Shown here in pieces: positions 1-64,000 of a DNA stretch of 64,000 nt. Under the pieces are notes generated by a model that saw nothing but the letters and a program-made list of their open reading frames with translations, ran no database searches and was not told where the DNA came from. Position numbers and translations under genes: made by a program. The DNA comes from a bacterium (GTDB lineage: Bacteria > Zhuqueibacterota > Zhuqueibacteria > Residuimicrobiales > Krinioviventaceae): the NCBI GenBank assembly GCA_963675755.2, contig CAXXMD010000003.1:2016001-2080000 (forward strand). The letters run 5' to 3'. The stretch's first letter is position 1. Every line of letters starts with the position of its first letter.

Positions 1-927
1 GTTTCCAATCTGATTAATGTAACGGTCTCCCGAAAGACGAACGTTTCCTGTTTCTTTAACTCTATTGTGTCGAACAAGGTTAATTTTGTAATCAATGCAG
101 ATGCAAATGTTTCGGATATGGGTTATTCTTTTAAATTTGATGGAGATTCACTGTCGTTGAATTTTAAAATGATTGATTCAACGGAAACGCAAAAGATCTG
201 GACTTCTCCATTCATTCTTGAAAGCTCTGGATTGTACAAGTTGAACCTTGAATTTGATTATGCAAGCGGATTGACTGTTAAAGACAGTTTGTGGTTAACC
301 ACAATCCTGGGCAAAGGCCTGGGCAAAACACTTGCTAGCTCGGATCGACAGTTGTTGATTGATATCCCCGAGACTACAAATGAACGGGATGTATATATCC
401 TCAAAGAAACCAATACGGATAACAAGGTTTATACTTTGTCATATAATGGACCTGGTAAAAATATTTGGACCCGGGCAAAACCATCTGTAAATGGTGGAAG
501 CAGTTATTATTCTTTTTATTATGTTGAAAATGGTGAGTTGTTCTCAATAAGCACCAGTACGGATGGTGACGGGATGTACTATGCCTCGATTGAAACCGAC
601 AAGTCATTTACCTTTGGACCTTCAGATATGCCCGCAACTGAAGAGTATGTTTTGAAAGCCAAGATTGCATCTTATCCCAATCCTTTCAATAGCCGTGTCA
701 AGATACGCTATTTGTTAAACGGAGCGGGTAAAGCAGATGTGAGGATCTATAATATTCTGGGTCAGGCAGTACTTGTTCATGAATACAATTCCCTGGAAAC
801 CGGAATACAAGAGTTTTCGTGGGATGGAACAAATAAATTTTCCAATCCTGTTCCATCGGGAGTTTATTTTATTCAAATTCACACAAGAGATAATGTATTA
901 ACTCAAAAGGTGCTGTTGATACGATGA
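1..927 (+). CDS. Secreted protein with C-terminal Por/T9SS type-A sorting domain and FlgD-Ig-like region (5' partial)
   Basis: Frame is open from base 1, with no stop before the ORF-track start at 67. The C-terminus YPNPFN...IYNILGQ...WDG...SGVYFI...TQKVLLIR is the typical sorting-domain pattern. Confidence 0.85.
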   Translation, partial: VSNLINVTVSRKTNVSCFFNSIVSNKVNFVINADANVSDMGYSFKFDGDSLSLNFKMIDSTETQKIWTSPFILESSGLYKLNLEFDYASGLTVKDSLWLTTILGKGLGKTLASSDRQLLIDIPETTNERDVYILKETNTDNKVYTLSYNGPGKNIWTRAKPSVNGGSSYYSFYYVENGELFSISTSTDGDGMYYASIETDKSFTFGPSDMPATEEYVLKAKIASYPNPFNSRVKIRYLLNGAGKADVRIYNILGQAVLVHEYNSLETGIQEFSWDGTNKFSNPVPSGVYFIQIHTRDNVLTQKVLLIR

Positions 928-1574
928 AGAGATTATTTTATATATTGATTGCTGGAATTCTGTCCTTCCATTGCGGTTCAAGTCCCACAGAACCGGACAA
1001 TTCGGGTGGCTCAGGTTCAAGTGTAGACGAACTGCTAAGTTCCGGCTGGAATGAATTCGAAAATTATAAATATGACAATGCTAAATCTTATTTTGATCAG
1101 GCATTGGTTAAAGAGCCCTCTAATGGTAATGCCAATTTGGGTAAAGGATGGTCATTGTTGATGAAAGGCAGCAATCATTATCAACTTGCTATTACTGCAT
1201 TGGAAAATGCAATGACGGATGCTGCACCTGAATCAGACTGCCGGGCTGGTATCATTCTGGCAAAATTTAATCAGGAAAGATATGACGAGATTACTCCACT
1301 CGTTGATTATTTTGTAAAAACTTTTCCCAAATATGTTTTCGATTATGACACCAACATTGACTGGCGGGATATGTTATTGATGAAGGCACAGGCACAATAT
1401 TTTACACGCCAATATAAATCATCATGGACAACAGTGCAAAAATTGACATCCGATTTTAATTACATTGATCCTGATGCATCGGCAACCTGGATTATTGAAA
1501 ATCAGACTTTTTTTTCGTTCGAAGCTGTATTGTCTAGAATCATTTATATTGTATCAGAAACCTATAAATATTAA
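924..1574 (+). CDS. TPR-like lipoprotein
   Basis: Signal peptide with lipobox-like LSFHC, Ser/Gly linker, helical repeats (GWNEFENYKYDNAKSYFDQAL...ANLGKGW); ATGA overlap with the upstream stop. Confidence 0.75.
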   Translation: MKRLFYILIAGILSFHCGSSPTEPDNSGGSGSSVDELLSSGWNEFENYKYDNAKSYFDQALVKEPSNGNANLGKGWSLLMKGSNHYQLAITALENAMTDAAPESDCRAGIILAKFNQERYDEITPLVDYFVKTFPKYVFDYDTNIDWRDMLLMKAQAQYFTRQYKSSWTTVQKLTSDFNYIDPDASATWIIENQTFFSFEAVLSRIIYIVSETYKY

Positions 1575-3223
1575 TGGATAATTTAATGAAACACGTTCTC
1601 AAAATTCTAATAGTTCTGGTGGCCTCTGGTATGTGGGGATGTGAATTATATGATACATTAACGGGTGTTGAACCCAATACCCGTCCGACTATATTATTAA
1701 AAGTAGAAGATACTACTCCTGATATAGGTACCACTCAGACCATTACAGCTGAAATTTATGATCCTGATGAGAATGACGAGGTAACCGTTACCTGGGAAGT
1801 CTCTGCCGGTGAATTATCGCAAACTCATGGTACATCTATTGACTGGACCGCTCCCATGGATACGGCTACGGTATCTATAATTGCTACAGCAACGGATACA
1901 AAAGAGGGTGTAGCTCATAAAGAAGTTATCATTTATGTAGGTAACGCACCACCCAAGATTAACAGCTTTACTGTGAGTTCAGCACATGTTGTGTCTGGTA
2001 ACTCTGTGAACTTGACCTGTAGTGCTACTGATCCTGAAGGCGGCGAGCTGACTTATGTATTCAAAGTATTGGAAGAGACGGGTGAGCTGGACCATGCTGA
2101 AGATACTGATTCTACCGCTGTATGGACCTCTCCATCTAATACCGGTGGTTCAGAGGTTTATAAAATTGCGGTTTTTGTTTCAGACGAGCTGAATTTTACT
2201 TCTTCTGATACACTGGATGTGCTTGTTTACTCGAATTATGGATCATTATGGGTTGTTGATAGCGACCATAAAACATTGACAAAGTATACCAGTAATGGAT
2301 ACAAGATCTTGACTTCCTCACAGTCGTTTTCTTCTCCTGTGGCAATTGCAGGTGCGGTTGACGAGCTTGGCGGATGTTTTGTGGCAGATCAGGGCTCTGA
2401 TCAGGTATATAAACTGGATTATAACGGCAATCGGCTTGAAACCTATTCCGGAATTTCACATGTCATTGATATAGCGTTACACCAATATACACAAAAATTA
2501 TGGGCACTGAGTTATAATGACGGTACTGTTACAGTTATAGATCAGCGCACAGGCAATGTAGAGAAAACCCTGTTTGGATTTGAACAACCCACACAGATTG
2601 ATATCAATCAATACAATGGTGATGTATGGATAGTTGAAGAAGGTAATAACCGAGTTATTCAATTCAATATTACCAATGGTGTTGATACACTACCGGATTC
2701 GTTGCACCATATGATTGCACTTGGCGATACTGTTATGGGAGAAGGTGCAATGGATTTTACAACCGATTTTAATGGTCCCATGGATTTGTTTATACATCAT
2801 CGAACTGATATGGATTTGTCTCAGGTATTTATTGCGGATACGTACGATAACCAGATTGAACGATTCAGTTTCCGTGATGGAACTTATCAACGGTTGGCCC
2901 CAGTTAGTCCCTTGTCTGCATCTCCTCAGCTTTTAGGTGTAATTACTGTTAATTTGGTTGATATGGTATTGGTCATAAATGCAAGTGGAGATTTGGAACT
3001 GTTTGAAATAAACAATGTACTGCAAAAACATTCTCTAAGTGGGAATTATCAGTTTGTTAAACCTCAGGTGTTAACCATAGAAAAATCTACAGGTGAATGC
3101 TGGATTGGTGATAATGGTACGAACCAGCTGGTCAAGATCAAGATTGAGAATACAAATTCTTTTACAGTACAAAGAAGATTGGATGGATTTTTATCTATTC
3201 GGGATATTGTTATAAACCGATAG
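1574..3223 (+). CDS. Lipoprotein with two Ig/PKD-like domains and an NHL-like beta-propeller
   Basis: Lipobox-like GMWGC (likely start 1586, MKHVLK). Two beta-rich repeats (DPDENDEVTVTW / DPEGGELTYVF, WTAP / WTSP) and blades such as LWVVD, CFVADQGSDQV, VWIVEEGNNRV, CWIGDNGTNQL. Confidence 0.7.
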   Translation: MDNLMKHVLKILIVLVASGMWGCELYDTLTGVEPNTRPTILLKVEDTTPDIGTTQTITAEIYDPDENDEVTVTWEVSAGELSQTHGTSIDWTAPMDTATVSIIATATDTKEGVAHKEVIIYVGNAPPKINSFTVSSAHVVSGNSVNLTCSATDPEGGELTYVFKVLEETGELDHAEDTDSTAVWTSPSNTGGSEVYKIAVFVSDELNFTSSDTLDVLVYSNYGSLWVVDSDHKTLTKYTSNGYKILTSSQSFSSPVAIAGAVDELGGCFVADQGSDQVYKLDYNGNRLETYSGISHVIDIALHQYTQKLWALSYNDGTVTVIDQRTGNVEKTLFGFEQPTQIDINQYNGDVWIVEEGNNRVIQFNITNGVDTLPDSLHHMIALGDTVMGEGAMDFTTDFNGPMDLFIHHRTDMDLSQVFIADTYDNQIERFSFRDGTYQRLAPVSPLSASPQLLGVITVNLVDMVLVINASGDLELFEINNVLQKHSLSGNYQFVKPQVLTIEKSTGECWIGDNGTNQLVKIKIENTNSFTVQRRLDGFLSIRDIVINR

Positions 3224-3243
3224 GATAAATGAAGCAAGGGGGA

Positions 3244-3576
3244 TTACCCACCCACTTTTTTACATTTAATACCCAATTTTTCCAAATGGGTGATAATTGG
3301 TTCACGTCTGTCACCCTGTATTTCTATTATACCTTGTTTCGCGGTACCACCTGTTCCAAGTAATTGTTTTAGCTGGCGGGCAATATCGTTCAAATGGGTA
3401 GGATTTACCTGTAATCCTTCTATAATTGTAACACTTTTCCCTTTACGTCCTTTACGGTCAATGCGGATTTTGGCCGTTTGCCCGGATAAGGGTTTATCAG
3501 GAATTTCTGCTTTTGATTCCTGTTCTATCTTGATATCAGGATTAGTGGAATACACCCGTTTTGAATTTTTTTCCAT
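3244..3576 (-). CDS. yciH: Translation initiation factor SUI1/YciH family protein
   Basis: RKGRKGKSVTIIEGL...LKQLLGTGGT...IEIQGD signature. Confidence 0.9.
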   Translation of the reverse strand: MEKNSKRVYSTNPDIKIEQESKAEIPDKPLSGQTAKIRIDRKGRKGKSVTIIEGLQVNPTHLNDIARQLKQLLGTGGTAKQGIIEIQGDRREPIITHLEKLGIKCKKVGG

Positions 3577-3788
3577 TACATCGCCTTTCTTGATTGTTCT
3601 ATAAATTTAACAATAATCTGCCTATATGAAAACGAAAAATAAACTTTGGAGGCATTTTCATATTGCAGCAGGATGCAGTGCAAATATTACAGGAAAATAT
3701 ACTTGATTTTTGACGCTGTGGGTTGTATCTTGTTTAGTTTTAGGTATTCGTTTTTGATTTTGTATAAATTTTTAATATTAGGATAATA

Positions 3789-6700
3789 GTGAAGTTAGCA
3801 GAACTAAATGTTGTGGGATTCAAGTCTTTTGCCAAAAAAACGCATGTAGTTTTTCATGATGGTATGACGGCTATTGTGGGGCCTAATGGCTGTGGTAAAA
3901 GCAATATTGTAGACGCCATTCGATGGGTAATGGGTGAGCAAAAAAGTGGCGTTTTACGTAGTGATAAAATGGATAATGTTATTTTTGCCGGATCTGCGAG
4001 TGCAAAACCGGTTGGTATGGCTGAGGTATCGCTCAAAGTTGAAAATACCAACAATCTCTTGCCTGTTGATTACTCTGAAGTTGTGATTACCAGGCGTTTG
4101 TTTCGTTCCGGTGAAAGTCAGTATTTGATTAATGGAAACCAATGCCGTTTAAAAGACATAAACGATTTGTTTATGGATACTGGAATGGCCTTGGGTTCTT
4201 ATTCTGTAATAGAACTGCCACAGGTTGAACGTTTATTGAACGGCAAGCCTGAAGAACGTAGAAAAATATTTGAAGAAGCAGCAGGTATAACAAAGTATAA
4301 AATTCGTCGCAAAGCTTCATTGCGCAAACTTGAAAGTACAGAAAAAGATCTGCTTCGTATAGAAGATATTTTATCAGAGGTGGAAAAAACCACCCGGTCT
4401 TTACGCAGGCAGGTTTCCAAAGCTGAAAAATATCAGGAATACTCCAGCGAGTTGAAAAAGCTGGAAATTTTATTTGCAGAATATGAATATGCAAGATTGA
4501 TGAACGAGCTTGATCCTTTGCAGAAAAAGTTTAATATCATTCGTGATGAACGTGAAGGAATCTCTACCAATCTTGTAAAGCATGAAACTTCGTTCGAGTC
4601 TCTTCGCAATACGCTTTTGGATCTTGAAAAGAAATTATCAGAAGGCCAGCGGGATTATAATACTAAAAATCACGAAATACAAAAATTTGAAGAACGCATT
4701 CTTGTCAATAGTGAACGTATCCGCAGTTTAAAAGAAGCTTGTGATCGATATGTTGAAGAGCAAAAAGTACAAAAAGCCCGAGCGGAAGAGCTTTCAACAA
4801 CCAGTGATGAATCTCATTACGACCTGAAAAATGCAAAAAAAGAACATTTGGCAGCTCAGGAAAAATATGAAATTCACAATGATCAGTTTAAAGGTCTGCG
4901 TGAAGAGTATGAGCAAAAACGCAGTCAGGTAAAAGAAGCGGAAATGCTCGTACTTCGGTATACGGAAGAATTGAGTCGGACTCAGAACGAAGGTGAGCGC
5001 TTAAAGGCTACCGAAGAAAATCTGAGCAGCCGTTTAAAGCAGATCACAGAAGAAAGTGAGAATCAAACCCGGCGACTGGGTGATTTGGTTGAACAGATCA
5101 AATCTACTGATGAACAAAAAAAGTCTCTTGAAGAAGAGTTACTAAAGAAAAAAAGTAACCTTGATAAAATAAACAAAGAAACCCTCGAAGCAAAAAGTTC
5201 TCTTGAAAGTCTGCAAAAATCAGAGATGCAGGACAGGAACCGTATTGAAGTGCTTGAAAATCAGGCAGAAATGGTTAAACGGTTACTGGAAAGCTACCAG
5301 GATTACCCTGCAGGTGTTCGATATCTGGCAACCAATCAAACCGACCATTTCCATACATTTGGTGCTATTGCCAATCTGTTGCATATGCCGCAAGAGTATC
5401 GTCCGGCCATTGCTGCAGCATTGGGTGATGCTGCCACATATTTGATCGTTGAAGATATGAATACTGCATTTAATGGTATTGGTTTGTTGCAGCAGGATAA
5501 AAAAGGAACAGCGTCTTTTCTGCCTTTTAAACGTATCAAAGCATCAGTGCTTGATCAACCCAAAATTGATGACCTGGGTATTATTGGCTGGGCAAACCAG
5601 GTTGTGCAATGTGAACCTCAATATCAACCCATTTTAGATTTACTCCTTGGTAATTTTTTGATTGTACAGGATCTTGAAACTGCCAACAGGTTGTTTGATT
5701 CTTTTAAAGGTCATAAAACCAATCTTGTTACTTTGAATGGTGAAGTACTGGGCTATTGGGGAATTGTTAAGGGCGGAAGCTTGAACAAAAAGCAACTGGA
5801 CTTTGTTGGACGTGAAGAACAGTTAAAAGAGCTTTTGGAAGAGATCGAACAGCTGAAAGCAACTGTAGAGCAGAGACGTTTGATTATTGCTCAACGAAAT
5901 GAACAGATCAGTGCAGCTGCTTCCGAAGCTGAGGCATTGTCTGTTTCTATTCAAAACCTGGAAGAACTTGTATCGTCCAAACGTCTTGAATTGGGTCAAA
6001 TGCAGTTTGAAGAGCAATCTATAAAAGAACTGCTCAAAGACCGGGATAATGAAAAGCAGAACTTGATACAGCAAATGGGTCAGGTTGATGAAAATCTGAA
6101 AAATAAAAGTTCAGATACTCAGGATATTGAAACCAAACGCCAAAAAGTTGCAGAGCAGACCCAGGTCTTGAATGAAGAACAAAAGGTACTTGAAGATAAA
6201 TTAAATCAGGCTGCCGGCATTGTTCAGGAAATGCAAATCAAAGTTGCAAAAATGCAAAGTGTTTACGAATCTCGTCAGCGAGAGGTTGATTCCTTACAAA
6301 ATCAATTGCATGAAGCGAACCGGATGATCCAGCTTCGTGAAGAAGAAACACGTCGTGCCGGTGAAGAAATAGAAGAGCTTGATGAGATAAATAAAACGTA
6401 TCAGGAAAATATTAAAGAGCTTACTGAAAAACGGGAAGAAATACATAAAAGTCTTGAAGCTTTAAAAGAACAACAATACCAGATCAACGTTCAGGTTGAT
6501 GTAAATGAAAAAGATATTAAAAGCATAAGATCAAGATCAGAAGAATTGTCTGAATCTGTTCATCAGGTAGAATTGCGTATTTCAGAGTTGAAAATGAATG
6601 TTGAGAACCTGAAGAACAGAATGATAGAAGAGTATGAATATACATTAAAAAAAGAACTTGTTGAAGAAAATTTTGATTATGCTGAAACTAAAGATACAAT

Positions 6701-7367
6701 AACGCAGTTAAAAGAAAAGATAAAAGCGTTTGGTCCTGTGAATCTCTTGGCATTAAAAGAATTTGAAAAGGAAAAAGAGCGTCTTGAATTTTTAACAACA
6801 CAACGAGACGATCTGATCAAAGCACGCCAAGATCTTAAAGACGCAATTACCCTGATCAATAAAACGGCCAGGGACAAGTTTGTTGGTACATTTGAAGAAA
6901 TAAAAAAGAATTTTTCAGAGGTTTTTAAAACATTTTTTGAGGGCGGGAGAGCTGATATTGTTCTGAGAGAGGGTGATGATCCACTTGAAGCAGATATTGA
7001 TATTTTTGCTACACCGGGTGGAAAAAGATTATCCTCATTGGCACTTATGTCTGGTGGTGAGAAATCATTGACCGCTGTTTCCCTCTTGTTTGCCATCTAT
7101 CTTGTAAAACCCAGTCCATTCTGTATTTTTGATGAGGTTGATGCTCCCTTGGACGATTTAAATGTGAACCGTTTTGCAAAGGCATTGCAGGAATACTCGG
7201 AAAATACCCAGTTTATTGTTGTTACCCATAACAAGCTTACTATGAGGGCTGCAAAGCAGCTATATGGTGTAACCATGCAAGAACAAGGTGTTTCAAAAGT
7301 GGTTTCGGTCAAGTTTGATTCTGCACTGGAAATAACCCAAAATGAACAGGCAGTACCTGCCGAATAA
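3789..7367 (+). CDS. smc: Chromosome segregation protein SMC
   Basis: GFKSF, Walker A GPNGCGKSN, long coiled coils with central hinge, signature MSGGEKS, Walker B/D-loop FDEVDAPLD, VTHN; 1192 aa. Confidence 0.97.
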   Translation: MKLAELNVVGFKSFAKKTHVVFHDGMTAIVGPNGCGKSNIVDAIRWVMGEQKSGVLRSDKMDNVIFAGSASAKPVGMAEVSLKVENTNNLLPVDYSEVVITRRLFRSGESQYLINGNQCRLKDINDLFMDTGMALGSYSVIELPQVERLLNGKPEERRKIFEEAAGITKYKIRRKASLRKLESTEKDLLRIEDILSEVEKTTRSLRRQVSKAEKYQEYSSELKKLEILFAEYEYARLMNELDPLQKKFNIIRDEREGISTNLVKHETSFESLRNTLLDLEKKLSEGQRDYNTKNHEIQKFEERILVNSERIRSLKEACDRYVEEQKVQKARAEELSTTSDESHYDLKNAKKEHLAAQEKYEIHNDQFKGLREEYEQKRSQVKEAEMLVLRYTEELSRTQNEGERLKATEENLSSRLKQITEESENQTRRLGDLVEQIKSTDEQKKSLEEELLKKKSNLDKINKETLEAKSSLESLQKSEMQDRNRIEVLENQAEMVKRLLESYQDYPAGVRYLATNQTDHFHTFGAIANLLHMPQEYRPAIAAALGDAATYLIVEDMNTAFNGIGLLQQDKKGTASFLPFKRIKASVLDQPKIDDLGIIGWANQVVQCEPQYQPILDLLLGNFLIVQDLETANRLFDSFKGHKTNLVTLNGEVLGYWGIVKGGSLNKKQLDFVGREEQLKELLEEIEQLKATVEQRRLIIAQRNEQISAAASEAEALSVSIQNLEELVSSKRLELGQMQFEEQSIKELLKDRDNEKQNLIQQMGQVDENLKNKSSDTQDIETKRQKVAEQTQVLNEEQKVLEDKLNQAAGIVQEMQIKVAKMQSVYESRQREVDSLQNQLHEANRMIQLREEETRRAGEEIEELDEINKTYQENIKELTEKREEIHKSLEALKEQQYQINVQVDVNEKDIKSIRSRSEELSESVHQVELRISELKMNVENLKNRMIEEYEYTLKKELVEENFDYAETKDTITQLKEKIKAFGPVNLLALKEFEKEKERLEFLTTQRDDLIKARQDLKDAITLINKTARDKFVGTFEEIKKNFSEVFKTFFEGGRADIVLREGDDPLEADIDIFATPGGKRLSSLALMSGGEKSLTAVSLLFAIYLVKPSPFCIFDEVDAPLDDLNVNRFAKALQEYSENTQFIVVTHNKLTMRAAKQLYGVTMQEQGVSKVVSVKFDSALEITQNEQAVPAE

Positions 7368-7385
7368 TTTAAAAGGAGGGTAACC

Positions 7386-8891
7386 ATGCAAAACAACAAA
7401 GTAAAAGGGCTTTTTCTTTTTGTCAGTCTGGTAGTGTTGCTGACAAGCGGTGTATCCCTGTTGTTTGCTCAAGATGAAGCTGCCACCCCTGCGGCAGAAG
7501 ATAGTTCTGCAGTCGGAACTCCACGGTTTGAATTTGCCCTGGATATGAACCGTTTCAGATATGCAGACAGTTTAACCTATCTGGAATATTCAATTGCGAT
7601 TTTTCAATCCATGTTACAGTTTGTAGAAACCGAAGACAATTTGTACATGGGACAATTTGTCGTTTCTTCGGAACTCTTGCAAGCAGATTCTGTTATTGCT
7701 CAAAAAGAATGGATGAATGTCAACAAAGTTGACAGCCTGGGACAGATAAATTACAATCAGCGTTTATATACGATCAGTAGCTTTGTGTTAAATCCCGGAG
7801 ATTATAAACTCAAAGTTCAAGTATCTGATCCTAACAATGCAAACAGCATTGCTCGTGGAGAGTTTCCTGTCAAAATAGATCCTTTTGATAATGAAAAATT
7901 ATTAATCTCTGATGTACAAGTTGCATCCTCCATTGCTAGAAGTGAAGAAAATAATCCATTCGTTAAAAATGGATTTCAAATTATACCTAATCCCTCTTAT
8001 TTGTATGGAATTGGGCTTCCTATGCTTTATTGCTATTCTGAAGTTTACAATTTGGTAGAAGCGGAATCTGATTCAGGGCAGTATTATGGTGTGTCTTATA
8101 CCATTTCTGACCGGGATGGCAAAGAAGTAAAATCATTGCCCGAGAAATTGAGAAAGAAACCCGGTAAATCATCGGTTGAGGTTAACAGCATAAATGTAGT
8201 AACATTAGTTTCGGGTCCTTATACTTTGAATACTATTGTGGAAGATAAAGAATCCGGCCAAAAAGCTAATTTTAAGCGAAAATTTTATGTTTATCGTGAT
8301 GGTGATTTCAAAGAAGGTGGAGAATTATACGCCAACAAGGAAGAAATTACAGGTGAAGGTAGTGCCGGACTGGATGCGCATCGTTATGATGTAATGTCTG
8401 AAAAAGAAATTGATAAAGAATTTGATATTGCCAAGTATATAGCTACCCGTGAAGAAAAATCTACCTATAAACGCTTAAATCATGATGGTAAAAAAGAGTT
8501 TATAAGATCTTTTTGGGCCAGAAGAGATAAAACCCCGGGAACTGATGCAAATGAGTTTAAAGAAGATTATTTGGGCCGGGTTAAAAAAGCCAATAACAAT
8601 TATAAAGGCGGTTTTAAAGAAGGCTGGAAAAGTGATCGTGGTAGAATATTGCTTATCTATGGTGAGCCTGATGAAGTAGAAAGACATCCCTCAGGCATGG
8701 AAACACGACCTTATGAGATTTGGCAATATCATTACTTGCAGGGTGGAGTGGCTTTTGCCTTTGTAGATCGTAGGGGAATGGGAGAATTTGAATTGGTCCA
8801 TTCTACAGCGAGAGGTGAGTTGTATGACGCTCAATGGCAGCGTTGGATTTATCCTGACAATGAATCTACTTATAATAGTAATATGTATTAA
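7386..8891 (+). CDS. GWxTD domain-containing exported protein
   Basis: Signal peptide; C-terminal FWARRD.TPGT..NEFKEDY..R...AN.....GWKSDRGRILLIYGEPD...YEIWQY. Confidence 0.88.
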   Translation: MQNNKVKGLFLFVSLVVLLTSGVSLLFAQDEAATPAAEDSSAVGTPRFEFALDMNRFRYADSLTYLEYSIAIFQSMLQFVETEDNLYMGQFVVSSELLQADSVIAQKEWMNVNKVDSLGQINYNQRLYTISSFVLNPGDYKLKVQVSDPNNANSIARGEFPVKIDPFDNEKLLISDVQVASSIARSEENNPFVKNGFQIIPNPSYLYGIGLPMLYCYSEVYNLVEAESDSGQYYGVSYTISDRDGKEVKSLPEKLRKKPGKSSVEVNSINVVTLVSGPYTLNTIVEDKESGQKANFKRKFYVYRDGDFKEGGELYANKEEITGEGSAGLDAHRYDVMSEKEIDKEFDIAKYIATREEKSTYKRLNHDGKKEFIRSFWARRDKTPGTDANEFKEDYLGRVKKANNNYKGGFKEGWKSDRGRILLIYGEPDEVERHPSGMETRPYEIWQYHYLQGGVAFAFVDRRGMGEFELVHSTARGELYDAQWQRWIYPDNESTYNSNMY

Positions 8892-8919
8892 AAAAGGCCG
8901 CGAAAGCGGCCTTTTTTTT
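8891..8919 (+). terminator. Intrinsic terminator after the smc-GWxTD genes
   Basis: GGCCGC-GAAA-GCGGCC hairpin followed by T8 and preceded by an A-tract. Confidence 0.9.
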
Positions 8920-9017
8920 ATAAACATATTTTCTTTTTCTTATGGCATTTCTATTAATTACTTTCTATATTGAATTATATTTTAGTTTGACATCAGCTTA
9001 ATAAAAGGGAGAGTTGT

Positions 9018-10307
9018 ATGCGCAACGTGATGACTATCATTTTGGGAGGGGGGAGAGGTACACGTCTACATCCATTGACGAAACTCAGGGCAAAACCTGC
9101 TGTTCCCCTGGCTGGAAAGTACAGACTTATTGATATCCCCATCAGTAACAGTATTAATTCGGGCATCCAAAAGATTTATATCATGACCCAATTCAATTCC
9201 GCATCTTTGAACAGACATGTTGGTCTGACGTATCATTTTTCACCGTTTTCTGAGGGATTTATTGAAATCCTTGCTGCCCAGCAAACTCCTGAACGCTCTG
9301 ACTGGTTCCAAGGTACTGCTGATGCTGTTCGGCAATATTTACATACGATTAAAGAAGTTCCGGTGAGTGAATTTCTGATATTATCCGGAGATCATTTGTA
9401 TCGTATGGATTACCGCCCTTTTATTAAAATGCATCGGGATTCAAAAGCAGATCTTACAATATCTGTTGTTCCTGTAGAAGAAGAAAAAGCTTCTGATTTT
9501 GGTTTGATGAAAATTGATGACAAGGGAGCTATTGTAGAATTTTCGGAAAAGCCTAAAGGTCAGGCTTTGCAGGAGATGAAAGTTGACACAACTGTATTAG
9601 GGCTAACGCCTGAAGAAGCGGAACGCAAACCTTATATTGCGTCTATGGGTATTTATGTGTTTAAACGGGATGCGTTAATTAAACTTTTGACGGAATTGGT
9701 AGATCAGCAGGATTTTGGTAAAGAGATTATACCGCATGCTATTGGTGAATATAACGTTCAGGCTTATCTCTTTAATGATTACTGGGAAGATATAGGTACT
9801 ATAGGTGCATATTATCAATGTAATATTGATCTTACAAAGTATGACAATCCTGATTTTAGTTTTTATGAAACCAATGCTCCCATTTTTACGCGTCAACGTT
9901 TCTTGCCTCCCTGCAAGCTTGTAAATACGGAATTAACAGAGACCATGATCTCAGAAGGATGTATTGTAATCAATGCCAAGATCAGGCGCTCAATTTTGGG
10001 AGTTCGGTCTTTTATTTCAGAAAATGTAACCATTGAAGATTCATTGATTTTAGGTAATGATTATTTTGAATCTGCTGAAAGACGTGAAGAAATCCACGAA
10101 AATGGAGAAATTCCTTTAGGTATTGGAAAGAATACATTTATCAAGCGCGCAATCATTGATAAAAATGCAAGAATTGGTCAGAATGTACGGATTGTAAACA
10201 AGGACAATCTTGAAGAATATGAAGATGATAAGCATGGTTACTGGATTAGAGATGGAATTGTCATTGTGACCAAAAATGCTGTAATTCCTGATGGAACAGT
10301 AATATAA
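9018..10307 (+). CDS. glgC: Glucose-1-phosphate adenylyltransferase (ADP-glucose pyrophosphorylase)
   Basis: [70 protein letters not shown]; C-terminal beta-helix. Confidence 0.97.
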
Positions 10308-10374
10308 TTTTGAATAAAACAACAGTTACATGTGTAATACTAGTATGTAACGTAATCTAAATAAGGAAAGACCT

Positions 10375-11358
10375 ATGAACAAACGAGTGATAAATATAGG
10401 CGGTGAAAATGTGGTTATTCCGGAATTCAAAAACAGTTTACTGCTCTATATCATTGTTGGATTTATTGTTGTATGGATGGTTTTTTCATCCGCGTACACG
10501 GTTGATGCTGATGAAGTTGGTGTGATTCAGCGCTTTGGCAAGTACGCTACTACAACCACTCCCGGCCTCCATTTCAAGATCCCTCTGGGGGTAGAAACCG
10601 TAACTAAAGTTAGAGTACAGCGTGTATTTAAACAAGAGTTTGGCTTTAGAACCATCAAGGCCGGAATCAAGACCCAGTATTCGGACCGTGATTTTTCGTC
10701 TGAATCGCTAATGCTAACCGGCGATTTGAATGCCGCTCTGGTAGAATGGATTGTGCAATATCGCATCAAAGATCCCGTCAAGTATCTGTTCAAGGTTCGG
10801 GATGTTGAAGCCACAATTCGATATGTTTCAGAATCCATAATGCGCCAGGTTGTTGGTGACAATAGTGTTGATGAAGTTATCATTCTCAGCAGAAAAAGCA
10901 TTGCTTTGCAAGCGCAGGAACTGATGCAGTCACTGTTGAATGATTATGAAACGGGTGTTGATATTGTGACTGTGAATTTGCAGGATGTAAACCCACCCGT
11001 ACCTGTTCAACCTGCGTTTAATGAAGTAAACGAGGCACGACAGGAAAAAGAACGTATCATCAATGAAGCAAGAGAAACATACAATACAATCATACCTAAA
11101 GCAAAAGGTCAGGCAGAACAGGCTATCCTTGAGGCTGAAGGGTATGCTACCAATAGAATTAACCGCGCAAAAGGTGATGCTGATCGTTTTACACAGATTT
11201 GGCGTGAATATTCCAAGGCCAAAGATGTAACTAAACGAAGAATGTACATCGAAATGATGCGAGAAGTATTGCCCAAGATTGATAAAAAATATATTGTGGA
11301 CGATGAATTAAAGTCCTTTTTACCCATGCTGCAGTTAGGAAAGGAGGCGGGTAAATGA
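10375..11358 (+). CDS. hflK: FtsH protease modulator HflK
   Basis: TM segment plus SPFH domain (PGLHFKIP, MLTGDLN, VQPAFNEV, A.GDA.RF); paired with hflC. Confidence 0.95.
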   Translation: MNKRVINIGGENVVIPEFKNSLLLYIIVGFIVVWMVFSSAYTVDADEVGVIQRFGKYATTTTPGLHFKIPLGVETVTKVRVQRVFKQEFGFRTIKAGIKTQYSDRDFSSESLMLTGDLNAALVEWIVQYRIKDPVKYLFKVRDVEATIRYVSESIMRQVVGDNSVDEVIILSRKSIALQAQELMQSLLNDYETGVDIVTVNLQDVNPPVPVQPAFNEVNEARQEKERIINEARETYNTIIPKAKGQAEQAILEAEGYATNRINRAKGDADRFTQIWREYSKAKDVTKRRMYIEMMREVLPKIDKKYIVDDELKSFLPMLQLGKEAGK

Positions 11359-12299
11359 ACAAGAATCCTAAACTCGTTGTATATGGTATCATTGCCCTTG
11401 TGCTGATTATCATTCTTGCCAACACATTATATACGATTGATGAAACCAAGCAGGTCATTATTACTCAGTTTGGTGAGCCTGTGGGTGACCCTGTATCGGA
11501 CGCGGGATTGCATGTTAAAGTGCCTTTTTTTCAAAAAGCGACCTATTTTGAAAAACGAATTCTGGAATGGGATGGAGATCCTAATCAAATTCCGACCAAA
11601 GATAAAAAATATCTTTTGGTTGATACGTTTGCCAGATGGAGAATTGTTGATCCTTTAAAGTTCTTTCAATCTGTAAACAATGAAAGAAATGCTTTGGGAC
11701 GTCTTGATGATATTATTGACGGTATAACCCGGGATTATATCAGCGAGAATTTACTGATAGAAGTGGTCCGTAATTCAAACCGTGCCATGGCTTTTTCTAC
11801 AGAAGAGCAAAGTGAATTGATTATGGAAGTGGATTCCTTGAAAATTGAAAAAGGACGTATGGCCATTACCAATGTGATTTTGGAAAAAGTCCAGGAAGTT
11901 GTACCGCAATATGGCATTCAGGTTGAAGATATTCGTATTAAACAGGTGAACTATATTGAAGAAGTACGAACCAAGGTTTTTGATCGTATGATCTCTGAGC
12001 GTAAACGAATTGCCATGTTGTATCGTTCAGAAGGTCAGGGTAAAAAGGCTGAAATTGAAGGTCAAACAGATCGCGAACTGCAAAAGATAAATTCTGAAGC
12101 TTATCGTATAGCTCAGGAAATTCGGGGTAAGGCCGACGCAACAGCAACCGAGATATATGCCAGTGCGTTTAATCGTGATCCGGAATTTTATACTTTTATG
12201 GAAACCTTGAATACCTACCGCGAAACCATTGACAAGTCCAGTACGGTTATTTTCAGTACGGATAATGATTATTTGAAATATTTGAAAACACAAAAGTAG
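11355..12299 (+). CDS. hflC: FtsH protease modulator HflC
   Basis: TM plus SPFH; VDTFARWRIVDP, RMISER, RSEG, DPEFY. Confidence 0.95.
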   Translation: MNKNPKLVVYGIIALVLIIILANTLYTIDETKQVIITQFGEPVGDPVSDAGLHVKVPFFQKATYFEKRILEWDGDPNQIPTKDKKYLLVDTFARWRIVDPLKFFQSVNNERNALGRLDDIIDGITRDYISENLLIEVVRNSNRAMAFSTEEQSELIMEVDSLKIEKGRMAITNVILEKVQEVVPQYGIQVEDIRIKQVNYIEEVRTKVFDRMISERKRIAMLYRSEGQGKKAEIEGQTDRELQKINSEAYRIAQEIRGKADATATEIYASAFNRDPEFYTFMETLNTYRETIDKSSTVIFSTDNDYLKYLKTQK

Positions 12300-12315
12300 A
12301 ACAAGATTTAAATCC

Positions 12316-12350
12316 AAGCCGTCTTTTAATAAAAAAGGCGGCTTTTTTTT
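12316..12350. terminator. Terminator hairpin between convergent hflC and the hypothetical gene
   Basis: AAGCCGTCTTTT-loop-AAAAGGCGGCTT followed by a T-tract on the + strand. Confidence 0.8.
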
Positions 12351-12353
12351 GCG

Positions 12354-14001
12354 TTAATAAAAAATTGAATCGATTTTCATTGCCTGTTTGTTGACAAACG
12401 ATGGTAAATGCCGCATGTAAAAGTGAATAAACACCCTGAACAGAAACGAAACAGGCGCAGACAGTAATATGGTGTCGATAAATCGGTATTGCTGAGTTTG
12501 ACGGACGCACACCTGGAAAAAGAATTTTAACATGCGGTGGCTGCTTGTAGAAAAGGTGATTGAAAAATCAACCGAATCCGGGTATTTATTTTGGTATTGG
12601 GCTATTTTTGCAAGATACTTGGGTTTTGCTGATTTTTTATATAATGCTCTGCGGCTGTATAGCAATACCCGCAGGGTGTCATATATATAATCAAGGTTTT
12701 CAATTTCCGCCGCTTTGCCCAGTTTCCGAATCTCTTTTAAATCACCCAGCGAAATATCAATGGATTTCATTCCGGTATAATCCAGAAATGCTATGAGGAA
12801 TGGGGATATGGTGACATTGTCCCAGTACAACCATAGCAGGGGAGGTATACGGAACCGACGCAGGTAAAAAGATTTTTCGGCAAAGCCCTCAATATACAAT
12901 ATTTTGTCAAATATGGATTGAAACTCGATGAGGAATTTTATCTGTTCCGGGCTTAACATGGATTTTAAAATTTCGTCGGCGTTTTCTCCGTTTTCAAATA
13001 TACGGATGCATGCTTTGGTGTTTAATTCGTTCCACAGGGAGGATTGTTTTAAAAAAGTGTAATTCCGCCATTTTGACCAGCCCCCGGTTTGACACCATAC
13101 GGATATACCCACAAGCATGGGATTGTTTTTGAGCTGTTGATAATATTTTTCATATTGCCAGCCAACATACCAGGGAAAAACACCAAAGCCTTCACGCTCT
13201 CGCCTTGCCTGTAATTCAATTATTTTTTTATGACGGCTGTTTGTGAGTAACGGATTCAGCTCGAGATGATTAAAAAAGTCAGTATCTCCAAATTTCATGG
13301 ATACAATAAAATACTCACTGTCAATACTGTTAAAGGATTGATGATAAGTTGCGGGATTCCAGATGAGGTCCCCAATGGGATACACGCCAACAGTCCAGGT
13401 TCTAAAGATCAGGTGTTTTTGATGTTTTTCAAAAATGGGCATTAATTCATTAATGCAGTACCGAACATGGGCCGGTTTTTTCAAGACCAACCGGCTTTTA
13501 AAATCTTCACGCACATCAATACCATCAGATTCCCCAATGCGCAGTACAATACCATCGATGGGAAACTGTTCCAGCAGAGTATCGCATGCCTGTACAAGCA
13601 GGGCTATCGCATTTTTGAGTTTGCCTTTGGACTGCTTTTCAATCCATTTGTTAAAAAACATGATATCCGAGTTGATCACAACTTTCAAATCGAGATTTTT
13701 TGCAACTTTGAATAATTGATCAAATTCGTTCTGATATGCATTGATCTTTTGTTTTAATTCTTTCGGATAGAATTCAAACAAAACCAGATGGGCAATATCA
13801 TCAAGCGCGATTGTGTCATAACCCAGGGATTTGGCTTGTACACAAAACTGTTCAAAAGCGGGTCTTATTTTTTCAAATTTTTTGGAATTGACCTGTCCGT
13901 TTTTTTCAAGGTTGCGAAAAAGGGATCTTTGACCAGTTTATGGTTTTCTTTTTGTATCCCTTGAAAAAAGGACCTATTGCGTCAATAATTTTCCAGTCCA
14001 T
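12354..14001 (-). pseudogene. Conserved hypothetical protein (possible glycoside-hydrolase-like TIM barrel) interrupted by a 1-nt insertion, or a sequence error
   Basis: ATG at 14001 reads MDWKIIDAIGPFFKGYKKKTINWSKIPF and stops at 13908-13906. Removing one base of the A5 run at 13917-13921 joins it in frame to the 475-aa ORF, giving 548 aa. Confidence 0.7.
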
Positions 14002-14021
14002 GGTTTGCCCCGCTATATAAT

Positions 14022-14053
14022 AAAAAAGGCCTGTCAGTTAGTCCCAACAGGCC
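14022..14053 (-). terminator. Intrinsic terminator after the FAD oxidoreductase gene
   Basis: Minus strand GGCCTGT-12nt-ACAGGCC-TTTTTT, just after the repaired stop at 14060-14062. Confidence 0.7.
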
Positions 14054-14059
14054 AGCTTT

Positions 14060-16058
14060 TTAATAATCGCCTTCTATAAATATCTCACCGTTCATATACT
14101 TGCCCCATACGTTCTCAAACCAGCTTTCTTCCTTCCGGCAGGGGTCTGCGTTTTTTCCAGGTGGATTTATAGGTACCATCTTTAGTTAATACGGTTTCAA
14201 GCACCCATTCCCGTAAATTTGGGACTTCGGGTTTGTAATTCCATTCACTCCCCAGGCTTTCCAGAACAGGGTCTCCATTGGGGTCCATTACCATATAAGA
14301 TCCCCGGCTGCCACCGCCTTTTTCAAGATAGGCGCGTATAGCTTCCAGATATGCAGCCTGTGCCGTTACCAGGTGCCGGTTTTGCAGAACAAAAGGCAGA
14401 TCGGATAATGATGTAATTTGCTGTTCATCATAACGTTTAATTTGATTATATGCTTCCTCAAGCGCTTTGTTGACCTGGTTGAGATCACGAATGTGCGATC
14501 CATAGTTGGTCATGCGCTGTTGAAATTCATCACGATATGCTTTTGCTGTGTTTTGTTGTGAGAGGGATTTGCTGAATTTTTGGATTACATTTAACAGCTT
14601 TTTACCTTGAATTGACGCAGCATTTTTAAACTGTTCTTCGGAAACGGGCTCTACGGTTTTGCCGGCAGTGATTTTTTGTGCAGCGCGCAGAGATCCTACC
14701 TGCCCAGAGTTCAATGCAGAACCGCCGGGACGGTAAACACCATGACTGCCGTTAACCTCACCGATGGGGTAGAGGTTTCGGATGTTGGATTCCCACCACA
14801 GGTTGCCTGCAAGTCCGCCATTGTTGTGTTGTGCGCAAACCGCAACTTCCAGCGGTTCGGTACGGATGTCAATACCGTTTTTGTCGTACAGCTCAATGGC
14901 AAGGGGATTCATCTTTTCCAGTCGTTCAATGGGTGTACCAAATAACGCATTTGAATTCTCAAGGTATTTATAAGCTTCCTGTTCCATATCCTCAAATCGG
15001 AATGCGCCAATACGTTCATCACCGCGGGGATTTTCTCTAAAATCCATATAGACCTTGCGGCCTTTGACAACAGTCTCTATATATACCAGAACGTCTACCA
15101 GGGATGATCCGTAATTGGGGATTTTACGGGGATCGAACGGCCACTGGTATCCTTTTAAAAAGACATCGGTTGCCAACTTGCCCATTGTGGGGAAATATTC
15201 GTTTAAAAATTCCTGCTCGTCATTTCCATCCGCATCTGTACTGATATAGCGGGGGATAACCTGTTGATACGTTCCGGAAACATTCCAACGGAATTTTGTG
15301 GATGCCAGACCGTATTGGGATTCGGTCAGGTTGCGGGCTACCGCACCCACTTCGAGTGCCAAACCAATAGCGCCAATGTGCACCTCGGGGTAAACAGAGG
15401 TTTTGTACAATCCGCCGGGTCCACCAACACCGAATACCACATTATTGGCCATAAAAAAGACCAATCCAAAATCTTTTTCATTTAATTTATCTTTATTGAT
15501 GGCAATAGCGCCAACACTGCGGCCATTGTCCACAAGCAGGGCAACAATGTCGTGATTGTCAAAGATTTCTATGCCCTTGTTTTTGATCTCTTTTAGCAGG
15601 CATTGTACCATCTGGTGTGAAGTCCAGGGGCCGGCAGATGTAGCACGTTGACGGGGATCGTGATCGGTTTTATAGCCAACAAAGCCGCCATAAGAATTGT
15701 GCGGGAATTGTACACCAATCTGGGCCAGGTGAAAAAATCCCTGTGCGGAGAGCGTGGCTTCAATTAGTGCAAGGTCTCCATGCATGCCACCGCCATCAAA
15801 CAAAGACTTGGCCATTTCAACGGGAGAGTCGGGCTCTTTGCCGCTGACAGAGAGCTTGTAATATGTCTGTTTGTCAGAACCGGTATTGTTTGATGTTCCA
15901 CCGCCTACTTTTTCTGTAACAATGGCAATATCTGTTTTGCCAGATGCGCATAAAGCATCGGCACAGTTTAAGGATGCGGCGCCGGTACCAATGACTAATG
16001 TATCCAGTTGTATAACCGGGAATTCAATATTATTTATGCTAATAGTTGATTTTTTCAT
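14060..16058 (-). CDS. FAD-binding oxidoreductase (SdhA/NadB-like flavoprotein), C-terminal frameshift
   Basis: N-terminal LVIGTGAASL dinucleotide-binding motif, QHNNGG, GEVNGSHG, GGSALNSGQVG. The ORF as given stops at 14115; deleting one base at 14131-14132 restores ...PEEESWFENVWGKYMNGEIFIEGDY* ending at 14060. Confidence 0.8.
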
Positions 16059-16078
16059 GAAAACGATATATTCCTTTC

Positions 16079-16852
16079 TTACAATCTTGGCAGATGAAAA
16101 CCACCGTCAACATTAAACACTTGCCCGGTAGAGTATGCAAAGTATCCTTTAGCGATTCCAATAACTGCATTTGCGATATCTTCCGGGTAACCCCAGCGTT
16201 TGGTTGGCAGTAATCCGCCTTCAATCAGATTGTCGTATTTTTCTTTTACAACGCTGGTCATGTCCGTTGCGATAATGCCGGGACGTATTTCGTAAACGGG
16301 TATATCAAATTCGGCCAGTCTGTCTGCGTAAAGTTTGGTCATCATGCTTACACCGGCTTTGGATACACAATACTCACCACGTGCAGGTGAAGACGCATAT
16401 GACGAGAGTGAACCTGTATTGATGATTTGGCAATTGCGTTTAGGATCTTGTTTCTTTTGTTCAATCATCCAGTTGGCAATTTTTTGAGTTAAAAAGTAGG
16501 GTCCGCGTAAATTGATATTAAGGACCCGGTCAAAGCTTTCTTCTGTAGCTTCCAGTATATCCATACGGACTTTGGGGGCAACGCCCGCGTTGTTGACCAG
16601 CAAGTCTATACGTCCAAAACGCGATTTGATCTCGTTAACGATTCTGTCACGGTCTTCTGCTTTTGAAATGTCGGCTTGTATATAAAGTGCTTCAGCACCT
16701 TTGTCTGTCAATGCCTGGATAGTATCTTTAACATCCTGTTCCGCGTGTACGTCATCAACTACAATATTATAACCTTCTTCTGCAAGTTTTTCAGCAATTC
16801 CCCTGCCTATGCCCCGTCCAGCGCCTGTTACTAATGCAACCGGTTTTTCCAT
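16079..16852 (-). CDS. Short-chain dehydrogenase/reductase (3-ketoacyl-ACP reductase-like)
   Basis: TGAGRGIG, NNAG, YCVSK, PGII.TDMT, VDGG. Confidence 0.93.
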   Translation of the reverse strand: MEKPVALVTGAGRGIGRGIAEKLAEEGYNIVVDDVHAEQDVKDTIQALTDKGAEALYIQADISKAEDRDRIVNEIKSRFGRIDLLVNNAGVAPKVRMDILEATEESFDRVLNINLRGPYFLTQKIANWMIEQKKQDPKRNCQIINTGSLSSYASSPARGEYCVSKAGVSMMTKLYADRLAEFDIPVYEIRPGIIATDMTSVVKEKYDNLIEGGLLPTKRWGYPEDIANAVIGIAKGYFAYSTGQVFNVDGGFHLPRL

Positions 16853-17018
16853 ATTTTGACTTCCTCATTTTTATTTAAATTGTCTTTAAATATAAAATAA
16901 CTGATATGCAAATCAAAGCAAATTATACCTTAAATTTATTATTTTGTTGCGCCTTGGAGCGGGTTTTAATATATTAATTTCTTGTATTAAAATAATAATT
17001 AAAACGATAGGTATAATT

Positions 17019-18962
17019 GTGGCAGGAATTGGTTTTGAAGCTTTGAATGTAGCGCTGGTATTGTCGGCGTATTCAGCAGTTGTATACTTGCTGGCCATCA
17101 AACGAAATTCGGACCGCCTTTTGAAAAGTGCACAACGTGCTGTATATGCATGGTCTGCCTTGATCTCACTGGCGGCAATTTCCCTGTTTTACAGTTTGTT
17201 TACCCGTGATTTTCAGGTTGAATATGTAGCACAGTATTCCAACCGGGCATTGTCCTGGTTTTATACTGCCGCTGCTTTCTGGGGTGGACAAGCGGGATCC
17301 TTATTGTTCTGGGCATGGTTGTTGGCGATTTTTTCCTTTATTGTGCTTGAACAAAACAAAAAAAGAGATCCTGAAAGATTGCCTTATGTAATGATTGTAA
17401 TGAGTGTAGCAACGCTCTTCTTTTTATATTTACTTGTATTTAAATCGAATCCATTTCAAAAGTTACCATTTACCCCCATGGACGGTAAGGGTTTGAATCC
17501 TTTGCTGCAAAACCCGCAGATGGTATTTCACCCTCCAACGTTGTATCTGGGCTTTGTAAGCGCAACGGTTCCGTTTGCTATGGCTTTTGCGGCCTTGTTA
17601 AACCGCAATTTGGATATGATGTGGCTGCGTTCCATCCGTAACTGGTCATTGTTTGCATGGTTGTTTCTAACCATTGGTAATGTGCTGGGTATGCAATGGG
17701 CCTATGTGGAGCTTGGCTGGGGTGGTTATTGGGCCTGGGATCCGGTTGAAAATTCATCGTTGCTGCCCTGGTTGACACTTACAGCATTTGTGCATTCGCT
17801 CATGGTCCAGGAATTCCGCGGTATGTTGAAAACCTGGAATATTGTTTTAATCATGCTTACATTTGCACTTACCATCTTTGGTACCTTTGTAACCCGCAGC
17901 GGACTTATTTCTTCAGTGCATGCTTTTGGAGTGTCTGATCTGGGACCGTTGTTTTTGGGCTACCTGGCTATTATTGTTATCAGTACTGTTGTACTTATAC
18001 TCAACCGGTTACCAATTCTCAAGAGTAAAGATGCCATGGATTCCTGGTCTTCGCGTGAGTCGTCTTTTTTATTGAACAATATGCTGTTCATTGCCTTGAC
18101 TGTTGGTGTGTTTATTGGAACTGTTTTGCCTTCTATCAGCGAGGCCATGAACGGTGAAAAACAAACCGTTAGCGTTGACTTTTTTAACCGTATGGCAACA
18201 CCATTTGGTCTGGTTATCTTTTTTCTTATAGGATTGGGAACACTGCTTTCCTGGAGAAAAACACAGGCTGCTGATTTGAAAAAACGTTTATGGCTGCCAA
18301 TTGCAGCAGCTGTTGCTGCAGCCGTATTCTTTGTTGCTACGGGTATTAGATCGGTAATGCCGCTGATCAGCTTGTGGGTGGCAGTTTTTGCCTTTGTTGC
18401 GATTATTGTATCTTTTGTTGAGCATGTTGTATTGTTTTCTAAACGTGAGGGTGTAAATCCTTTCATGGCGATTGGAAAACTGGTAATGAAAAACAAGAGA
18501 AGATATGGTGCTTATATTGTTCACCTTGGTGTTTTGATGATGTTTCTGGGTTTTATTGGCTCATCTGCATTCAGTGTTGAACAGACAGCAACTCTGGATA
18601 AAGAAGAAACCATCAAGGCCGGTGGCTATGAGATCCGTTATATGGGTATAGAATCCTGGACTGAGGGAGATGTAGATATCTATTCGGGCCGTTTTGATAT
18701 TTATAAAAAAGGACGATTTGTCAGCCAACTGCGGTCTGAAAAACATCAGCATCCCAATTTTCAACCCTCTACCGAAGTAGGTATTCGTACTACCATGAAA
18801 GAGGATATATATGTGATTCTCGCCGGGTTTGAAGTTGTATCTCAGCGGGCAACCGTCACAATATTAGTTAATCCCATGATGTTCTGGATGTGGTTTGGTG
18901 GCATAGTTATGGTTGCCGGAACATTGTTAACGTTTGTTCAATATAAACCAAAGAGCAGGTAA
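17019..18962 (+). CDS. ccmF: Cytochrome c biogenesis heme lyase CcmF
   Basis: GLNPLLQ, HPP.LYLG, WAYVELGWGGYWAWDPVEN, GTFVTRSG..SVHAF, HLG. GTG at 17019 preferred over the TTG at 16944. Confidence 0.95.
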   Translation: MAGIGFEALNVALVLSAYSAVVYLLAIKRNSDRLLKSAQRAVYAWSALISLAAISLFYSLFTRDFQVEYVAQYSNRALSWFYTAAAFWGGQAGSLLFWAWLLAIFSFIVLEQNKKRDPERLPYVMIVMSVATLFFLYLLVFKSNPFQKLPFTPMDGKGLNPLLQNPQMVFHPPTLYLGFVSATVPFAMAFAALLNRNLDMMWLRSIRNWSLFAWLFLTIGNVLGMQWAYVELGWGGYWAWDPVENSSLLPWLTLTAFVHSLMVQEFRGMLKTWNIVLIMLTFALTIFGTFVTRSGLISSVHAFGVSDLGPLFLGYLAIIVISTVVLILNRLPILKSKDAMDSWSSRESSFLLNNMLFIALTVGVFIGTVLPSISEAMNGEKQTVSVDFFNRMATPFGLVIFFLIGLGTLLSWRKTQAADLKKRLWLPIAAAVAAAVFFVATGIRSVMPLISLWVAVFAFVAIIVSFVEHVVLFSKREGVNPFMAIGKLVMKNKRRYGAYIVHLGVLMMFLGFIGSSAFSVEQTATLDKEETIKAGGYEIRYMGIESWTEGDVDIYSGRFDIYKKGRFVSQLRSEKHQHPNFQPSTEVGIRTTMKEDIYVILAGFEVVSQRATVTILVNPMMFWMWFGGIVMVAGTLLTFVQYKPKSR

Positions 18963-18964
18963 AT

Positions 18965-19201
18965 ATGATATCATCCATCGTTTTAAGTATAGCCGCGTCC
19001 CTTTGGGTTGGTTGGCCGTTGTTAACAAAGCAAGAAGCTCCCAAGGCAGCTAAAAAAACAGCCAAGCAGGCAAAACCTGCAAAGCAAAAAGTTGAAAAGC
19101 AAAAACCGGTAGTACATGAAAACTTTTGTACTCAATGCGGTACAAAAATTAAACCTGATGATAAATTTTGTTCACAATGCGGTGCAAAGACTAATCTATA
19201 A
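18965..19201 (+). CDS. Small membrane-anchored zinc-ribbon protein
   Basis: N-terminal TM, Lys/Ala-rich linker, CTQCG...FCSQCG. Confidence 0.8.
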   Translation: MISSIVLSIAASLWVGWPLLTKQEAPKAAKKTAKQAKPAKQKVEKQKPVVHENFCTQCGTKIKPDDKFCSQCGAKTNL

Positions 19202-19210
19202 GGTGTTGGT

Positions 19211-20164
19211 ATGAAAGTATTAAAATATATTGTATTGCTGGCGATTTGTACCGGGTCTGTTTATGGATTTCCCAACAGCCAGCTTAAAGGTACTGTTTTG
19301 AATGCTTCTAAAGACAGTACAGCAGTTGCCAATTTAACTGTTTTTTTACAAAGTATGAAAACCGGCGATTCGGGTCCTGTTGATGTGGGCAAAACATCCA
19401 CAAACGTCAAGGGGCAATTTGTTTTTCCCATTGCTCAGCCGGATACAGCCGCATCTTATTTTGCCGCAGTGGATTTTAATGGTGTACGATTTTACAGCCA
19501 GGGAACGAATCCTGCAGAGCAAAATATAGTGGTTTATGACACGACTCGTTCCACAGAGAGTTTGAGCAGCATGATGCACCACCTGATAGTTGAAGATATG
19601 GGCAATATGATCCAGGTGAGAGAAACACGGGTATATCACAATGCCGGAAACAAGGCAATTACCAATGTTGCACATGACGAAAAGGCAGGAGATTACACGA
19701 TCAAGTATCAATTGCCCAGCAATGCTTTTGATTTTACTCCCATGTCTGCTAATTTCAGCAATCAGCATGTGCAGGAAGGAAGAGATGTTTTTGATAAAAG
19801 CATTCTGCTTCCGGGAACCCGTCAGTTATCTTATGCATATCGTATCCCTTATCGTAATGGTCGGGTTGCAGTGGATTTGAGCTTTGATTCTCACACCCGT
19901 TCTTTTGATGTGTTTTTAAAAAGCCAGAATCTTTCACTTGTATCTGCTGATATGCAGGATTTTGGCCCCTTTAAAATTCGGAATACCGAATATAAACGAT
20001 ATGGCATTGAAGGTGTTCATGCCGGTCAGACTGTAGCTTTTCAGATTGTGCAGCAATCATCGCCCAACAAGTCACCGTTACCTACAGTATTGTTAACAGC
20101 CGCACTGCTCATGGTTGTTTTGGTTGTCGGTCATTACAGGGAGAATGGAACAAAAGCAAAATGA
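19211..20164 (+). CDS. Exported beta-rich protein with C-terminal membrane anchor (ccm-associated hypothetical)
   Basis: Signal peptide, prealbumin/Ig-like start (LKGTVLNAS...TNVKGQFVF), C-terminal TM; lies within the ccm operon. Confidence 0.7.
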   Translation: MKVLKYIVLLAICTGSVYGFPNSQLKGTVLNASKDSTAVANLTVFLQSMKTGDSGPVDVGKTSTNVKGQFVFPIAQPDTAASYFAAVDFNGVRFYSQGTNPAEQNIVVYDTTRSTESLSSMMHHLIVEDMGNMIQVRETRVYHNAGNKAITNVAHDEKAGDYTIKYQLPSNAFDFTPMSANFSNQHVQEGRDVFDKSILLPGTRQLSYAYRIPYRNGRVAVDLSFDSHTRSFDVFLKSQNLSLVSADMQDFGPFKIRNTEYKRYGIEGVHAGQTVAFQIVQQSSPNKSPLPTVLLTAALLMVVLVVGHYRENGTKAK

Positions 20165-20844
20165 TACGCGTGCACAATGTACATAAGTCATTTGCTGCGT
20201 TACAAGTCCTTCGGGGGATAGATTTTGACATCCAAGAGGGAGAGTATACTGCATTGCTGGGACAGAATGGTGCCGGTAAAACCACCTTGTTACGTATTAT
20301 CGCCTCATTGTCCCGACCTACATCCGGTGAGGTCAGCATAAACGAATTCAGCCTGCCCAAGCAGGCGGAACAGGTACGCCGACAAATGGGCGTTGTGAGC
20401 CATGATCCGTTTTTATATGGGGACCTTACTGCTGAAGAAAATTTAAAGTTTTATGGTAAATTAAACAATCTGGAAAACCTGCAGGAAAGAGTGCTTCTTG
20501 TGCTGGAACAGGTAGATCTGTCTGTTCGCAGGTATGATCTTGTACGAACATTTTCCCGTGGAATGCAGCAGCGCCTTGCACTTGCAAGAGCACTTTTGCA
20601 TGAACCGGATCTGCTGCTATTGGATGAACCCTTTAGCGGTTTGGATTTTAAATCTTCGCAAAACCTTACCGATTTGTTGAATGGTTTGCATGCTAAAGGT
20701 ACTACCATTTTAATGACTACACATGATCTGGATTTTGCTATAACCCATTGCAAGCGTTTGCTATTGATTAAACAAGGCAAGCTGGTAAAAGACACTGTAA
20801 CCCAAAATATTTCTCGTGACGAGCTGGTAACAGCATTTGGATGA
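20161..20844 (+). CDS. ccmA: Heme exporter ATP-binding protein CcmA
   Basis: GQNGAGKTT, FSRGMQQR, LLLDEP, TTHD; directly upstream of ccmB and ccmC. Confidence 0.92.
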   Translation: MIRVHNVHKSFAALQVLRGIDFDIQEGEYTALLGQNGAGKTTLLRIIASLSRPTSGEVSINEFSLPKQAEQVRRQMGVVSHDPFLYGDLTAEENLKFYGKLNNLENLQERVLLVLEQVDLSVRRYDLVRTFSRGMQQRLALARALLHEPDLLLLDEPFSGLDFKSSQNLTDLLNGLHAKGTTILMTTHDLDFAITHCKRLLLIKQGKLVKDTVTQNISRDELVTAFG

Positions 20845-20850
20845 TCTGAG

Positions 20851-21528
20851 ATGAATACACTGAAACATATTGGCGCCCTGGTTTATAAAGATGTGCTCAT
20901 AGAGCTTCGCAGCCGTGAAGTTATCTGGTCTATGGTTGTATTTGCTATTACCGTGCTGGTGATCTTTAATTTTATTTTTGATCCTGGAACGGATATTATG
21001 CAAAAAACCGCTCCGGGTATTTTGTGGGTGGCAATCATTTTTTCATCAAATTTGGGTCTGAATCGTACCTTTGTAAAAGAGCAGGAAGCCGGCAATATGC
21101 AGGGCATATTGTTAACGCCCATGGATAGAAGTGCCGTGTTTCTGGCCAAGATGCTGGCAAATGTAATTTTTATTTCCGCTGTACAGGTGATAATGTTGCC
21201 GGTTATGATTATCTTGTATGATTTACCGGTTACCGGAACATTTGGATTGCTGCTTTTGGTGCTGTTTCTGGGTATTCTAGGTTTTGCCTCTGTTGGAACA
21301 TTGTTTTCAGCAATTGCAGCCAATACAAAATCTCGTGAAATAATGCTGCCAATTTTATTGTTGCCGGTTACAGTCCCTGTGATACTGGGTGCTATAAAAA
21401 GTACACAATATTTATTAAGTGCAGAACCTCTCTCAAAAGTTTACCCCTGGATGCGTCTTTTGATCGGTTTTGATGTGATTTTTTTTGTTGTCTGTTATTT
21501 ATTATATGAATATGTTATAGAGGAATGA
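20851..21528 (+). CDS. ccmB: Heme exporter protein CcmB
   Basis: KD..IELRSRE, PGILWVAI.F, F..E.E.G, LLPILLLP-type motif; multiple TM segments. Confidence 0.92.
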   Translation: MNTLKHIGALVYKDVLIELRSREVIWSMVVFAITVLVIFNFIFDPGTDIMQKTAPGILWVAIIFSSNLGLNRTFVKEQEAGNMQGILLTPMDRSAVFLAKMLANVIFISAVQVIMLPVMIILYDLPVTGTFGLLLLVLFLGILGFASVGTLFSAIAANTKSREIMLPILLLPVTVPVILGAIKSTQYLLSAEPLSKVYPWMRLLIGFDVIFFVVCYLLYEYVIEE

Positions 21529-22220
21529 GGCAGGTTATGAAACAAAAATCATTGACTGTGGATTTGGTTTTGATCACGTTATCTTATGTTGCTGTAATGG
21601 TCGCTTTGTACATGGCTTTTTTGTATGCACCCACAGAGCGGACTATGGGTGATGTGCAGCGCATTTTTTATTTCCACGTGCCGTCGGCATGGGCTTCTTT
21701 TCTGGCATTTTTTATTGTTTGTATTGCCGGTATAGCATTTTTAAAAAGTGGAAATGAAAAATGGGACAAGATGGCTCTTGCTTCCGCAGAAATTGGAGTT
21801 TTGTTTATTACTATAGTATTACTTACCGGGCCCATGTGGGCTAAACCGGTCTGGAATACATACTGGAGCTGGGATGCCCGGTTGACCACCTCATTCGTCT
21901 TGTGGCTGATCTATATCGCGTATTTGATGATACGGCAGTTTACCGCGGACAATGAAAGAGGTGCAAGATTTGCGGCCGTTTTCGGCATTATAGGCTTTGT
22001 GGATGTACCTATAGTATACATGTCCATTCGCTGGTGGCGCACATTGCATCCGGGCGCTGTAATAGCTGGTGGAAGTGGAAGCGGTTTGGCACCACAAATG
22101 CTGGCTACACTGTTGGTTTCTGTTGGTGCGTTTACAATTCTGTTCATAACATTGTTGCGATTGCGTTTGAAATCCATTTACCTTGAACAGGATGTTAATC
22201 TGGTTAAACAACAATTTTAA
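21525..22220 (+). CDS. ccmC: Heme exporter / cytochrome c biogenesis protein CcmC
   Basis: RIFYFHVP, WWD-type TGPMWAKPVWNTYWSWDARLT, SIRWWRTLHP. Confidence 0.95.
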   Translation: MRQVMKQKSLTVDLVLITLSYVAVMVALYMAFLYAPTERTMGDVQRIFYFHVPSAWASFLAFFIVCIAGIAFLKSGNEKWDKMALASAEIGVLFITIVLLTGPMWAKPVWNTYWSWDARLTTSFVLWLIYIAYLMIRQFTADNERGARFAAVFGIIGFVDVPIVYMSIRWWRTLHPGAVIAGGSGSGLAPQMLATLLVSVGAFTILFITLLRLRLKSIYLEQDVNLVKQQF

Positions 22221-22234
22221 GGATTTATAGAGAA

Positions 22235-22369
22235 ATGAACAATTTACTATATTTATTTATCGCATATGCATTTATCTGGACAGGTTTATTTGTCTACCTG
22301 TTAACCATCGCCATAAAAATCTCCAAAGCACGTAAAGAATTGGAACTGGTCCGGGAAAAAACCAGGTAA
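22235..22369 (+). CDS. ccmD: CcmD family small membrane protein (absent from the ORF track)
   Basis: 44-aa ORF MNNLLYLFIAYAFIWTGLFVYLLTIAIKISKARKELELVREKTR: YL..AY...W TM followed by a basic helix, directly after ccmC. Confidence 0.85.
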   Translation: MNNLLYLFIAYAFIWTGLFVYLLTIAIKISKARKELELVREKTR

Positions 22370-22411
22370 TACTCTTTCCACAATTGCCGTCCTTGTCTCA
22401 AATAACAGGTG

Positions 22412-22440
22412 TTGACTCTTGTTTTGAAATGTCGTAAATT
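22412..22440 (+). promoter_or_regulatory. Putative sigma-70 promoter for the prfB operon
   Basis: TTGACT-17 nt-TAAATT about 40 nt upstream of the prfB ATG. Confidence 0.5.
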
Positions 22441-22479
22441 GTTAGTTTAATTTATGATACCAAACAATTAGGATATACT

Positions 22480-23587
22480 ATGTTTGATGAGATATTAACA
22501 AGCCTTAAAGATTATAAAGAACGAACCCAGACTCTCAGGAGGTTTCTTTGACATAGAAACCAAAGAGAATGAAATAGCTGAATTGGAAAAACAGACCCAG
22601 GAAGCCGGATTTTGGAATGATAACGAAGCTGCTCAGCAAGTAATGCGCGAAATCAGTGGCCGACGTGAATGGGTTGAAACCTGGCAAAAGATTGATGATA
22701 AATGTAATGAGATTGAAGAACTGACTGCTCTTGCCCAGGAAGAAAATGATGAAGAGATTGGTAAAGAGCTCCAATCAGATTTAAAGCAACTCGAAAAAGA
22801 CCTGTCTGCTCTTGAATTCCGTAGAATGTTGGGAAAACCTGAAGATTCAAAAAATGCGATTGTGACTATACATCCCGGGGCCGGTGGTACAGAATCTCAG
22901 GATTGGGCGCAGATGTTGATGCGTATGTATACCCGCTGGTTTGAGCGTAGAGGGTTTAAATACGATACTCTTGATTTTCAATCCGGAGATGAAGCCGGAA
23001 TTAAAGGCGTTTCTTTTGAAGTTGTTGGCAGTTACGTATACGGATATTTAAAGGCAGAAGCAGGTGTACATCGCCTGGTTAGAATTTCTCCTTTTGATGC
23101 AAACAGCAGACGGCATACTTCCTTTGCGTCTGTGTTTGTTTACCCTGAAGTAGATAATGATATTGAAATTGATATAGATGAAAAAGACCTGAGAATTGAT
23201 ACGTATCGGGCAAGCGGGGCCGGTGGTCAGCATGTGAACAAGACCAGTTCGGCGATCCGTATAACACATATCCCGACAAATATTGTTGTTCAGTGTCAAA
23301 ATGAACGTTCACAGCATCGTAATAAAGACGCTGCCATGAAAATGCTCATGTCCAAATTGTATCAGAAAAAGCTTGAAGAAGAAAAAGCGAAAATGGCAGA
23401 GCTTGAAAATACAAAACAAGAGATTGGCTGGGGAAGCCAGATCCGGTCTTATGTTTTTCATCCTTATAATATGGTTAAAGACCATAGAACAAATTTTGAA
23501 ACCAGCAACATTACCGCGGTAATGGATGGTGATATTGACGGATTTATAGAATCCTTTTTAATGCAAGGAAATACCAAGAAACAGTAA
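22480..23587 (+). CDS. prfB: Peptide chain release factor 2 with programmed +1 frameshift
   Basis: ATG 22480, 23 codons to CTT-TGA-C (22546-22552) preceded by internal SD AGGAGG (22537-22542). The +1 frame continues into the ORF with SPF and GGQ motifs. Confidence 0.97.
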
Positions 23588-23603
23588 TACGCCGGAGAAT
23601 GAA

Positions 23604-24725
23604 TTGAGACCCACAGCCGTTGAAATAGACCTTTCTGCGCTCAAACATAATATACAAGCCATTCGGGATAAAGTTTCGCCCGCAAAAGTCTTGGCTGTTG
23701 TAAAAGCGAATGCATATGGTCATGGTGCTATAGAGGTCAGTAAAACCGTACTGGCAAACGGTGCAGATTACCTGGGTGTAGCTTGTATTGAAGAAGGTAT
23801 TGCGCTGAGAGATGCCGGAATTCAGGCCCCTATATTGGTATTGAGCAGTTCAGGATTGAATCATACAGATCTGTATTTGGAATACGATCTGGATATAACC
23901 TTATATGATCATGAGGGATTAGAGCGGGTTAAAGCATCTGCCCGTTCCTGTAAAAAGATTCCGAGAATTCATGTCAAGATTGATACCGGCATGGGTCGTA
24001 TGGGTATACATTGGCAAAAAGCTGAAGCGTTCATCCGGGAAATATACCGTGACAGTACGCTCCTTTTGCAGGGAGTCTATACCCATTTTGCGACATCCGA
24101 TCATATAGACAAGAGTTATGCGCTGTTGCAGGCTGAACGGTTCAAGCAGATCCTCAGTGATGTTAAGGCTGCGGGGATTGCGGTCCCTTTGGCACATGGC
24201 GCCAATAGTGGTGCTATACTGGATCTGCCAGAGACATATTTTGATATGGTGCGTCCCGGTATTTTAATGTATGGACATTATCCTTCTGATCATACCACCG
24301 AGAGTGTTCATATAAAACCGGTTATGGAGTTTAAGACCAGAGTGCTTTATACAAAGGCTCTGGCTAAAGGTGAAAGTGTAAGTTATGACCGGATTTTTAT
24401 TGCCGACCGGGATACCCGTGTAGCCACATTACCTGTTGGATATGAAGACGGATATAACCGTTTGTTATCCAATTGCGGAGAAGTGCTGATACAAGGCAGA
24501 CGTTTTCCGGTAATTGGCCGGGTGACCATGGATATGATTGTGGTTGATTTGGGCGACGACACATCGGTGCAGGAAGGTGATGAAGTCGTATTGTTCGGCA
24601 AGCAAGACAATAATGAAATAACTGTTGAATCTATTTGTGAAAAAATAAATACAATACCCTATGAAGTGATCTGCTGGGTTTCTAACAGAGTACAGCGAAT
24701 CTATATAAATAGTGAGGAACTATGA
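23604..24725 (+). CDS. alr: Alanine racemase
   Basis: [14 protein letters not shown]-lysine motif, [33 protein letters not shown]. Confidence 0.96.
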
Positions 24726-26227
24726 GTGAAGAACAATTACAGGATTTAAACCAGGTAATGAAGGCCCGCCTGGAAAAACTGGAACAATTAAAAGAATTAA
24801 AAGTTAATCCTTTTACGTATAAATTTGAACGGGAGCATTTCGCCAAAGAGATACTTGACAATTATGAAAAGTATGAGGAAAAAGAGGTCTCATTGGCGGG
24901 ACGTATGATGTCTTTGCGTCGTATGGGAAAAGCAGCCTTTTCACACATTATGGACAGTACCGAACGGATTCAGATCTATGTCCGTCTGGATGATGTCGGT
25001 GAAGACGCATATGCGGCCTTTAAATTAACGGATATTGGTGACATTGTAGGTGTTAAAGGTACGGTAGTAAAAACCAAAACCGGTGAAATCACCATAAAGG
25101 TCAGCTATTTTGAGTTGTTGACCAAAAATCTGCGCCCCTTGCCGGTGGTTAAAGAAAAAGAAGAAGATGGCAAAAAAGTAACTTTTGACGCTTTTTCAGA
25201 TACCGAAGCAAGATACCGTCAGCGTTATGTAGATTTGGTAGTGAACAGAGAAGTGAGTGACGTGTTTGTAAAACGCTCCCGAATCATTACAGCAATGCGT
25301 GAATATCTGGATACCAAAGGTTTCCTTGAAGTGGAAACTCCGGTATTGCAGCCAATTTACGGAGGTGCTACCGCACGTCCTTTTACCACGCACCACAATG
25401 CACTGGACATGAAATTGTTCATGCGTATTGCAGACGAGTTGTACCTGAAACGTCTGATTGTGGGTGGATACGATGGTGTTTACGAGATCAGCAAAGATTT
25501 TCGTAACGAAGGTATTGACCGCACCCATAATCCCGAGTTTACCATGATGGAATTGTATGTTGCTTATGAAGACTATAATTACATGATGGACCTGGTGGAA
25601 GATATGGTTACCACCATTGCGAAAAAGGTACTGGGCACTTTGAAAATCACATATCAGGGACAGGAAATTGATCTGACACCACCCTGGAAACGGTTGCCCT
25701 TGTTTGAGGCTATTAAACAGTACACAGGTAAAGATTTATACGGTAAAACTACTGAAGAATTAAAAGCTGTTGCCAAAGAACTGCATGTTGAAATTGAAGA
25801 TTTTTGGGGCAGCGGCAAGATATTGGATGAGATCTTTGGTGAAAAAGTTGAAGAACACCTGATTCAGCCTACTTTTATTATGGATTATCCTGTAGAGCTG
25901 TCACCGCTGGCAAAGCGTCACCGTGATGATCCCAAACTGGTAGAACGGTTTGAGCCGTTTGTGGCGGGACGTGAAATTGGAAATTCTTTTTCCGAATTGA
26001 ACGATCCTATTGATCAGCGTCAGCGATTTGAAGAACAGGTCCGTTTGCTGGAAGCCGGTGATGATGAAGCGCAAATGCTGGATGATGATTTTCTGCGCGC
26101 TTTGGAATATGGCATGCCGCCAACAGCAGGACTAGGAATGGGAATTGATCGTTTGGTTATGCTGCTGACAGATTCAGCTTCAATCCGCGATGTGATCCTG
26201 TTCCCAACGATGAGACCGGAAAAATAA
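24722..26227 (+). CDS. lysS: Lysine--tRNA ligase (class II)
   Basis: [58 protein letters not shown]. Confidence 0.98.
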
Positions 26228-26229
26228 AA

Positions 26230-27489
26230 ATGATGCCTTTTGAATTATTTGTAGCGTATCGCTACCTGAAATCCAAGCGGAAAGAAGGGTTTATATCATT
26301 GATTACCCTTATTTCCGTAGGTGGTGTAACCATTGGAGTAGCGGCGTTAATTATTGTACTTTCTGTGATGAACGGTTTTGAATCCGAGGTGCGTTCCCGG
26401 TTGATTGGAATCAATACACATCTCAAGGTGCGAACTTTTCGTACCATAGAGCATGATGGAATGGAAACCTATACTGCCGTTGAGCACATACTCAAGGATG
26501 TTCCGCAAATCAAGGCCATGTCTCCTTATATTGATGGCCGGGGTTTGCTAATGTCCAAGCACGAAAATACAGCGGTTATTTTTAGAGGAATTGAAACCGA
26601 AACTGCGGTAAAGGTCTCATCCATATTGGATAATGTGATATATGGAGAGTTGAAATTGGATGAGGTAGCCGCTCCGGAAAGTGATGAAGACCAGCGGCCT
26701 TTGCCGGGAATTTTGCTGGGCCTGTCTGTTGCAGACAGGATGGCAGTTTCCATTGGCGACAAGGTTTCGGCGGCAAGTTTTTCAGGTATGAAAAATTTTA
26801 TGCAGATGCCGCGGATGAAACAGTTTCGTGTAGCAGGTTATTTTGAAAGCGGTTTGTACGAGATAGATAACAATATGGCCTTTATCTCGATCGAGTCTGC
26901 GCAGCAGTTGTTCAATATGGGTACCAAAGTATCGGGTATTGAAGTTAAACTCGATAATTATATGCACGCCAAAGCTGTTGCAGATACAGTTAGAGACAAG
27001 CTCGGATATCCTTACCGTGCGGAAACCTGGTTTGATCTGAACCAGAACCTGTTCCGGTGGATGGAGATTGAACGCTGGGCCGCTTTTTTGATTCTGAGTT
27101 TGATTATTATGGTAGCCGCATTTAATATTGTTAGCACTATGATAATGGTTACCATGGAAAAAATACGGGATATTGGTATTTTAAAATCTATGGGAGCAAC
27201 CAACCTGGAAATACGACGCATCTTTACCTATGAAGGCCTGTTTGTGGGAATTCTGGGTACTTTGCTGGGTAATGTTTTCGGGTATGGGCTGTGCTGGCTG
27301 CAATATACATATAAATTTCTGGCGCTGCCGGGTGATGTATATTTTATCAACTGGCTGCCAATTCTGATGAAATGGCAGGATTTTATCATGATCTCTGCTG
27401 CATCCATATTAATTACTTATATTGCGGCAATATATCCTGCGGTCAAAGCTGCCAAACATGACCCTGTTGAAAGTATACGCTATGAATAG
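26230..27489 (+). CDS. lolE: Lipoprotein-releasing ABC transporter permease LolC/E
   Basis: GVAALIIVLSVMNGF, VAAFNIVS, IGILKSMGA, YPA.KAAK.DPVE.IRYE. Confidence 0.9.
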   Translation: MMPFELFVAYRYLKSKRKEGFISLITLISVGGVTIGVAALIIVLSVMNGFESEVRSRLIGINTHLKVRTFRTIEHDGMETYTAVEHILKDVPQIKAMSPYIDGRGLLMSKHENTAVIFRGIETETAVKVSSILDNVIYGELKLDEVAAPESDEDQRPLPGILLGLSVADRMAVSIGDKVSAASFSGMKNFMQMPRMKQFRVAGYFESGLYEIDNNMAFISIESAQQLFNMGTKVSGIEVKLDNYMHAKAVADTVRDKLGYPYRAETWFDLNQNLFRWMEIERWAAFLILSLIIMVAAFNIVSTMIMVTMEKIRDIGILKSMGATNLEIRRIFTYEGLFVGILGTLLGNVFGYGLCWLQYTYKFLALPGDVYFINWLPILMKWQDFIMISAASILITYIAAIYPAVKAAKHDPVESIRYE

Positions 27490-27499
27490 AAAGTAAATC

Positions 27500-28189
27500 A
27501 TGTCAGTATTGAAACTGTTAAATGTATATAAAACTTATAATCCTGGAAGCCACACCCAGGTTGATGTGTTGAACGGCGTTGACCTAGAGGTGGAAGAAGG
27601 CGAGATCATTGCGGTCATTGGGCCTTCCGGTGTAGGAAAAAGTACACTGCTGCAAATTGTTGGCGCGCTGGATCGTCCTACACGCGGTCAGGTTTGGATT
27701 GATGAAAAGGAATTAACCCGTTACAGCGATTCACAGCTTGCACAATTGCGCAACAAGACCATTGGCTTTGTGTTTCAGGCCCACCACTTGTTGCCCGAAT
27801 TTACCGCACGCGAGAATATTATGATGCCGGGAATGATTGCCCGCGGAATGCCCAAAGATCTTGAGCGGCGCAGTTCTGAGCTGCTTGAAAAGGTTGGTGT
27901 GCTTGACCGTGCGGACCACAAGCCTAATGAATTGTCCGGTGGTGAACAACAGCGTATTGCTGTGGCACGCGCGCTCATGAATGAGCCAAGATTGTTGCTT
28001 GCCGATGAACCCTCAGGCAACCTTGATCACAAGACCGCAGATTCTCTTCATGAGCTTTTATGGTCCATTAGCCGGCAGTTTAAGCAAACTCTTGTTATTG
28101 TTACACATAACCTGGAGCTTGCTCAAAAGGCTGACCGGATAATTGAGCTGTATGACGGTAAAATAAAAAATAATCACAAACCCAACTAG
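27500..28189 (+). CDS. lolD: Lipoprotein-releasing ABC transporter ATP-binding protein LolD
   Basis: GPSGVGKST, GFVFQAHHLLPEFTA, LSGGEQQR, ADEPSGNLD. Confidence 0.92.
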   Translation: MSVLKLLNVYKTYNPGSHTQVDVLNGVDLEVEEGEIIAVIGPSGVGKSTLLQIVGALDRPTRGQVWIDEKELTRYSDSQLAQLRNKTIGFVFQAHHLLPEFTARENIMMPGMIARGMPKDLERRSSELLEKVGVLDRADHKPNELSGGEQQRIAVARALMNEPRLLLADEPSGNLDHKTADSLHELLWSISRQFKQTLVIVTHNLELAQKADRIIELYDGKIKNNHKPN

Positions 28190-28197
28190 GGATTTGT

Positions 28198-28213
28198 TTG
28201 GCATAAAAATTGT
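28198..28213 (+). promoter_or_regulatory. Possible sigma-54 promoter upstream of clpC
   Basis: TTGGCATAAAAATTGT = GG-N10-GT, one mismatch at the -12 position. Confidence 0.35.
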
Positions 28214-28431
28214 AATAAAATCAGAATGCAAAATATTCTCTATAGAGTATTTTGGGACTAAATTTTATTACAATAATGTTTAGTAGTGTCCTGATGAATT
28301 ATTCAGCAGGAAAAAGCAAAAGAAATTTGCTTTAATTGAAATTGTTGGAATCTTTTAAGAATAAACTGGTGTTATTCAAGTAGAGTGAGCTGAGAAATAC
28401 TTTGAATGTTGCAACACCGCGGGAGTGAACG

Positions 28432-30921
28432 ATGAAAAACAACTTTTCTAGTCGAGTACAGATGGTCATACAATTTGCACGTGATGAAGCTTTACGTCTG
28501 GGACATGATTATATTGGTACAGAACATTTGTTGTTGGGACTGATACGTGAAGGTGAAGGCATAGCGATAGAGATACTGGCGGCTTTGGGATGTGATCTGG
28601 ATGAAGTGAAACGAGCAATTGAAGATGCTGGTAGAGCATCGGGTGACACCATGACCATTGGCAACATTCCCTTTACTAAACGGGCTGAAAAGATATTAAA
28701 GAGCGCCTATGTAGAAGCCGACAGACATAAATCAGATATTATTGGAACTGAGCATTTACTATTGGCGCTGGTTAAGGAAAAAGATGGACTTGCCGCTCAG
28801 ATATTAAAGAGTTTTGGTGTTACTTATGAAAATGCATCTGAAGAATTGGAGCGTGTTATGCAAGGATCTGAAAATGTACAACCTGATTCAACAGATCCGC
28901 AGGGACAGTCAAAGTCCCAAACGCCAGCGCTTGACCATTTCGGCAGGGATTTAACTGAACTTGCCCGTAAAGGCGAGCTGGACCCTATAATCGGTCGTGA
29001 AAACGAAATACAGCGCGTGGCCCAAATTTTGAGCAGACGCAAAAAGAATAATCCTGTATTGATTGGCGAACCGGGTGTAGGTAAAACAGCTATTGCTGAA
29101 GGCCTGGCATTGCGTATTGTTGAGAAAAAAGTACCGAGAATTTTACACAGTAAACGTGTAGTAACTTTGGATCTGGGCTCTATTGTGGCCGGAACCAAAT
29201 ATAGAGGTCAATTTGAAGAACGTATGAAAGCGATTATGAATGAATTGGCCAAGATGAAAGATATTATATTATTCATTGATGAATTGCATACTATAGTTGG
29301 CGCAGGTGGAGCATCGGGTTCTCTGGATGCTTCAAATATGTTTAAACCTGCCCTGTCTCGTGGAGAGTTGCAGTGTATTGGTGCAACCACATTGGATGAA
29401 TATAGACAATTTATAGAAAAAGACGGTGCACTTGAACGTCGTTTTCAAAAAGTAATGGTTGATCCACCGTCTCTTGAAGAGACTTTGGCAATCATTCAGG
29501 GATTAAAGTCCCGCTATGAAGCACATCACCGTGTAAATTTCAGTGATGATGTGATAAGAAATATTGTATATATGTCAGACCGGTATATTTCTGACCGTTT
29601 TCAACCAGACAAATCAATTGACGTAATGGATGAAACCGGTGCGCGGGTGCACCTGGCAAATATTGTCGTACCCAAGGAAATAACCGAACTTGAAGAAGAA
29701 ATTAAAAAAGTTCGCAGCGAAAAGGAACATGTTGTCCGTTCTCAGAATTTTGAAAAAGCTGCAGAACTTCGTGATAATGAAAAATCTTTGATCGAAAGAC
29801 TTGAAGATACCAAACAACGCTGGAATGAAGAGCAAGACGGTACCTATGCGGATGTAGATTTGGAAGATGTAACGGATGTTATCGCCATGATGACAGGTAT
29901 TCCTGTAACCCGCGTAGCACAGTCCGAATCTGAAAAATTACTCAGAATGCCTTCCGAATTAAAGAACCGGATTGTTGGTCAGGATAAAGTGATTGAAATT
30001 ATCAGTAAGGCTATTCAGCGTACACGTGCCGGATTAAAAGATCCGAACCGTCCTATTGGTTCTTTCATCTTTTTAGGACCTACCGGTGTAGGTAAAACCT
30101 ATCTGGCAAAAGAAGTTGCCAAGTATCTGTTTGAATCCGAAGATTCATTGATCCGAATTGACATGTCAGAGTTTATGGAAAAGTTTTCGGTATCTCGTTT
30201 GACCGGAGCACCTCCGGGATATGTGGGTTTTGAAGAAGGCGGTCAGTTGACTGAACGGGTCCGCAGACATCCATATTCTGTGATTCTGTTTGATGAGATA
30301 GAAAAAGCACATCCTGATGTATTCAATATCCTGCTTCAGATTCTGGATGAAGGTCATATTACTGATGGATTAGGACGCAAGATTGATTTTAAAAATACTG
30401 TTTTAATCTTGACCAGTAATATTGGAGCGCGCAAAGTTACCAAGGGCGGTGGCTTTGGTTTCTCCAAAGATGATGCGGATACCAACTATGAAACCATGCG
30501 TTCTCGCATTATTGAAGAAGTGAAAAATGTTTTTAATCCTGAATTTTTGAACCGTGTTGATGAGCTTGTTGTGTTTCGTCAACTCAGTCTCGAAGATATG
30601 CTTGTTATTATCGATATCGTTATTGAAGAGATGCTGGACAAGGTAAGAGATCGTAATATTCGTATTGATCTCACCAAAGGCGCCAAAGAGTATCTGGCAG
30701 AACTTGCTTTTGATCCTGTTTATGGTGCACGGCCTTTAAAGAGAACGATTCAAAAACACATTGAAGATCCTATAGCTGAAGAGATGTTAAAGGGTGTCTT
30801 TGTGGATGGCAGCCATATCCATGTAAAGAAAAAAGGAGACGGACTGGAATTCACGCATGTGGATAACGAAAATAGTGTTGATCCTGATGAATTTACCAAA
30901 ACTGAAACAATAGAAAAATAA
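28432..30921 (+). CDS. clpC: ATP-dependent Clp protease ATP-binding subunit ClpC
   Basis: Two Clp-N repeats (IGTEHLLL), [17 protein letters not shown]-like M-domain ([11 protein letters not shown]), [21 protein letters not shown]. Confidence 0.96.
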
Positions 30922-30927
30922 ATAGAA

Positions 30928-30967
30928 AACCCCGGACGCGAATTTCGCTCCGGGGTTGTTATTTTTT
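30928..30967. terminator. Terminator hairpin after clpC (convergent genes)
   Basis: AACCCCGGA-c-GCGA-att-TCGC-TCCGGGGTT followed by a T-rich run. Confidence 0.75.
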
Positions 30968-31001
30968 GGGGAAGTACTTCCAGGGGCAGTAAAACTGGAA
31001 C

Positions 31002-31862
31002 CTATTTGTTCAATATGTCTTGATATTCTCGTTTGTAAGCATCGTCCGTGTCCATGATCATTAATAAGCGTATGGGCTCTTTATTAATTGCATTTCTATA
31101 GATATCAATTAATTCTCCTCGATGCGCGCTAAGGAAATATTCTGCATATTCATTTTCAGGATCGTCAGCAAGAATACGGTCCAGTTTTTCTATAGCTGTT
31201 GCTATATGTTTTCTTACTTTTTCATTGTCTTCATTGACAAAAGAAAGACCATAAAAATAATAGTCAACCATTTCACGGAACGGTTTGTGCCTGTCACTCA
31301 GAAAATAATTTACAAGGTCAAGACGTTTGTCCCAACCGTCTACAAAACGACCCAAACCAAACTTGCTTTGTTCGGCAATATATTTGGCTTTTTCATAATA
31401 GATGTCACCGGCCAAAGTGCCCCATTTGTCGTATTCAAAACCCAGAATGAGGTAGAGATAAAACTCAATCATGCTGGTAAAAGAATCATAATTGTTGTCA
31501 TCATAAGTCAGGTTGTCTTTGCTGTCATATGCAAATTTCCAGCGTTTGTCAGAAAGCTGGATGTCGTAATTTGTACCAATTTGAAAGGTTTGGCAATTAT
31601 ATTTTTCTTCAGCGCCGGAACTGATATCAGAAAGAACCATGTTTATATTTACTATGACTTCTGTATTCCACTCGTTTGGGCAGCGGTCGTTGTTGTTGAT
31701 ATAGGTTTCAACCTTGTCTGTAAAATCGGCCAGCTTTTCCTTGGCTTCGTCAGACAAAGCATCTTCGGCAATAGATACATACGCATCTATGCGCTGTGAA
31801 AAAGATGTACCTGTAAGCAAGAGGATGGATAAGAAAATAATTAGATAAAGATTTTTCGGCAT
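31002..31862 (-). CDS. DUF4835-like exported protein (family annotated as T9SS-associated PorD)
   Basis: ATG at 31862 with GGAGG; signal peptide; D..W.F.Y, SFTSMIEFYLYLILGFEYD.W..L.G..YYEKA, GW..R, FR...YYFYGL pattern. Confidence 0.7.
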   Translation of the reverse strand: MPKNLYLIIFLSILLLTGTSFSQRIDAYVSIAEDALSDEAKEKLADFTDKVETYINNNDRCPNEWNTEVIVNINMVLSDISSGAEEKYNCQTFQIGTNYDIQLSDKRWKFAYDSKDNLTYDDNNYDSFTSMIEFYLYLILGFEYDKWGTLAGDIYYEKAKYIAEQSKFGLGRFVDGWDKRLDLVNYFLSDRHKPFREMVDYYFYGLSFVNEDNEKVRKHIATAIEKLDRILADDPENEYAEYFLSAHRGELIDIYRNAINKEPIRLLMIMDTDDAYKREYQDILNK

Positions 31863-31950
31863 GTATTGCCTCCAAAATAGTAATTTATACAAACTGTAAT
31901 ATTAAAGAATTTTAGCAGATAATCAAGAACATTTTACAATTGTACGCGAT

Positions 31951-32772
31951 ATGACTATGAAACGTTCCGCATTAATCTTGATTTGTTGTTTTTCTTTAAA
32001 TTTGATGGCTGCTGTTGAAGATCTACCTGTGAATGCTCGCCTGGCAGGTGTAGGCGGTGCGGGCAGCGCCATCTATGGTTCTACGGGGAACCTGTTTTAT
32101 AATCCGGGTGCTCTGGTGTTTGATGAAAGGTGGAATGTAGATTTTCATTCATGCCACCTTTATGGGATCAAGGACCTTGGGTTGCATGCAGCTACAGGTG
32201 CTTTTAATTTTAACAACTTGACGGTTGCAGCCGGGGGATATGTCTTTGGGAATTCCGCATATCAGGAATATGTCTATGCATTGGGGGCAGCTATACCCAT
32301 CACATCGCAATTTCATCTGGGTGCAGCGCTGCGCTATGCGGGGATAGATATTGCACATTATGGTAATAGTGGATCGGTATTGGTAGACCTGGGCGGTTGC
32401 GCAGAGGTCCTGCCCATGTGTAAATGGGGTTGGGCTGTTCGGAACGTGAATGCCGCCTGTATTGGTAAAAGCGGGGAAAAGCTGCCACAGATCTATATTA
32501 CGGGAATTGCTATAAATCCGGTTAGCCATATTTCAGTGGTTTTTGATGTGTACAAGGACAACCGGTTTAAAACCGATTATCGCACTGGTATTGAATGGGC
32601 AATTCTGCCCATAGTAACGTTACGAGCCGGCTGCGGAAGCTTTCCGCAACGCATGACCGGAGGGATTTCTTTACAGTTGGGTTGCATTGAAGCCCGGTAT
32701 GCTTTTCAATCACATCAGTATTTGAATGGAACACATTTATTTACGCTTTCACTATTTAAAATCAGATTATGA
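31951..32772 (+). CDS. Putative outer-membrane beta-barrel protein (PorV/FadL-like)
   Basis: Signal peptide, NARLAGVGG..A.....LFYNPGAL N-terminal plug motif, alternating amphipathic strands (LRAG, YAFQSH.YL..TH). Confidence 0.65.
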   Translation: MTMKRSALILICCFSLNLMAAVEDLPVNARLAGVGGAGSAIYGSTGNLFYNPGALVFDERWNVDFHSCHLYGIKDLGLHAATGAFNFNNLTVAAGGYVFGNSAYQEYVYALGAAIPITSQFHLGAALRYAGIDIAHYGNSGSVLVDLGGCAEVLPMCKWGWAVRNVNAACIGKSGEKLPQIYITGIAINPVSHISVVFDVYKDNRFKTDYRTGIEWAILPIVTLRAGCGSFPQRMTGGISLQLGCIEARYAFQSHQYLNGTHLFTLSLFKIRL

Positions 32773-34700
32773 AAAACCATTTTTCGCTTTTTCTGCTGTT
32801 GTTTTCAACATTATTATATGCGGATGAACTTGAAACTCTGTTTGAATCGCAAAGTGATGAGCAGGACTCAGAGTTGTATCAGACGGTGCAGTATTATATC
32901 GATAATCCTTTGGATATAAATGGCGTTTCAGAAAAAGATTTGCATGAAGTACCATTTATTTCAAAAGCAATGGTACAAGATATTCTTATATATCGACTCG
33001 AACACAATGGATTTCAATCCGTCGAGGATTTAAAAGAGATTAAAAGTGTTCGTCCAGTTGCCGATATACTGGTCCATTTTTTTACCATAGAGGAAACACA
33101 TTCAAAACAGTTTAAGGTTAGAGCAAGAGATCGATACAGTCACCCCGTTGAAAAGAGTAAAGCTTTTCTTGAAAACAAGTATAGGGGGAATGCGGATAAG
33201 CTTTATAATCGTGTTGATGTAATATATGGTGATGTTGTCAAGGCTGGTGTTGTAGCTGAAAAGGATGCGGGTGAAGCCTCTGTTGCGGATTATCTGGGAA
33301 TGTATGCACAGTACACGCCCCTAAAAAGTCCGGTTCAGATTGTGTTGGGAAATTATATAGTAAAAAGTGGACAGGGATTGGTGTTTTGGGGGCCCTATAA
33401 AATGTACAAAGGGTTTGATCCAATCGTTCCTGCGATTAAACCCGAAAGTGGTTTAAAACCTTCATTATCTGTAGACGAAAATGCCTCTTTGTATGGAGTG
33501 GGAGCATCTTTGCCTATTCATACAATAAAATTGACCGGATTTTACAGTAATAGAAAAATCGATGCCTCTCTTGAAAATGGAAAGATCAAAAGCTTTCATT
33601 CTACAGGATACCACCGTTTTGGGAGTGAGTGGGAATTCAAAGATGCTGTAAACGTTTCAACACAGGGTGCTGTAGTAGAGTGGAATCCTTCATCGGCCGC
33701 CCAGGTTGGGGCAAATTGTTTAATGCAGCAGTTTGATAAACCCTTTATGCTGCCTGTAGATTCTTTTAATGACAAAAAGTCGGCAACGTCAGTTTATTAT
33801 AACCTTGATTTACAAAATCTTAGTTTTTTTGGTGAGGGAGGTGTTTCCAATCAAACGGGTAAAGGCGTTGTAAGCGGTTTTATGCTGAATGAAAATCGTT
33901 TCCAGGCTGTTGGGTTGTACAGGAATTATAATCAATCATTTCATTCACCTTTTGGCCGGGCCTTTGGCGATAATTATACTCCTAATAATGAAAGGGGGGT
34001 GTATTGGGGATGGAAATGGATTCCCCGGAAGCATACTTTTTTGACTTTGAGCTTTGACAGTTTTCGTCATCCGGTTTTTGATGAAAAGTCAACAGGAGAG
34101 AGCTGGGGAAAGGAGTGGATGATCGGTTTTGAACAGGCGGTCCGGAATTTTAAAATTCAAGCGAGATTAAAATCGACGCAAAAAGAATTGTTTATAAATG
34201 TCGATGATGCGTGGGGAAATAAAATCCGAAAGCAGAACGTTAAGAATTTAAGCTCATTTCGATTACAGATATCCTATAAAGCAAAAAATATGGAAATGAA
34301 AAGCCGGATTGCTTATAATCGTTTGGGTTGGGATTATTTAAAAAATGTAAATTCGTTGACTGACAGTTCATCCATATTGCTTTTTCATGATATTCGGTAC
34401 AAACCTGAAAAGCATTTAGATTTGAGAACCCGATGGTCATTTTTTGATGCGCCGTTATATGATTTGAGGTTTTACCAGTTTGAAAATGATCTTGCAGGAG
34501 TAATGAAACTGCAAATGCTGCAAGATCGGGGTGTTCGCTGGTATGCGGTTGCGGGAATTAAACTAGGGAAAATTAAGCTGTCCTTAAAATATGAAATAAC
34601 ACGATACGATAACCTTGTCACAGTGGGAACTGGAGATAATCTTGTATTGGGTGACCATATCAGCAAGATTTCAGTACAAATGGATTGGAAAAATTATTAA
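32769..34700 (+). CDS. Helix-hairpin-helix (ComEA-like) domain fused to a putative outer-membrane beta-barrel
   Basis: PLDIN..S..DL..VPFIS......IL.YR..H.GFQSVEDLKEIK HhH; then EKDAGE, LGNY....GQGLVFW, NERG.Y.G, YQFENDL beta-strand region ending in aromatic residues. Confidence 0.75.
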   Translation: MKNHFSLFLLLFSTLLYADELETLFESQSDEQDSELYQTVQYYIDNPLDINGVSEKDLHEVPFISKAMVQDILIYRLEHNGFQSVEDLKEIKSVRPVADILVHFFTIEETHSKQFKVRARDRYSHPVEKSKAFLENKYRGNADKLYNRVDVIYGDVVKAGVVAEKDAGEASVADYLGMYAQYTPLKSPVQIVLGNYIVKSGQGLVFWGPYKMYKGFDPIVPAIKPESGLKPSLSVDENASLYGVGASLPIHTIKLTGFYSNRKIDASLENGKIKSFHSTGYHRFGSEWEFKDAVNVSTQGAVVEWNPSSAAQVGANCLMQQFDKPFMLPVDSFNDKKSATSVYYNLDLQNLSFFGEGGVSNQTGKGVVSGFMLNENRFQAVGLYRNYNQSFHSPFGRAFGDNYTPNNERGVYWGWKWIPRKHTFLTLSFDSFRHPVFDEKSTGESWGKEWMIGFEQAVRNFKIQARLKSTQKELFINVDDAWGNKIRKQNVKNLSSFRLQISYKAKNMEMKSRIAYNRLGWDYLKNVNSLTDSSSILLFHDIRYKPEKHLDLRTRWSFFDAPLYDLRFYQFENDLAGVMKLQMLQDRGVRWYAVAGIKLGKIKLSLKYEITRYDNLVTVGTGDNLVLGDHISKISVQMDWKNY

Positions 34701-34772
34701 TTGTTTGTATAGAAATCCTATTTTTTTATATTAGAGATATTGAAAAAACACATTTAAAACAGGAGAACTCTG

Positions 34773-36029
34773 ATGGCTAATGTCGAGTACACGTGTCTGG
34801 ATCGATTGTTGAAATATGTAAAATATGACACACAATCTTCAGAAGAATCCTCAACCTTTCCTACAACAGAAAAACAAAAAATTCTGGCAAAAGATCTGGT
34901 AACTGAACTTGAGCAAATTGGTCTCATGGATGCTGAAATGGATGAATGGGGGTATGTAACTGCCACATTACCTGCAAATGTGGAACACAAGGTCCCGGTT
35001 ATTGGTCTTATTGCCCACCTTGATACCTCTCCGGATGTTTCAGGAAAGGATGTAAAACCCATGGTCCATCATAATTATAAAGGTGGAGATATAAAACTTT
35101 CACCAGAGTCAGGTATTGTGATTAAAGCGGATGAGAACCCAGAACTGGCGAACCAGTTGGGAAATGATATTGTAACTTCGGATGGCTCTACATTATTGGG
35201 CGCCGACAACAAGGCAGGCATTGCAGAGATCTTTGATGCTGTCAATCATTTGGTAACGCACCCTGAAATTCCGCACGGAACCGTCAAAGTTGCAGTTATG
35301 CCGGATGAAGAAGTAGGGCGAGGTTCGGAAAAGTTTAATATTGAAAAGTATGCTGCCGATTATGCATACACCATAGATGGCGAAACATTGGGTGAAGTTG
35401 AAGATGAAACCTTTTGCGCGGATTCCGTAACGTTGACCATATTTGGTGTGAATGTGCATCCCGGTTATGCAAAGAATAAATTGGTAAGCTCTATCAAGAT
35501 TATGTCAGAAATAATTGAGCGTTTACCCAAGGATAAACTATCACCAGAGACAACCGAAAAACGGGAAGGTTATGTTCATCCCATCGGTTTTAATGGTGAT
35601 GTTGAAACTACAACCGCTAAATTTTTGATACGTGATTTTACTGTTGAAGGTTTGAAAGAAAAAGAAGCATATCTCAAAGAACTTACAGAAAAGGTAATTG
35701 CTGCTTATCCCAAAGCTTCTTTTGAATTCAAAATCGATGAATATTACAGAAATATGAAATATCAGCTTGATAAAGATCCCAAGGTTGTAGATTACGCATT
35801 GGAAGCAGTTGAACGTGCCGGAGTGAAGCCCATCCGTAATTCTATTCGTGGTGGAACGGATGGCGCGCAATTGTCATATAAAGGGTTATTAACTCCGAAT
35901 GTTTTTACTGGTGGTCATAATTTCCACTCACGACAAGAATGGATATCCGTTCAGGATATGCAAAAAGCAGTTGATGTGATTGTTGAGCTTGTTTGTGTTT
36001 GGGAGGAAAAAAGTAGAGCGAATGCTTGA
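34773..36029 (+). CDS. pepT: Peptidase T (tripeptide aminopeptidase, M20B)
   Basis: AHLDTSPD, LLGADNKAG, PDEEVGRG, YTIDG, HPG.AK, IRGGTDGA, HNFHS. Confidence 0.96.
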   Translation: MANVEYTCLDRLLKYVKYDTQSSEESSTFPTTEKQKILAKDLVTELEQIGLMDAEMDEWGYVTATLPANVEHKVPVIGLIAHLDTSPDVSGKDVKPMVHHNYKGGDIKLSPESGIVIKADENPELANQLGNDIVTSDGSTLLGADNKAGIAEIFDAVNHLVTHPEIPHGTVKVAVMPDEEVGRGSEKFNIEKYAADYAYTIDGETLGEVEDETFCADSVTLTIFGVNVHPGYAKNKLVSSIKIMSEIIERLPKDKLSPETTEKREGYVHPIGFNGDVETTTAKFLIRDFTVEGLKEKEAYLKELTEKVIAAYPKASFEFKIDEYYRNMKYQLDKDPKVVDYALEAVERAGVKPIRNSIRGGTDGAQLSYKGLLTPNVFTGGHNFHSRQEWISVQDMQKAVDVIVELVCVWEEKSRANA

Positions 36030-37120
36030 TGATTGTAAATAATAAAAATATACTTGTAGTTGATGACGATGCCAGGGATGTCAAAACAATAGAGATGATC
36101 CTGAAACCTGAAGGATATCATATTGAATCTGTATCCAGTGGTAAGCAGGCCCTTGATTTTTTGAAAACCGGACGTCCGGATTTGATATTGCTTGATATCA
36201 TTATGCCGGGAATTGATGGTTTTGAATTGTGTGAACGGATTAAAGCTGATCCCAAAATTAATGATATTCCATTGATATTCTTATCAGCCAGGTATGATTA
36301 TAAAGATGTTGTAAGGGGCTTTGAATTGGGTGCTGTAGATTATATTACAAAACCTTTCAATGCCCTTGAACTCTCTTTGCGTGTAAAATCTCAATTAACA
36401 TTACGGTCTACGCAACAGCGATTGGAAGCTATCAACCAATCAAAAGATGATTTGTTGTCTGTATTGTCTCATGATTTGAGAAATCCGTTGATAAGCATTC
36501 AAAGTGGTTTAAAATTATTGTATCAGCGCACACCCGAAAAGAACAAAGAGTGGCAGCAGATTTATGATCATATGAGCCGGGTTTCAAGCTCTGCTTTTCA
36601 TTTGTTAAACACCATTCTTGACTGGTCAAAGACACAAATGAGTACACTTGAGGAGAATCCGCAGGAATACGATTTAAAAGACATTGTGCATCAAGTAACG
36701 CAATTGTACCAGGGAACAGCCGATCTATGTAATGTTAAAATTATTAATGATATTACATCCCAGTCTGTAACTGTAGATAAAGAAATGTTTAGTATCGTTC
36801 TTCGTAATCTACTTTCAAACGCGATCAAGTATACGGAATCCGGAGGCAAAATCAGAATTTCGGCTGAAAACAATGCAAAGTATAAAAGCATAACGGTTTC
36901 GGATACAGGTGCCGGAATGAGCCAGGAACTCTTGAAAAAGGTAATGGCTTTTGACGCTTTCGATTCAGATAAAAAATCTTCTGATGAATTTAGTCTGGGA
37001 TTTGGGCTTTCTTTATGCAAGGTCTATGTTAAAAGAATAGGGGGGCATATAACTGCGCAAAGTCAGCTTGGAGAGGGCACACAAGTTACTTTTACTGTTC
37101 CCATGCTGATTAAAGAATAA
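36029..37120 (+). CDS. Hybrid response regulator / sensor histidine kinase (REC-HisKA-HATPase)
   Basis: ILVVDD, LLDIIMPGIDG, DYITKPF; SHDLRNPL; NLLSNAIKY, DTGAGM, GFGL, GEGT; no TM segments. Confidence 0.92.
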   Translation: MIVNNKNILVVDDDARDVKTIEMILKPEGYHIESVSSGKQALDFLKTGRPDLILLDIIMPGIDGFELCERIKADPKINDIPLIFLSARYDYKDVVRGFELGAVDYITKPFNALELSLRVKSQLTLRSTQQRLEAINQSKDDLLSVLSHDLRNPLISIQSGLKLLYQRTPEKNKEWQQIYDHMSRVSSSAFHLLNTILDWSKTQMSTLEENPQEYDLKDIVHQVTQLYQGTADLCNVKIINDITSQSVTVDKEMFSIVLRNLLSNAIKYTESGGKIRISAENNAKYKSITVSDTGAGMSQELLKKVMAFDAFDSDKKSSDEFSLGFGLSLCKVYVKRIGGHITAQSQLGEGTQVTFTVPMLIKE

Positions 37121-37133
37121 TCCCGAGGGACCC

Positions 37134-37784
37134 TTGAAAAAGCATAAAAAACTTTTATCTCGTTTTGTGTTTTTTTCAGTTTTTATACTGGTTTTGATTA
37201 CATTACTTTGCACTAAAAAATTGTGGCTGGCTTCTATGGCTGCAGTTTTGGATGTTCCTTTCACTGAAGAACATGCTGATCTGGTTATTGTTGAAGGGGG
37301 TAATATTGTTCCTGCTGTTTTTATGGAACGGGCCATTGAATTAATTAAAAACAACAAAGCAGAGAAAATGCTGATCGTGCTAAATACAGCCGATGGTGCT
37401 GTTGATGCCTTTGGTGTTGACAATTATCCCGCCTTACTGGATTCTGCTTTGAAAAAGAATAATATTTCCGAGTCGCAATACCACATACTATTATCTCACA
37501 TACAAGACCCCTTTACCCGCAATTCTGCAATTACAATTTTTCAATATCTTGAAAATGAACCCGCAGCAACAGATACATTGATGCTGTTGCAGGACACTTT
37601 TCATGCCAAACGGAGCCTTCTTGCTTATAGAAAAGTATTTGAGCCAAGTGAAATTCATGTGCTTGCGTGTTCTGTTCCTATCCATGTGAATGCGCAAAAC
37701 TGGTGGCAGTCTCTTTCTGGTGTCCGCAGAGTATATGGTGAATATGCAAAATTCATCTATTATAAATTCAAAGGATATATTTGA
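37134..37784 (+). CDS. YdcF/ElyC (DUF218)-like protein
   Basis: N-terminal TM, ADLVIVEGG, T...A, DTFHAKRS, NWWQ, EYAK..YY. Confidence 0.75.
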   Translation: MKKHKKLLSRFVFFSVFILVLITLLCTKKLWLASMAAVLDVPFTEEHADLVIVEGGNIVPAVFMERAIELIKNNKAEKMLIVLNTADGAVDAFGVDNYPALLDSALKKNNISESQYHILLSHIQDPFTRNSAITIFQYLENEPAATDTLMLLQDTFHAKRSLLAYRKVFEPSEIHVLACSVPIHVNAQNWWQSLSGVRRVYGEYAKFIYYKFKGYI

Positions 37785-37889
37785 ATAAAAAAGGATTTCA
37801 ATATTTGTAATTTTCAAAAATTTTTGTTATGTTGATAGACAATTTTGGCGTCCTACCACAGTCATTCAAGTATTTAAGGTTTTATAATT

Positions 37890-39104
37890 ATGAAAAAACA
37901 CTCATTAACGCTTTATATCTTTATCGGGATTTTTTTAGGGGTAATTGCCGGATGGTTGTTCGGTGAAAGCATTTTGCCATTTGCTGAACCTATGGCGCAG
38001 TTATTTCTCCGTCTGTTGAGAATGGCAATTATGCCATTGATTATCACTTCTATTTTGTCCGGAGTGTTGAGTGTGGGGACAGGAAAAAATCTGGGAAAGC
38101 TGGGAATGCGAACCGCAATATATTATATCTTTACCAGTCTGGTTGCCATTTTAACCGGTCAGTTTCTTGTCAATGTTTTTCAACCCGGTAAAGGTGCGGA
38201 TATTGGTTTGACCGGAGATGTTACTGCCATATCGGCAGCTAACCAGTCTCCTATGGAATTGATCTTCCGGATAATACCAGAAAATCCATTTCAGTCCATG
38301 GCAAATGGCGATGTATTGCCCGTGATTTTCTTTTGTATTTTATTCGGATTCTTTATTACAAAGCTGGAAGATCCGCTACGGTCCCGATTTACAGATATTG
38401 TTCAGGCTTCATTTGAAGCCATGATGAAACTGACCCATGTTATTATTTGGCTGGCTCCTATAGGCGTTATGGGTATTAATGCTAAAATTGTAGCTACAAC
38501 CGGTTTTGGTGCATTTTACTCTTTGGGTAAATACTTTATTGTTGTGTTGATGGGGTTGCTGATTCATACATTGATTATTCTTCCGCTGGTGTTGAAATTT
38601 GTGGGAAAAGTTAAACCCTTTAGGCATTATCGGAATATGCTGCCGGCTTATCTTACTGCGTTTTCAACCAGTTCTTCAATGGTTGCATTGCCTTTGACTA
38701 TGGAATATGCCAGTGATGCATCCGGGGTTTCGAAAAAAATCAGCAATTTTTTCCTTCCAATAGGAGCTACAGTGAATATGGATGGGACAGCGCTTTACGA
38801 GTGCGTTGCCACTATTTTTATTGCTCAAGCCTATGGAATTGATCTTAGTATTACCCAGCAGTTTACGGTTGCGTTAACCGCATTACTTGCATCTATTGGT
38901 GCCGCAGGTATACCCATGGCGGGCCTGGTTATGATGTCGATAATTTTACATGCAGTAGGGCTGCCGCTTGAGGGTGTAGGTATCATTATGGCAGTAGATC
39001 GGATATTAGACATGTTCCGCACAACGACCAATGTAATCAGCGATTCATCAGGTGTTGTTGTTGTTGCGCACCTTGAAGGTGAAAGTTTGGAACAGGTTCG
39101 TTAG
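37890..39104 (+). CDS. Dicarboxylate/amino acid:cation symporter (DAACS, GltP family)
   Basis: AFSTSSS, PIGATVNMDGTALY, ASIGAAGIP, AVDRILDMFRTTTNV. Confidence 0.94.
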   Translation: MKKHSLTLYIFIGIFLGVIAGWLFGESILPFAEPMAQLFLRLLRMAIMPLIITSILSGVLSVGTGKNLGKLGMRTAIYYIFTSLVAILTGQFLVNVFQPGKGADIGLTGDVTAISAANQSPMELIFRIIPENPFQSMANGDVLPVIFFCILFGFFITKLEDPLRSRFTDIVQASFEAMMKLTHVIIWLAPIGVMGINAKIVATTGFGAFYSLGKYFIVVLMGLLIHTLIILPLVLKFVGKVKPFRHYRNMLPAYLTAFSTSSSMVALPLTMEYASDASGVSKKISNFFLPIGATVNMDGTALYECVATIFIAQAYGIDLSITQQFTVALTALLASIGAAGIPMAGLVMMSIILHAVGLPLEGVGIIMAVDRILDMFRTTTNVISDSSGVVVVAHLEGESLEQVR

Positions 39105-39127
39105 AAAAGATTTATCAGTATGGATGA

Positions 39128-40915
39128 TTAATCGGTTTTGCGTTTCATTACTTCTTTATTATAAGCTACAATCACATCTCCGTGATTCAACATGCCCAGT
39201 ATTCTGCGTTCGTCACGTAAATCAACAACCGGGATCTGGGCGTATTCATAATCCATAAATTTCTTTAATGCACTTCTCAAGCTTTCTGCGGGGGTTACAG
39301 TTACAGCCGGGCCCATGAGATCCTGTGCTATTAGCAGATCACACATGTCATTTCCGAACAAGATTGAGCGGGTATTTCTCAATGAAATTATACCCACGAT
39401 TTCATTATTGTGGTTAACAACCGGATAATGATTATCTACTCCTTCCTGAACAATGTTCTGGAATTCAAGAAGCGGGGTGTCAACTTTTAAGATTTGTACT
39501 TTTTCACTCCGGTATGCCTGGTCAACTACCAATGTGTCCAGCACGTCAATTGTAAAATCACCAATATGTGCTGGTGAATCTGCCATGCGTGGAACTTGTT
39601 TTTCATACAGAGTGGTTCTTGAGGTTGCAACATAAGCTGCGGATGAGCTGAGCATCATGGGAACCAGCAGGTGATAGCCACCGGTCATCTCACTCACCAT
39701 GATCATTGAAGATATAGGTACTTTGGCAGCTCCTGCAAAAAATGCACCCATGCCCACCAATACAAATGCATTGGGATTACTTATGAGAGAGGGAAAGAGC
39801 TGTTCGGCAACCTGACCAAACGCACCGCCCAACATGCCGCCGATGAATAAAGAAGGTGCAAATACACCACCACTACCACCTGAACTGATTGTAAATGATG
39901 TGGCAAATATTTTTAAAATGGCCGCAAGCAGCATGAATTGAATTGTCAGGTTTCCGTTCATGGCTTGCTGCAAATAGCCGTAACCGGATGCAAGAATATG
40001 CGGGGCAAAAAAGCCCGTAATGCCTATCATTAAACCGCCAATAGCGGGGCGAAGTTGAGGTATGATTTTAATGGTGTGAAAAAAATGATCGCGCATACCA
40101 TAAAAAATCTTGATGTAAAACAATCCCATATACGCACAAAACAGGCCAAGCAAGAGGTAAAACAGTAATTCTGATGGATTGCTGAACTGATAGTCGGGTG
40201 TTTCAAACAGTTGACCCCAACCAAAGCGACTGGCAAAAATGGAAAACGCAACAATTGAAGATATTAATGCGGGTATTAAAGCTTTGGATTCAAAATCTCT
40301 TTTGTACAAGACTTCAACAGCAAACAATGCACCGCCAAGAGGAGAACGGAAAATGGCGCCAATACCGCCTGCCGCTCCGGCAATAACCAATATGCGCTTT
40401 TCATCGTCGCTGAGTTTTAATACCGTTCCAAGGTACGAGCCAAATCCCGCACCTATTTGTGCTATCGGGCCTTCACGTCCGGCACTTCCTCCGCTACCAA
40501 TTGTAACAATAGATGCAATGGCTTTAATGATTGGAACGCGTTTTCTGATTGAGCCACGTTTATGATGGAATGAGTCAATAACAGCATCTGTTCCGTGGCC
40601 TTCTGCTTCAGGTGCCCATGTAAATACCAGGATTCCTGAAATCAATCCGCCAATAACAGGCGCAAAGATTAAAACCCATCTCCGAAGTTCACCGCCGGCA
40701 TGGTGATAACCGGAAAGTTCGCCAGATGGTTCAGGGGGATAATAATTTGCTAATTGATGTAAGAAAAAATGAGAGACATGGTTAAGCAATGAAAAAAAAG
40801 CAATTGCCCCCAAGCCGGAGATGATTCCTACTACAATGCTAATGAGGAATAACCTGCCGGATGAATTTATTGCAAAAGGATTAAATAGTTTACCGGTTTT
40901 TTGAATTTGGAACAT
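39128..40915 (-). CDS. ClC chloride channel / Cl-:H+ antiporter with C-terminal CBS pair
   Basis: GHGTD, GGSAGREGP, GGSGGVFAP, EMTG.Y; two CBS domains. Confidence 0.93.
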   Translation of the reverse strand: MFQIQKTGKLFNPFAINSSGRLFLISIVVGIISGLGAIAFFSLLNHVSHFFLHQLANYYPPEPSGELSGYHHAGGELRRWVLIFAPVIGGLISGILVFTWAPEAEGHGTDAVIDSFHHKRGSIRKRVPIIKAIASIVTIGSGGSAGREGPIAQIGAGFGSYLGTVLKLSDDEKRILVIAGAAGGIGAIFRSPLGGALFAVEVLYKRDFESKALIPALISSIVAFSIFASRFGWGQLFETPDYQFSNPSELLFYLLLGLFCAYMGLFYIKIFYGMRDHFFHTIKIIPQLRPAIGGLMIGITGFFAPHILASGYGYLQQAMNGNLTIQFMLLAAILKIFATSFTISSGGSGGVFAPSLFIGGMLGGAFGQVAEQLFPSLISNPNAFVLVGMGAFFAGAAKVPISSMIMVSEMTGGYHLLVPMMLSSSAAYVATSRTTLYEKQVPRMADSPAHIGDFTIDVLDTLVVDQAYRSEKVQILKVDTPLLEFQNIVQEGVDNHYPVVNHNNEIVGIISLRNTRSILFGNDMCDLLIAQDLMGPAVTVTPAESLRSALKKFMDYEYAQIPVVDLRDERRILGMLNHGDVIVAYNKEVMKRKTD

Positions 40916-40943
40916 AATGGGAACAGTTCAACCAGAATGAGTT

Positions 40944-41399
40944 TTAATTTTCAGCATCCTCGAAAATTCTTCGGATCTCCGAGGGAGTTTGTGCAACCAG
41001 GATTTGGTCACGAATTTTTTCGTCTCTTAATAATTTTGATAGTTTTGCAAGAACTTTGAGATACTCACCCACCGCTTTGAGGGGTGTCCCCAGTAAAAAA
41101 ACGAGTTTTACGGGCTTTTTGTCTTCCGCACCAAAATCAACCCCATTTTTTAATCGAGTTACAGAAATTACAATGTTTTTCACATTTTGCGTTCTTGCAT
41201 GGGGTAATGCTATTCCGTAACCGATACCGGTGCTACCTAGACTTTCTCGTTGATTGACTTCGCTCAGGAAACCGCTGGCATCTGACAGGATTTTATTATT
41301 ATCCATCAGCTCTACTATTTTTGCAATAGTTGTTTCTTTGTCAGTAGTTTCTATGTCTAAAAATATCAGACCGTCACTTAAATAGTCTGCAATTCTCAC
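40944..41399 (-). CDS. PTS EIIA domain protein (PtsN/EIIA-Ntr/Fru-like)
   Basis: RE...STGIG.GIALPHAR, GVDF...D..PV.LVFL; GTG start at 41399 with GGAGG 8 nt upstream. Confidence 0.9.
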   Translation of the reverse strand: MRIADYLSDGLIFLDIETTDKETTIAKIVELMDNNKILSDASGFLSEVNQRESLGSTGIGYGIALPHARTQNVKNIVISVTRLKNGVDFGAEDKKPVKLVFLLGTPLKAVGEYLKVLAKLSKLLRDEKIRDQILVAQTPSEIRRIFEDAEN

Positions 41400-41709
41400 G
41401 TTTGTTTCCTCCAATATTTCAAAGGTGGTCTACATCCGGGACCGGCAAAAATATAAATATACAAATGTAGTACGAAAATACATGAATGGAATGACCATAC
41501 TACGTAAGTTTATATTTTAATGATTTTTTTTCAAAAAGTCAACCAGTATTCACAGGATAAAATCCCCCTAAATTATATAGCAAAGCACTTTATTAATCCA
41601 TGATCACAAAAAAAATAATTGTAATTAGTATTGTTTTTTTATAATTTAAATGGTTAGGTATGAAAATTGTTAACTAATACACTGTATTTTAGTAAAATAA
41701 AGGGTGTAC

Positions 41710-43059
41710 ATGGGAACGTTCAAAATAAAAAAAGGAAACACACTTCCCATTAACGGTGAACCACGCCAGGAAATTGAAAACGGAAAATCAGTAAAACGGG
41801 TGGCACTGTTGGGTGAAGACTATGTTGGTTTAAAACCAACCATGGAAGTAGATATAGGAGACTCTGTTAAATTGGGTCAGCTTTTATTTACTGATAAAAA
41901 GCTGCCGGGAGTTAAATATACTTCTCCGGGGGCTGGTAAAGTTGTAGAAATCAACAGGGGTGAGAAACGGGCATTTTTGTCGCTTGTAATTGAGCTTGAA
42001 GGCGATGACGAAGTCACTTTTACTGCTTTTGGTGAAAACGCATTGGCAACACTTGATCGTGAAATGGTTGTAAAGCAGTTGGTAGATTCTGGCTTGTGGA
42101 CAACACTAACAGCCAGACCTTTTGGGCATGTTGCAAATCCTGAAACAGTGCCCAATTCTGTTTTTGTTACAGCTATGGATACCAATCCATTAGCCCCTAT
42201 AGTTGGAAAAATTGTTCAAGGTCAGGAAACAGATTTTAAGAATGGACTATTGGTTCTCTCTCGTCTTACTGAAGGTAAAGTATTTGTTTGTAAGAAACCG
42301 TCCGAAGAAATACCCGTTCCTGATAAACCCCAATTCTCTGTAGAGTCATTTGATGGCCCACATCCTGCCGGCCTGCCCGGTACCCACATCCACTTTTTGG
42401 ATCCCATTGGTAAAAACAAAATTGTATGGCATATACAAGCACAGGATGTAATCAAGATTGGCAAACTGTTTACAACTGGTAAACTAAGTGTTGAGCAAAT
42501 TGTTGCTTTGGGCGGTGCCGGAGCAAAATCACCACGCCTTTTGCGTACCCGTGTTGGTGCTTGCCTGAGTGAACTGCTTGAAGGAGAGTTGAAAGAAGGT
42601 GATAACAGAACAATATCGGGTTCTGTGTTTAATGGCCATACTTCAACTCCTGAAAGAAATTATTTGGGACGTTTTCATCAGCAGATAACAGTGATTCATG
42701 AAGGACGTGAAAGACACTTTTTGGGATGGCTGGATTACGGTCCTAAACATTATTCTGTAAAGAATATAGTAATGTCTAAACTGATACCGAACAAACGCTT
42801 TGATTTCAATACTTCGCAAAACGGTGGCGTTCGGGCAATCGTTCCAATAGGTAGTTATGAAAAAGTAATGCCTTTGGATATTTTACCTGCACATTTGTTA
42901 AAAGCTCTCGCAATTCAAGATGTTGAAGAAAGTGAAAAACTTGGCTGCCTTGAATTGATTGAAGAAGATTTGGCATTGTGTACTTTTGTCTGTCCGTCAA
43001 AAATTGATCATGGTGAGAATTTGAGAAAAACGTTAACCGTCATAGAGAAGGAAGGATAG
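41710..43059 (+). CDS. nqrA: Na+-translocating NADH:quinone reductase subunit A
   Basis: [35 protein letters not shown]; first gene of the six-gene cluster. Confidence 0.96.
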
Positions 43060-44258
43060 TGAAATCTTTAAGAAATTTTCTTGACAAGCAGGAAAAGCAC
43101 TTTCATAAGGGTGGCAAGTATGAAAAGCTTTTCTATGTGTGGGAGATGTTAGACACATTAGTCTATACTCCAAGCACAGTAACATTGCGACGAACACATA
43201 TTCGTGATTCGTTGGATTTAAAGCGAATGATGATGATGGTAATGATTGCATTGTTTCCTGCCATTGGTATGGCACTTTACAATACAGGTTACCAGGCGAA
43301 TCTTGCGCTTGCAGCTAATGCGGGAGCGACTGATTTATTCTGGCAGGCCCGTTTCATGAATTGGATGGGACTCGGTTTTGATCCCTCGAATTTGTGGCTA
43401 AATTTACTGCATGGAGCGCTTTACTTCTTTCCTGTATATATTGTTACTTTGGCCGTTGGTGGTATTTGGGAAGTTTTGTTTGCCACAATACGTAAGCATG
43501 AAGTAAACGAAGGCTTTTTCGTAACCAGTATCCTTTTCCCGCTTATTCTTCCTCCAACAATTCCTTATTGGCAGGTTGCCGTAGGTATCACCTTTGGTGT
43601 TGTTATTGGAAAGGAAGTTTTTGGTGGTGTGGGTATGAATATTCTTAATCCTGCATTGACCGCGCGTGTGTTTTTATTCTTTGCCTATCCTGCACAGATT
43701 TCTGGAGATAAAGTCTGGGTTGCTGTTGACGGATTGTCACGCGCTACCGCGCTGGGTGAGCTTGCTGATCCGGTTATGAAAATGTCTACAACCTGGTGGA
43801 ACTCTTTTATAGGATTGGTTCCCGGTTCTATGGGCGAAACTTCCACTCTCGCTATTCTGATTGGTGCCTTTATTTTGATTGTTACCGGCATCGGTTCGTG
43901 GCGAATTATGTTGAGTTCTGTGGTGGGTATGGCAGCGTTCTCGTTATTGCTAAACGTAGTAGGAAGCGATACCAATTCCATGTTTGCAGTTACCCCCGTA
44001 TGGCATCTGGTTTTGGGTGGTTTTGCTTTTGGTACTGTGTTTATGGCAACTGATCCCGTGAGCGCACCCCAGGTAATAAAAGGACATTGGATATACGGAT
44101 TTTTAATTGGTGCATTGACCGTACTGGTACGTGTTATCAATCCTGCATTTCCTGAAGGAATGATGCTTGCGATCCTGTTTATGAATGTATTTGCACCTAT
44201 TATTGACAAGGTGTATATCAATAAAAATATCAAGAGGAGGCTGTTACGTAATGTCTAA
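43059..44258 (+). CDS. nqrB: Na+-NQR subunit B
   Basis: [35 protein letters not shown] (FMN-Thr site), [24 protein letters not shown]. Confidence 0.97.
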
Positions 44259-45042
44259 TGATAGCACAAAAAAAACTCTTATCGTAGCGCTGGGTGTTTG
44301 CCTTGTGTGTTCGATATTAGTTTCCTCTGCGGCTGTTTCCCTGCATGGTATACAGCAGGAAAACAAAAAGCTGGACAAGTTGAAGAATATTTTAATAGCC
44401 GGTGATTTGTATAAAGATAATATAGATGTAACTCAAACCTATAAAGATCTGGTAAGAGGCGAAATTATTGATATGAAAACCGGCGAACCCATTCCCGAAT
44501 CTGATTATAATGATGAATTGAATGTTGAAAAATTTGATATAAAAGCAATGGCAGAAGATTCGGAATATGGAAAAAGTATTCCCGCTGAAAAAGATATAGC
44601 AGATATTAAACGTATGCCCAAATACATGACTGTTTACCAGGTAATCAAAGATGGTGAATTGGATGAAGTAATTTTACCGATATATGGATTCGGATTGTGG
44701 TCTACAATGTACGGATTTATCGCAATTGATCATGATGTTAAAACCATTCGCGGTTTGACTTTTTATGAACATGGCGAGACCCCGGGCCTTGGCGGTGAAA
44801 TTGATAATCCCAATTGGAAAGCGATCTGGCCGGGTAAGCAGGCATTTGATGATAAAGGCAATGTGAAAATAACTGTAATCAAGAGCAATGTTGATAAATC
44901 TTCTCCCGATGCAAAATATCAGGTAGATGGACTTTCTGGTGCAACATTAACAACTCGTGGATTGGATAATACCGTGAAATTCTGGTTAGGTAAAGATGGA
45001 TATGGCCCCTATATTGAGCAATTGAGGGAGGGCTTGAAATGA
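44251..45042 (+). CDS. nqrC: Na+-NQR subunit C
   Basis: LCLVCS-type [28 protein letters not shown] (FMN-Thr); ATG at 44251. Confidence 0.96.
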
Positions 45043-45659
45043 GTAAATATAAACAAATAATATTGGATCCCGTATTTAACAACAATCCTATTGCTAAGCA
45101 AATATTGGGAATCTGTTCCGCATTGGCGGTTACGTCAAAACTTGAAACCGCTATAGTTATGTCACTGGCGGTAACGTTTGTAGTTTCGTTTTCAAACCTT
45201 GCGGTCAGTTCAATTCGTAATTTCGTTCCCAGTTCAATTCGTATTCTGGTAGAGATGACCATTATTGCTTCTTTGGTTATTATTGCTGATCAATTGATCA
45301 AAGCTTTTGCTTTTGATGTCAGCAAGCAATTATCCGTTTACGTTGGATTGATTATTACAAACTGTATTATTATGGGACGTGCTGAAGCGTTTGCCCTTAA
45401 AAATTCACCATGGCTAAGTTTTCTGGATGGAATTGGTAACGGATTAGGCTATAGTTTTGTATTATTGTTTGTAGGATTTTTCAGAGAACTGTTGGGTTCC
45501 GGAAAGCTTTTAGGATATACTGTATTGCAGCCCGTTACCGAAGGCGGTTGGTATGCACCTAATGGTCTGTTTGTATTGTCACCAAGTGCTTTCTTTATAA
45601 TTGGTATGTTAATTTGGATCTTTAGGACCTGGAAACCTGAGCAAGTTGAAGAGGAATAA
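45039..45659 (+). CDS. nqrD: Na+-NQR subunit D
   Basis: [34 protein letters not shown]. Confidence 0.97.
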
Positions 45660-45661
45660 CC

Positions 45662-46273
45662 ATGTTTGAACATTATCTGAGTTTATTTGTAAAATCCATT
45701 TTTATGGAAAACATGGCCCTGGCTCTGTTCCTGGGCATGTGTACTTTTCTTGCGGTTTCCAAACGAGTGGACACTGCAGTAGGTTTGGGTTTGGCAGTTG
45801 TGGTTGTTCAAGCCATTACCTTACCGGTAAACAATTTGATTTATAATCATGTGCTAAAAGCCGGTGCCCTGGCATGGGCGGGTTTACCGAATGTGGATCT
45901 CACATTTTTAGGCCTTATTACCTATATTGGTGTAATTGCGGCAATGGTGCAGATCCTTGAAATGATTCTTGATAAATATGTACCCAAGCTTTATAACTCT
46001 TTGGGTATCTTTTTGCCCCTTATTACTGTAAACTGTGCCATTTTAGGTGGTTCGTTGTTTATGGTAGAACGCGGATATAATTTCCCTGATAGTGTTGTTT
46101 TTGGTTTTGGCTCCGGAATCGGGTTTGCTTTGGCAATTATCGCTCTGGCAGGTATTCGCGAAAAAATGAAATACAGCAATGTTCCCACAGGTTTACGTGG
46201 GCTGGGCATAACCTTTATAACTGTAGGGTTAATGGCCATTGCATTTATGATATTTTCTGGTATTCAATTATAG
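45662..46273 (+). CDS. nqrE: Na+-NQR subunit E
   Basis: [39 protein letters not shown]. Confidence 0.97.
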
Positions 46274-46288
46274 GGGGAAGGAGGATAG

Positions 46289-47521
46289 ATGTCGGGATTT
46301 AGTTTAATATTACTCGGCGTGTTCATGTTCACGCTGATTGTACTGGTCCTTGTATTAATTATTTTACTGGCCAAGTCAAAGCTTGTTCAAAGCGGCAAAG
46401 CCAAAATTGTTATCAATGATGATCCGGACCATACTTTTCAAGTCCCAATGGGCGACAAGCTCTTGAACTCTTTGGCAGATCAGAGTATTTTTATCCCATC
46501 CGCATGTGGTGGAGGTGGTACTTGTGGTGAATGTAAAATCATTGTCACAGAAGGTGGTGGTGATGTGCTTGCTACAGAGCGTTCAAAATTGACCCGAGGA
46601 CAGGTGCGTGAAGGATATCGCCTTAGCTGTCAGCTTCCTGTTAAAGGTGATATGAAGCTGGAAGTACCTGCAGAAGTATTTGAAATTAAAAAGTGGGAAT
46701 GTAAAGTTAAATCAAACCACAATGTTGCCACTTTTATTAAAGAGTTGGTGCTTGAACTGCCCGAAGGTGAAGATGTTAATTTTAGAGCGGGTGGATATAT
46801 TCAAATTGAAGCACCACCTCATACAGTAAATTATAAAGATTTTGAAATTGAAGAAGAATATAGAGACGACTGGGACAAATACAACATGTGGCAATTTGTC
46901 TCAAAAGTGAATGAGCCTGTATTAAGAGCTTATTCTATGGCAAGTTATCCCGAGGAAAAAGGCATCATTATGCTGAATGTGCGTATTGCATCGCCTCCTC
47001 CAAACAAGCCAAGTGTGCCACCGGGCCAGATGTCTTCTTTTATTTTTAATTTAAAACCGGGAGACACGGTTATAATCTCGGGTCCTTATGGAGAGTTCTT
47101 TGCCCGTGAAACCGACAATGAAATGGTTTTCATTGGTGGTGGCGCAGGTATGGCTCCTATGCGTTCTCATATTTTTGATCAGTTGAAACGTTTGGATTCA
47201 AAACGGAAAATGACATTCTGGTATGGTGCAAGAAGTAAACGTGAAATTTTTTACCAGGAAGATTTTGATACATTGCAGGCCAATCATGATAATTTTAAAT
47301 GGCATGTAGCTTTGTCTGAACCCTTGCCTGAAGATAACTGGGAAGGATACGTTGGTTTTATCCATCAGGTTATTCTAGATGAATATCTTGGCAAACATAA
47401 AGCTCCTGAAGATTGTGAGTATTATTTATGTGGTCCCCCAATGATGATCAATGCTGTTTTCAAAATGCTTGATGATCTTGGTGTAGAGCCCGAAAATATT
47501 TTGTTTGATGATTTCGGTTAA
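46289..47521 (+). CDS. nqrF: Na+-NQR subunit F
   Basis: [12 protein letters not shown] 2Fe-2S motif, [30 protein letters not shown]. Confidence 0.98.
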
Positions 47522-47551
47522 TAAAAAAGTCAAAAAATAAGGAGTAATAGA

Positions 47552-47962
47552 ATGGCTTTTTTTGAATGGAAGGACAGCTATAGCACCACAATACCCACAA
47601 TTGATACGCAGCATAAAAAACTGGTTGAATATATTAATCAGTTGTATGAGGCAATGAGTGCAGGAAAAAGCAAGGAAGTAATGGGTCCACTGTTGCAAAA
47701 TCTTTTAGATTATACGGTTACTCATTTTTCAACTGAAGAAAAAATGCTGGCAAAGTATAATTATCCAACTTTTACTGCTCATAAATCATATCATGATAGC
47801 TTTACAAGCAAGATTAAATCCAGCCAGGAGAAATATCTGGCTGGCAATTCAAGTGTTGTAATAGAGTTGAGCAAGTATCTCAAGGAATGGTTGGCAAATC
47901 ATATTTTACAAACAGATATGCAGTATGTGAAATTTTTGAGAGACAACAAGATTATTTCCTGA
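47552..47962 (+). CDS. Bacteriohemerythrin (copy 1)
   Basis: W..SY...I..ID.QH, HF..EE, H...H, WL.NHI...D; all di-iron ligands present. Confidence 0.93.
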   Translation: MAFFEWKDSYSTTIPTIDTQHKKLVEYINQLYEAMSAGKSKEVMGPLLQNLLDYTVTHFSTEEKMLAKYNYPTFTAHKSYHDSFTSKIKSSQEKYLAGNSSVVIELSKYLKEWLANHILQTDMQYVKFLRDNKIIS

Positions 47963-48071
47963 GTCATGTATTGAATTGAAATATACGAGCTCAACAATAA
48001 ATAAAATTGTATCGTTTTACGAGATAAAAGGATAATGGCTTTTACTATATGTTTCTTGGCCGGAGGAGAGT

Positions 48072-48479
48072 ATGGCTTATTTTGAATGGAAAGATTCTTA
48101 CTGTGTTGGAATTGAAAAAATAGACAAGCAACATCAAAAATTGGTTAGTTTGGTTAATGATTTTTATGAAGCCATGAGTGCCGGTAAAGCCAATACGGTA
48201 TTGGGTGAAATATTTGAGGAATTGATCAATTATACAATCATCCATTTTGATACTGAAGAAGAATTAATGACCCGTTTTGGATATTCTGCAATTTTTACAC
48301 ATCAAAAAGAGCATAATGATTTAAAACAAAAGGTAATGGAGTACAAGGCAAAATTTGAAAGCGGCAATACTTTGATGGTTATTGATTTAAGTAAATTTCT
48401 GAAACAGTGGTTGGCAAATCATATATTAAAAACCGATATGGCATATTCAGAATTTTTCAAAGCCAAAGGTGTAAAATAA
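48072..48479 (+). CDS. Bacteriohemerythrin (copy 2)
   Basis: IDKQH, HFDTEE, HQKEH, WLANHILKTD; paralogue of copy 1 (shared FEWKDSY, YEAMSAGK, WLANHIL). Confidence 0.93.
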   Translation: MAYFEWKDSYCVGIEKIDKQHQKLVSLVNDFYEAMSAGKANTVLGEIFEELINYTIIHFDTEEELMTRFGYSAIFTHQKEHNDLKQKVMEYKAKFESGNTLMVIDLSKFLKQWLANHILKTDMAYSEFFKAKGVK

Positions 48480-48597
48480 TCGATTTTAAATGAAACAAAG
48501 AGGATTTAAAGCCGATCTTGTATTATTTCCGTTTTACGGGAATAAATAAAGTGCGGTTGACAATTATATTTAAATTAATAAATATAAAGGAGGCTTT

Positions 48598-49062
48598 ATG
48601 AAAACAGCCGAAGAAATTGTTAACCTTAAATCAGAACAGGTAATTACCGTACCGGTAGATTCAACGATTGCTGAAACTTTAAAGATTATGAATGAGCACA
48701 AGATTGGTGCGATCCTGGTAACAAAAGATGATGTTGTCGCTGGCATCTGGACCGAGCGTGATTTAATGCAAGACATTCTGGATGATAGTTTTGACATTAA
48801 AAGTGCCAAAATAGGTGATTATATGACAACAAACCTGATTGCGGCAAAATATTCTGACTCTATTTATCAATTGATGGATAAATTTTTGGGTCATCGGTTC
48901 AGACACATTATTGTGGAAAAAGAAGGCGAATACATTGGTTTTCTTTCAATGGGTGATGTTGCAAAAACCATATTGATTGAAAAGAATGAAGAAATTAAAA
49001 ATCTAAACGAGATGATAAGCTTTGAATACTATGAAAACTGGCAATGGAAAAAGAAAAAATAA
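48598..49062 (+). CDS. CBS-domain pair protein
   Basis: MNEHKIGAILV, GIWTERD, MTTNLI, FRHIIV, GFLSMGD. Confidence 0.9.
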   Translation: MKTAEEIVNLKSEQVITVPVDSTIAETLKIMNEHKIGAILVTKDDVVAGIWTERDLMQDILDDSFDIKSAKIGDYMTTNLIAAKYSDSIYQLMDKFLGHRFRHIIVEKEGEYIGFLSMGDVAKTILIEKNEEIKNLNEMISFEYYENWQWKKKK

Positions 49063-50098
49063 TACTGTTCTTCTAGTTGTTTTTTTTGTTGTTTTACTAA
49101 CTGCCAGTTATTGGACCCGGTGTGACCGGCATAAATTTCACGAAAATGCGCTGGCCGGCCGCACAATGGGGACCAGTTTTTCAATAAAGATTGTTACTGC
49201 CCAGAATGATGTTATCAATATAGAGCTAGTAAAGAATAATATTGATTCATTGCTTGAATTAGTCAATATGCAAATGTCTACCTATATTGATTCTTCTGAA
49301 CTTTCCAGATTTAATAACTTTTCAAAAACCACAGAATTCCCTGTATCAAAAGCATTATCCTTTGTGTTTTTTAATGCCATTCAAACCAGTGAAAAGTCTG
49401 ATGGTGCATTTGATATTACAGTAGGTCCCATGGTAAACCTTTGGGGATTTGGCCCCGAGCACCACAATGATGAGGTCCCTCCAGACAGCGAAATTGCTGA
49501 TCGTTTAAGCAAAGTGGGGTACCATTATTTGTCTATAGATACAAGCCGCTCTATTGTGAGCAAAGCTATTCCCGAATTGTATTGTGATCTTTCGTCCATT
49601 GCAAAAGGATATGGTGTGGATGTGGTTGCCGATTATCTTGAGCAGCAAGGTTTTGAAAATTATTTGGTAGAAATAGGAGGCGAAATCCGTGCCCGGGGGC
49701 GTAACTCCCAAACGGATAAATGGCGCATCGGTATTGCGTCTCCAAAGACAGAACCCGGTTATGTTAAAGCTCTCTCTGTCAACAATGTAGGTGTAGCTAC
49801 TTCCGGGGACTATTTGAACTATTTTGAAAAAAATGGGTTACGTTATTCACATACAATTGATCCGAGAACCGGTAAGCCTATAACGCATAATCTTGCATCT
49901 GTCACCGTTATTCATCCGTCATGCCAGATCGCTGATGCATATGCAACGGCAATTTCCGTATTAGGTCCGGAAAAAGGATACCAGTTTGCTCTCGATGAGG
50001 AACTTTTGGTTTTTATGATCATTAGAGAAAATACAGAATTTATTGAAAAAATGACTCCCGGTTTTGAGAATTTAATTAATACTATTAATAACAGGTGA
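49031..50098 (+). CDS. apbE: FAD:protein FMN transferase ApbE
   Basis: TMGT, MSTY..DSELSRFN, GAFDITVGP..NLWGFG, DLSSIAKGYGVD, ATSGDY, HTIDPRTG, ADAYATA; start position uncertain. Confidence 0.95.
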   Translation: MKTGNGKRKNNTVLLVVFFVVLLTASYWTRCDRHKFHENALAGRTMGTSFSIKIVTAQNDVINIELVKNNIDSLLELVNMQMSTYIDSSELSRFNNFSKTTEFPVSKALSFVFFNAIQTSEKSDGAFDITVGPMVNLWGFGPEHHNDEVPPDSEIADRLSKVGYHYLSIDTSRSIVSKAIPELYCDLSSIAKGYGVDVVADYLEQQGFENYLVEIGGEIRARGRNSQTDKWRIGIASPKTEPGYVKALSVNNVGVATSGDYLNYFEKNGLRYSHTIDPRTGKPITHNLASVTVIHPSCQIADAYATAISVLGPEKGYQFALDEELLVFMIIRENTEFIEKMTPGFENLINTINNR

Positions 50099-50102
50099 TA
50101 TT

Positions 50103-50357
50103 ATGATTGCGCAAATACTTTTAGTAGCCGTTGTAATGGTTGTTCTTTTTTCTTTTTTCGCGTTTGCTTTGCATTTTAGCAAATACAAGAAACGACCAGG
50201 TACCGAAGGCTGTTGTGGGGGTGGTCATTGCGACACTGATAAACATGATGATGATCATTCCTGCGGTTGCTATGATGAGAAAATGAAATTTGTTGAAAGC
50301 TATGACGCATTGAATAAACATTCTTGTGGTGATCAATGCAGTTGCGGTAACCATTAA
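50103..50357 (+). CDS. Small membrane-anchored Cys/His-rich protein, NqrM-like
   Basis: N-terminal TM then GCCGGGHC...CGC...CGDQCSC; sits after apbE, where nqrM usually lies. Confidence 0.6.
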   Translation: MIAQILLVAVVMVVLFSFFAFALHFSKYKKRPGTEGCCGGGHCDTDKHDDDHSCGCYDEKMKFVESYDALNKHSCGDQCSCGNH

Positions 50358-50390
50358 AATAAAAGCCCTGTTTTAAACAGGGCTTTTATT
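50358..50390 (+). terminator. Intrinsic terminator at the end of the nqr-apbE cluster
   Basis: AATAAAAGCCCTGTTT-T-AAACAGGGCTTTTATT inverted repeat. Confidence 0.85.
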
Positions 50391-50601
50391 ATCATCCCTT
50401 TTATTACTTCCTGAAAATATAAAATATTTTACACTGCTGTAAAGAAATTTTACAGTAATGATTTTTTGAGTATACAAAAAGACGAATGTCTTTAAGTGTT
50501 GATGAATTCGATTCATTCCCCCTGTAAGGCATTGTTTTTATTTATATTGCCTCTGCCTGTTTTTGCTTGATTGTTTATAATTGCAGTTATAGTGCTCTAA
50601 A

Positions 50602-50617
50602 TTGGCATTACAATTGC
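50602..50617 (+). promoter_or_regulatory. Sigma-54 (-24/-12) promoter for the MCP gene
   Basis: TTGGCATTACAATTGC = GG-N10-GC, 40 nt before ATG 50657; palindrome CTGTAAA-N5-TTTACAG at 50437-50455 upstream. Confidence 0.65.
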
Positions 50618-50656
50618 CTAAGTAGATATGAAAAAAAAGTAAAAACGAGGTGTGCA

Positions 50657-53194
50657 ATGCGGTTTACAATTAAATACAAAATTATGGCTTTATCTCTCTC
50701 TTTTGTGCTGATACCTGTCATCATTATTTTGATTCAGGTAGGCGTTCAAAAGGGCGTATTAAAGTCCAAGGTTACAGATGAAATTGATATTTTGATAAAG
50801 GAAAACGTTTCTCAAATCGCCAAAGATGTATATCATTTGTGTGATGCAATGAATGATATCTTGAATGAAAAGGTTAAAGACGATCTTGTTTTTGCAAATG
50901 ATTTACTTGAGAAAAAAGGTGGTCTAAATATTGGTTCCAACACCGTTGCCTGGGATGCGACTAATCAGACAACAGGTCGTACGGTATCAGTGGAGCTGCC
51001 CAGAGTTTATGTTGGAAATTCCTGGTTGGGTCAAGTAAAAGATTTTGATCAGACAGTTCCTTTAGTTGATGAAATGCAGAAATTGGTTGGTGGTACCTGT
51101 ACAATTTTTCAAAGAATGAACAAAGATGGAGATATGTTGCGCGTTGCTACCAATATCAAAGATTTGAGTGGTAATCGGGTTTTGGGCACTTATATTCCAG
51201 CATCTTCATCTGATGGAGATGCCAATAAAGTTATTTCAACGGTTTTAAGAGGTGAAACATATTACGGACGCGCACTGGTTGTTAATGAATGGTATATCAC
51301 AGCGTACAAGCCGATTAAAGATAGTGAGAATAACGTTACTGGCATGTTGTATGTTGGTATTAAACAGGAATCAGTTTCAACTTTGCGCCATGCGATTATG
51401 GATATAACTGTTGGAAAAACCGGTTATGTTTATGTATTGGGAGGAACTGGTAAACATCAGGGCGATTATATCATTTCAAAAGATGGTGAACGTGATGGTG
51501 AGAATATTTGGAACGCCAAAGATTCTGATGGGAACCTCTTTATTCAATCTGTAATTAATAAGGCATTGAAATTAAAAGATACTGAAATTGATTATGAGCG
51601 ATACCCCTGGCTAAATGAAGGTGATACAAAAGCAAGAATGAAAATTGCATCCATTGCATATTATGAACCTTGGGATTGGGTGATTGGCGTAGGAACATAT
51701 GAAGATGATTATTATCAGGCACTGTATAGAATAGATGATGCTTTAAAACAGTTGTTAATGGGTATTGTGGGAACAGGACTTATTATACTCGTTTTGGGTA
51801 CGGTAGCTTCAATTTTAATGAGTACCCGAATTGCCAGACCTATAACTAAGATGAGTAAAAGTGCAGACAGGTTGGCAATGGGTGATATTAATCAAGATAT
51901 TGATCATGTATCAACCGATGAGACGGGCGAATTGGCAGATTCTTTTAGAAGAATGATAACGGCGTTGCAGGCTAAAACCCATTTAGCTGAGCAGATTGCT
52001 GAAGGAGATTTGTCAGCAGAGGAACAAATTGCATCTGAGGATGATAATTTGGGTAAAGCAATGGCAAAGATGAAAAACCGGATTCAATTGCTCTTGTCCG
52101 AGATTGAAACCCTGGCTTCCAGCGCTGTAAGAGGAGATCTTTCAAGACGTGCAAACTCGGATCAATTTCAAAATGATTTTAAAAATATTATTATTGGTAT
52201 AAATAGTATTGTGTCAGCTATTACACGTCCTATAAATGAAGCTTCAGATGTACTTTCAAAAGTAGCAAACCGAAAACTGACAGTTAGAATGAAAGGTGAA
52301 TACAAGGGCGATTTTAACAAAATTAAAGTTTCTTTAAATACCGCACTAGAAAATCTTGATACAAGTTTACATCAGGTTGCAGTAAGTTCCGATCAGGTTG
52401 CATCTGCATCGGACCAGATTAGTTCAGGTGGACAAGCATTGGCTCAGGGTGCATCGGAACAGGCCAGCTCACTTGAAGAGATTTCCAGCTCTTTGCATGA
52501 AGTGTCTTCAATGGCAATGCATAACTCTAATAATGCAAGTGAAGCCAAGCATCTTACAGATGCTACACGCGAAAGTGCAGATCAGGGTATGAAAAGCATG
52601 GATCTTTTGTCTAATGCTATTGAAAAAATTAAACAGTCGTCTGATGAGACTATAAAAGTTATTAAAACAATTGATGATATTGCATTTCAAACCAATCTGC
52701 TGGCCTTGAATGCGGCTGTTGAGGCTGCAAGAGCAGGTGAAGCAGGAAAAGGTTTTGCAGTTGTTGCTGAAGAAGTAAGAAACCTTGCAATACAGAGTGC
52801 AGAGTCTTCAAAAAACACATCGCAATTGATTACTGATGCCGTACAAAACGCTGAATCCGGTGTTGAATATAACAAGCAGGTTGCAGAACAGTTGCATGGC
52901 ATTCTTGAACAGGTAGCCAAGGTAAGTGATCTGATGGCTGAAGTTGCAGCCGGTTCAAGTGAACAGACCGAAGGTATTTCTCAGGTTAATAAAGCTCTTG
53001 AACAGTTGAACATGTTGACACAACAAAATGCTGCAAACGCGGAAGAATCTGCAAGTACTGCAGAAGAGTTGTCAAGTCAGGCAGAAGAAATGCGCAGCAT
53101 GACAGCACAATTCGAATTAACCGATAGCGATAATAGTAATGTGGCTACTTTTAGAAATGAAAATTATTATGAGGAAGAGATGTTGGAGGTGTAA
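50657..53194 (+). CDS. Methyl-accepting chemotaxis protein (Cache sensor domains, HAMPs, MA domain)
   Basis: TM1, Cache-type periplasmic region ([49 protein letters not shown]), TM2, HAMP (DETGELA), [34 protein letters not shown]. Confidence 0.95.
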
Positions 53195-53201
53195 GAAGAA
53201 G

Positions 53202-53274
53202 TGAGGGCGGCGGGAATCGAACCCACGACCGACGGCTTAAAAGGCCGCTGCTCTACCGGCTGAGCTACGCCCTC
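53202..53274 (-). tRNA. tRNA-Lys (anticodon UUU), CCA not encoded
   Basis: GAGGGCG-TAGCTCAGCCGGTAGAGC-AGCGGC-CTTTTAA-GCCGT...GTGGG-TTCGATT-CCCGC-CGCCCTC-A cloverleaf. Confidence 0.95.
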
Positions 53275-53365
53275 AACCTTACAGAATTAAAGGTAATAAA
53301 TTTTTAATAATTAAACAACAAAAAAATTAAATTTTATTAATTTTTTTTTAATGCACGACATTGTT

Positions 53366-54517
53366 TTACGATGTTGTGCATTTGTTTTTAAAATAGGTAT
53401 CAAGTTCCTGACCCGCTCCGTATAAATTACCAATTCCCAGAATTGTAGCAGGCTGCAATGTATTTTTAGAAATATGCGCAATAATTGAATCAGTATCTTT
53501 TAGTATTATGGTTTTGATAGATTTTGCAAGTTCCTGATGCAAGGGTTCTAAATGGCCATTGCCGGTCAAGATGCATTCTTTGACATGGGAATGTGTTTGT
53601 ACATATTTCAGCATTTCACGGCTTCTAAAAGGTCTGTCTTTGCGTGTATTGATTATTATGATTACATCACCTTCCAGATGTGATTTTAATCTTTCCTGAA
53701 TGATAGACAGTGCATGGGTGTCGTTTGCTGCAAATGCCTGAATGAAAGTGATGGATGTATGATCAAGTTCGCATTTATAAAGAGCCAATGCACCAGGATC
53801 GGGATTGGCTTGCATCATGCCTGCCAGGGCAGTCCCGGAATCTACTCCAAGGTAATTACACACCTGAAGAGCGAGTTTTATATTTTCTTTGTGCTCTATA
53901 TATGAAAAACGATCAAGAGGAATCTCTAATGTACTTTGTTCCATGTCGTCAGGTTCGTACAGCTCGGCATCCATATAAAAACAACGTTTGGTAAACAGCT
54001 CCCGGCTTTCCGGCAATGTAAAAACCATGCTGTTCTCTGTGATGGTCTTTGAATAGGCTTTAACCAGGCCGGGAATTGTATCGGCAGTTATATCCAAATG
54101 GTCAGGTCCAATTCTGCAAATAATGATTGAATTTGGATTAATGATGGAAAATGATTCGGTTTTGATCATTTGTGGACGGATTGCCATTCCTTCAACAACG
54201 AGGCATTGTGCATTATTTTCAACTGCAGTTGATATTGTCTTTTTCTGTTCGAGAATAGTAGGCATGCCATTTCTTTGGATTGCCTGTTCTGTTCCATCGG
54301 GCATGATTATTCTGGCAGCACTACCGGTAACTTTGGCCACAGTTTGAACACCTGCGGCATTCAGACCTGCTGCTACAAGACGGGCAACAGAAGATTTACC
54401 ACGAGTGCCGGTTACCAATATTCTGTTTGGTATTTTTTTTCTTTTAATGCTTAGCATCAGGTATTCATACATCCAGTATACCATCAGCAGAGTAATGCAT
54501 GTTAATATTATTTTCAA
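53366..54517 (-). CDS. pgsB: Poly-gamma-glutamate synthase PgsB/CapB-like amide ligase
   Basis: RILVTGTRGKSSVARL, AKVTGS, I.EQ, VEGMAIRP, DHLD, PDPGAL, FAAND, IN.R.DR..RS, GIGN..G.G. Confidence 0.85.
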   Translation of the reverse strand: MKIILTCITLLMVYWMYEYLMLSIKRKKIPNRILVTGTRGKSSVARLVAAGLNAAGVQTVAKVTGSAARIIMPDGTEQAIQRNGMPTILEQKKTISTAVENNAQCLVVEGMAIRPQMIKTESFSIINPNSIIICRIGPDHLDITADTIPGLVKAYSKTITENSMVFTLPESRELFTKRCFYMDAELYEPDDMEQSTLEIPLDRFSYIEHKENIKLALQVCNYLGVDSGTALAGMMQANPDPGALALYKCELDHTSITFIQAFAANDTHALSIIQERLKSHLEGDVIIIINTRKDRPFRSREMLKYVQTHSHVKECILTGNGHLEPLHQELAKSIKTIILKDTDSIIAHISKNTLQPATILGIGNLYGAGQELDTYFKNKCTTS

Positions 54518-54649
54518 ATGTCCTCTTTTGTTTTTTGCAATATAATTATATATTTGTTATATAACAAACAGGAATATTCATTCAAATGGTCTTGTAGGTT
54601 GAATTAATGCGAAGCAGAGTCAGGTTGTATTTTGAAAAGGAGAGATGAA

Positions 54650-55009
54650 ATGAAGATGACAAAATTTATAATTCTTTTTTCTATTATTGCAGTAGTTGCT
54701 GTTTTAGCCGGCGAAAAAGAAACCGTTGATTTGAAAATTGATGGTATGACCTGTAATGGTTGTGTTCACGCTGTCAAAGCTGCAATTGAAAAAGTGGATG
54801 GCGTTACAGAAGCTGATGTGGTTTTAGCCAGTAATTCTGCCAAAGTTACATATGAGACCGACAAAGCAGATGCAGCAAAAATTGCTCAAGCTGTTAATAA
54901 AACCGGTTTCAAAGTTGTTGATAACCAGTGTCCTGCAGTAAAGACATGTGATAAGGATTGTTGTAAAGAAAGTCAAGGCGAGTGCTGTAAAGCAAAAGCC
55001 CAAAAATAA
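54650..55009 (+). CDS. Exported heavy-metal-associated (HMA, CopZ/MerP-like) protein with Cys-rich tail
   Basis: Signal peptide, IDGMTCNGC, tail CPAVKTCDKDCCKESQGECC; AGGAG before ATG 54650. Confidence 0.88.
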   Translation: MKMTKFIILFSIIAVVAVLAGEKETVDLKIDGMTCNGCVHAVKAAIEKVDGVTEADVVLASNSAKVTYETDKADAAKIAQAVNKTGFKVVDNQCPAVKTCDKDCCKESQGECCKAKAQK

Positions 55010-55010
55010 T

Positions 55011-55035
55011 AAAGGCGGCATTGGCCGCCTTTTTT
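55011..55035. terminator. Bidirectional intrinsic terminator
   Basis: AAAGGCGGC-ATTG-GCCGCCTTTTTT between convergent genes. Confidence 0.85.
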
Positions 55036-56758
55036 ATTGATTTCCTATCAATACCGTATTGATCAAAGTAATACCCCAACTCATTACATCATCTGGCGGA
55101 TCTGCATTCCAATCCTTATAATTATGGCTGTCATCCGATTCATAATGAACGGTATATTTACCGGCGGGTAAATAGATTATGTCATTAAAGGCTCTGTTTT
55201 TTCTGGCGCCACCTGCATGATATGTGTCGTCATATTCCATTTCCCATACCCAATCACCATCCTGGTTTTCTATCCAACCATAATCGTACATATCATCTTT
55301 TTCACCTTCTCCCAGTGCGTAAATTCGTATATTTGCACCCTGCTCAAGATCAAATGATTTCCGTCGGTGTTCATTTTTATTAACCTGTTTAATAGAGGCC
55401 AGTATAGCCGGATCGTCTTTTTCTGAATAGGGATAAACTTTAACATTAGATGAATTGTTTTCGGGAGTTATAGTTATACCCCATTGTTCCGGTTCTGACG
55501 GTTTACTGCTGTTCCAGGAATTAAAGGCATGACTGTCATCTGTTATATAGTGAACGGTATAGGCACCCGGTTCCAGGTGTATATGGTCCTGGGCTTTACG
55601 ATTCTTCCTGCTGCCACCGGCGTGAATAGAATTGTCCAGTGTCATTGTCCAGATACGTTCACGTGTATGCGCGTTTGTAATCCAGCCATAATCTGCAAAA
55701 GTATTGAAAATTCGCGAGTATTCCCCCACACACTGGATGTAAATATCCATAGGTTCACGGATTTCAAAGCCCTCACAATTGTATTCATTATTTTGCATTT
55801 TTGTAAAACTAACTATAGGTGCGAGTGATGTTACGGATGTAATGGCTTGTTTTTCACTCAAGATAATATCACCATCACTTGCCCATAAAGAGATTCCCCA
55901 GTTTAGAGGATCATATGGAGGCATTTGATTAAACATGTCAGGAGAATGAGAGTCATCTGTAATGTAGTGAAGCGTATAATGCCCCGCCGGAAGGAGAATG
56001 GTTTCATCTGCAATGCGGTTTTTTTCTGCACCACCACCATACAGTGTTTCTTTGACCTGGGCTTGCCATACTCTTTGGTGAGTATCCGAATTTGTTATCC
56101 ATCCGTAATCATACATTTGATCGTTTTTGCGGGTTCCTTCACCCACCATGTAGATCTGAATTGTGGTTTCCTGCTCAAGCAAAAAGCCGGTTTCTTTTTT
56201 TGCATTATCTCCAATAGGAGCCATGTGGATATCCGGATTGATACCTTTTATTTCATTTATCTGTACAGGATGAAATGTGTTTTGTTCATCATCCCGTGAT
56301 TCAACAGTGATTCCCCAATAACGCTCATCTCTTTCATAATAATCCAGATTGTCAAACAAGTCATCTACAATTCCAGACCATCCTTTGGCTTTTTGCTGTA
56401 CATAAGCATCTATACCAAAATAGACTTCATACGAGCCCGCTGTGAATAATTGCTCTCCCAGAAATCTTCTGCGGCCATTGTCGTTTATCTTGTGAGAATT
56501 ATCAAAATTCATTTCCCAAACGGGACGTCGGGTTTGAGAATTTAATATCCATGCTTTGGCTTGCCATTGGTCATTTACAGCCTGACCGGTTGCTGTGATG
56601 GTTAGATACATATCCTGATCAATTGTGAATGCTTTAACCGCCCAGTTTTTCAGACCGGTATCATCAATGTTAACGGCTGGTTTTGTTGATTCTCGAGCAA
56701 ACAAGACCGTAGCAGAGATAAAAAGGAATAAAAGGATTTTTTGAAATTTCATACTCAT
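55034..56758 (-). CDS. Exported protein of four tandem ~140-aa beta-rich repeats (unnamed domain)
   Basis: Signal peptide; repeats 2-4 share GE..DYGWI.N...W......GG..KNR.....L..G.Y..HY.[TS]DDSH....N..P..P..WGI; repeat 1 is degenerate. Confidence 0.85.
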   Translation of the reverse strand: MSMKFQKILLFLFISATVLFARESTKPAVNIDDTGLKNWAVKAFTIDQDMYLTITATGQAVNDQWQAKAWILNSQTRRPVWEMNFDNSHKINDNGRRRFLGEQLFTAGSYEVYFGIDAYVQQKAKGWSGIVDDLFDNLDYYERDERYWGITVESRDDEQNTFHPVQINEIKGINPDIHMAPIGDNAKKETGFLLEQETTIQIYMVGEGTRKNDQMYDYGWITNSDTHQRVWQAQVKETLYGGGAEKNRIADETILLPAGHYTLHYITDDSHSPDMFNQMPPYDPLNWGISLWASDGDIILSEKQAITSVTSLAPIVSFTKMQNNEYNCEGFEIREPMDIYIQCVGEYSRIFNTFADYGWITNAHTRERIWTMTLDNSIHAGGSRKNRKAQDHIHLEPGAYTVHYITDDSHAFNSWNSSKPSEPEQWGITITPENNSSNVKVYPYSEKDDPAILASIKQVNKNEHRRKSFDLEQGANIRIYALGEGEKDDMYDYGWIENQDGDWVWEMEYDDTYHAGGARKNRAFNDIIYLPAGKYTVHYESDDSHNYKDWNADPPDDVMSWGITLINTVLIGNQ

Positions 56759-56763
56759 GTCTA

Positions 56764-57612
56764 CTATTTAACATCTATGGATAGTTCACCAATTCCTGCA
56801 GATATTATAAGATACAAATTTTTTTCACTATCTGAATAATTTTCTGAATAATAATATTTGCCTCTTTTCTCAAACCAATGGGGATAGTTCACCTCTGCCA
56901 AAAACAGGAATTTTGATACGCGCAATTTCGAACCAACCTCTTCCGGGACTGTGATTTGTGTTTCACCAATATCCAGATCGATGCGGGCCATGGCCCTTTC
57001 GAGCATATCTCCTCTAAAATCAATGTTCAATTCGCCAATGCCGCTGTTAATATCTGCTTCTTTAAAACGCGCATTGCCTAAATTACGTATATCGAGCTCG
57101 CCTACTTTGAAATTAATATCCAGAGTTTCCATTTCAATCTGGTTAGGTGTGGCAAAATTTATATCTGCTTCTCCCGCCCAATTGGTGAACTGGAAACTGC
57201 GTATTTTGAGACCGCCAAGTCTCATGTCAAATTCACCGGCTTTGAGCTTTGCATTGATATCCAGAATTGCACTGGACGGGAGCTCAATCAATATTTCAGG
57301 CCCCCTGTTGTGGTCTTCCTGGTCTTTGCCAACGGATTTCCATGAATCGTAATCTACAATAACGTCAAGAGCGTTCTTTTTTTCATTGAATCGAATATCA
57401 GCTTCTGCATGATCAGTATTGTATTGAATGCGGACATGGCATTGGTCATCAATTTCATTTTGTCTGACTTTGATTTCTCCCGCATCGATATTTATATCAA
57501 TGTCGAGTTTATCGGAAATTGTGAAATTCTCTTCCAGAGTCATATCATTAAAAGCAAACAAGTTTGAAATCAGGAAAAAAATTATAAAGAATGGTAGCAA
57601 TAAATTTTTCAT
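56764..57612 (-). CDS. Exported toast-rack / LiaF(DUF2154)/DUF4097-like beta-solenoid protein
   Basis: Signal peptide; repeated [AVI]GE-hydrophobic units (DAGEIKV, KAGEFDM, WAGEADI, KVGELDI, GIGELNI, DIGETQI, GIGELSI). Confidence 0.7.
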   Translation of the reverse strand: MKNLLLPFFIIFFLISNLFAFNDMTLEENFTISDKLDIDINIDAGEIKVRQNEIDDQCHVRIQYNTDHAEADIRFNEKKNALDVIVDYDSWKSVGKDQEDHNRGPEILIELPSSAILDINAKLKAGEFDMRLGGLKIRSFQFTNWAGEADINFATPNQIEMETLDINFKVGELDIRNLGNARFKEADINSGIGELNIDFRGDMLERAMARIDLDIGETQITVPEEVGSKLRVSKFLFLAEVNYPHWFEKRGKYYYSENYSDSEKNLYLIISAGIGELSIDVK

Positions 57613-57646
57613 TGGTTAAGGACCTCCCTGCATATTTATAAAAATG

Positions 57647-57677
57647 CATGAAGAAGCGGTGTTTCCGCTTCTTCATG
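57647..57677 (-). terminator. Strong intergenic hairpin (partial terminator or mRNA stabiliser) inside the Omp85 unit
   Basis: Perfect 13-bp stem CATGAAGAAGCGG-TGTTT-CCGCTTCTTCATG; followed on the minus strand by CATTTTT. Confidence 0.6.
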
Positions 57678-57704
57678 TACGGGCTTGGAGTTGTGTGATA
57701 CTAT

Positions 57705-59441
57705 TTAAAACGGATGATTGATGCGAAATGTTACAACAAAATCTCTTCCACCAACATCTGTTCGGCGTGCAAAATTAATTCTGAATTCATCATCTTCTGT
57801 TGCGAGGGCAACGCCAACATTGGTTTTCAGCGAATTCCAGGTCAAAGAATCGAACGTATCTTGTGGGTCGCTGTTGGGTTCTTGAGGAGTTTCTGTTTCA
57901 TTATCATAATTCCATGCATTCACCCGGTTCGGGGTATCGCTGTCCGCAAACCATGCCAGACCAGAATCTACAAACAATACAATATCAAATGTGTCAAATA
58001 CAAACCAGTCATCATCACTTGTGCGCATGCGATATTCAATATTTCCCAATACCATACGATCGCCGGTAAATTCTTTATATTCATAACCACGCAAGGTTGA
58101 CAGTCCGCCAAGGTTAAACCAGTACATGGGGGGTACATCGCCTTTGGTGGTACCGCCACGTAAACGAATGTTGAGGTTTTCATCCCAACCCAGCGGTTGA
58201 TAACGTCTAATGTCAAGTATATATCGGTCAAATTCACTGTTTTCAAGTTGAGTATAGGTTGCTCTTTCTGCAAAAGCCTGTACATACCAGCCTCGTTGCG
58301 GATGTTTGTAACTGTCACGTGTATCAAATTCCGCATTGAGAGTATAACTGGTCAAATCCAGATACGGATTTTGAAATCCTGCCGGTTTGGCCAATTCCTG
58401 ATCTACCAGACCTTGAGGAAGCGCGACCGCATTGGGTCTGAACCTTTTATCGTCTCCACCGAATACTGCCCAGTCAGCACGGGTTGGAAGATTTTTGAAT
58501 CGGTTTTCATTATAGGCAATTTTGAAATTTAAATAATGAGTAAGGTAGTTTTTCATATAGACCGAAAAACCTTCTTTTAAATAATGATCACGAAAATCTT
58601 CTTTGAACAAAAGAGACGCAAGTGTGTTTTCTGTATCAGTAATGATCCAGTTGTCTTCTGATGCAGTGAGATCGTGATACTCTCCGCCAAACGCCATACG
58701 ATTGTCTTGCAGAAACCATTTTTCAAGTCCTACTTTGTATTGCCACTCCTTGCGGGCAAAAGAGTATCCTATTTTACCGAGAATTGCAAAGTCATGGTCA
58801 CGATACTGCCACCAGCCCGGTTCGGGGAATTTCATACCAAGGGTTAATCCATCAACACTACTGTATTCAAACCACATGGGTTCATCATCATATTCGTAAT
58901 CACGGTATCGAACAGAAATATTTGATTTCCTTTTCGATCTGCGTTTTGCTTTGTCCGAGTCTTCATCATTGTCATCGTATTTGTCAGATCTTTCGATTCG
59001 TTTATTGCTCTTTGAACCGCTGGTTTCAATGATATCGCCTTCAACGAAGGAACCTTCATTGGTCCATATAATACCTTCGATGCTGATAACATTACCCAAA
59101 ACGCGGGCGTTCTCATCCAATTCAATATCACCATATATACAAAGTACATTGCCTTCAATTTCGCCTTTGATTTGAATAGTGCCATCTACAACGACTACAT
59201 CACGTCTGATCAACTGGTCTTCTTCAATAGTGGTATCACCATTAAAGCGCAAAGGTGAGCTGTCAGGGCCCAGGTATTTTGATTCCATCTCACTGACGGA
59301 AAGATCATTATCTGAATTTGTTGTAAATTCTTCAGTCACGGCTGCATGAGACTGACCCCATAGTACCATACTTAGTAGGATCAGAACCGCGGCTGTAATC
59401 CACAAAAAGAGCAGCATTTGTTTCGCTTTAGTATTTTCCAT
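57705..59441 (-). CDS. Omp85/BamA-TamA-like outer-membrane barrel with N-terminal polymer-forming (bactofilin-like) beta-helix
   Basis: Signal/TM; G-D/N-V repeats (RDVVVVDGTIQIKGEIEGNVLCIYGDIEL...VLGNVISIEG...VEGDII); charged linker; barrel with FDTRD...P.RGW, LGG.STLRGY lid motif, GNIEYR, FVDSG.AW, C-terminal Phe. Confidence 0.8.
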   Translation of the reverse strand: MENTKAKQMLLFLWITAAVLILLSMVLWGQSHAAVTEEFTTNSDNDLSVSEMESKYLGPDSSPLRFNGDTTIEEDQLIRRDVVVVDGTIQIKGEIEGNVLCIYGDIELDENARVLGNVISIEGIIWTNEGSFVEGDIIETSGSKSNKRIERSDKYDDNDEDSDKAKRRSKRKSNISVRYRDYEYDDEPMWFEYSSVDGLTLGMKFPEPGWWQYRDHDFAILGKIGYSFARKEWQYKVGLEKWFLQDNRMAFGGEYHDLTASEDNWIITDTENTLASLLFKEDFRDHYLKEGFSVYMKNYLTHYLNFKIAYNENRFKNLPTRADWAVFGGDDKRFRPNAVALPQGLVDQELAKPAGFQNPYLDLTSYTLNAEFDTRDSYKHPQRGWYVQAFAERATYTQLENSEFDRYILDIRRYQPLGWDENLNIRLRGGTTKGDVPPMYWFNLGGLSTLRGYEYKEFTGDRMVLGNIEYRMRTSDDDWFVFDTFDIVLFVDSGLAWFADSDTPNRVNAWNYDNETETPQEPNSDPQDTFDSLTWNSLKTNVGVALATEDDEFRINFARRTDVGGRDFVVTFRINHPF

Positions 59442-59479
59442 GATTAACCTCTCTTTTATCTTTCTTCAATAGGGTACAG

Positions 59480-59495
59480 GCAATAGGTATGCCAG
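59480..59495 (-). promoter_or_regulatory. Sigma-54 (-24/-12) promoter for the Omp85 unit
   Basis: Minus strand CTGGCATACCTATTGC = GG-N10-GC, 39 nt before ATG 59441; SD AGAGAGG in between. Confidence 0.75.
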
Positions 59496-59598
59496 AAGAA
59501 TGGATGGATTAAAAGGATGTTGTGAAGCTGTTAAATCAATGATTTTAAATGTGTTATGTTTGGTTTGTAAAAGTTGGTAAATCGGAGACAATTGAGAG

Positions 59599-59655
59599 TG
59601 TAGGTTTTTTACACATGTGTAAAATAAACAATTGTAGGTTTTTTACACATGTGTA
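59599..59655. repeat. Two identical 23-bp direct repeats (candidate enhancer/UAS)
   Basis: TGTAGGTTTTTTACACATGTGTA at 59599-59621 and 59633-59655 (period 34); each contains TGT-N9-ACA and the palindrome TACACATGTGTA. Confidence 0.85.
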
Positions 59656-60650
59656 TTTCTTAAAAGCTCTAATAAATCTTGCATATCCTGAGGTATGGGT
59701 GAGTCGAATTTCATCAGTTCATGGGTTGCCGGATGTACAAACGCCAAACTTTTTGCGTGCAGCATTTGTCGTTTAAAGTTTTTAAACAGACTGTTTATAA
59801 ATTTAGTACGTTCGTTATTCATCCCTGCCAGCTGTTTTCCTCTACCTCCATAGGCAGCATCTGAAAAAATAGGGTGTCCAAGTGAAGTCATGTGCACTCT
59901 GATCTGATGTGTTCGCCCGGTTTCGAGATTGAGTTTTATATAGCTGGTAAGCGAATGCCTTTCAAGCACTTCATAGTGGGTAATGGCGTGCTTGCCTTCC
60001 GGATCAATGCGCATCAAGGTTCTGTCTTTGGGGTTACGACCTAAAGCGGCTTCAATTGTACCGGATTTTTCTTTGGGGTGCCTCCAGATGATTGCCCGGT
60101 ATTCTCTGTCCATTTTTCGTGAGGACAATTGCCTTGCCAGTTCTACATGGGTAACATCGTTTTTGGCAACAACCAACAAGCCGGATGTATCTTTATCCAA
60201 TCTATGCACCAGTCCCGGCCGGGTATCACCGCCCACATCTGAAAGCTGGCCGCAATGGGCTAGTAGAGCGTTTACAAGTGTACCGGTCCGGTTTCCATAA
60301 GCGGGATGCACAACCATACCGGGGGGTTTATTAACAACAAGAAGGTGGTCGTCTTCATAAATGATATCAAGAGGAATATCTTCGGGCTCCAACTCGGTTT
60401 TGGGAGGTCTGGGAAAGCGAATACGTATTTTATCTCCCGGTCTGATACTGTAACCTGCTTTAACAGGAACATCGTTCACTGTAACGCCAGCAACATCGAT
60501 CAGTTTTTTGATCTTGGCTCGGGTTACAGAGGGGAGATGATCGCAAAGGAATTTGTCCAGACGCTCCTTGCCCTGGTTTTCCGGCACAAGCATATCAATA
60601 ATCTGGTCCGGGTAGGGTAAATCTACTGGATATTGATCAGTGCCAGCCAT
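59643..60650 (-). CDS. rluD: RluA-family 23S rRNA pseudouridine synthase (RluD-like)
   Basis: S4 domain (RLDKFL), YEDD.LLVVNKPPGMVVHP, HRLDKDTSGL, LETGRTHQIRVH, RQMLHA. Confidence 0.93.
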   Translation of the reverse strand: MAGTDQYPVDLPYPDQIIDMLVPENQGKERLDKFLCDHLPSVTRAKIKKLIDVAGVTVNDVPVKAGYSIRPGDKIRIRFPRPPKTELEPEDIPLDIIYEDDHLLVVNKPPGMVVHPAYGNRTGTLVNALLAHCGQLSDVGGDTRPGLVHRLDKDTSGLLVVAKNDVTHVELARQLSSRKMDREYRAIIWRHPKEKSGTIEAALGRNPKDRTLMRIDPEGKHAITHYEVLERHSLTSYIKLNLETGRTHQIRVHMTSLGHPIFSDAAYGGRGKQLAGMNNERTKFINSLFKNFKRQMLHAKSLAFVHPATHELMKFDSPIPQDMQDLLELLRNTHV

Positions 60651-62020
60651 ATTTGGTCCATATTGGGTGATTGGATTTGAACAGAATTACCTGTGATTGT
60701 TTTAGCATTATAAAATTTCAGAGTAACCGGGTCAAACCAGGTTATTTTGTACTGCTTTGTGGTTTCTTCAAGTTTGAGGGTAATATTACCACCGGTTGGA
60801 AAATATAAAGCATACGTATTGCCGGGATCGGCCAGGCAGTACGCTTCATTTGGTTCTGTATCGCTAAGAAGATCAGGATGAGGTTGGCACGCAAAAATAT
60901 TGAATGCATCTGTAAAAGTCCGTGCCGCTCTTATATTTTGTTGTGAAAGCGGATTTAAACCTGTACCTCCGGTAGGGCGATGAAAACGGGTACTGGCGCA
61001 TCCCGCAAAGATATTCTGCCACCAGCGGTCTACTCCTACCGAGGGTGTATTGGGCATATTGTCATGACGACGATGATATACTTTGATATTGGTAAGCGGG
61101 CGCACACCTCCGTGGTCTTGAAGCATGTTTCTTACCCAGAGCGCATTATCGTAATGTGTTTGGCCTTCCTGCCAGTTGTTTTGAGAGATGTCAAAATAGG
61201 CAAAAAGTTCAAGATGGTCATATGTACGACGGTGTTCTTTGTTGTGAAGATCGTGCGCGTCCCACATTTCTGTGAGCATAACCGGAACACCAGATTGATA
61301 GGCTTTTTTCTGAACATAATCGGCCCAATACCAGGCCCATTCAGCCGGTGCACGGGTTTCATTGTCCATGCAATACAGTACGTTATCATAATTCAGACTG
61401 ATGCTTAAAAGTTTATCTACAAATTTGCGCTGATATTTGATCAGCAAAGAATCATTATTCTGTTCAGGAACAGAAAAGAAAAAAGGTTGCGGCTTGCTTG
61501 CCGGATGATGAGGCCAGGTTGATTTTAATTGCGTGTCATCTGTGCTGTAATTAATATTATTTGCAGGATTAAAGGGATTGACTGTCCAGTAATCTCGATA
61601 AAAATCAAATGTTGCCCAGATTTCAACCTGTACAATTATATCATAATCTCTGGCTCTGACAAGACAGTTCTCGAACCGGTTCCAGTACTCTTTGTTATAT
61701 TGATCAAGGTCATACAATCCGTTTTGCTTTTGGGCAAATGGCCATACATTACCGTTATCCCTACTTGACATTGTACACCGGATGTAATTTCCACCCACCT
61801 CGTACAATGTTTCAAGGTTTTCTTCCATCAGGTATGGATTGTTGAATAAATTGTCTTCGTCTGATCCCCCGAGTAACAGAACAGGTTTCCCCTTGTATGC
61901 AAAATAGTGTGGGTTTTGAATACATAGCTGAATATGCTGTGATAAATTTTCCTGAGATGTTGAGGTACAATTCAGAAAGCCGGAAGCAACAATAACCAGT
62001 ATAATAGCTATTTTTTTCAT
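60623..62020 (-). CDS. Glycoside-hydrolase-like TIM-barrel lipoprotein with C-terminal beta-sandwich (DUF6298/GH140-like)
   Basis: Lipobox-like FLNC; NPHYFAYKGKPVLLLG, GGNYIR, YDL...N.EYW.R, MDNE (clan GH-A-like acid/base); C-terminal AYCLA.PG..YALYF..GG...W.DP. Confidence 0.65.
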   Translation of the reverse strand: MKKIAIILVIVASGFLNCTSTSQENLSQHIQLCIQNPHYFAYKGKPVLLLGGSDEDNLFNNPYLMEENLETLYEVGGNYIRCTMSSRDNGNVWPFAQKQNGLYDLDQYNKEYWNRFENCLVRARDYDIIVQVEIWATFDFYRDYWTVNPFNPANNINYSTDDTQLKSTWPHHPASKPQPFFFSVPEQNNDSLLIKYQRKFVDKLLSISLNYDNVLYCMDNETRAPAEWAWYWADYVQKKAYQSGVPVMLTEMWDAHDLHNKEHRRTYDHLELFAYFDISQNNWQEGQTHYDNALWVRNMLQDHGGVRPLTNIKVYHRRHDNMPNTPSVGVDRWWQNIFAGCASTRFHRPTGGTGLNPLSQQNIRAARTFTDAFNIFACQPHPDLLSDTEPNEAYCLADPGNTYALYFPTGGNITLKLEETTKQYKITWFDPVTLKFYNAKTITGNSVQIQSPNMDQIWLALINIQ

Positions 62021-62028
62021 TCATCTCC

Positions 62029-63579
62029 TCAGATTATTTGTATTGTATCACGAGTGTTTTGCTGCCAGTTCACAATTCTGTCAGTCAAATCATTAATAAT
62101 ATCATTATGCTGCCCAGAGTCAAACAGGTTTATGGTCTCGTATGGATCTTTATCAAGATTGAATAGCTGGTTTTTATCTTTATCGCTCAAGCAGAGTTTC
62201 CAACCGTTTTGGGTTATAACCGTACGTATGCTGGCATTGTGAGCATTCAGTTGTTCGCTTTCAGGAACATTATTGACCATTCGTGACGGTTTGCCTGTTG
62301 GAGGATTCCATTCAATAAATATATCATTTTCTAAATTACGGTTCTCCCGCATGTTGGGTAAAAGACTCTTCCCGGGCAAATCTGAACGATTTTTACCCTG
62401 CATTAATTCCAGCAACGTGGGAACAAGGTCTATATGGCTTGCCCTGTTTTTAATAATTTTTTGGCTTTTGCCCAATTGAGGAACACGCATAAGCCAGGGC
62501 ACTCTTACCGATTCTTCATACATTACGGTTTTAGCTAATAGATTGTGTGAACCCATCATATCTCCGTGGTCACTGGTATATACCACAATAGTATTATCTG
62601 CCAGTCCCAGGTTTTCAAGATGGTCAAGAATAGCGCCCACGCTGAGATCGACCTGTGTTACCAGGCCCCAATAGTTTGCAATCAACCTGCGCCAACCGGC
62701 TTCAGTACTTAGATCATTATTGTCATAACCATTGGTTCTATAGTATTCTCTCAGCAATCTATAACGCAAGGGTTCGTTTTCTTCAAGAGGGTCCCAGAAA
62801 TTCTTTGGTAATTCAATATCAGACACATGATGTTCATAATCCAGCGGCCCAAAGAAAGGCATATGCGGTTCAAGAAAATTGATATACAGCATAAACGGAT
62901 CGTTCTGGTGCCGGTTTAGAAACTTAATGGCCTGAGATTCGAGGAATTTGGGTTTACAATGATCAAGGGGCAGTTTTGCCGCAAAACTCCGGCTAAAATC
63001 ATCCCGACTGGTATTGGGTTTATAATCCAGAGATTTAAGATACTGGCAATAATCACTTTTCTGGCCTTTGTCACGAGTTTCGCTATAATATTTCCAATAG
63101 CCGTCTTCTATACTTTTCCATTCTTCAAAACCATGTTGGGCGAAAACTTCATCACCCAGGTGCCATTTGCCAAAATAACCGGTGCGATAATCGGGGTCAT
63201 CAATTAATTCCGGGAAACATGGGGTAGTTTCAGGTAATGGGATGTTGTTCTGAGTGCAGGTATTGTTGTGCGGCCACAGACCTGTCATAACGGTTGAACG
63301 GGAAGGGGTGCAAACCGGTTGGCTAATATAGGCGTTCTTGAAAACCACACTTTCGCTCGCCAATGCATTCAGGTTTGGCGCATGGATACGTCTGTTACCA
63401 TATACTGCCATTGTGTCGGCGCGTTGTTCGTCTGTCCAGATAAACAGCAGATTTGGTTTTTCTTTACGACTTGCGCAGTGGACAAAGGGTGCCCCAATGG
63501 CCGCGGCCGATGAGGTTTTAATAAAGTCCCTGCGAGATATACTACCATTGGTATTGAATGACATTATATCTGCTCCCAT
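62029..63579 (-). CDS. Sulfatase (formylglycine-dependent), Tat-exported
   Basis: SRRDFIK Tat motif, PNLLFIWTDEQR, CTPSR (CxPxR), GKWHLG, PH.P, TSDHG, YEESVRVP, LFNL..DPYE..NL. Confidence 0.95.
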   Translation of the reverse strand: MGADIMSFNTNGSISRRDFIKTSSAAAIGAPFVHCASRKEKPNLLFIWTDEQRADTMAVYGNRRIHAPNLNALASESVVFKNAYISQPVCTPSRSTVMTGLWPHNNTCTQNNIPLPETTPCFPELIDDPDYRTGYFGKWHLGDEVFAQHGFEEWKSIEDGYWKYYSETRDKGQKSDYCQYLKSLDYKPNTSRDDFSRSFAAKLPLDHCKPKFLESQAIKFLNRHQNDPFMLYINFLEPHMPFFGPLDYEHHVSDIELPKNFWDPLEENEPLRYRLLREYYRTNGYDNNDLSTEAGWRRLIANYWGLVTQVDLSVGAILDHLENLGLADNTIVVYTSDHGDMMGSHNLLAKTVMYEESVRVPWLMRVPQLGKSQKIIKNRASHIDLVPTLLELMQGKNRSDLPGKSLLPNMRENRNLENDIFIEWNPPTGKPSRMVNNVPESEQLNAHNASIRTVITQNGWKLCLSDKDKNQLFNLDKDPYETINLFDSGQHNDIINDLTDRIVNWQQNTRDTIQII

Positions 63580-63635
63580 TTTTATTTTTATAAGATAACA
63601 AAACTTGACATTTGATCAAATGAAATCTTTTTTTC

Positions 63636-63664
63636 TTGACTTTACTATCGTAATACTTTATTAT
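63636..63664 (+). promoter_or_regulatory. Putative sigma-70 promoter for the last gene
   Basis: TTGACT-17 nt-TATTAT, 27 nt before ATG 63692. Confidence 0.5.
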
Positions 63665-63691
63665 TACAACGTGATCTAATTCAAGGCAAAT

Positions 63692-64000
63692 ATGAGATTT
63701 TATACCCGATTTGTTATCCTACTGTTTTTCCTAATCAGCTGTCAACAATACAAGACCACTACTCCTGTTCCGGTGATGGCTTTGTTGAATTCTGAACAAA
63801 AAAAAATAGAAAATACGCAACTGATAGAATTGCAGCAAGCGGGTTTTAATATTGTTGCAACGCCATTTGTGGGACTGGAGCAAAATTTTCAATGGTTAGC
63901 GTTGGCAGATTCGTTGGGCTTAAAACTGGTTCTTGCGGACCAGCGAATTGATCAGTTTATGCAAAATCCGCAAAAACAAGAAATGCTGGATAGTATGATA
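63692..64000 (+). CDS. Lipoprotein, possibly glycoside-hydrolase-like (3' partial; absent from the ORF track)
   Basis: Open frame to window end: MRFYTRFVILLFFLISC (lipobox) ...LQQAGFNIV...LALADSLGLKLVL.D, resembling the first strands and helices of a TIM barrel. Confidence 0.65.
   Translation, partial: MRFYTRFVILLFFLISCQQYKTTTPVPVMALLNSEQKKIENTQLIELQQAGFNIVATPFVGLEQNFQWLALADSLGLKLVLADQRIDQFMQNPQKQEMLDSMI

Follow-up and report, generated by a model that had tools for sequence, protein, structure and literature searches.

What would an outer-membrane barrel of the Omp85 family do without POTRA domains, when its gene is followed by genes for two further proteins with export signals and preceded by a promoter of the sigma-54 type? 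The question is raised by a locus in a 64,000-nucleotide stretch of bacterial DNA, the whole of which is called the window below. A first-pass annotation had proposed that this locus is an undescribed, sigma-54-controlled envelope system, and while the observation was confirmed, the interpretation was supported in part.

Layout of the locus

Three open reading frames, co-oriented on the minus strand, were found at the places claimed for them, with the following features around them.

57705-59441, minus strand: gene 1 (P0001), POTRA-less Omp85-family outer-membrane protein, 578 aa
56764-57612, minus strand: gene 2 (P0002), toastrack beta-helix protein, 282 aa
55034-56758, minus strand: gene 3 (P0003), four-repeat protein, 574 aa
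57647-57677, minus strand: terminator-like hairpin between the barrel and toastrack genes, 13-bp stem, then CATTTTTATA
55011-55032, both strands: bidirectional intrinsic-terminator-like hairpin, common to the trio and the convergent HMA gene
54632-55009, plus strand: HMA gene, convergent with the trio

The hairpin at 55011-55032 has a 9-bp stem with 6 G-C pairs and T-runs on both strands, in agreement with the bidirectional terminator of the first-pass annotation. The export signals claimed for all three proteins are also seen: judged by eye and without a signal-peptide predictor, the N-termini of the three and of their orthologues begin with K/R residues and a hydrophobic stretch that leads to an A-x-A-like site.

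The hairpin at 57647-57677 had been missed earlier. It could act as a partial terminator or as an element at the mRNA 3' end, and hairpins of differing sequence occupy the barrel-toastrack junction in about 9-10 of 25 loci.

Sigma-54-type promoter and upstream sites

Upstream of the barrel gene, the claimed GG-N10-GC promoter and tandem repeats were located as follows.

59479-59494, minus strand: sigma-54-type -24/-12 promoter TGGCAT-N5-TTGC, TGGCATACCTATTGCC, called from sequence and conservation
59599-59621, minus strand: candidate upstream activator site, copy 2, core at 59599-59615
59633-59655, minus strand: candidate upstream activator site, copy 1, a 23-nt repeat with the core dyad TGTGTAAAAAACCTACA at 59633-59649

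Transcription is predicted to start near 59468; among sequencing runs, a search over 55034-59700 found two DNA runs from one study that contain the region and no RNA run. The two site copies are exact 23-nt direct repeats with a spacing of 34 nt, about 114 (copy 2) and 148 nt upstream of the -24 GG, and copy 1 overlaps the stop codon of rluD (59643-59645).

The -24/-12 motif by itself is no commoner in the window than expected by chance (5 matches at ≤1 mismatch vs 7.1 expected), so the promoter call rests on conservation. The element lies ahead of the Omp85 gene in 29 of 36 loci, compared with 21 of the 297 other ORFs of the same loci; for the upstream site, the counts are 23/36 and 11/297, and for the two together 21/36 and 0/297. 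All nine trio loci of the organism's own order have the element and two upstream sites, and paired sites are found in distant loci too. The dyad consensus TGTGTA-N6-CTACA, in two copies 34 nt apart, recurs throughout the phylum ahead of the Omp85 gene. When the whole genome (6.48 Mb) was searched strictly, 52 single sites and one tandem pair were found, the pair being the present locus, and no wider regulon was seen with the strict tandem-site pattern. Outside the phylum, 10 Ignavibacteria- or Calditrichia-type barrel loci gave neither a -24/-12 element nor paired sites with the patterns used here.

The genome contains rpoN (440.8 bits, cut-off 277). With the GG/GC spacing, the conservation among orthologous loci, rpoN, and the candidate activator described below, the element has the properties expected of a sigma-54-dependent promoter, and we consider the sigma-54 control predicted for the locus to be well supported.

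Candidate activator

An NtrC-type activator gene is found directly upstream of the barrel gene, by coordinates, in 17 genomes. A REC-AAA-HTH_8 activator has this position in loci L045, L050, L051, L052, and L054, and in L080 the activator upstream of the barrel gene was found by tblastn at 60% identity. The orthologue in the present genome is encoded 1.16 Mb from the locus, at C3:909701-911047, where it adjoins hflX, and has REC, AAA+, and Fis-type HTH domains. It is 48-55% identical to the barrel-adjacent activators, whereas its paralogues reach at most 42.6%. The Sigma54_activat family has 34 matches in the genome, and the 29 full activators were taken into a tree built by a quick method. 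The orthologue joins six barrel-adjacent activators with an SH-aLRT of 100, apart from the 28 other activators of the genome. Furthermore, it retains the hflX neighbour and the recognition helix DRANLH[KR]KLKxYGI. No histidine kinase gene adjoins the activator gene in this genome.

Among 43 genomes of the organism's order, 27 have both barrel and activator, 12 have neither, 4 have only the barrel, and none has only the activator; barrel and activator were lost together within two families (f2 and f4). We suggest that the protein encoded at C3:909701-911047 is the candidate cognate enhancer-binding activator of the locus.

The barrel protein

P0001 matches the Pfam Omp85 family (PF01103) over residues 300-506 (E = 1.3e-17, 64.8 bits, cut-off 24). 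No POTRA family was matched in Pfam at E ≤ 0.01, and the AF2 model (pLDDT 81.2) contains no POTRA domain, in agreement with the POTRA-less barrel of the first-pass annotation. The model has a helix (residues 3-31), a beta-solenoid (64-140), a disordered charged linker (143-183), and 16 strands over residues 189-578, which correspond to these positions.

~59343-59441, minus strand: signal/TM helix
~59019-59258, minus strand: bactofilin-like beta-solenoid
~58893-59015, minus strand: charged disordered linker
~57708-58877, minus strand: 16-strand barrel

The L6 loop of Omp85 proteins carries the motif (V/I)RG(F/Y). P0001 has LSTLRGY at residues 447-453, and among 36 barrel orthologues G445, G446, and the C-terminal Phe are invariant, while L444, S448, T449, L450, and G452 are at least 90% conserved. 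Signature motifs of Omp85 proteins are mentioned in the abstract of PMC4490367. Family score, strand number, and L6 motif all place P0001 in the Omp85 superfamily, although it lacks the POTRA domains of BamA, TamA, and TpsB. Foldseek matches P0001 best to the barrel of E. coli BamA (1.3e-14, TM 0.62 on the target), and the Pfam ShlB score of 18.6 bits is under the cut-off of 22.7. The 16 strands of the model, the conserved L6 RGY, the invariant C-terminal Phe, and this likeness to BamA all speak for a competent barrel.

In the model, about 150 residues of solenoid and linker precede the barrel. Long orthologues (739-804 aa) in L046, L048, L049, and L056 match Pfam Bactofilin (PF04519) at 1e-10 to 1e-13, no individual stretch passing by itself; P0001 itself has no Bactofilin match in Pfam at E ≤ 0.01. 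Barrel orthologues from other KSB1 classes, of 411-456 aa, have no N-terminal extension and fit the noNterm definition.

The BamA-like barrel, with its L6 motif and C-terminal Phe, would also suit an auxiliary foldase for outer-membrane proteins. The barrel would then be a stress- or condition-specific insertase like BamA or TamA, the toastrack protein would replace the POTRA domains as a platform for beta-augmentation in trans, and the four-domain protein would be either one of its clients or cargo with no connection to it. Heinz & Lithgow 2014 (PMC4104836) and PMC11358297 both consider that noNterm Omp85 proteins might act in assembly, and the conservation of the barrel-toastrack pair (see below) is consistent with such a role. 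However, the NCBIfam BamA score of P0001 is 29.4 bits vs a cut-off of 297, no beta-barrel client is encoded nearby, and the recurrent pairing of the barrel with a soluble four-domain protein in other phyla would be left unexplained. We regard a foldase as quite improbable, and it is most likely that the barrel exports or anchors its partners.

The toastrack protein

P0002 scores above the Pfam cut-offs for both LiaF-like_C (40.4 bits, cut-off 29) and DUF4097 (27.9 bits, cut-off 22.9), which agrees with the LiaF/DUF4097-type beta-solenoid partner named earlier. The NCBIfam scores are below the cut-offs for LiaF_C_term (36.5 vs 57) and LiaG (19.5 vs 285), and the N-terminus is just signal-peptide-like, with no LiaF-TM domain. 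By these family scores, P0002 is a member of the toastrack family and not a LiaF or LiaG proper. Its orthologues sit right after the barrel gene, and alignment A3 contains 31 sequences. Complex prediction for P0001 and P0002 with alignments A2 and A3 gave a score of 0.17 against a mark of 0.32, a result that bears neither way on binding. No TPS-type domain family was matched in Pfam by P0002 or P0003.

The main rival to export or anchoring by the barrel is a periplasmic envelope-stress module analogous to Lia or Psp. Beneath the outer membrane, the toastracks, once induced, and the solenoid of the barrel protein would form a scaffold for sensing or repairing damage. The four-domain protein would have wall or polysaccharide as its ligand, and nothing would cross the outer membrane. 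Toastrack domains (LiaF_C/DUF4097) recur with Lia and Psp stress systems, according to the available text of Ravi et al. 2024 (PMC11237479). Some operons related to the present one are extended and have up to three toastrack genes; L045 adds a LiaI-LiaF-TM protein, and L051 and L052 add an S49 peptidase, additions that a stress role would fit better than export. The use of a response-regulator activator with sigma-54 would parallel PspF and psp, and the four-repeat domains resemble Ca-binding PPC and collagen-binding domains. Nevertheless, there is no PspA/LiaH, LiaS, or LiaR in or adjoining the locus, and a LiaI/LiaF-TM gene is present in 1 of 11 annotated trio loci. The LiaF_C_term and LiaG scores also speak against a stress module, as does the L6 motif of Omp85, which every one of the 36 orthologues retains and a passive anchor would not need. 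We consider the stress module somewhat unlikely.

The four-repeat protein

The AF2 model of P0003 (pLDDT 86.2) consists of four beta-sandwich domains, as the claim of a four-repeat exported protein implied.

~56264-56686, minus strand: beta-sandwich domain of P0003
~55865-56251, minus strand: beta-sandwich domain of P0003
~55439-55831, minus strand: beta-sandwich domain of P0003
~55049-55426, minus strand: beta-sandwich domain of P0003

Each repeat retains GEG...YDYGWI...AGGxxKN...TDDSHS...WN..PP..WGI (alignment A1). P0003 has no named family in Pfam or NCBIfam. At E ≤ 1, 37 members gave scattered sub-threshold Pfam matches, most commonly to DUF6786 and DUF5013 (12/37 each); WDGH was matched by 5/37 (best E 3.3e-5) and PPC by 1/37 (E 0.015), and the matches to PPC, CopC, AMPK1_CBM, and WDGH are all weak and sub-threshold. 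The domains superpose on PPC, ColG-CBD, and CUB-like folds with Z of 7.2-7.9 per domain (5sv5, Z 7.9 over 90 residues at 3.0 Å; 1nqj, Z 7.5; 1nzi, Z 7.2), values below 8 being middling by the fold-comparison tool's own note. Foldseek matched them to the cubilin CUB domain (4.5e-9). P0003 resembles PPC, ColG s3, and CUB domains in fold and has no Pfam membership of PPC or CUB. Its homologues at E ≤ 1e-5 number 2795, the 120 matches listed being all labelled hypothetical, and the protein atlas gave just 'hypothetical protein' clusters. The locus thus defines a large protein family without a name, with its own motif set of YDYGWI, AGGxxKN, TDDSHS, and WGI.

Conservation of the gene neighbourhood

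The trio had been expected to be co-located elsewhere, and the neighbourhood check found it complete in 8 of 12 loci from related genomes and 9 of 20 distant loci. The idea of a fixed, self-contained trio did not hold, since the four-repeat gene is often missing or alone and the activator gene is distant. A barrel homologue is present in 132 of the 167 genomes of the phylum and the four-repeat protein in 83. The barrel-toastrack pair is kept in 10 of 16 loci that have no neighbouring four-repeat gene. Solitary four-repeat genes make up 8 of the 20 distant loci and, in a species-level genome collection, 63 of 80 loci. By hand collation, leaving out G158 and G162, the barrel lies within about 6 kb of the four-repeat gene in just 30 of the 70 genomes with a full-length four-repeat protein. 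G002 has no barrel gene ahead of its toastrack and four-repeat genes within the 2.2 kb left on the contig. From these gene contents, the conserved core is the barrel and toastrack, with the four-repeat protein as an accessory.

Eight Ignavibacteria-type loci have the four-repeat gene followed by the barrel gene. The barrel gene directly precedes the four-repeat gene in three Calditrichia-named loci, with a DUF4097 gene next in two. The barrel recurs, with the toastrack, the four-repeat protein, or both, in three phyla and in differing gene orders.

Could this adjacency be merely inherited gene order, with the proteins acting independently? The whole rluD-barrel-toastrack-four-repeat-(HMA)-pgsB stretch is syntenic in the organism's order, so that the flanks are conserved as well; kin are non-independent samples, and the solitary four-repeat genes point the same way. 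However, the linkage has outlasted relocation, lineages differing in whether hflX-activator or rluD forms the flank, as well as changes of gene order over three phyla. Furthermore, the barrel-toastrack spacer is just 13-28 nt in three loci, and barrel and activator were lost together within f2 and f4. Inherited adjacency without a functional unit is very improbable.

Proposed mechanism

We propose that the locus is a sigma-54-dependent operon, probably transcribed as a unit, in a candidate-division-KSB1-type genome. Once phosphorylated by a kinase, the activator would bind the two TGTGTA-N6-CTACA dyads and then open the promoter at 59479-59494. The first product of the transcript would be the POTRA-less 16-strand barrel, with a charged tether that carries a short beta-solenoid in the periplasm. 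The hairpin after gene 1 probably reduces read-through to the genes for the downstream products, both presumably secreted: a toastrack beta-helix and a protein made up of four PPC/CUB-like beta-sandwiches. As the hub, the barrel would contact these beta-rich partners, accept them from the periplasm, and export or anchor them at the outer membrane or cell surface. The arrangement would resemble two-partner secretion, with separately encoded beta-helix proteins in place of POTRA-based recognition, and the outcome would be an inducible surface binding layer.

We give this explanation as a whole, a sigma-54 switch with a barrel hub that exports or anchors co-expressed partners, about an even chance. 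The apparently secreted and beta-rich nature of the partners argues for export. Several observations count against the preferred explanation: the strong hairpin between gene 1 and genes 2 and 3, the non-universal linkage and the G002 case, the lack of a kinase adjoining the activator, and the 10 barrel loci outside the phylum in which no -24/-12 element was seen. To our knowledge, every characterised Omp85 translocase uses POTRA domains, which also argues against export, as does the proposal that toastrack domains are intracellular scaffolds, made in the available text of Ravi et al. 2024 (PMC11237479). The work on Leptospira noNterm Omp85 (PMC11358297, available portions) raises the same idea of export for adjoining multi-Ig-domain proteins. 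A broader reading, that barrel, toastrack, and beta-sandwich partners form an undescribed type-V-like export and display system without POTRA or TPS domains, widespread in the FCB-group phyla and coupled in KSB1 to a dedicated sigma-54 activator and a two-copy TGTGTA-N6-CTACA operator, is unlikely.

Comparison with known systems

The noNterm Omp85 proteins (PMC4104836; Leptospira LIC12252/12254/12258, PMC11358297) are also POTRA-less 16-strand barrels. The Leptospira genes lie beside genes for Big proteins, which consist of several beta-sandwich domains, and the barrels are discussed as possible translocators or auxiliary foldases (PMC11358297). Unlike these, P0001 and its own-order orthologues have an N-terminal beta-solenoid of about 80 aa and a charged linker, and P0001 has no DUF5982 match in Pfam at E ≤ 0.01. 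Neither a toastrack partner nor the four-repeat family is described in these sources, nor is any wiring to sigma-54 and an activator.

Two-partner secretion (type Vb; TpsB proteins FhaC and ShlB, with TpsA) likewise places an Omp85-family barrel gene beside a gene for a secreted right-handed beta-helix. The present locus differs in having no POTRA or TPS-domain match, a ShlB score below the cut-off, and small partners (282 and 574 aa).

The psp operon of E. coli is an envelope-related operon with a sigma-54 promoter and upstream activator sites, driven by PspF, which has no receiver domain and is controlled by PspA. By contrast, no PspA, PspB, or PspC is encoded at this locus, and the activator has a REC domain. 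Lia/Psp systems with LiaF, LiaG, or VraT have toastrack genes together with a two-component-type regulator, as here (PMC11237479). The toastrack here, however, has an apparent signal peptide, no LiaF-TM domain, an outer-membrane barrel as partner, and a sigma-54 activator instead of LiaR. The terms 'outer membrane', 'barrel', 'sigma54', and 'bactofilin' do not occur in the main text of Ravi et al. 2024 (PMC11237479).

No description of such a system turned up in the literature searches, in line with the earlier view that the composition has no name. They also found none uniting Omp85 with bactofilin, and among the papers listed none that unites toastrack with Omp85 or, for outer membrane and sigma-54, names DUF4097. 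New here are the conserved promoter and dyad sites, the co-occurrence with the activator, and the split of the trio into core and accessory. POTRA-less Omp85 proteins are widespread, and we know of none with a known function or partner; the one described here has recurrent linked partners and a dedicated candidate regulator, which leads to concrete, testable hypotheses. The toastrack would be placed in an extracytoplasmic, outer-membrane setting, whereas the role previously proposed for the fold is intracellular. Activator, operator, promoter, and target would together make a complete predicted sigma-54 circuit from an uncultured phylum, one that could be rebuilt in a heterologous host.

The third gene of loci L066-L081 was considered as a replacement four-repeat gene, and an HMM built from alignment A1 matched none of the ORFs. 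This gene encodes a polytopic membrane protein of about 200 aa with weak matches to UPF0259 and DUF975.

Structure of the operon and its proteins

Three consecutive ORFs are located on the minus strand between 59655 and 55011. The first-pass annotation had described three co-oriented genes here, with a GG-N10-GC promoter, tandem upstream repeats, and a bidirectional terminator, and each of these was confirmed. The internal hairpin in the following list is absent from that annotation.

57705-59441, minus strand: gene 1, barrel (P0001), ORF of 578 aa
56764-57612, minus strand: gene 2, toastrack (P0002), ORF of 282 aa
55034-56758, minus strand: gene 3, four-repeat protein (P0003), ORF of 574 aa
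59479-59494, minus strand: -24/-12 element TGGCATACCTATTGCC, with GG and GC at sigma-54 spacing
59599-59621 and 59633-59655: upstream-site repeats, exact 23-nt direct repeats, 34 nt apart
55011-55032: terminator-like hairpin, 9-bp stem, T-runs on both strands
57647-57677: internal hairpin between the barrel and toastrack genes, 13-bp stem, T-tailed

The export signals proposed for all three proteins were also found, as signal-peptide-like N-termini assigned by inspection, and they are seen in the orthologues as well.

P0001 matches the Pfam Omp85 family at 1.3e-17 (64.8 bits vs a cut-off of 24), and its DUF5686 and ShlB matches stay below their Pfam cut-offs. The Pfam search of P0001 gave no POTRA family, and the NCBIfam BamA model scored 29.4 bits vs a cut-off of 297. 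The fold was modelled from an alignment of 36 orthologues (A2), with a mean pLDDT of 81.2. In the model, residues 3-31 form a hydrophobic helix and 45-57 a second helix, short strands at 64-140 make up a solenoid, and a disordered segment rich in K, R, D, E, and S at 143-183 leads to sixteen strands from 189 to 578. Foldseek matches the barrel to BamA barrels of E. coli, the best at 1.3e-14 with a target TM of 0.62. The motif LSTLRGY (447-453), the Omp85 L6-loop signature, is conserved in the 36 sequences of A2, and the C-terminal Phe is invariant (36/36).

P0002 is above the Pfam cut-offs of LiaF-like_C and DUF4097 and far under the NCBIfam equivalog cut-offs of LiaF and LiaG. For P0003, no family was found in the Pfam or NCBIfam searches. 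Its model, built from an alignment of 37 sequences (A1; pLDDT 86.2, pTM 0.70), opens with a signal helix and then folds into four beta-sandwich domains, at about 25-165, 170-298, 310-440, and 445-570. Each domain superposes on PPC (pre-peptidase C-terminal), ColG collagen-binding, CUB, and GOLD domains over about 90-100 residues at about 3 Å, with Z of 7.1-7.9, values that limit the assignment to fold class, since the superposition tool rates Z under 8 as middling. The best Foldseek match is the CUB of cubilin (4.5e-9). Each repeat has a distinctive set of motifs in A1: GEG, YDYGWI, AGGxxKN, TDDSHS, WN, PP, and WGI. The E, D, and H of GEG and TDDSHS are invariant, which hints at a binding site for Ca or another metal.

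The module contains a large unnamed protein family, as the four-repeat protein has 2795 homologues at E ≤ 1e-5, every named one among the best 120 of these is called 'hypothetical', and the species-level genome set holds at least 586 stretches of the family. Caldithrix abyssi is one of the source names of the homologues, and Ignavibacteria relatives are represented in the species-level set. Single four-repeat-like domains occur within proteins of 1100-1700 aa, for example at loci L024 (genome G032) and L025 (genome G007); because it is present inside such longer proteins, the domain is mobile, passing from one architecture to another. Some forms have additional repeats and are 720-900 aa long.

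Regulatory region

The predicted transcription start is at about 59468, with the ATG 27 nt further on. A one-mismatch version of the promoter pattern is found 5 times in the window vs 7.1 expected, no commoner than chance, and a single -24/-12 site on its own is no proof. Each 23-nt repeat contains an imperfect dyad, TGTGTAAAAAACCTACA. The neighboring gene rluD (59643-60650, RluA family, 318 bits) has its TAA stop (59643-59645) within copy 1 of the upstream site (TGTGTAA); therefore, the operon regulatory region overlaps the end of rluD. Further 5' of rluD, at 60623-63579 on the minus strand, are genes for a 465-aa protein whose C-terminal domain is a collagenase-type Collagen_bind_2 and for a TAT-signal sulfatase, both probably unrelated to the operon.

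The case for sigma-54 control, which the first-pass annotation had proposed, comes from related genomes. The order rluD-barrel-toastrack-four-repeat is found in 8 of the 12 loci fetched from the taxonomic order of the source genome (own order). In these eight loci and the window (9/9), the -24/-12 element and two copies of the upstream site are at the same positions; the surrounding sequence has diverged, and the regulatory elements have been kept. The element and paired sites, 34-35 nt apart, are present also in three distant loci of the same phylum (L046, L048, and L056), and further distant loci of the phylum have single or weaker upstream sites. With fixed patterns, GGYA-N7-TGC was found at 29/36 barrel loci vs 21/297 other ORFs of the same loci, the upstream-site pattern at 23/36 vs 11/297, and both together at 21/36 vs 0/297, counts that are descriptive and carry no statistical test because related genomes are not independent. 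The strict upstream-site pattern has 52 occurrences genome-wide, and the tandem pair is found only at the barrel locus.

Eight loci with a lone four-repeat gene show no upstream site and no convincing -24/-12 element, the loose GG-N10-GC matches being two, at -207 and -111. The same patterns found no -24/-12 element in 10 checked barrel/four-repeat loci outside the phylum. Among the loci compared, sigma-54 control is particular to this one phylum, named KSB1 here after the source names of the closest homologues, one of which is 49% identical and labelled 'candidate division KSB1 bacterium'.

At the other end, the hairpin at 55011-55032 closes the unit against a convergent HMA gene. Between the internal hairpin and the toastrack start codon are only about 35 nt, too few to hold a promoter; therefore, genes 2 and 3 need read-through or a promoter within gene 1. 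About 9-10 of 25 loci have T-run hairpins of differing sequence between the barrel and toastrack genes, and the spacer is just 13-28 nt in 3 of the 25. This pattern fits a single operon, with attenuation that is particular to each lineage or with processing of a 3' end.

A second sigma-54-type element, TGGCATTACAATTGCC, is located at 50603-50618 on the plus strand, about 40 nt 5' of ATG 50657. This ATG is preceded by a GAGG ribosome-binding site and is probably the true start of a Cache/HAMP methyl-accepting chemotaxis gene, whose ORF was called from TTG 50567. About 150 nt 5' of this element is a set of inverted repeats, TTTTACA/TGTAAA.

Candidate activator

The 3 contigs of the source genome (G000; 6.48 Mb) carry rpoN, and the sigma-54 activator domain was matched 34 times in this genome. 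The activator of the module is identifiable among these. In the distant loci L045, L050, L051, L052, and L054, a REC/Sigma54_activat/HTH_8 protein of about 452 aa is encoded directly 5' of the barrel, and hflX precedes it in at least L045, L050, and L054. Families f21-f26 include 17 genomes in which the activator and barrel genes are adjacent, with gaps below 700 nt. Searched with these activators, the source genome gives C3:909701-911047 as the best match, with 48-55% identity, vs at most 42.6% for its paralogues. It has the same domain set, it also follows hflX, and it has in common with them the recognition-helix motif DRANLH[KR]KLKxYGI. In a quick maximum-likelihood tree of 29 activators of G000 and six barrel-adjacent ones, it groups with those six with an SH-aLRT of 100.

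The two genes also occur together. Among 43 own-order genomes, with an activator threshold of E ≤ 1e-120 that we chose and with all matches at least 54% identical, 27 have both barrel and activator, 12 have neither, and none has the activator only. The four with the barrel only (G006, G015, G036, and G028) are 79-94% complete. In family f2, barrel and activator are present in the same five genomes. C3:909701-911047 is thus the likely regulator of the operon, with binding and activation predicted from sequence comparison. We conclude that the operon moved away from this gene in the lineage of the window. Taken together, sigma-54 control with this candidate activator appears very probable.

No histidine kinase adjoins the activator in G000 (locus L065, C3:903000-918000); the gene after it encodes a beta-propeller protein with Reg_prop and PorZ matches. 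The row in L065 is hflX, activator, beta-propeller protein, and a Mur-ligase-like gene. A CapC-like gene is at C3:914502-915290 in L065, and a PgsB-like gene (53366-54517) flanks the operon in the window.

Gene linkage

Across the phylum, the four-repeat protein is present in 83/167 genomes and the barrel in 132/167, tallies that take in the unpublished genomes G158 and G162. The trio recurs in the neighborhood search, in the 8 own-order loci and in 9 of 20 distant loci surveyed from the four-repeat gene. The remaining distant loci comprise one in which a contig end adjoins the toastrack and four-repeat genes, two with barrel and four-repeat genes without a P0002-like match, and eight with the four-repeat gene alone; one of the two, L046, has a DUF4097 protein instead of a P0002-like toastrack. 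A hand collation, with G158 and G162 left out, covered 70 genomes that encode the four-repeat protein at full length. The barrel was within about 6 kb on the same contig in 30 of them and elsewhere or absent in 32 (families f9, f14, f15, and f18); linkage was not judgeable, or the genes were on other short contigs, in 8.

Of 16 barrel loci without a neighboring four-repeat gene, 10 have a P0002-like toastrack after the barrel, one more has a DUF4097 protein (L081), and one is interrupted by a contig end. In own-order loci that lack the four-repeat gene (L066-L073), the third position, after the toastrack, is held by the gene of an unrelated polytopic membrane protein, conserved and about 200 aa long, with weak UPF0259/DUF975 matches. 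An exception to the operon order within the own family is G002, of a related genus, in which small unrelated ORFs precede the toastrack and four-repeat genes (L019, contig C95, 5862-8047) and a different contig carries the barrel homologue.

In the species-level genome set, 17 of the 80 four-repeat loci kept have a barrel homologue. The barrel is directly 3' of the four-repeat gene in 8 of these, with source names Ignavibacteria, Ignavibacteriales, Bacteroidetes, Chlorobiaceae, or unclassified; at L155, the pair lies between housekeeping genes. In three Calditrichia-named loci, the barrel is directly 5' of the four-repeat gene, and a DUF4097 gene follows in two (L144 and L153).

In gene order, the barrel is the hub: it is found with the toastrack, the four-repeat protein, or both, and its pairing with a partner outlasts relocation and reordering. 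The observation of the first-pass annotation is extended, and its interpretation holds in part, for sigma-54 control and for the recurrence of the genes; the fixed trio that it pictured gives way to a barrel-centered module with variable partners. We consider it reasonably probable that the proteins act together around the barrel.

Proposed function

The module is akin to three known kinds of system: noNterm Omp85 loci, a class defined by Heinz & Lithgow 2014 (PMC4104836), toastrack modules, and sigma-54 regulons. The literature search found no paper joining Omp85 and bactofilin, and its best matches included none on toastrack together with Omp85 or on DUF4097 together with 'outer membrane' or 'sigma-54'.

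Other classes have extended operons that read activator/barrel-(TPR)-LiaF_C toastrack-DUF4097 (333 aa)-four-repeat-DUF4097 (267 aa), with a LiaI/LiaF-TM protein added in one locus and an S49 peptidase in two. These few additions point to the main rival explanation, a periplasmic stress scaffold similar to Lia/Psp, as does the known company of the toastrack family in Ravi et al. 2024 (PMC11237479). That paper defines Toastrack and predicts it to be intracellular; the terms 'outer membrane', 'barrel', and 'sigma54' are absent from its main text.

We prefer export or anchoring, in which the barrel would export or anchor its partners by a two-partner-like scheme that dispenses with POTRA and TPS domains. 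This is preferred because the barrel retains the dynamic-loop signature of active Omp85 proteins, because both partners are secreted beta-rich proteins of the adhesin or binding-domain type, and because in another phylum the soluble four-domain protein is the only partner paired with the barrel. A further reason is that the same idea is raised for noNterm Omp85 barrels in a Leptospira study (PMC11358297), where they adjoin multi-Ig proteins. The sigma-54 control of the module agrees with the link between sigma-54 and the cell exterior described by Francke et al. 2011 (PMC3162934).
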